A stretch of DNA of 63,936 nucleotides, filler included, from Olpidium bornovanus S191 (taxonomy: Eukaryota; Fungi; Olpidiomycota): assembly GCA_017911155.1 (NCBI GenBank). It is 27 parts of 27 records of this genome, joined end to end, with 100 filler letters (N's around TTAATTAATTAA, not from the genome) between each part and the next. Parts side by side here need not be neighbours in the genome. Positions count along the whole stretch, not along the records: positions 46,280 to 49,610 come from JAEFCI010012455.1; 26 more parts are not named here. One strand, 5' to 3'. Under the pieces are notes generated by a model. The model saw only the letters and a list, made by a program, of their open reading frames with translations, was not told the DNA's origin and did not search any database. Shown piece by piece: positions 1-63,936 of this stretch. Position 1 is the stretch's first letter, and the number at the start of each line of letters is the position of its first letter. The translations under genes were made by a program, and so were the position numbers.

Positions 1-1758
1 CATGCAGTTGACACTATAATAAAGCTACCAACTTGATAGTTTCGGCGTAGTACGGATATCCAGGTGCAAGGTTTGCTATAAGCATAGCCATACTCTTGCC
101 ACCCAACGAGTCCTGCAGAAGCCTCGTCATTTTTGATGCCCGAAATGGTATGTGAGTCTGAGTGTGCGGCGTAATTCTATTAGTTCGCGTATACCGGTGG
201 TGTCACCGCTAACGTGTAGGTTTTGCTTTTACCCACCGCCCCAGTATTAAGCGCTTCCACCACCCGTCCCAATGCAAACAAACTGGCGTTAATTGCGCCG
301 CTTTCCGCCATACGCTCCTTGCCGTTTTCTGTTCGCCGGTTGTCCTCTGAACCCGCTAAATCAATGAGATGAATTTTGCCCGTCCTCGAAGCTTTGGTAT
401 CCGGATCGGTGCACGTGACCTACTCGGCACATATCGACGCTTGTCAGCAGATATATCACGACATTGACGACATCGACGGGTGCATTTACTTACGTGTAGC
501 CTGAGCACCGCGTGCGAGCGACTGCTGCAACTGTTGAGAGCTGTGCTGGCCACGCTCCTGTTTTTGCAAGCCGTGGCAAATGTGCGCGTGAAGGAGTCGT
601 AGTCCTTGATGGGTTTCTAGCTCACGCGTACAAATCGCGTTTAGCACAAAAACAGTTCGAGAGGCGAGCCGACGCTCATCTCCGAAGACGGAACACCAAC
701 CTCCGATAAATTAGAGATATAGATATTCTTCTGTGCATCCTCCCTGATGTCGTACTTCTTGTTCTGTACGAACAGATCACGCGGAACACTCGCAGACGTG
801 AGCGGCAGGGAACGGTATCGCGCGTCCAGCTCCACAGCTTGAGACAGCCTACCTTGTCCGATTTGACCAGCAAATCTCGCACGTTCTCCAGATACACCTC
901 CAAATATGAAAACTTGATATCGACTTTGTACGGCGCTTGGGTTTCCTTCTCCTCGAACAACTTTTTCACGGTCCGCGGGATGATGCCAGGATCCTCCTCT
1001 GTTCCTTGTATGGTGTGAGTTTTACCCGAACCGGTTACACCGTAGCAAAAAATCGTCGTGTTTATTCTTTTGATAGGAGTGTTGCCGTAGGTGATCAGTG
1101 CGGGCTGCTACTCATTTAAAGCGCGAGAACCCACCGCCCGCCGTTTGGAGGCCAGACCGCGTCGGGTTACGTACCCTTTGAAGCAGTTCTTGATAACAGA
1201 CCAAACTTGCTCAAACAGCGTCGCCTGTCCCGTTTTGGGCCCGTAGCATCGATCGAAGCTGGTCGTAAAAAACCAAGGTGAAGGATACTCAGCTGCCAGT
1301 TCGCTTTACCGAACAACGTGAAGTACGCGTAAAAACGCGGTTGATCGGGACGCCGTCCTAACTACCACCGCGTTGCTGTTAAAAGCGGCACGGCACTACA
1401 GCGCCTCCAACAAGGGACGCGTTGGAAAAAAAATGTGACGCATGCGGGGCCTACTCGGGGATGACTCAGAGGAGCCCCGCTTTTCGCGTCGCACTTACGT
1501 AAACTGCTCCACAGCGTCGGGAGTACGCGGGTTGTTGACTACTACGTTGTTTTCTTCGACGTGCAGGATTTCGTCTGCCTGTTCGTGCGGGAGAGAAGGC
1601 CGCACACGGCACACGACTTTGACTTTCTGGTCGCCGGCACCTTCCCCGTGCCCCGCTGCATTACTACTCCCTCCTTCCCCTGCTCCTCCTCCCCCTCCCC
1701 TCTTTCCTCCCCCTCCCCGTCCCCGCCGCGCACGGCCGGCGCGCGTCTCGACCGTCAT
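1..1758 (-). CDS. Kinesin motor protein, kinesin-10/KIF22-like; multi-exon, 3'-truncated
   Basis: Exons give [18 protein letters not shown]-loop [26 protein letters not shown], switch I SSRSHA, switch [15 protein letters not shown] and [23 protein letters not shown] is typical of kinesin-10. In-frame ATG at 1758. Confidence 0.93.
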
Positions 1759-2089
1759 TTTTCTGCTTTTCGTTCCGCGCGGGCTGCTGCCGCCGCCGCC
1801 GCCGACGCGAACGGTGGGTTCCTTTCGCACTGTGTGTGTGTGTCGCCTTTCTCGCTGGATCTGGGGGACGGACGCGAAGCGGGGGAATTGGGAAAGGTGG
1901 GGCGGGGCGGGGGCGGGGCGGCGGGGGGGTTTTGTGGACGGGACGGGGGCGCGCCCCGTTTCCCCGTGCGGGCCACTCTCTTTCTTTCTCGCTAGCCCCG
2001 ACCGCGGGCGGGCACCCCGCTGCTCCGCTCCTCCTCCCCTCCGCTCCTCCTCCCCCCCCACCCCCCCCCCCCCCCCCCCCCCCCCCCCG

Positions 2090-2124
<35 letters not shown>

Positions 2125-2293
2125 ACCACCCGCGCGCCCTCGGGTTCTAGGCCCCTTGCGCCCCGCTGCCGCGTCGCCGCGCGCTTTCTTTTCGTTGCCG
2201 ACGGCAATAATCTCGGCGCGCGGGCGAGGCCTGCGCCGCCGCAACCGCGAACCGAAAACGACAGCCGTTGGCGGCCCGCAGCCGCGCTTCTTC

Positions 2294-3922
2294 ATGAGCT
2301 GGCGCCTAGCCGTGGCGGATCCCCCCCCTGTTCTGAAGGTGTACGCCGTGCTGTACACTCACCAGAAACACAAAAAGTCAAAAACCTGGTAGGTTGGCGC
2401 GTTGTCCGAGGCATCCTGCTTGTTGCGCATCAAGGCGCAGGCGAGTGGCGGCTGCGCTGATCGAGCGTGCGGCGGCGCCAGATTCTCCCTAACGTTGACA
2501 TTCGGGTGCACTTTCCGACCCAGGCAAGATGGTAGGTGAGCCGCTTCCGATCGCGGGCATATTGACTTCAGAGGCGCGTCAGAATGAACAGCAACATTGT
2601 GCGTCGGTCACGCGACAGGCAAAGTCAAGCTGTATCAGAACACATCGAAGGTAGTCGTCGGGCTTGCAGCAGGCGTATCTGCTTCCTAGTTCACATATGT
2701 CTAACGCGCCTCCAAGGCCGTTTTATTTGACGACAAAGGATTCAAACTCGACAGGCAGGTACCGTTGTGCGGCGCGCGAGCGGAAATTGTTCCGCTAATC
2801 CTGGGCCTTCTTCTATGCCGCAGCCACTTTTGCAAAGGTCGACCCGTTGTGATTGGAGAATTGTACGATTTCGACCGCCATTTGGTCGTTTTCGATGAAT
2901 TTCTATTCGAAGAAGCGGAGAATTCGGCCGAACAACCTTCGCTTCGTGCGCCGCAAACCGTACGGTTCCCTTAATGCATTTTGCAAGCAATTGATCGTTG
3001 AAGACGCCTTACCGGCCATGCTTTCCTCAGCCGACGCGGGCCTTGCCAGTGCTAAACACCGCCGGCGTCCTTGGACTTCGATCGCAAACACGACAAGCGT
3101 TCCCTGCGCAGGCAGCATCTTGCTTAACGTCAGTCGCTCATCGCATTCGACTCCCTGCTGAGCAAGCCGGCGAGGCATCGCGAAGTCCCGCGTGTCCACG
3201 CGTGTTCCCGGTCCAATCACCGTCCGCCTTTACCAGCGCACGGTGCGAAACCGTTCCACCGTCGGCGACCCCTCGTGGTGGAGCTCAACCGTCGCCGCCG
3301 CTGACGGATGAATTTCCCGGTGAAAAAGAGGTACGTGTACATCACTGAGGTGCGCGGGAGTTATCAATTGGTCGTAACGCGTATACCACAGCCGTCACGG
3401 AAGCGGTCCCGCACGTCCTCGAGTGCTTTTGAGACACGCGCATTTAGCCCTGTGGTGGACAGCGGTGACCCGAACGGACGCGCATTTCCAAGTAAAGCGC
3501 CCGACCAAAGGTTGGGCTCATCCGTTAAGTTCAAGTGCGCAGTTTGTGAGCGTACGAAAATATAGCCTCAAGTTGCCGCCCTAGTCTGAGATCGGCTTTT
3601 GTTTCTAGAACGCCGCCACCGTCAGGTTTATACTTTCCATCCATGGATACATGCGGCAATCGAAACCCTCATACCATGGGCCCTCCGATGCGCAAGATGA
3701 GAGTCGGCGTTCGTTTTGTGAGTATGGGCAGTAAGGTTGGTGCGCACCAGCGGATCGTACTAATCACTTGCCCACCAGCAATCCCTTCACAGCTACCGTG
3801 ATACCATGGTACTTCTCGTCAACGAACACTTACAGGTGGGTCGATACTAAGCTTCGTCCTAATCTGCATCTTCTGTATGTGACCAACAAAGATTGACCTT
3901 GTCACTGTTCGCCTCGAACAGG
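2294..3922 (+). CDS. DUF2439-domain protein (ZGRF1 N-terminus / Mte1 / Dbl2-like); multi-exon, downstream exons unresolved
   Basis: Exons 2294-2388, 2524-2531, 2619-2650, 2717-2754 and 2824 onward splice to YAVLYTHQKHKKSKTWQDGKVKLYQNTSKAVLFDDKGFKLDSHFCKGRPVVIGELYDFDRHLVVFDE. This aligns by eye with the ZGRF1 start (VLYTHQKxKKSKxWQDG...KAILYDDKG...DRYL). Confidence 0.88.
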
Positions 3923-4089
3923 NNNNNNNNNNNNNNNNNNNNNNNNNNNNNNNNNNNNNNNNNNNNTTAATTAATTAANNNNNNNNNNNNNNNNNNNNNN
4001 NNNNNNNNNNNNNNNNNNNNNNCATGGCTTTCGTCAGCCCCCGTGATCAAAGCGTCGCTAAATCGCACAAGGAGACGCGCAATCAAAAC

Positions 4090-4920
4090 CTATCTCACCT
4101 GATAAATGTGCGCCGTCCACATCGGCGGCGGTGCCGCAGGGAAAGCCTTGTGGAAGGCCGAGAGCTCATCGCTCAGGCACGAATCGTGAGCTTCGACGTA
4201 GGACAAAAACTCGCAAATAAGGCCATGTTGCGCAGTGCAATTGACGCGCGCAGTTAGTCCTTCCGGCTCAGCTCGAAGAGCTGGCTTCGCGAGGTACTCG
4301 TAAAGCTCCCGCACACCCCGCGGACTGGCCAGGCCAAAACCAGCCATCTTCCCACCGGCGCGGTGCTGCCGGCATGCCGAACGACTCACTCCAAGCTGAA
4401 TTTCAAGCAAAACTTGGCACTTACGGCGCCACTGGTTCGAAGTCGTCGTCGTCGCAAAGTTCCGCCGAAAGCCCCCGGTGACGGACATGGTGTCCGCATC
4501 AAAGATCCAGCATTCCTGAATTATGCGCTCCGGATCGATCTCCGGCAGGCATGACAGGGAGACGCATTCCGCGGTCGCGGGCACCTTCTCGCACGGAAGG
4601 CTTGACATGAACTTCCCCAGGCACTGCGCGCGCAGCTCTGGTCGGTGCGGGAGAATGAGGCAGACAGGGGCACCCTGACGACGCGCCATGGCTCGCGGGC
4701 GCCCAGGCTTGGCCCGACGTCCCCAAACTTCTCGCACACAAGGGTAGCGGATCTCTCGACCTCCGAGGAGGGCCACAAGCCGGTCCCACACGCGTGGCTC
4801 CTCAAGCCAGGATAACGCGTGTCGGCACCATTTCTGCAGGCCCTCCCGGTCGGCAAGCAACACCTCCAACGCCCCCGGCACCATCACCTTGTTGAGGAGG
4901 TTGACCAAGATCTGCCGCAA
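4090..4920 (-). CDS. Hypothetical protein; long exon with no recognised family
   Basis: About 270 open codons of normal complexity, preceded by a pyrimidine tract and CAG acceptor near 4912; no motif recognised. Confidence 0.4.
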   Translation of the reverse strand: MRQILVNLLNKVMVPGALEVLLADREGLQKWCRHALSWLEEPRVWDRLVALLGGREIRYPCVREVWGRRAKPGRPRAMARRQGAPVCLILPHRPELRAQCLGKFMSSLPCEKVPATAECVSLSCLPEIDPERIIQECWIFDADTMSVTGGFRRNFATTTTSNQWRRKCQVLLEIQLGVSRSACRQHRAGGKMAGFGLASPRGVRELYEYLAKPALRAEPEGLTARVNCTAQHGLICEFLSYVEAHDSCLSDELSAFHKAFPAAPPPMWTAHIYQVR

Positions 4921-5006
4921 GGCGCGAAAAGACAGAAAACGGGAAATACGTCAGGCATGGACATCAGAGACCGCGCGGATAAAAAGACCCAAAAGGCCAC
5001 GGGCGG

Positions 5007-5276
5007 AAGCTTATGCTGGAAGGACGTTCGACGACCCCCGTATAATGCTGCGAGCTTGGGACCCCTGCTCCGGTGGCCGACCGTCAGAGACCCGCGCCCG
5101 CACGCACCCCGGGAGAGCCGCCTTCAGCCCTCCATGCTGTAACTGGGCAGCGGATGCAAGCTTCTGCTGGAAGGACGTCTGACGACCCCCGGATAATGCT
5201 GCGGGCTTGGGACCTCTGCTCCGGTGGCCAACCGTCAGAGACCCGCGCCCGCACGCACCCCGGGAGAGCCGCCTTC
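5007..5276. repeat. 151-bp tandem repeat, about 1.8 copies, cut by contig end
   Basis: AAGCTT.TGCTGGAAGGACG...GGGAGAGCCGCCTTC occurs from about 5007 and again from about 5158. Confidence 0.9.
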
Positions 5277-6100
5277 NNNNNNNNNNNNNNNNNNNNNNNN
5301 NNNNNNNNNNNNNNNNNNNNTTAATTAATTAANNNNNNNNNNNNNNNNNNNNNNNNNNNNNNNNNNNNNNNNNNNNCATGCGTTTCTCACGCCACAAGAA
5401 GGAACGTTTTGCGCAAAACATTAGCATCCGGGGTCACTGGCATCTCCCAATGAACTTGCGGTCAAAGCTTGTCATAGCTCTCAAATCACTGGCTGTTCTC
5501 CGGGTTGCCTGATGTTCGTATCAAAAACTCCTAGCGTGGCATATTGGTGGGAAACCTGGGCACAGGCTGACCGGGCGCGGTCATTCGGAAAAGAGCGGTC
5601 GAAGACTTACTGCTGCAGACGCGCCACGCTCCTCGCGGGCGTTCTCGAGTACATCAGGACCAGTGCTCACTACGTGAATGCACCTGCCCGAGTTGGTTGG
5701 GGGTCGCAGAGAGTACCGGGGAGGGGGGGGTCTCCGGCCGGAGAGAAGGAAAGGGGTTGGGGTGAGGATGTTTGATTCGAGGAAGCTTGAAGGAGCTCAC
5801 GGGGAGCTGCTCTATTCCTCTCTATCCTACCCCGTCTGCCCCACCTCATAGATAGTAATTCACCGGGGGCCGGGGAGGGGAAAGGAGGACGGCGTTGGTG
5901 CTTCCGCCCCTCGACCCCTCCTTCCTTCCTTGTTCCCCTTCCCCTTCCCTCCCCCCCCTCCCCCCTCCCCCCCGGTCGGGGCGGAGGAAGAGGGGGGGAG
6001 CGGGGCCAACGACCCCCCCGTTTCTTTCCCTTTTCTCGTTTTTGTTTACCGTCCGGCCTTCCCGGAAAATAAACGTGACAACCCGCCGTCCGGCCCCGGG

Positions 6101-6107
6101 TATATAA
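6101..6107 (+). promoter_or_regulatory. TATA box
   Basis: TATATAA in a GC-rich context about 95 nt upstream of an ATG at 6201. Confidence 0.5.
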
Positions 6108-6200
6108 GGCGGCGGGGCCCGCGCTCCCGAACTCCCGCCTCGCCACGCCGTCCAGCTCCCCTCCACCCACTCCCCACCGCTCCACCCCGCGCTTCCGACA

Positions 6201-7318
6201 ATGCTCCGCTCCACTCGCGCGGCAGCCCGCCCGTTGCCCTCCCAAGCACAGCCGGTCTGCCGCGTTGCCTGCGCGTTTTTGAGCGCGCACCTATTTGGAG
6301 CCGACTGTGGTACGTCCACATCGCCGCCCTCTGCAAAACTCTTCCCGCCCCGGGGCAGGGGCCTCCGGCACCTGGCAGACGTGATGAAATTTGTTTAGAT
6401 GACGAGTCCGACGTGTTCAGTGTGACGAGCGCAAAACCACAATATACCATTCATGCATAACTGAGCTTGCAACCGGCGTGCTTTTCTCGTTTGGTGTTCG
6501 CCAAAGGCGTACGTGACTGAAACGTTTTGTTCTCTCCTCTGTCGTTGCGGTCAAACAGGAGCGTTCGACTCTGCCATGCAACGGTACCGCGCCTGAGGTG
6601 ATTACTTATTTTGTGTTTGTTTGACGGAGGCGGTTTGGCGCCGAGAAGGGAACAGGAAAATTTACATTGCCTGGGCCTCCGATTTGCTATTGGTTCAGAC
6701 CGAACTCCAGACCACCGTGCATGAGTCCGGTCCAAGGCGCACTAGCAGAGAATGTGAGCCATGTTATCACGTCGTTTTTCAGATGCCGAGACAAACGGGG
6801 GATGAAGCGAAAAATCAAAGACAAGCATATGTCTGATGATATTATGAAGAATATCGATATTCACACTGTCTGACGTAAATTCGAGGGTGGACAGCCAGTT
6901 GGCGGCTAATAGATTGTTTCTAATTATCACCACGACGTTTTCCGTTTGTTTCAGATGTTAAACGGATACAAGGAGCTTATGCGCAGAACTTTTCAGCGAC
7001 GGTCCTGCCTTGCCGATTTGGTAAGTTGCGGTAGATGTCGTTTACAATACACAATCCTGATGAGCCCATCAATATCACGACGGTCTCCTTAGACGCAAAC
7101 GTCGCGTCGGTGATTAAGACTGCCTTTGGCATTTATTCTGAATTGTCGAAATGCTTCGAATTCTGTTCTGGAAGCAATGTGCCGCGCTGATTATTCTCCG
7201 TATTCCTGTTTTTTATCAAAGGTTCTGGAATATTTCTGGTGCACTGATCTAAGATTGCTGAACAGGACTTGTGGAAGTTCATTTTGTACGGAAATGTATC
7301 CGTTATAAGGATAACATG
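6201..7318 (+). CDS. Probable multi-exon gene of unknown function; N-terminus resembles a mitochondrial presequence
   Basis: MLRSTRAAARPLPSQAQPVCRVA is Arg/Ala/Ser-rich with no acidic residues, followed by several GT-AG bounded blocks. The exon chain was not resolved. Confidence 0.3.
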
Positions 7319-7511
7319 NNNNNNNNNNNNNNNNNNNNNNNNNNNNNNNNNNNNNNNNNNNNTTAATTAATTAANNNNNNNNNNNNNNNNNNNNNNNNNN
7401 NNNNNNNNNNNNNNNNNNCGCCTTTTTGTGGTGGTGGGCTGTCTAGTGCTGTTCTGCGGTGGGGCGTGGCCCTGCGTGTGGGGGGGGAGGGTGCGGGCGG
7501 GGAGCCGAGGG

Positions 7512-7791
7512 GGGCGCCGGACGACGTCGGTGCGATAAGACGGCGTGCGAATCAGGCCGGTTGGCTGACCGCGATCGCCCGTTTCGAAAGAGCGCTTTGC
7601 AGTCGCGAAAGCGACATACCCAAGGCGCTGCGCACAAAATGCGTTTAGAGAGCCTGCCCGAGAATCCCATTCATTTGTAAAGGGCAGCCGGAAACCGTCA
7701 TCGCGCTTCCTGCGGCGCGCGCCGGCTCCGGCACGCATCCCTCTGTCTTTCTCCTCGACGGCGGGAGAGGGGGCGTTGTCCATTTGCAATT
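7512..7791 (-). repeat. Dispersed ~280-bp repeat, copy A
   Basis: The reverse complement aligns with 54951-55220 through long shared blocks such as GCAGGAAGCGCGATGACGGTTTCCGGC, TCTCTAAACGCATTTTG and ATCGCACCGACGTCGT. Confidence 0.9.
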
Positions 7792-9312
7792 TGTAATTTG
7801 CAATTTGTGCGGCGAAAGAAAGATATACTCATCCACAGGAAAACCTCAAGAGGCAGAATTCGGGCCCGCGTGGTGGGGGACGTGCTGCGTAGCGAAGGTT
7901 AAACGTCGAGGTAGTGCTGCCTGACGTCTCAAAACACCTGTTGTCTCAACACTTCACCGTTAAATGCTTCTCTTTCAAAGGCCCCGTTGAAATGCTCCTT
8001 GAAGGATTGCCTGGTGACAATCGACGTGCTGTCTGTAGCGCCCGTATTGCCCGTACCGACTTTATTCCAAAGCACCCTCTGTATCACCCGTAACAACTTC
8101 ACTTTGATGCGCCCATCAAAGCGCCTGCCCCGGTGGGCTGGACAGCTTCCCCGGGGAAGGGGGGGGGTATAAAAGCCCCATCGGGAAGTGTGCCACAGGT
8201 GAATTCGCGCTTCGCCCTCACCCGAACACAACAACAAGAAAACAAACGCTTTCCCTTCCATCTCCGCCATCGCTCCCCGCTCCCGCTCCTCCGCTTCCGG
8301 CTTTGCTTTCGCAGCTATGGGCCTTACCAAAGTGGAGAATCCCTTGTCCGCCGCCTCCCGCTCTCGCTCACCGTCGCCTGAGCCTTCGCCTGCATCGCCT
8401 ACGCCTTCGACGCCTGCTTTGAAATCTGCTGTGACCCCCACCTTGCTGCCCGTCGTAGCCCGGGCCTCATCCCCAGCCTCGCCACCCGTGTCGCCTGCGT
8501 CCACATTGCCTGTGCTTTTGACGCCTGCTTCGACGAATACACTGGCTTAGTCCCCCAGCACGCCGCGGTTCGATTAACAATCGATTATTCGATATAATCC
8601 AATTAGAGTTGATTAGTAAATAGTGGTTTAGATCCACCTCTCAACGGCAACTGCGGACGCCGTGGCTGAACGCAGGCTGCCGCCCGCGAGATCGCTGAGA
8701 CCCAGGCTCGCGTGGCCAAGCTGGAGAGCCTCGTCATCGCCCGCCGCGCTGCTAACGATTAAGCCCGCGTCCTCCAAGCCACCCACGAAAAAGAGGCGCC
8801 CCCCCAGCGCTGCTGGCAGAACTCACGACCTCCTCTTCCACTGAAGGTACACACCTTCTGTCGTCCGTTCTTCACGAGTTGAGCCCTCCTCCACGTGCCT
8901 GTTCCTCCATCTGCGTGTCGGTCCCTTCTCTGTGCCTGTCCGCCCAGCTCGAACAGCAGCGCCTTCAAGCTGGGCCTGCTGCTGCCTCGGGCCCCACGCC
9001 GGTTCTACTGCTGTAAATGCCTGCGCATGCGCCACCAGCCCGCGAGCTGCCGACACACCCCATGTCTGTCACTTTATATAGGCGCCACTGCCATGGCCGG
9101 CGCCAACGCAGATATGTGGGTGTGTGTGTGTGTCTGGATAGTGTGTGGAAGTTATGTGTTTTGCCGTCGGTGCTCCGGCAAGGCGGAGAACGCGTTTGCG
9201 TTTATTCAAGGANNNNNNNNNNNNNNNNNNNNNNNNNNNNNNNNNNNNNNNNNNNNTTAATTAATTAANNNNNNNNNNNNNNNNNNNNNNNNNNNNNNNN
9301 NNNNNNNNNNNN

Positions 9313-10657
9313 CATGTCCGCCTTATAATCGTATCCTAACTGCTCCATCACCTCCGGGGCCATCCAACAAGGGGTTCCCACAAAGGTCTTTCGCCGTCCG
9401 CGCATATCGCTGTGATCGTGAAGAGACGAGGATACGCCAAAATCTCCCAGCAGCACGTGACCATTCTCATCCATTAAGAGGTTGCCGGCCTTCACGTCTC
9501 TGTAGGGAAGCAGGGTTAGGTGCATGTCAACAAATCCTCCCCGCACATCAAGCTTGGCAAAGTCGACCCTCACCGGTGTATATGGCCATTTTTGTGCAGG
9601 TAGTCTAGGCCCAGCAGGACCTGTCTAAGAATCGTGGCAATGGACACCTCGTCTATACCTTCGGGGTGCGCGAGCTTCAGGATATCCAAACAGGAACCTT
9701 ATAGCAACCTGACCAATTAGTAGTCGACCGGGATTGGCAACGACAACGCGAAGTAAGGACGGCAGCAGACCTGCGGATAAGAACGGCGTGATGATATATA
9801 ACTTGGAGCCAGTGACGAACGAGCCGTAAACACGGAGGACGTGTGGATGGCGGCACAGCGACATGACCTGTGTTTCTCGCTGGAAACGGACTGCAGCAGT
9901 TAGTTGACGGCTCGCGGACGCAACGGTGCAAAAGCACCGGCTAAACGGAAAAATACAATTGACAGCAAGAGCGCACACGAAGTTCGTCGATTTGGTTCCT
10001 TTCAAACCTGTCCAGGTCAATAACCTTGACGGCAACGTTCTTGCTTAACGGTCTATAAGCGGCTATGTGCACGACTGCCGAGCCGCCGAATCCTGCGGCA
10101 AGGGCGTAAGCGGGTGACGACGAGGACAACGGTCACGGTCTGGTCGGTCAGTCGGGTCAGACGCGAGGTCCGCCTGCGGCAAGGCGCTCCGACTCACCGA
10201 TGATGTTCTTCAGATCGTAGTCCTCTGGGTTGAGCGAAAACAGCTCCTCAGGCAAGCCGCGCCCCCTACGTATTTTATACTGCGCGCTTGGCGCCGGAAT
10301 GCTGGAGGTCCGCCTCAGGGCCGCAGTTGACGCCATCTCGGCGGTCATGGTCAGGGACCGTCCCATGTGAGGACGTTGGACTAGTGGTCTCCAGGGATCG
10401 CGTGGTGCAGGTGCCAGCGGCGGCGACGCGGGCGACGGTGACACAGACGAGCTCGGCTGTTGCCTTCCGCTGGATTCGAGCAGCGCGGAAGGTTGCGCCG
10501 GTGGGGCCACCTGTCGCGGCTGCGGTCCGAGGGCGCCCTGACTCTGCTGCTGGGCATCCTCCTGCTGGTCCCGGGGCTGTATCTGCTGCGGGCCGAGCTG
10601 AGGCAGCGGGTGGCCTTGTAGCTCGACCTGCTGCGTGGGCGACTCCTGCTGCTGCAT
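9313..10657 (-). CDS. STE20-family Ser/Thr kinase, OSR1/SPAK (Fray)-like; 3'-truncated
   Basis: [79 protein letters not shown]-rich N-terminal extension from the ATG at 10657. Confidence 0.93.
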
Positions 10658-35078: not shown

Positions 35079-38040
35079 CGGCGTGCGGATTCGGAAACGT
35101 CGCGGGTTGCGAAACCTGCCCTCTACCTCCCCTTCGCCTCTCCACCCTCCACCGAAGCGCTCTCTTACCGGATCCGATACGAACTCCGTGAACCATGAAG
35201 AAGAAGACGATAATGCTATACGTGACCACCGGTCCGCGCCCGGCGCGCGCGTATTTGCCGTACGAGCCTCTGGACGCTTCGAAAGACTTGTCTTCTTGGA
35301 CCAAGGCGCCGGAGGGTTTGCCGCTGTCGTTGCCCTCGTGCGTCACCTCGACGTCTGGAAGAGAGTGGACGGTCAATTCGTTTTTCTTGATGACTTCGGC
35401 GACGTCGTGCCTCATCTGGTTTCCGGAGGGGTCGTTGATCACGGACAGCTGGTGGCGCTCGATCCTGTTGGAGATGGCGTTCTCGCTGAACTCCACGACG
35501 CTTTTGAAGGAGCTGAGCATGTTGCGGTCGGTGACGGAGAGCTGGTTGACCTCGATGTTGGAAATGTGCAGCTTGTCGGTGTCGACGTCGCCGGTGTCCA
35601 GAGTCGGGGACGCCTGGGAGTTTTTGGCTTTGGCGGGCGCAGGCCCGACAATGAACTCGTCCTCCTCGCCCTCTTCGCCGGAGGCGACGTGATTATTGAT
35701 CACGTCGGCGAACGTCGGTTCGGTGGCCATCAGGTGCTCGTACGTGCCCTGCATCGAGATCTTCCCGTCCTTCATCACCACGACGAGGTCGACCTCCGAG
35801 AGGTACTGCAGCTGGTGGATGGAAAGGATGACGGTCTTTCCCTTGAGATGCGTCTTGAAGCATTCCTGGAAGATGTGCCGGCCAACCGCCTGGTCAACGG
35901 CAGAGAGCGGGTCGTCGAGGAGGATGGTGTCCGCATTGTTGTACACTGGGGACGACGGGGATTTTGGGTGAGAGGGGAGAGGGGGGGGGTTGTTGTCGGT
36001 TGGGGGCGGGGGTGTCAGCAAAAAGGAGCCCGCGGGGGAGAGCGTGGAGACGGGGAAAAATAAATTCCGGTTTCACAGAGACTCACCGGCGCGGGCAAGG
36101 CTGGTGCGCTGCTTTTGGCCTCCGGAAAGGTTGCTGCCGCGCTCGGCGATCTCCGTGTCCTCTCCGCTGACGAGCAGGTTCAAGTCCCGCTGAAGGGCGC
36201 AGACGCGGATCACCTCGTCGAACTTTTCCCTTTCGAACGGCAGGCCGAAAGTGACATTGTCTTTCAGGCTGCAGTTGAGGAGCCACGCCTCCTGAGGGAC
36301 GTAGGACGTCGTCCCGTATATCTCTATCTTCGGACCGCGGACGTGACGAATCTGGCCGAGGAGGGCTGCGCGCGCGTGAAAAACCCAAATGGGAAAATCA
36401 AGATCTTCCAGAAAACCGACAAAAACAAAACAAAACAAAAAAAACCCCCCGCGCCGAGGCCGTCCGTGTGTTGAGAGGGAAGTGGGGAGTACAGACCCGC
36501 AATCAACGAAGACTTTCCGGAGCCGACGTCTCCGATTATGGCGACGATTTGCCCTCTTTTCACGTGCAGGTCGATGTTGGAAATCGTGGGCCCCGCCTTT
36601 TCTTCGCCGTCCCAGCGGAAGTCGCTGTTCTTGATGTGGATGGCGGTCGCGCCTTCCTCGGTGGAGGGAGTGAGGGCCTTGAGCTCCTCGACCTCGTCGC
36701 CCAGGAGGAACTTGGTGATGCGGGCGAACGCGATCGTGGCCGCGGACGAGCTGCCGACGGCCATGGGCAGCATGAGGAACGGGTAGCGCAGGGTGTTGAA
36801 GACCGACAGCACGGTGAACGACACCGAGGCCGTGAGCTTGATGCCGAAGGCGAAGACGTAGACCGATAGGCACGTCAGGGCGACGAACACCGGGATGGCG
36901 AAGACGACCATGAAGTTGAAGGACTTGTAATACATGTTCTTCTTGATGAGCGCCATCTCCGACGCGCGGATCTCCGCCAGGCGGTCGCTGAAAGGCAGCT
37001 CCCACGCGTAGAACTTGATGAGCTTGATGGCCGTCAGGATCTCGGACATGAGGTGGACGCGGGTCGTGGTGATCTGCGTGCTCTCGGACGAGAGCCTGCT
37101 CGAGATCTTTCCCAGCTGGAACTGGACGGGCAGGAGCAGGAGGACGAACGCGAGGGCCGGGAACGCGGAGTAGCCGATCTCGTAGAACGCCAGGACCAGG
37201 ATGAGGGCTGCCTCAACGAACGCCGACCAGAGGAAGTGAAAGTTTGTCACGGCGTCGATCACTTTCGTGACGTCCGTCGAGAGGAGGTTGATCCCCTCTC
37301 CGGCCCCGCCCCTGATGCGGGAGAGGCGGAGGCACTTGCGGTAGATCAGGCCGGTGAGCCCCGCCTTCACCTGAACGCCCATCCGGTAGCACTCGCCGTA
37401 CAGCTGGTGGATGGCGATCGAAGAGAGGAATGAGGCGACGAACATGAGGACGGCCCAGACGTGGCCTTCTGCGGCGGACGGCGCGGGCAAATTTGGATTC
37501 GCATTCGCCTTCGCCGTGAGTTGAAGGTACTCGAGTGTTCTCTTCAGGAGATACCAAGCCGAGCACCAGGTGAAGAAGGCCCAAGTGAGCTTCCACAGTC
37601 CCAGGAGCACGTATTTTTGACCGTACGCGGACTTCAGGGCACGAAGAATCGACGGATTCCTGCAGGATTATTTTTTTCAGGCGGCCACGCCTCATTGATC
37701 AGTTGATTTTGCAGGAAAAAAAAGAAAGAAAGAAAGATAGAAAGAACAAAAAAGAAAAATAGGAATTCGGGGAGCCCCCCGTGAAATTCCCCTCTCGGGA
37801 AACGAATTTTCCGCGAGCTTACTTTGGGCGACGCTGCTTCTCCGCAATCCACGCTTCCTGCAGTTTGTCCGTGTTGAGGGTGGAGTTCTCGCTCTTCGAG
37901 AGGACGAACCCCGCCTTCTTAACGTCGGCAGACCTCGCCCTGATGGCGACGCTCCAGACCCAGGCGTACGTCACCGCCGAAAGGAAATTTGACGGCGCGA
38001 GCCGGAACTGGTTCTTCGGGGGTTTGTACTTCGGCGCCAT
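35079..38040 (-). CDS. ABCC/MRP-type ABC transporter, TMD1-NBD1 and start of TMD2; 3'-truncated, short N-terminus without TMD0
   Basis: NFLSAVTYAW, GEGINLLSTD, IKLIKFYAWE, Walker A GDVGSGKSSL, YVPQEAWLLN, LSGGQKQR, Walker B ILLDDPLSAVD. Confidence 0.96.
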
Positions 38041-38160
38041 TTCGCGAGATTGGGGCGGGGGCGGCGGGAAACTGCTGACTGCGGCGGGCGTCAGACCTGT
38101 TCTTGCCTGCCAACCACAGGCTTCCCGTCTTATAAAAAAAACGAAACCTGGACGATTATT

Positions 38161-38202
<42 letters not shown>

Positions 38203-38422
38203 TTTTTTTTTTTGCGCGAAGGTTTTTTTTTTTTTTCGAAGGTGGCCGTCGTCGTCGGGGGAAACCCGCCTCCGTTGACGTCGGGCTCGCGCCCTTGAGA
38301 ACACGCGCCGCGCTTGGGCCACNNNNNNNNNNNNNNNNNNNNNNNNNNNNNNNNNNNNNNNNNNNNTTAATTAATTAANNNNNNNNNNNNNNNNNNNNNN
38401 NNNNNNNNNNNNNNNNNNNNNN

Positions 38423-39115
38423 CATTCTGTCCGCAACAGAGCCCACAAAGCTGCCAAAAACAGCGCTCGACACGTAGCCAGCCACAAACAGCAAGGCGAT
38501 CGAATCCAGCGGGTAGCCGTAGGCCTTGTACAGAGCATACATGTATGGCCCTGCGACGCACAAAGTTTTTTTTTTTTCCAAACATAAAGCGGGTTTCAGG
38601 CCCGCCACAAAACGGACGCCGTCCTCTCGACTACTCTCAATCCTTCAAAGTCTCCTCGAAAAGTCGACTCAGAGGCTCAGCCCGCCAGGACGCTCTCCGC
38701 CAGGGCAGGCACACGGGGTTACCCTGGCATATCGGCAGGGGACAGTCAAACCGACCTTGTAACCAGTCACCTCCTGGGGTCGAAAGGGCGAGAGGCAATA
38801 ATTGAATTCTAACCATTGTAGACCCGTGACGGGGCCAGGTTGATCACGGAGCAAAAAGCGAGGGCCCAACCTCGGCCTCGGCGTGGCCGCTTTGCCGTCT
38901 TTCCGCACAGAAGCCGCAGGCGCAAACGTACCCATGGTCAGGTAGTAGACGACCAGCCAGTTCCTGCGGAACGCGACGTACGCCGTCCTTAGGCTCTTCC
39001 CACCCTGCGAAAGCACGGCGTCGGCGGGCTTCCTCCAGCAGCGGAGCGCCAGCCAGAGGACCAGGCAGGCGACGGCGAGGGCGTACACCGACTCGCTGAA
39101 GTTCACGGTGGCCAT
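38423..39115 (-). CDS. MFSD5/MOT2-type molybdate-anion transporter, N-terminal part
   Basis: FRRNWLVVYYLTM-GGDWLQG-PYMYALYKAYG...LFVAGYVSSAVFGSFVGSVAD, the family signature. Includes an 18-nt exon at 38756-38773. Confidence 0.92.
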
Positions 39116-39184
39116 CGGTGGCGCGGGCCGGGGGACACTATGTGGGGGGGGGGGGGGTTGCGTGCGGCGTCGATCTCACTCTTG

Positions 39185-39216
<32 letters not shown>

Positions 39217-39777
39217 GACGGTTGTGCTCGCCGCGGGACGCGTTTTTCCGGGACGTTCTCCGCCGGTTTTGGAAAGCGCTTGCTTCCGGAAAGCGCGGGT
39301 TGCAAAACACAAATTTCCGATCTGCAAAAAGAAAAACCGCGTGACCGCAAAAACCCGCAGCTTGCAAGCCCGGTGCACGGTCGCGCAACACGCGGCGACC
39401 GCGCGGCGTTCGGAGTCAAGCGAAAGTCGCGGAAAGAGCGAAAACGAAAGGGCGCTGAAATTGAAAGGGGAAAAACAAAAAAAAAAAAAAAATTTTGCAC
39501 GGTGCGTTTCGGAGCTTCCTCCGAAGTTCTTTTCGACATCGACGACGACTTATCCCTTCCCCTTCCTACATTCCCATCCCCTGTCTGACGGCCACCGTAG
39601 ACCATGCGTCGCGCATTGCGTTCTGCGCCCCAAGAATTTGCACCGTTTGCGGCACTTGCAGTGAACTCTCACGACGCGTACGTTCTACGCGCCGGACGAA
39701 GATTGTACTGTAGCTTTGGACGTGCATTTAAAAAAAAGATCGTAGTCTGCAGAAATGTCCCCACCCCACCCCGAGTT

Positions 39778-40842
39778 CTAGAATCTGTTCGATTGGCCGA
39801 CGTCCGCTCTGTCCGCCAAAGGAGCCTCGTTGCCAGGTTGCGCGTAACGCATTATTCCGTCAGGGTAAGCCGGCGAACCGGCTTTCGCAGGGAGACCTTG
39901 TCTGTTGGCGTGCCTCGGCTGCGCGACCGGAAAGGCGGTTTGGCCGACGCCCACATAACTTCCTTGGACGACGCCGCAGCCGGCGGCCCCCCCGGCCGCT
40001 CCCAGCCCGCGCATGTTGATCTGCCCGTTCATGGCTCCGAATATGGCGGGAGCGACGGCCACGTGCGGCTCCATCGGACCGGGCTCCGCCGCCGTCCAAT
40101 ACTGGTAGTAATTGGGAAGCCCCGTGCCCGAGCTGAGGACGAGCCCGCCGTCTGGCGCGACCGGATCTTCGGGCCTCCGTGCGGCATTGTTGGCGGGACC
40201 GGGAGCGGCGAAGCTGTAGCTGGAACGGGCGCCCGCGCCCGCAGCGTTTGACGCCGCGTTCGGCGGCAGGAGTTCCCCGTGCGACGGCGACGCGTGAAAT
40301 TCCGAGCCGAACAGCGTCGGCGACGCCGGCTCGCCGCCGGTGCGCTTCACCTGCGGCCAGTGCTCGTTTGCAGAGGCGGCTGCGGCGGCGCTCCAGGATC
40401 TGGAAACCGGCTTCGAGGGTAGGCCGCTGAACGCGCCGGGGGTTGCGGCGCCGTCGGGGCCGATCGGCAACGCAGGCGTTCCGACGTAGGGCGGATAGGT
40501 GGGGAGGCCGACATCGCCCAGCGCACTAGGATCCGCCCAGGCCTGCGGCCTAGAGGAGATCGCAAGGGGCCGGGCGAAACCCGCGGACTGCGCCGCGTGA
40601 GTCTGCGCCGCAGGCTCCATCAAGAACGCGCGCGAACCAACGGTGCCGCCGGCAACGCCCGCGACCGCCGTCGCCTGGGGTAAAGTCGGGTTGTAGCGGC
40701 CCGCCGCGAGTCCGCCCGGTGGGGACGAGACCGCGGTCACGTTAACGTGGTGATGCTGCCTCAGCCGCTCGAGCCGGTCCAGCTGCTCGCGGAGTCGTCG
40801 GATCTCCTCGTCCGTCTCGTCCGCCCCGCCGCCGACGTCCAT
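39778..40842 (-). CDS. Hypothetical low-complexity protein with an N-terminal coiled coil
   Basis: 354-codon ATG-started ORF; EEIRRLREQLDRLERLRQ followed by an A/P/G-rich region. Confidence 0.5.
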   Translation of the reverse strand: MDVGGGADETDEEIRRLREQLDRLERLRQHHHVNVTAVSSPPGGLAAGRYNPTLPQATAVAGVAGGTVGSRAFLMEPAAQTHAAQSAGFARPLAISSRPQAWADPSALGDVGLPTYPPYVGTPALPIGPDGAATPGAFSGLPSKPVSRSWSAAAAASANEHWPQVKRTGGEPASPTLFGSEFHASPSHGELLPPNAASNAAGAGARSSYSFAAPGPANNAARRPEDPVAPDGGLVLSSGTGLPNYYQYWTAAEPGPMEPHVAVAPAIFGAMNGQINMRGLGAAGGAAGCGVVQGSYVGVGQTAFPVAQPRHANRQGLPAKAGSPAYPDGIMRYAQPGNEAPLADRADVGQSNRF

Positions 40843-40981
40843 TAAAAAGTCGGGATCTCCGCTTCCTTCGCCGCCGGCGGGNNNNNNNNNNNNNNNNNNN
40901 NNNNNNNNNNNNNNNNNNNNNNNNNTTAATTAATTAANNNNNNNNNNNNNNNNNNNNNNNNNNNNNNNNNNNNNNNNNNNN

Positions 40982-42067
40982 CATGCTCCCGCCAGCACCG
41001 GAAGTGATGCTCGGCCGGGCAACCAGAGTCCGAGCAGAGTGCAACGCGCCCCACGGAAAGTCGAGATCGTCGACGCTGTCCTTTGGGCGCCTTTGCCACG
41101 GGAAACGACCGCAACGGCAGAGAGCGTAGACGAGGGCCAGCGTGACCAGGACACCGGAGGAGATGCCGAATATGAGCGTCAGGTTGGAATTGGCCGGGAT
41201 GCAAGCGTTGGATTCGCAAGAGCCCGACAAGCACTGGACGGCACCATCGCACGCCTGGCCGTCGGCGAGTTTTGCCGTACAGAACCGGGACCGCGAGCAG
41301 AATTCCGTCGCCGCGCAGACCGAGAAGGCTGCGGCGGGGTCGCACTGCGTCGCGTTGGGCGCCGGAGCCGGCAAATCGCCAGCATCCGGGCTGGAGGAGG
41401 TCGGTCGGGGACTGCTGCTGCGTGTCCGCGCAGCCGAAACGTCGGAAGTCGACGGCGGCGGGGATGAGCTAGGCTCCGCACTTGGCGACTGTTGGGATGA
41501 CAGCGTGTCGAGCGGCTGCGGTGCCGGTGTCGAATCGCTCGCAGGCGGTGGGTTAGCGGTCGCCTGCTGCGGATCAGTCGGGGTGTTCGAAGGGGTAACC
41601 AGAGGTGAAGAGTGATTGGACGTAGATGGCGCGGTTGTAGAGTCGGGGGGTTGAGAGTCCGAGGTCGTTGTCTGCGGGGGCTTCGTATCCGTCGATGACC
41701 GTGAAAAGTCGCCGGGCGACTGACTCTGCGGCGGTTGACTCTGCGGCGGCTGACTCTGCGGCGGTTCGGCCGATTTCGTCGCGTCGGCCGTCGCGGGAGA
41801 GCTTTGACTGGAATCCTGCTGCTGGGACGAAACGCCCCCGGTTGTGGTGCTGCTCGCGGTGGCCCCGATGCGATTGGCCGGAGCGTTCTCTGTGGTGCCG
41901 TTTTTGGTGTCGCCGCTAACGATTTCGCCAACGCTCTTGCCGGCGTCGCCGCCGCTGGCGCCGGCGGTGGCACTGCCGTTGCGCGCGGCGTCTCCGGCAT
42001 TTCCGGCATTTGCCCCACTTTGCAGGCTGACCTGCACTGCTTCAGGCGCGGGTTCCGCGTCCGCCAT
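40982..42067 (-). CDS. Mucin-like S/T/P-rich single-pass membrane protein with a juxtamembrane 8-Cys module; 3'-truncated
   Basis: About 250 aa S/T/P/Q-rich stalk, then CDPAAAFSVCAATEFCSRSRFCTAKLADGQACDGAVQCLSGSCESNAC, TM LTLIFGISSGVLVTLALVYAL and a basic cytosolic stop-transfer segment. Confidence 0.8.
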
Positions 42068-43193
42068 CGCTTGACGCCGCGCCCCGCCGTCCGTGCAGGC
42101 GAGGCAGAACCACGCGCGGGAACGGGCCTAGTCACACTTTCGGCCTGCGGAGGACGGCGACGCAGGCGGCGAGGGGCGATGGGGGGGAGGGCGGGGGGCA
42201 GCTGTTGGAGAGGGCGGCGCGCTGCCGGCGGAAAGGCGGCGCGACGGGCGCGGAGGGGCAGCACTCGCTTTGAATCCTGTGACGCCCCGCCGTTTCCCCC
42301 GCTTCCCCGCCCGCTTGGCGAGGCTTGGCGGCAGCGCAACAGGAGGAAAGAGGAGAGGAGGACACGTCCGGCACGCGGAGACGCCGGCACGCGGGGACGT
42401 TCGAGGACGGCCCGCGCACGAGACGGGAAGTTAGGGAGGCCTGTCGGTTGGCGCCGTGCAGAGGGCCCCGGAAGTTCGCTCGGCCAACAGGTGTGGGGAG
42501 AGTGCGCTGCACCCGGGCGTGGCGTGGCGCACGGCGAAGGGAAAACGCGGCGGGCGTGTAGAGAAATTGCACCCGCGTTGACGACGGACGAGAACCGGCT
42601 TTGGTGCGCGTGCCCGACGCACAATAGAAACCCGCTTAAAAACCCCCGAGAGTCTCGAAAGAGAGATGTAGAAAGCAGCCAATGAACCCTTACCAAAAAA
42701 AAAGGGGAACGCTCGGAAAGCGATTGCGCGGCGGGACCGCCGCGGCTAGCGGCATTTGTCTGACGGAGAAACGGGAACGCAAGCGAAAAACGGGGGACGC
42801 CCCCGCGATCATTTTGTTTGCTCTCCCCGCCGCGTCAGCCAACAGAGCAGGCTGTGGCATAAGTACGGCGTCGGCGATGAATCGGTCGCTGTAAAAAGCA
42901 AATCGACGCAGGCGCCGCCGCGCCCGGCGGCGAATCGAAGCCTGGGGAAAGGGGGACGGCAAAAAAGAAAACCATGCGTGACCCGGGAGCCCCGCTGCAA
43001 TGTTTAGCCGCGTATAAAAAGAGCAGAAATTGAAGCTTTTGAGAGAGAACCACGCCGACGAAAAAAACGAACCTAACAAAATAAACCAGATGCNNNNNNN
43101 NNNNNNNNNNNNNNNNNNNNNNNNNNNNNNNNNNNNNTTAATTAATTAANNNNNNNNNNNNNNNNNNNNNNNNNNNNNNNNNNNNNNNNNNNN

Positions 43194-44049
43194 CATGTTG
43201 CAGTGCTCAAACCCACGGTGCGGCGAATGGTACCACGGGTCGTGTTTAAAAATGAGTCGCAAGGAGGCAATGACAATGCAAAGGTTTATGTGCCCGATAT
43301 GCGACGTCAGCCAACATATACCCCGCCAAAGAGAGCGGCCGACGTTTGACGATGTTCAGAAATTCTGCGAGCAAGGGCGAGCTCTCCGGTTCGCTCCCCC
43401 AGAGCTGCCGACGTTGGAGCGTATCGTGCACGTATGCGATGAATTCCGACAGGAAGTCGGAGAGTTCCTCGCCGACAAGGCGAAACTCACTGTCGCGGAC
43501 GAGGCGAAGATCAAACACTACCTGCGCAAGGCGGAGGGAATGAACATCTATCTGGTCCAGGAGACGGGATGCCTGCGAGACCTCGTGCATTGGCTGTGCC
43601 CTTTGCCCGACGACCCGAGCAAGGTCAAAGAGAGGCAAATGCGGGCCGTCGCCGAGCGGCACCGCGAGATCGAGGCCGAGTACGGCGCGCTCCTGGAAGA
43701 GCGCGTGCGCGCGTTCAACGAGGCCGAAAGGCGGGAAGACGAGCTCGGCGGTGTGTTCGAAACGCGCCAGGCCGAAATCGTGCGGTGCATATGCGACCAG
43801 CCGGACGACGACAGCGAGGACAGGTTCTTCGTCGCGTGCGACCGGTGCAACGCGTGGTTTCACGGGGAGTGCGTTCAGGTCACCGGCGACAGGGTGGAGG
43901 CGGAGGAGTGGTTCTGCCCCTCCTGCACAGACAAGAGGCGCAGGCGCCAAGAGATGCTGGACAATCACTCCGCGGAACTCGAGAGGGCGAAGAAGAAGGC
44001 CGCAGAGGCGATCAGGTCCGGCATGGCAGCCGCGACTTTCAGGAGCTGA
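43194..44049 (+). CDS. KDM5/Lid2-like histone demethylase, C-terminal part with two PHD fingers
   Basis: PHD MLQCSNPRCGEWYHGSC...CPIC, linker RPTFDDV...PPEL, terminal PHD CICDQP...VACDRCNAWFHGEC...WFCPSC. JmjC itself is not in the contig. Confidence 0.85.
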
Positions 44050-44773
44050 CGCAAGGGGGCCGAAAGAGGGGAGGAGAAGTTCCCATTTTGTTTTTTTTTT
44101 CTTGTTATACATTTTTTTTTTTAACCCCACGTCAAGGACCTGACAAGCTGCTTAGTGTTAACTGGTAACGTCGCTGCCGCTGAACTCTTGTTTACTCTTT
44201 TTTTTCCTGCTCTTTTGACTACTTAGACCGGATTTGTTATGTCTGTTTCATATCCCGCTCCCCTCTCGCTTTCCCTCTTCTCCGACCTTTCTGCTAGAGC
44301 CTTGCCCAGTGCACGCCTTGCGCAATGTACATATGAGACCTCTCCCCCGAACGTGCGCAATATGCGGGCTTTCAGCAGCTTTGCCAAATGTGGGCCCTTC
44401 CAAGAGTAATCGTTACATGGGGTTTCGTTCCCAAACGTTTCACTTTCTGGAACCTGAATGGTCGCACAGCCGTGGCGCGTTCGCTACACCTTGCTGGACT
44501 CGGGCTTGCTGCCCTGAGTGGCCAAGGTTGATCAAGCCACTACTGCGGTACTTCAGACTTGGGAGCAAGCGAAGCCGGCACTTCCCTGGGCTCTCCGGTG
44601 GTCCCGAAAACAAAGTCACGAATCACGTGACGCATCGACCGGCGAAACGGGCGGCGCACAACAATTTAAACCAACCCAGGCGCGCCGCAGAAGCGCGCGC
44701 CAACCAGTAGCTCCGTGCGAAGTTCTTCCCGCGTTCCCGGACAATTTCAGCTGTCCCCAGCCACCGCGCGGCC

Positions 44774-46179
44774 ATGGTGTCGACCCAGTCCGCAAAAGAC
44801 GTCGCAGCTTTGATCGCGGTCGTCCGCAACCCGCGAGCGTCTGCGCAGCAGGACCTCAGGGCCGCCCTGCGGACGCTTGCCGTGGCGATCGACCGTACGC
44901 GCGGGTTGATGGTTTTTTTTTCCGTTGTGGCTGTTCCGTCATGCCTGTTCGGCGTCGCGACGCATAGCCCCCGCGTCAAACGTTTGTTTTCTTGCGAGTG
45001 ACCCTTGGCGTTGCTCCCCGCCCTTTCCCCCGTTTTCAGCGGGCTCTAGGAACAGCGAGCTCGCTGGTGCCGTCCGGCAGCAGCTCTTGAATGCGACCTC
45101 GCTGCCGGAGCTTTTTGCGCTGTTCGAGCACCCGGACGGGGAAGTCGTGGAAGACGCCGGCGCGCTCGTCGACAAGCTTCTTGAGCAGCTACCGTTTGGC
45201 GCGATTGCAGACGAGCTCGAAGTTCGTGCAATCCGAAACGCGTGCGCGAAGGCCGCTCCGCTGGTGGCCCTCCCCCCACGATAACTCCCCGCCTCCCGGG
45301 ACCCTCGTCCGCAGGAGCCTCTCCGCGCCGGTCTTGCGCACCCGAACTGTTTGGTTCGGCAGTTGGCGTTGCGACAAGTTGTCAAAGCGCTGGCGAACAA
45401 GGCGGACTTTCAGCAGATGGTTCGAAGCCGAGTCTCCGCCGCCGTCGGAACTTTGCGGGGCGGCCGCTGATTCAATCGCGCCCAGGCCCCCAACTCATTA
45501 TACACCTTAACTTCCGCAGTTGGACGCCAAGATCCTTCCGGACATTCTTCGATGCTTGGAGTTTCCTGATTCGATCGTAGCACAGGCCGCCACGGACCTG
45601 CTGAAGAAGGTCAGCGTTCAGATGTTCTTACATCAAAACGCTCCTTTATCCAGCGTCTGACTTTGATTTTTTTGAGGTCTAGATTGCTAATGACGACGCA
45701 GGACTGAACGCAATATTCGCGGAGAGTGAGACGTTGAACCACCTGATGGGAAGGTAAATATTGGAGCGAATTTGCGAGGTATTCCGATCGGTGTGGAATT
45801 ACACTGCGGTGTCTGAAGAGTTCGTTCCGTTGCCCAGGCCGTCAACGTTGAAACTGCGATTGTATGAGCTGGCCGCTCAGATAGCGATCACTTCCGACGC
45901 CGCGTTTGGATTTTGCGTGAACGCCGGGATTTTGGACGGCCTGATGGCCGCTTCTACCGGCGGCGATCTGTTGATGCGGCTGAACGGTGTGGAGATATTT
46001 GGAACTGTGCGTGGTAGTTACAAACGCCCTTCTAATCAATGACTCTCGGCGAGCCTGACATGATGTTTCTGAGCAGCTAGCGCAGAGCCGAAAAGGATTC
46101 GAGTATATCGAGCGTTCCGGAGCGTTCAAGACGTTTGCCGTTGATTTGTCGCCCCTGACAGAGGGGAGGACTGCCGAGA
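44774..46179 (+). CDS. 26S proteasome assembly chaperone PSMD5/S5b (Hsm3)-like; 3'-truncated
   Basis: HEAT-like exons: LRAGLAHPNCLVRQLALRQV, ILRCLEFPDSIVAQAA, LRLYELAAQIA...GILDGL...DLLMRLNGVEI. Confidence 0.75.
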
Positions 46180-46549
46180 NNNNNNNNNNNNNNNNNNNNN
46201 NNNNNNNNNNNNNNNNNNNNNNNTTAATTAATTAANNNNNNNNNNNNNNNNNNNNNNNNNNNNNNNNNNNNNNNNNNNNAAATGGTTTTGCGACGTGAAG
46301 GGTGAAGAAAGGAACACTAGTTGACTATCAGCAGTGGCATTAACTAGCTACGCATATGCTGAAGAAATTACGTTGCGTTGGGAAATGCACAATCCATGGA
46401 GATGTAAAAAACTAAGGGTAATTAAGAACGTGGTGTCATCGACAGTTGGTGACGATGGAAAGGTGACAAGATTAGAGACGGATGCCAGCGTAGAAATCGA
46501 CGACGATGTTAAATAAATTCTGAGTGGAACAAAACGGTCAAAAAGAAGA

Positions 46550-48917
46550 TTAGTTCGCGGCGGAACACGACCGCTCGAGCTTGCGGACAACCGCAAAATC
46601 TCCGTTGGAAGCCCGTGCGACGGCCGGAGGGGCCGCGAGGGCCGATACGGCGCGACCGGCGTGTTGGTCGTCGGGCTGGAGCGTTTGCTCCCCTGAGTCA
46701 CTGGACGCCGCGGAAGAGAGCGACGAATTTGGAAGAGGCGGCGAGTCGCCGCCGGCCTTCTCGGCTTCTGCGCGCAACCTGACGGAATCCATCGACTGTT
46801 TCTCCTCCTTGCCAAAACGTTTCTCTTGCTTTAACCGGGCGGCTCCCGGCCTTAGGGTCGCGAGTTCCATCCCAAAGCTTCTCCCCCCGTCGGCCGGCCG
46901 GGAAACCGTTCGATTGTGATGCTTGGGCTCGGCCGCGGCCGTGGCTCCGTTGTTTACGGTCACGACCACGGAGATGTCCATCCAGCACGGCGGCTTCTGC
47001 AGCGTCTGCCGCCTCCAGAACCAGTCCTTCGCTGACTTTTGATGCTGTGGAAACGCCGGTGATGTGGGCGACGAGGCCGCAGTTGACCGACCAGTCTCTC
47101 TCCGCGGCAGGCGGCTGGCCGCGCCATATTTCCACACCAGATACCTCACCCCAATGGCGTCTTTAACAGCAGAGTTGATGTTCTTGTCAAAGAGGAACAA
47201 GAAGGGGTTGCAGGTGCTGTTAAACAGAGCCAAAGTCGCCGCGATACCATCCAGCAGTGGGCTTGCTACGTTTTGCACGGTGCACCCCGTGGTTCCAATA
47301 AATCATTTGGTCCGGTCAGCGATTCAAACGTTTGGGAAACTGCGCTGCGGAAGCAGCTCATAAATCCAACCGCGCAAAAAGCTAAAACTCACAAGGTCGC
47401 TGAGTGAGCATCTCGAGCAGGAACATAAGGTTGTACACACCCCAGCAGGCAAAAAACGTGGAGCTGACGGTGAGAGTGACGCGGGCGATAACGTTCTCGT
47501 TGCTCAAGGCACGGCGGGTGAAAGCACCATCGGCGATTCTTCCGTTGACTCCACAAACTGGGGTCGGGGGGACGTTGAGCGTCGCACGAACGTTCTCTTT
47601 CACCCTTTGTTCAATTTCGAGCACGGCTGAGTGCGCTCCTTTACCGCCAGTGCCGTTTGGCTGGTTGTCGTCGGCTGAATGCCACGACGCTTGCCCACCC
47701 GCACCCGTCAATCGGCGAACGTTCTCGCGGACAGACTTGAAGATTTGCCGATACATAAGGGTGATCCCACAGAGGCCCGTGGTTATCACGCAAAAGCCGA
47801 GTACAGTGAACATGACGTCGTACGGATTGGCAAAGTACCAGCCGCCTGTAAACGCCGTTTCGGAAGTGTCGTAAGAACACGAAAATGGAAGCCTTGAATT
47901 CGCGATGACGCTGCTCCGACGGATTTGTATTTCACCTGAGCAGTAAATTCCAGATGACCTGAGCGGGTATGGGTGATTCACCCAGAGAAACGGCATCGCG
48001 GCGAGCACCGCAGAAAAGCACCAGTTCGCTGGAAGGAAGATCAAAAACGCTACTCCGGTGAACTCGGTGCCTTTCACCACCGTTAAATAACGTTCGTAGG
48101 TAATCGCTGTGAGAGTGAGCACGCTCTGCGAGCACAGCAACACTTGGCTGACAGCGTGCACAGTACAGCCAACCTGCATTGATCAACGGTGTCTAAATCA
48201 GTACGCAATGAGTGCCAGTCTACCCGTCCGCTCACTACGAAAACACAACGACGGTTGGCAGTTCCGAACCTGGCCAGCAGCATAATGCTGCTTAAATGCG
48301 TTGTATAGAAATATCGGGGCGTTTACCGCGCATAGTCCCAGGTCCGCAAACGTCAGGTTCGCCGCAAGGAAATACCGGACTAGTCCAAAGAAATTCTTTA
48401 GTTCAGGCGCGGCACAGGTATGCCGTAGAAGCGGCCATTAATCCAGGCATAATAAAATAAAATCGGGTTCGCCTGTAACCGCCTGTACTCAGGCGTTCGT
48501 GACGCGCTGCTGCCAACATCTCGCACCTTTTCGCAGTCCACGGTTCTTAAGTAAGATGATAAAAAGCGTGGCGTTGCAGACCGCGCCTAAGAATAGGACA
48601 ATTCCGTTGAAGTACTGTACTGACCAACCCGATTAGTACGGGTAGGCGGTAGGGAGCAAGCAAACAACGCGAAAAGGTGAGGGCGGTTGTAGCGAAAAGC
48701 GCAGGGCTGCACGGTGGTATTTCATCCGAACGGCGCGTACGCCTTTTTTCCTCTTTCCTTTTTTTTATTATTTTTTGTTTTTAGAGCCTACCGCGAGAAA
48801 CAGCTGGAACCCGCTGTACGGATGCAGGAAAGCGGAGGGACCGGCGGAGTCGTCGTTCTTCCGGAGCGTCCCTGCAAAGATCGCTGCCGTCGCGTCACCG
48901 ACCCCTGCGCTGGCCAT
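46550..48917 (-). CDS. Class A (rhodopsin-family) 7TM GPCR, opsin-like; apparently complete
   Basis: Exons 48917-48792, 48614-48527, 48379-48270, 48173 onward, and a final exon to the stop at 46550. TM1 GAVCNATL, TM2 YFLAANLTFADL, TM3 GCTVH...ITYERY, ECL2 SSGIYC, TM6 FFACWGVY, TM7 FNSTCNPFLF, long Ser-rich tail. Confidence 0.92.
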
Positions 48918-49792
48918 GGCCGCAGCTCGCGGTCGGGCCGCTGCGGGGGACACCGACGCCGTTGTTTGCCCGGCTTCGCACGTCCGCGATCGTGCACGGC
49001 CGAGCACGGGACGAGATCGAAGCGACGCCGCGCCGGCTAATACCAAAAAAAGATTTCCCACCCCAGGCGGGCGGGCGCGGCGGATGTGGATGGCGGGGGG
49101 GGGGGGTTAATCGCCACGAGCGCCGGCTATGGCGGTGCAGCGTGGTGATGAGCGAGAAGCGCGGCTCTTCGGGCCCGGTGGGGGAGAGGGGAAGAGGGAA
49201 GAAAACCAGGGACACCAGATTTTTCACAGGGATTTCACACCAGATTTGATGATGCCGGCTTTGTTTGACCCACCAGTTGCGGCTCGGTGGACCACGGATG
49301 CTGAGCCGGTGGCCGCGCAGCGGCTGGGAATTCGATGCGCCTTTGATGCCGGACTGACGCTGAGCCCAACCGCCAGATTGCTGGCGGCAGTCGCGACCGT
49401 GGATCTGCCTGCGACCGGAAATGCGACGCCAGGCGAGAACGACTGGGTTCTGTTTGGGGTTGTCCCGTCAGACGCTGCCGCTTTGATGCTCCGTTTTCGT
49501 ATGCGCTTGTGTGTATGTTGTTGGGCAACGCTTGGCAACAGTCGAAGGCAAATGAAAAGGGGAGGAGGCACAGACAGAAGTGGGGCAACTGGAAAATTCG
49601 GAAACTCATGNNNNNNNNNNNNNNNNNNNNNNNNNNNNNNNNNNNNNNNNNNNNTTAATTAATTAANNNNNNNNNNNNNNNNNNNNNNNNNNNNNNNNNN
49701 NNNNNNNNNNCTCCTGAGGTTTTGGCCGCTGCGGTTTGAGAAACCCGTGGCAGCGATGGGGAAGGGGGGAGGTCTCCGTAGTCGGACACACA

Positions 49793-49835
<43 letters not shown>

Positions 49836-50175
49836 GGGGGGCTGCTGCTGCTGCTTCTGCTGCCGCGCCGGCCACAACGCCCGCAAGCCGGCTTGCCGCC
49901 AAAAGGGAAAAACGCCGCCAAAAAAAGAGGCGGGACCGCAGCCACCCGTAACCGGAATACCCAAGCCGCGGGTCTCAAGAAACACGTCCGCTCGCCGGAC
50001 GCCAGCCTTCTGAGAAGCGGGGAGGGGCGGCGGGCCGGGGAAGAGGAGGAGTGGAAGGGGAGGGGGGTGACGAGGAGAGAGAGGTCCGGCGTCCCTGCGA
50101 CCAAGAAAAAGAAAAAAAAAAACAAGAAAGCGGATACCAGCACACCCCTTGTCGGGGTTCCCGCTGACCGCGGCC

Positions 50176-52258
50176 ATGTTGACTCATGTCCTCTTCGAGA
50201 CCGCCTCTGGGTACGCTCTGTTCGAGCGGCAGCAGTCCGAGGAAATCGGTCAGAAGACCGACCAGGTGCAGGCCTCTGTGCAGGACCTGGGGAAGTTCGG
50301 GCAGACAGTCAAGCTCAAGTCCTTCGTGCCGTTTAAGAGCGCGGCGCACGCCCTCGAGAACGCCAACGACATATCAGAAGGTTTGGCCGGGTGAAAAACT
50401 GCGTCTCGGATGGAGTGCACCGTCGCGCTTGTTGTGTCTGTGTAGTCTTCTTCTATTTGACGGAACCCGCTGCGACGGCACTGCCTGCGAGGAGTCCCCC
50501 GCCAGCGGCCTTCCAGGCATCGTTTTTGACCGTGCGCCTCTCGGCCCTCGCCATTCTTCCCAGGCGTCTGCAACGAGACCCTCAAGTCGTTTTTGGAACT
50601 GGCCTTACCCAAGCCTGGGAAGAAGTCTGCCGGCGTAGTCCTCGGCGTCTCCGAGAAGATCTTGGCCGGGGCGATCAAAGCTGAGACGGGCTACGAGTGC
50701 GAGTCGTCGGAGCTGGTCAGCGAAGTAATCCGCGGCGTCCGCCAGCACGCCGACAAGCTGCTCCGGCAGTTGAAGCACGGCGACCTCGAGCGCGCCCAGC
50801 TCGGCCTGGGGCACTCGTACTCCAGGTGCAAGGTCAAGTTTAACGTGCACAGGTCTGACAATATGATCATCCAGTCCATCGCGCTCCTTGACCAAATGGA
50901 CAAGGATATCAACACATTCTCAATGCGGGTCCGGTGAGTGCTACTGGATGGGTAATGCGCTGAACAGCGGTACGGTCCATCGCAGCGGACCAGATACGCC
51001 AAATGAACAACGGACAGTGCTGGTGTACTTACGGAAGTTGTCAAATTCCGTTAGGGAATGGTATTCGTGGCACTTCCCAGAACTCTCAAAGATTATCACG
51101 GACAACGCGACGTTTGCGAAGCTGGCGAAGTTCATCAAAAATAAGTCGAGGTTGACGGAGGCAGATCTTCCGCAACTTCAGGAGCTGGCCAACGACGACG
51201 ACTTGAAGGCGCGGCAGATTCTGGACGCGGCGCGCATATCTATGGGGACGGACATTTCCGAAATCGATATGCTAAACATCGAGAGCTTTGCTGAGCGCGT
51301 CGTTTCCCTTGCTGAGTACCGGAAGGAACTTTTCGACTATCTTGTCAGCAAGATGCACTCGGTCGCGCCTAACCTCTCCACGCTCATCGGCGACGTGGTT
51401 GGCGCGCGGTTGATCTCCCATGCTGGTTCTCTAACAAACCTGTCGAAATACCCGGCATCTACTCTCCAAATATTGGGTGCGGAGAAGGCACTGTTCAGGT
51501 CCGACTCCTGCCGAGTATCGTAGCGCGATTCGTCAACCCTTTCGCAACCGCGGTCGCGCCTTCCTAACGCGTCTGCGTTTTCCAATTTCATCAGGGCCCT
51601 GAAGACGAAGGGAAACACACCCAAGTACGGCCTGCTTTATCACTCCTCGTTCATCGGGCGGGCGGGGATCAAGAACAAAGGCCGCATTTCTCGGTTTGTC
51701 GCGAACAAGTGCTCGATCGCATCGCGTATCGATTGCTTCTCCGATAATCCAACCACGAAGTTCGGCGACGCCCTCAAGCAGCAGGTCGAGGAGCGGCTAA
51801 AGTTCTTTGAGACGGGCGCTGCTCCGGGCAAGAACGTCGATGCCATGCGGCGGGTTCTTGACGACCTCGCGCGGGATGAACAAAGTAGCGACGAAGAGAT
51901 GGAAGACGCGGAGAAGGCGGAGGCGAAAAAGGTACAAATCATCGTCACGAGTTTTCTTTTCCGTTTTTTCACGCTTCGAGAGTGGGAGGCGGCCGTTGCG
52001 ATCGACAGACCAATAATGTCTGTTCCCTCTCTTTCACCTCAAAAGAAAAAGGAGAAGGAGAAGGAGAAGAAGGAGAAAAAGGAGAAAAAGGAGAAAAAGG
52101 AGAAAAAGGAGAAAAAGGAGAAGATGGAGAAGAAAGAGAAAAAATCGAAGAAGAGCGATGGTGAGGCTGAAGAGGAGAAGAGGAAAGAGGCGAATGCCAA
52201 GAAGGAGAAGAGGAAGGAGGTTGGGGCTGAGCCCAAAAGTAAGAAAATGAAAATTTAA
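50176..52258 (+). CDS. NOP56: Nucleolar protein 56 (box C/D snoRNP core); complete
   Basis: [76 protein letters not shown]-repeat tail. Confidence 0.97.
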
Positions 52259-53520
52259 CCACCCTGGGACGTATCGCTGCCCGCGCGATCTTGCTCGTTT
52301 GCTCCCGATTGTTGTTTGCCGAACGACCGCGCGGGTTGGGCGCAAACCTACCGCAGGAGCGCCACGGGGTTGGGTTGCAGGCTTCTGTAAAAATCGCTTC
52401 CTGCCATTCATCGGGACATCTGCGCCACCGTGCTGCCGGCTGCGACGTTTCCCGCCGTTCACGAGGACGTCGTTGTGTGTTGGTTGCCCGGTGCCGTGGA
52501 ATGCTGATCGCGAACGCGGTACCGTTTCCTTGTTGTTATTCTCGTGAGAGCGGTGCCGTGATCCCACGATTTCCCGGAAGAAGCACGTAACTTGTCGCTG
52601 CCCGCGATCACGTCCTTGCATCGTCTCCACTGTGAGGAGTGTTTGATTTCGCTGTTTTGCGGTCCTCCCCAGTTACCGAATTTGCCTGGGGGTGGGGTTG
52701 GGGGAGGGGGAGTGGGGAGTGGGGGGACAGGTGTAGAAGGTCAGGATTGCGGCGATGGAGGGAAGGGCAAGTCGGAATTCCACAAACCCACTGGGCTAGC
52801 TTTTGCGGCGTTCCCCCCCAAGGCGTCCCACGCAGCGGGTTTTTCCAAACCCGTGCAGCGCCGTCGCCAACTTCGAGCAGGGATGCGGATATACCCCTCA
52901 AACGGGCGGAGGCAGGCCCGGATCCTCCGTTAGCGGCCGGACGCCTTTCATGTTTGGCACAACAGTAAGAGTTCAACGTTGGGGGAAGGGGAGGAGGGGG
53001 GACGGTGGGCGTTTTACGCGGTGCGATAGGAAGTTTTGGAGCGCCGTCATGTATGGGTAAGAGGGGGGAGGCTTGACGCGCGCCGGCAGCCGCCGTGGCG
53101 GGGGGGTCAGATTTCTCAGAGGATTGACCCAAGTTGCTGCACGCGCGTAATTTACATGAAGGATACACCCAACCGCCTGCCATAACTCCTCCCCCACGGC
53201 TTCCAACCTTTCTGCGGGAAGCGTTGGGGGGGGGGGCATTTCCCAGACCTTCTGCATCTGGTAAATCTGCCGAGGTTTCAAATCACACTCCCGGGGACGC
53301 AAAGTTTTTTTTTTTTTTCCTTAAATTTTTCCATTTTTTGCTTTTGGTATGGAACAGTCCATGTAAACGCGTCCGCTCCGCGGGCTCGAACGGGGGCGAA
53401 CGTGGTTCGTTCCGTGCTCGGGAGCCACGCCAGCACGTGTCCTGATTTTTTTTTTTTGTTTATTCCGTTTGTTTCATTCCGCCCGGTGTTAGCAGACGGG
53501 CGTGGCGGTGGCGGCGCGAA

Positions 53521-53555
<35 letters not shown>

Positions 53556-54950
53556 GGGGGGGGGGATTCATCCAAAAAAAAAAAAAAAAACCGCACAAGC
53601 TCCGCCCTCTGTCCCACCCCCTCTCTTCCGCCCGCCCAGTAGCCCACGCGCACGCGCGTCGCCCGTGCGTTCCGGTGANNNNNNNNNNNNNNNNNNNNNN
53701 NNNNNNNNNNNNNNNNNNNNNNTTAATTAATTAANNNNNNNNNNNNNNNNNNNNNNNNNNNNNNNNNNNNNNNNNNNNATTTTTCCCGGCTGGCGGCGGT
53801 TTTCCGGGAGCTTGCCGTTCCCCAGGGTCAAGGGCCGGTGCTCTCGCTCTCCCCGCCCCGGCCGGATGCCGCCACAGCGCGCTCCCGCCCCCGCACCTCA
53901 CGTAGGATCCGCCTCCCCAAGGTTTGTCAGATAGGACCCGCTTCCTCCCACCCCCGCACACCTCCCCACACACCCCCGCACACCCCCGCACACCTCTTCC
54001 CATCCTCATCCCTCACATCACTCCTATCCCCTCACTCCGCTCCCCTCTACTCTCCCAAACACGCTCCCCTTTCTTCTTCCATCCTCACTCTCATCCGTCT
54101 CAACCCTCCTCTCGCCATCCCTTCGCCTCCACGAACACCAACGTACTTATATGCTTATATAGCGGCCCTTCCTTCCAAACGATGCCAACTTGATTTTTGT
54201 TTTTTTTTTTATCATATTCAAAACCCAAAAAAAATCAAATAGCCCTCTTACACCACCTCAAAAAAATCCCAATCCCAAATTAACCAAATTATAACACCCC
54301 TATTGGATTGCATTCTTTTTCACCCATCCCAAATACAGCAACGCAACATTTTGATATAATTATATCAACCTTGAACACAAATAATTTCCCAACTACTTTT
54401 TACCGAACAACAACTGTACAATTCAATTTGTTTTTTTTGGCTTGCATCAATGATCAGTTTGGGTGCTGCTTAGGGGTGTCGTGGGTACAGCTGTCTTTGC
54501 AAACGGGCGGGGTTAAGGGGTCAGGGATTAGGGTAGATAAAGTGCGGTGAAGGAGGCGCAACAAAAAACGTATTAGATTTTGGCAGGAGGGTCCTTTCTT
54601 TCTGCCCTTGATGACCATTGGAGAGTCATTGCGTGAACGCACATTTCAAACATCTCCCCCCCCCCTGCACCGGCTCAGAAAGCTCTGCCGCCTCTCGTCC
54701 GCCTCAAAGCCTGGCATCCCATATCGCAGGGATTTTTTTTTGTTTAAACCCACGCACCCTCGAAAACACCGGACCTAACGCGGCGGACGTCTTTTTCGAT
54801 TGACGACGCCGCCCTGCGTTGTTTTCGTCGGGTTTGACCTCGACGGGACCATCAATCACCGCGATGTTTAGGCGCGGGGGCATGATTTTTTACCCGTTGA
54901 AGCTTACCTGCGGATGAAAAATTCTTCCTCTCGCCGCAGGGTTCTTTACA

Positions 54951-55220
54951 AAGTTGCAAATGGACGGCGCCCCACCCTCCTGCCGTCGACGGAAAGACGG
55001 GATGTGTGCAGGAGCCGCAGCGCGCGCTGCAGGAAGCGCGATGACGGTTTCCGGCAGCCTTTAACGAAAGATTGGGATTCCGCGGCAGGGTCTCTAAACG
55101 CATTTTGGTGCAGAGCAGCCTTGGGTTTCTCGCTCTCGCGACCGCAAAGCGTTCTTTCGAAACGGGAAATCGCGGTCAATTTGCACGCCGTCTCATCGCA
55201 CCGACGTCGTGTGGCCGCCC
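54951..55220 (+). repeat. Dispersed ~280-bp repeat, copy B
   Basis: Homologous to the reverse complement of 7512-7791, with substitutions and indels. Confidence 0.9.
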
Positions 55221-56427
55221 CTCAATTTCCCCCCCCCCCGACATCGCGTGCACCCGCCCTGATAACGCTGCACAAAATTAGCACAAGCGTGATTCTGAAT
55301 GGAGGAACTCCCCCTCCACTTTTGAGGCGAAAGGGCCCAATGATCTTGCGCAATTAGCTGCGCATTCACCGAAAATCTACAATGTCGCCAACAGGATACA
55401 TTGCAGAAGCTGCACGTCAAAGGCCCTTTGTCGGGAAGGAAGGTTCACTGGCCATAACCCCCTGCCCTCTGCTCCCTTGGCCGACCCGTCGATGCCGCGG
55501 ACCTCCCGAGGAGGTTCAGCGCAGCGGGATTTCAAGATCACGATGATCCGTGGCCCCTCAGAATATGACAAACGTCTCCCCCCTCCATGTCCGCGCCGCC
55601 TTCCGGGCACGCCTTACTCCAATGCTCCGCCGCGGCGTGCGCCAAATCGGAGCTCGGACCCTCCTGTTCAACCCCCCGCGAATCGAAACTCGGCCACACC
55701 TGCAACGAGCCGCAAAAACCCCTCCTTTTCACCCTGCTTGACCTTCGCCGTTTTCCTTCACTCGCAAATAACCCACGCAGATTTCCCTCACCCTATCCAA
55801 CGGTAACTTATCTGCCTTCACACTCTCCCCCCCATCCCCCCCTCTCCAACAACCATCCCACCCAACCCGCCGCGGTAAGACAGCCCTCCCCCCCCCAAAT
55901 AACCGCCACGCCGGCCCGCAGATTCTCCGCCGTGCCGCGGCAAACTCGACCATTCTCATCCTCACCCGACAAAGAGTGCTCGAATTGTTAAGTCAGTTGA
56001 TTGCTTTAAGATAAAACACATTGCATTGTACATTTGAGTGTGTAGTTAGAGTGAGGTTTCAAAATTCAAATTTGATTAATACAATTTAAAAACTGGTGCA
56101 ATTTGAGTTAAATTGTGAAGTGGGAGTGCATTTGTGTTTCGGGAAAGGAACGATGGCGTGGAGTTGCAATGGAATCAAAAGCGAGGAGGCGGGGGAGGGG
56201 GAAACATCGGACCTCCGCTCCGAGGAGCCTCGGCTGCCTACGTGCCCGGTTGCCCGGGATCAGAGGGCTCGTAGTTCCATTATATTAATAAAGGTAAAAA
56301 AAAAAACTAAAGGAAGGTGAGGGCCGANNNNNNNNNNNNNNNNNNNNNNNNNNNNNNNNNNNNNNNNNNNNTTAATTAATTAANNNNNNNNNNNNNNNNN
56401 NNNNNNNNNNNNNNNNNNNNNNNNNNN

Positions 56428-56640
56428 CGTCCCGTGTACGACGGCGTTGCCGAAGAACCAGAGGAGGTTATCCTCCAGGGGCCAGTACACGTCGTACTCG
56501 GGAAGTACGAACTCCCCGCCCGAAATGGGGCCGCCGCGCTCCATGCGCAGCGCGCCGCCGACTATCTCAAGGGCTTGCAGCCCAACGCGCAAGCCGCCGA
56601 GGAAGTGGAGGAGGAGGAACGGGAGAGCGCCGCAGCCTGA
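56428..56640 (+). CDS. C-terminus of a bacterial hypothetical protein with an acidic tail
   Basis: Open frame ending AEEVEEEERESAAA*, followed 22 nt later by an intrinsic terminator. The antisense frame is also open, so the strand is not certain. Confidence 0.5.
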   Translation, partial: RPVYDGVAEEPEEVILQGPVHVVLGKYELPARNGAAALHAQRAADYLKGLQPNAQAAEEVEEEERESAAA

Positions 56641-56662
56641 AGCAGCGCCGCAAAGGCCAAGG

Positions 56663-56693
56663 GACGGGAGCGGACGCGCTCCCGTCTTTTTTT
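56663..56693 (+). terminator. Rho-independent terminator
   Basis: Perfect 10-bp stem GACGGGAGCG-gacg-CGCTCCCGTC followed by T7. Confidence 0.85.
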
Positions 56694-56733
56694 GTGCGCA
56701 GGTGCTCAAGTATTTGCCCGCGCTTTGCAGTCG

Positions 56734-56787
56734 CTGGGGCTGTCCGCCCCAGGCCCCGACGAGGGGTTATAAACCCCTGCGACCCCG
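56734..56787. repeat. REP-like double-hairpin element
   Basis: CTGGGGC-tgtcc-GCCCCAG and AGGGGTT-ata-AACCCCT, each followed by a CCCCG tail. Confidence 0.6.
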
Positions 56788-56828
56788 CTGGTTTCAAGAC
56801 CAAGGCCCGCCCACCGCCCCCAAACAAT

Positions 56829-57065
56829 TCAAGAAGGCAATTCGAGATGATCGAAGGCCCGCTCACGCGGTTGCGGCACTTCTCTTGCTTTGGCCTGACA
56901 CATCCAGCAGGCGCAAGGACGGCAATGCGTCGATGCATTCAAGCCGACCTGGCGCGGATCAGGCTCCTGAACATGCCGTCCGAACCACTGACGCATCACC
57001 CGGCGCGCCCGCGCCTTCATGCGCTCGTCCTGAGCTCTGCGAAATGCGCGTGAATTGGAAGCCAT
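56829..57065 (-). CDS. Small basic bacterial/phage-type protein with a CxxCxCxMC motif (78 aa)
   Basis: MASNSRAFRRAQDERMKARARR...THCRPCACWMCQ, intronless, with TATAAT 6 nt upstream of the ATG. Confidence 0.75.
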   Translation of the reverse strand: MASNSRAFRRAQDERMKARARRVMRQWFGRHVQEPDPRQVGLNASTHCRPCACWMCQAKAREVPQPRERAFDHLELPS

Positions 57066-57159
57066 GAACCTATTATAGCGAATTCGCTAATGTTAGCGAA
57101 ACTGACTGTCAAGCCTTTGTTTTCAGCAGCGGCCCGACTTGGGAAGGTATGATTTTCCT
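57066..57159. promoter_or_regulatory. Divergent leaderless-type promoters with overlapping palindromic operator sites
   Basis: Minus strand TATAAT-N6-ATG; plus strand TATGAT-N6-ATG; palindromes at 57076-57089 and 57083-57100. Confidence 0.7.
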
Positions 57160-57393
57160 ATGCCGGAAGAAAGCAAAGCAGATGATGTCGAGAAGCTCCT
57201 TGCCGAGGAGAAGGCGGTCGAGGAGCGCAAGAAGCGCCTCATCGCCGACCTCCTGAAGCAGCGCGAAGCCACGCTCAAGGACTATGACGACAGGCTTGCG
57301 AAGCTGGGCTATCACGCACCAGCAGGCAAATCTAAACGGAACCACCATAAGCAGGCAGCAGTAACAACGTCCCCGGCAAAAGTGAAGGCCTAG
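57160..57393 (+). CDS. Small bacterial coiled-coil protein with a basic tail (77 aa)
   Basis: MPEESKADDVEKLLAEEKAVEERKKRLIADLLKQREATLKDYDDRLAKLGY...; intronless with clean codon usage. Confidence 0.8.
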   Translation: MPEESKADDVEKLLAEEKAVEERKKRLIADLLKQREATLKDYDDRLAKLGYHAPAGKSKRNHHKQAAVTTSPAKVKA

Positions 57394-57444
57394 CAAATCA
57401 TCCGCATCCGCGATCCCCTCTTGCAGGCGCGCCGCCGAGTCTGC

Positions 57445-57619
57445 ATGATGGGCATGATGGCAGACAAGTACAGAACATTTTCGGAGCTTACCGGCGAGGA
57501 AACTGCGGGGGAAGACTTTCTCGTGCGCGTGCGGGAATGTCAGGATACCGTCGCTGTCATCGCCCCCCACGGTGGCGGTATAGAGCCGGGCACTTCCGAA
57601 CTTGCCGAAGCCATCGCAG
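57445..57619 (+). CDS. Poly-gamma-glutamate hydrolase family protein (PghP/DUF867-type), N-terminus
   Basis: DKYRTFSEL...DFLVRV...VAVIAPHGGGIEPGTSELAEAIA, the family's conserved N-terminal motif. Confidence 0.9.
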
Positions 57620-57719
57620 NNNNNNNNNNNNNNNNNNNNNNNNNNNNNNNNNNNNNNNNNNNNTTAATTAATTAANNNNNNNNNNNNNNNNNNNNNNNNN
57701 NNNNNNNNNNNNNNNNNNN

Positions 57720-63936: not shown

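What the first reader, a model, noticed from the sequence alone, without database searches (positions are those of the whole stretch)
46550..48917. Opsin-like class A GPCR in a fungus, lacking the retinal lysine and both counterion positions
Seen: a full 7TM gene with class A hallmarks (N1.50, LxxAD, C3.25, ERY, ECL2 Cys, CW, NPxxF). Aligned to bovine rhodopsin, the K296 position (6 before the N of NPxxY) is Leu in ALFNSTCNP, E113 is His (GCTVH), E181 is Arg (LRSSGIYC), and the TM6 CWxP proline is Val. It has a long ICL3 and a long Ser-rich tail. Known: Dikarya lack typical class A receptors, while some zoosporic fungi have type-2-opsin-like genes, with or without the lysine. Inference: a non-photoreceptive, ligand-sensing member of that clade, a candidate zoospore chemoreceptor (e.g. 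for host cues) and informative for opsin origins. A basic pocket (His, Arg) hints at an anionic ligand.
Basis: partly seen in the sequence, partly recalled or inferred. Interest (0 to 1): 0.8.

Follow-up and report, generated by a model that had tools for sequence, protein, structure and literature searches.

The report
Lysine-less rhodopsin-family receptor of Olpidium
This is a real, spliced and expressed gene of the root-infecting flagellated fungus Olpidium bornovanus for a 576-residue rhodopsin-family (class A) G-protein-coupled receptor from a small clade found only in zoosporic fungi; it lacks the lysine that opsins use to hold retinal, and its published 'fungal opsin' relative turns out to lack it too.

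Summary
On the minus strand, 48917..46550, lies a six-exon gene. All five GT-AG introns match transcript contigs from two independent RNA studies exactly. The 576-aa product is a class A GPCR. It has N1.50, D2.50, C3.25, ERY, W4.50, the ECL2 Cys, Y5.58, E6.30, CW and NPxxF. It has Leu at 7.43 (rhodopsin K296), His at 3.28 (E113), Arg at 45.44 (E181), Val at 6.50 and Gly at 5.50.

The piece is a whole 3331-bp contig of the Olpidium bornovanus assembly. The GenBank model KAG5455987.1 is mis-spliced.

Among 1.84 billion representatives, the only relatives are two Olpidium-like transcripts (57% and 54% identity) and chytrid or blastoclad proteins. These include S. punctatus SPPG_00350, the published 'type 2 opsin-like GPCR'. 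Galindo et al. 2022 already list this gene as a hit to it, so the kind is known.

'Opsin-like' describes a resemblance only. Opsins tie with aminergic, prostanoid and orphan receptors in every comparison made.

The family's only reported Schiff-base lysine (K320 of an amended SPPG_00350 model) is an intron read-through artefact. None of the ten family 7TM domains examined has Lys at 7.43.

The best reading is a non-retinal orphan GPCR. A role in zoospore chemosensing and an anionic ligand remain speculation.

The parts
46280..49081 (-). Transcribed region as covered by RNA contigs. The 3' end runs past the left edge of the piece.
   Evidence: X1 contig covers 46280-49081 and X3 contig 46280-49037, both with 0 mismatches
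48918..49081 (-). 5' UTR of at least 164 nt, with no upstream ATG
48792..48917 (-). Exon 1: start codon, N-terminus and the start of TM1
48615..48791 (-). Intron 1, 177 nt, GT..AG, with an A/T-rich tract
48527..48614 (-). Exon 2: TM1 with N56 (1.50; 48575-48573) and ICL1
48380..48526 (-). Intron 2, 147 nt. It holds a chance NPILFY in one frame, which is spliced out.
48270..48379 (-). Exon 3: TM2 with LAANLTFAD, D84 (2.50; 48344-48342), and ECL1
48174..48269 (-). Intron 3, 96 nt
47936..48173 (-). Exon 4: TM3 (C111..H114 at 48167-48156; ERY at 48095-48087), TM4 (W159) and the first half of ECL2 (R180 at 47960-47958; C186 at 47942-47940)
47846..47935 (-). Intron 4, 90 nt. It is frame-preserving and has no stop codon, yet it is removed from the mRNA.
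   Evidence: (joint 47845|47936)
47393..47845 (-). Exon 5: second half of ECL2 (GGWY), TM5 (Y219), ICL3 (47729-47511) and TM6 (E304; CWGV at 47447-47436; E332)
47266..47392 (-). Intron 5, 127 nt
46550..47265 (-). Exon 6: TM7 (D344; L352 = 7.43 at 47227-47225; NPFLF at 47209-47195), helix 8 (47188-47150), a roughly 200-aa tail and the stop codon (46552-46550)
46955..46978 (-). Tail motif DISVVVTV, conserved as DISVIVTV in both Olpidium-like orthologs
46280..46549 (-). 3' UTR of at least 270 nt within the piece

Best explanation
The locus encodes an expressed 576-aa orphan class A (rhodopsin-family) GPCR of Olpidium bornovanus. It belongs to the small clade of rhodopsin-family receptors confined to flagellated fungi, the clade that contains S. 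punctatus SPPG_00350.

Shown here: the gene model and its splicing, the 7TM class A architecture, the residues at key positions, the family assignment, and purifying selection in the Olpidium lineage.

Inferred mechanism:
- The C111-C186 disulfide ties a strongly conserved beta-hairpin ECL2 (PYPLRSSxIYCxGGW) over the helical bundle.
- An unknown non-retinal agonist, or the loop itself, stabilises the active state.
- The signal passes through an intact sodium-site and microswitch set: D2.50, S3.39, N7.45, S7.46, W6.48, Y5.58, NPxxF, and the ERY-E6.30 ionic lock.
- The output is a heterotrimeric G protein. The long disordered ICL3 and the Ser/Ala-rich tail would provide regulation or scaffolding.
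- Because Lys 7.43 and both counterion sites are absent, and no conserved lysine faces the bundle, it is not a Schiff-base retinal pigment.
For: - Splicing and expression: two RNA studies.
- Pfam 7tm_1: 63 bits on the exon 4-5 ORF; 140 bits over the full-length profile in the ortholog P0002.
- Seven hydrophobic segments.
- Residue table for 10 fungal 7TM domains: ERY, E6.30, W6.48, Y6.51, Y5.58 and N7.49 are invariant; 7.43 is never Lys.
- Only fungal relatives appear among 1.84e9 representatives.
- dN/dS between the two Olpidium-like transcripts: 0.074 in the 7TM core, 0.13 in ICL3, 0.26 in the tail.
- No Dicty_CAR or any other Pfam family matches.
Against: - No ligand, G protein or cellular location is known.
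- P5.50 (Gly) and P6.50 (Val), which normally kink TM5 and TM6, are missing. F replaces Y at 7.53 in O. bornovanus. The activation mechanics may therefore differ from textbook class A receptors.
- The structure was modelled for the ortholog (57% identical over the 7TM part), not for the window's own protein, and pocket geometry could not be inspected.
- Opsins do appear at or near the top of several rankings, so a specific opsin affinity is not excluded.
Confidence: 0.7

Rival explanations
1. The fungal clade is specifically related to animal opsins. It would be either their sister lineage from before the Schiff-base lysine arose, or a lineage that lost the lysine secondarily, as lysine-less animal opsins have. 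'Opsin-like' would then be a true phylogenetic statement.
For: - Squid and bovine rhodopsin are among the best PDB sequence hits for P0002 (E 2e-13 and 1e-11).
- Kumopsin1, a spider rhodopsin, is the best hit of the fungal-only profile.
- Foldseek ranks squid rhodopsin first in the PDB, and 22 of the top 30 Swiss-Prot models are opsins.
- Shared features: ERY with Lys five residues after the Tyr, E6.30, W6.48..Y6.51, and an ECL2 hairpin that aligns with squid Y-x-L-E....C....Y-I-S-R.
Against: - Adding three non-fungal class A rows to the profile puts aminergic receptors on top.
- Language-model features give orphan and peptide receptors and no opsin.
- Bayesian trees in Krishnan 2012 separate the fungal cluster from all 13 human subgroups.
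- No member has K7.43.
Confidence: 0.12
2. The receptor needs no diffusible ligand. The conserved ECL2 plugs the pocket and acts as a built-in agonist, or the protein acts mainly as a constitutively active scaffold through its long ICL3 and tail. Some orphan class A receptors such as GPR161 are said to work this way.
For: - ECL2 is the most conserved extracellular element across Olpidium, Spizellomyces and Sorochytrium and forms a hairpin in the model.
- The tail is long and carries a conserved motif.
Against: - An intact ionic lock (ERY with E6.30) and sodium site usually go with a regulated inactive state.
- The GPR161 resemblance is no stronger than that to many other receptors.
- ECL2 lids are equally typical of ligand-gated receptors for lipids and retinal.
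Confidence: 0.15
3. It is still a light sensor. The chromophore would be bound non-covalently or through another residue.
For: The family has been labelled a green-light 'type II rhodopsin'. O. bornovanus lacks the CyclOp rhodopsin-cyclase system, so no other zoospore photoreceptor was reported for it there.
Against: - Leu at 7.43, and His and Arg at the counterion sites.
- No Lys in any TM core, and none conserved among the three Olpidium sequences.
- The only published lysine in the family is an artefact.
- The organism is a soil-borne root endoparasite.
Confidence: 0.03
4. The contig is not from Olpidium but from a contaminant of the non-axenic zoospore sample, or the gene is decaying.
For: The assembly is a metagenome-derived MAG and the contig carries only this gene. 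Soil metagenomes also hold parts of it.
Against: - The nearest relatives are all zoosporic fungi.
- The ORF is intact, the mRNA is precisely spliced in two studies, the microswitches are conserved, and dN/dS is 0.07 in close relatives.
Confidence: 0.03

Closest known systems
[quoted passage not shown] 2017 and Galindo et al. 2022; part of the fungal Rhodopsin-family cluster of Krishnan et al. 2012
   Same: - It is one of the chytrid hits that follow the two Olpidium-like transcripts in the representative search (33% identity over 303 aa).
- Shared motifs: G-C3.25, ERYxxVVK, ECL2 LxSSxxYCxG(G/D)W, E6.30, W6.48..Y6.51, no P6.50, LNSxxNPxxF.
- No Lys at 7.43 (Ile298).
- Confined to flagellated fungi.
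   Different: - 363 aa with a short ICL3 and tail, against 576 aa with a 73-aa ICL3 and a 200-aa tail.
- Asp rather than His at 3.28; Gln rather than Arg at 45.44; NW rather than CW in TM6.
- Different intron positions.
Animal (type 2) opsins, for example squid rhodopsin (2Z73) and bovine rhodopsin (1F88)
   Same: Class A fold; ERY; ionic-lock Glu 6.30; CW..Y in TM6; disulfide-tied beta-hairpin ECL2; helix 8. They are among the best sequence and Foldseek matches.
   Different: - No Lys 7.43 (Leu), and no Glu at 3.28 or 45.44 (His, Arg).
- No P5.50 or P6.50.
- Identity is only 17-22%.
- The scores cannot be told apart from those of aminergic, prostanoid and orphan receptors.
Lysine-less animal opsin groups (gluopsins, nemopsins). 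This comes from my own knowledge of the literature and was not checked here.
   Same: Opsin-like 7TM proteins in which 7.43 is not Lys, so they are presumed not to form a Schiff base.
   Different: Those groups nest inside the animal opsin tree. Here no nesting in opsins is shown, and the whole fungal family lacks the lysine.
Orphan class A receptors with long loops and tails (GPR161, GPR22, GPR85, moody-like)
   Different: Identity is 24% or less. The metazoan orphans keep P6.50. There is no evidence of common descent beyond class A.

Membership tests
Class A / rhodopsin-family GPCR (Pfam PF00001 7tm_1) | Match to the 7tm_1 profile above the gathering score | tested here: met
   63.1 bits against a cut-off of 30.5 on the exon 4-5 ORF alone. 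The ortholog P0002 scores 140 bits over profile positions 2-260 of 260. The deposited GenBank model scores only 29.8 bits because it is mis-spliced.
Class A / rhodopsin-family GPCR (Pfam PF00001 7tm_1) | Seven TM helices plus helix 8, and a C3.25-C45.50 cysteine pair | tested here: met
Class A / rhodopsin-family GPCR (Pfam PF00001 7tm_1) | Reference residues N1.50, D2.50, R3.50 (E/DRY), W4.50, P7.50 (NPxxY) | tested here: met
   N56, D84, E135-R136-Y137, W159 and N358-P359..F362. Position 7.53 is Phe here and Tyr in the two orthologs.
Class A / rhodopsin-family GPCR (Pfam PF00001 7tm_1) | Reference prolines P5.50 and P6.50 (CWxP) | tested here: not met
   G211 and V324. Both are conserved as Gly and Val in all three Olpidium sequences. 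P6.50 is kept only in the Kappamyces relative. These are numbering landmarks, not membership criteria, so the deviation marks a variant rather than exclusion.
Class A / rhodopsin-family GPCR (Pfam PF00001 7tm_1) | Coupling to heterotrimeric G proteins | not testable with these tools
   Only the microswitch residues can be read from the sequence.
Animal-type (type 2) opsins | Lys at 7.43 forming the retinal Schiff base | tested here: not met
   L352, by motif counting and by HMMER alignment of the ortholog to squid rhodopsin, where the Lys lies opposite Leu. There is no alternative exon.
Animal-type (type 2) opsins | Acidic counterion at 3.28 or 45.44 | tested here: not met
   H114 and R180, conserved in all three Olpidium sequences.
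Animal-type (type 2) opsins | Phylogenetic placement inside or next to the opsin clade | tested here: inconclusive
   Opsins tie with other class A groups in every ranking. No tool returned opsin sequences, so no tree with opsins could be built. Krishnan 2012 places the fungal cluster apart from all human subgroups.
Animal-type (type 2) opsins | Retinal binding and light-dependent signalling | not testable with these tools
   Needs expression and spectroscopy.
Zoosporic-fungal rhodopsin-family cluster ('type 2 opsin-like GPCR') | Nearest relatives are members of the cluster, found only in flagellated fungi | tested here: met
   All 8 hits at E<=1e-3 among 1.84e9 representatives are Olpidium, two Olpidium-like transcripts, Spizellomyces, Phlyctochytrium, Kappamyces or Sorochytrium. 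Galindo 2022 Table S3 lists this gene as the Olpidium hit.
Zoosporic-fungal rhodopsin-family cluster ('type 2 opsin-like GPCR') | Shared motifs ERY, NPxxx, the ECL1/ECL2 cysteines and the family ECL2 motif | tested here: met
   Alignments, residue table. The motifs match those named by Krishnan 2012.
Zoosporic-fungal rhodopsin-family cluster ('type 2 opsin-like GPCR') | Monophyly against metazoan class A receptors | tested here: inconclusive
   IQ-TREE of 13 rows: fungal rows split from three non-fungal rows with 92/95 support, and the Olpidium trio has 100/99. The outgroup sample is far too small.
cAMP-receptor-like GPCRs (Dicty_CAR) | Match to PF05462 and the NxY motif in place of E/DRY | tested here: not met
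   No family other than 7tm_1 matched at E<=1 or at E<=0.1. The TM3 motif is ERY.

The most novel reading that the evidence does not exclude
The zoosporic-fungal clade is the surviving sister lineage of animal opsins from before the Schiff-base lysine was acquired. It would preserve the ligand-binding, non-photic ancestral state of opsins. With the S. punctatus lysine removed as an artefact, fungi would have no type 2 opsin at all, and the inferred 'type II rhodopsin in the fungal ancestor' would be a chemoreceptor rather than a light sensor.
Probability: 0.1. Interest if true: 0.8.

Novelty: already known. Interest (0 to 1): 0.35.

Why it matters
The gene itself is ordinary for its kind. Rhodopsin-family GPCRs in chytrids and blastoclads have been known since 2012, and this very locus is listed in a 2022 supplementary table.

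This analysis adds three things:
- A correct, RNA-verified gene model for the Olpidium member. The deposited model loses TM1-2 and TM6-7 and falls below the Pfam threshold.
- Evidence that the family extends to Olpidiomycota, the flagellated lineage closest to terrestrial fungi, under strong purifying selection.
- Evidence that the one fungal 'type 2 opsin' said to have the retinal lysine owes it to a base added to the genome and an intron read as coding.

Taken together with Ahrendt et al.'s own statement that the other chytrid homologs lack the lysine, the last point undercuts the idea that early fungi sensed green light with animal-type opsins. It recasts the family as orphan receptors whose ligands are worth finding. 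Olpidium is one place to look, because its zoospores must locate host roots and they transmit plant viruses.

Tried and rejected
1. The word-indexed search with the 260-aa exon ORF found nothing, because its length filter (143-455 aa) excludes the full-length relatives.

2. Two 2026 raw-read RNA runs with the same species label gave 0 reads at about 6% sampling. This is no test either way.

4. I first read Ahrendt's K320 as the helix-8 Lys that happens to sit at position 320 of the GenBank protein. The paper's '326NPVLF330' and its supplement showed that it uses an amended, 22-residue-longer model, so I dropped that reading. The artefact was then shown on genomic DNA.

5. A tree that includes opsins could not be built. 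No remaining tool returns opsin sequences, and I did not type any from memory.

6. The window's own spliced protein has no reference, so I did not submit it for structure prediction. The ortholog P0002 (residues 1-400) stood in for it.

7. Profile A2, which includes three non-fungal class A rows, is a generic class A profile. Its aminergic top hits show only that the opsin preference of the fungal-only profile A1 is fragile.

8. The second NPxx[YF] string, at 48469, lies in intron 2, has no Lys at -6 and is spliced out.
Full report
WHAT IS THERE

The piece (window 46280-49610) is 56% G+C. It carries one gene on the minus strand. I read the reverse strand and placed splice sites by frame and by GT..AG. 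This gave six exons: 48917-48792, 48614-48527, 48379-48270, 48173-47936, 47845-47393 and 47265-46550. The five introns are 177, 147, 96, 90 and 127 nt.

Assembled transcript contigs from two independent RNA studies (X1 from 2022, X3 from 2025) lie on the piece with no mismatches. They show exactly these five joints and no other. They also define a 5' UTR of at least 164 nt without an upstream ATG, and a 3' UTR that runs past the left edge of the piece.

The fourth intron (47935-47846) is a multiple of three and has no stop codon, so a reader of raw DNA could not have known that it is removed. Its removal shortens ECL2 by 30 residues. The product is 576 aa.

THE PROTEIN

- Pfam 7tm_1 matches the exon 4-5 ORF at 63.1 bits against a cut-off of 30.5.
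- Hydropathy gives seven TM segments.
- Present, numbered from the motifs: N56 (1.50), D84 (2.50), C111 (3.25), S125 (3.39), E135-R136-Y137, W159 (4.50), C186 (45.50), Y219 (5.58), E304 (6.30), C321-W322 (6.47-6.48), Y325 (6.51), N354-S355 (7.45-7.46) and N358-P359..F362.
- Deviant: G211 (5.50), V324 (6.50), H114 (3.28), R180 (45.44) and L352 (7.43).
- A HMMER alignment of the ortholog P0002 with squid rhodopsin puts the Schiff-base lysine opposite this Leu, squid Y111 (3.28) opposite His, and squid E180 opposite Arg.
- No Lys lies inside a TM core.
- No alternative K-x5-NPxx[YF] exon exists in the piece.

WHERE IT COMES FROM AND WHAT IT IS RELATED TO

A full HMMER scan of 1.84 billion representatives found only eight proteins at E<=1e-3. 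The exact look-up identified them as follows.

- P0001 is GenBank KAG5455987.1, 'MAG: hypothetical protein BJ554DRAFT_4394, partial [Olpidium bornovanus]', on a 3331-bp contig. That is this piece. The deposited model extends upstream of the transcript start, skips exons 2-3 and replaces TM6-7. It scores only 29.8 bits on 7tm_1, just under the cut-off.
- P0002 (576 aa) and P0010 (590 aa, found) are intron-free transcript contigs from two other sequencing runs. They are 57% and 54% identical to the window protein over the 7TM part. They are probably from other Olpidium species.
- The remaining hits, about 30% identical, come from Spizellomyces, Phlyctochytrium, Kappamyces and Sorochytrium.
- P0004 is S. 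punctatus SPPG_00350, the 'opsin' modelled by Ahrendt et al. 2017.

The family shares G-C3.25, ERYxxVVK, a strongly conserved ECL2 (LxSSxxYCxG(G/D)W), E6.30, W6.48..Y6.51 and LNSxxNP.

In a 13-row ML tree the Olpidium trio is a clade (100/99). The fungal rows separate from three non-fungal rows (92/95), but that outgroup sample is far too small to carry weight.

dN/dS between P0002 and P0010 is 0.074 in the 7TM core, 0.13 in ICL3 and 0.26 in the tail. The protein is therefore under strong constraint in this lineage.

IS IT 'OPSIN-LIKE'?

As a resemblance, weakly. As a clade, not shown.

For the opsin reading:
- Squid and bovine rhodopsin are among the best PDB sequence hits of P0002.
- A spider rhodopsin tops the fungal-only profile search.
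- An AlphaFold model of P0002:1-400 has pLDDT 75, seven TM helices, helix 8 and an ECL2 hairpin. With it, Foldseek puts squid rhodopsin first in the PDB and opsins in 22 of the top 30 Swiss-Prot models.

Against it:
- The C3a receptor ties squid rhodopsin.
- Muscarinic and 5-HT1A receptors are within 5-7 bits of the best opsin.
- A profile that also holds three non-fungal rows prefers aminergic receptors.
- Language-model features point to orphan receptors such as GPR22, GPR85 and moody-like, and to no opsin.
- Krishnan et al. 2012 found that the fungal rhodopsin-family sequences form their own cluster, distinct from all 13 human subgroups.
- The defining opsin features, Lys 7.43 and an acidic counterion, were tested and are not met.

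There is no Pfam match and the TM3 motif is ERY, not NxY.

PRIOR KNOWLEDGE

Class A receptors in chytrids and blastoclads have been known since 2012. Galindo et al. 2022 searched 45 fungal proteomes with SPPG_00350T0L. Their Table S3 lists KAG5455987.1 as the O. bornovanus hit at E 1e-5. The same paper reports that O. bornovanus lacks the CyclOp rhodopsin-cyclase system. The locus and its label are thus already in the literature. Its true structure and residues are not.

THE FAMILY'S 'CONSERVED LYSINE' IS AN ARTEFACT

Their supplement shows that the model they used, SPPG_00350T0L, was made in two steps. One base was added to the genome after the Met287 codon. The sequence was then read straight on, giving ...HANTTL-K320-NSSAFN326PVLF.

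I fetched the unamended loci of S. punctatus (L003) and of S. sp. 'palustris' (L004). The findings are:
- Both assemblies have the same native frame after that Met (ATG CTA TTA GAT and ATG ATA TTA GAT), so no base is missing.
- The segment that encodes K320 (L003:1657-1721) starts GTAAGT and ends ACAG.
- That segment is 65 nt in one species and 59 nt in the other. It is 63% identical with six gap columns. The flanking 100-nt exon stretches are 92% and 89% identical with no gaps.
- The same edit applied to S. palustris gives an in-frame stop, and Gln rather than Lys at -6.
- Splicing L003 at five canonical introns reproduces the GenBank protein exactly.
- The resulting TM7 (LLDCLAFLGAIVNSAFNPVLF) aligns residue for residue with the intron-free Olpidium-like transcripts (PLLDGISATAALLNSTCNPFIY).

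The real 7.43 of SPPG_00350 is therefore Ile. Across the ten fungal 7TM domains in hand, 7.43 reads L, L, L, I, I, Y, Y, S, L, L.

I found no paper in the held library that notes this. RNA evidence from S. punctatus itself could not be obtained with the calls left.

HOW IT MOST LIKELY WORKS

Shown: an expressed, constrained class A receptor. It has an intact sodium site, ionic lock and G-protein microswitches, a disulfide-tied conserved ECL2 hairpin, a disordered ICL3 of about 73 aa, and a tail of about 200 aa carrying a conserved DISV(V/I)VTV motif.

Inferred: an unknown non-retinal agonist, or the ECL2 itself, shifts the bundle to the active state, and a heterotrimeric G protein is activated. 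The loss of P5.50 and P6.50, with Gly at 6.49 just before Val 6.50, suggests that TM5 and TM6 move in an unusual way.

His 3.28 and Arg 45.44 are specific to Olpidium and conserved there. However, Glu 6.58 and Asp 7.35 are also conserved in the three Olpidium sequences and lie at the extracellular ends of TM6 and TM7. An internal salt bridge is therefore as likely as an anion-binding site.

A role in guiding zoospores to host roots is attractive for a soil-borne root parasite. It rests on no data here; the stage of the RNA samples is not known to me.

VERDICT

The gene is a previously listed member of a known fungal class A clade, so its novelty is low. The side result, that the whole 'fungal type 2 opsin' family lacks the retinal lysine, is the more useful outcome.

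Noticed in passing
L003:1616-1740 (S. punctatus KQ257450.1) and L004:1620-1740 (S. sp. 'palustris' QEAR01000026.1): The 'conserved Schiff-base lysine K320' of the published S. punctatus 'opsin' model SPPG_00350T0L is encoded inside a canonical 65-nt GT-AG intron. It is reached only after a base is added to the genome. Two independent assemblies share the native frame. The segment diverges like an intron (63% identity with indels, against 89-92% in the flanking exons). The same edit gives a stop codon in the sister species. The real 7.43 residue is Ile.
   Followed up: yes
window 46550-49400, minus strand (GenBank KAG5455987.1 = P0001): The deposited O. bornovanus gene model is mis-spliced. It extends upstream of the transcript start seen in RNA contigs, omits exons 2 and 3 (TM1-TM2), keeps the ECL2 intron, and replaces TM6-TM7 with out-of-frame sequence. 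As a result it scores just under the Pfam 7tm_1 threshold (29.8 against 30.5 bits).
   Followed up: yes
window 49350-49610: A separate 4104-nt RNA contig (run X3) begins or ends here and runs off the right edge of the piece, so a neighbouring transcribed gene abuts this one. The long + strand ORF from 49129 does not look protein-like. A G-run sits at about 49093-49107, just upstream of the GPCR transcript start.
   Followed up: no
window 46955-46978 (residues 435-442): A hydrophobic beta-strand-like tail motif, DISVVVTV, is conserved as DISVIVTV in both Olpidium-like orthologs. The tail around it is otherwise fast-evolving and disordered. Its function is unknown; it may be a docking or sorting signal.
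   Followed up: partly
L003:1190-1196: In S. punctatus SPPG_00350 the conserved ECL2 Tyr-Cys (C166, the disulfide partner) is encoded on a 7-nt micro-exon, GTATTGT, between two introns. The same string is present in S. palustris. The O. bornovanus gene has a single intron about one codon away in ECL2.
   Followed up: partly
P0007 (Sorochytrium milnesiophthora KAL7749704.1, 817 aa) and P0003 (S. palustris TPX65281.1): P0007 holds two complete family 7TM domains in tandem in one predicted protein. This is either a real double receptor or two fused gene models. P0003 has a 21-aa insert in ECL2 right after the conserved Cys, next to the second ECL2 intron of its relative SPPG_00350, so it is probably an unspliced intron.
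   Followed up: no
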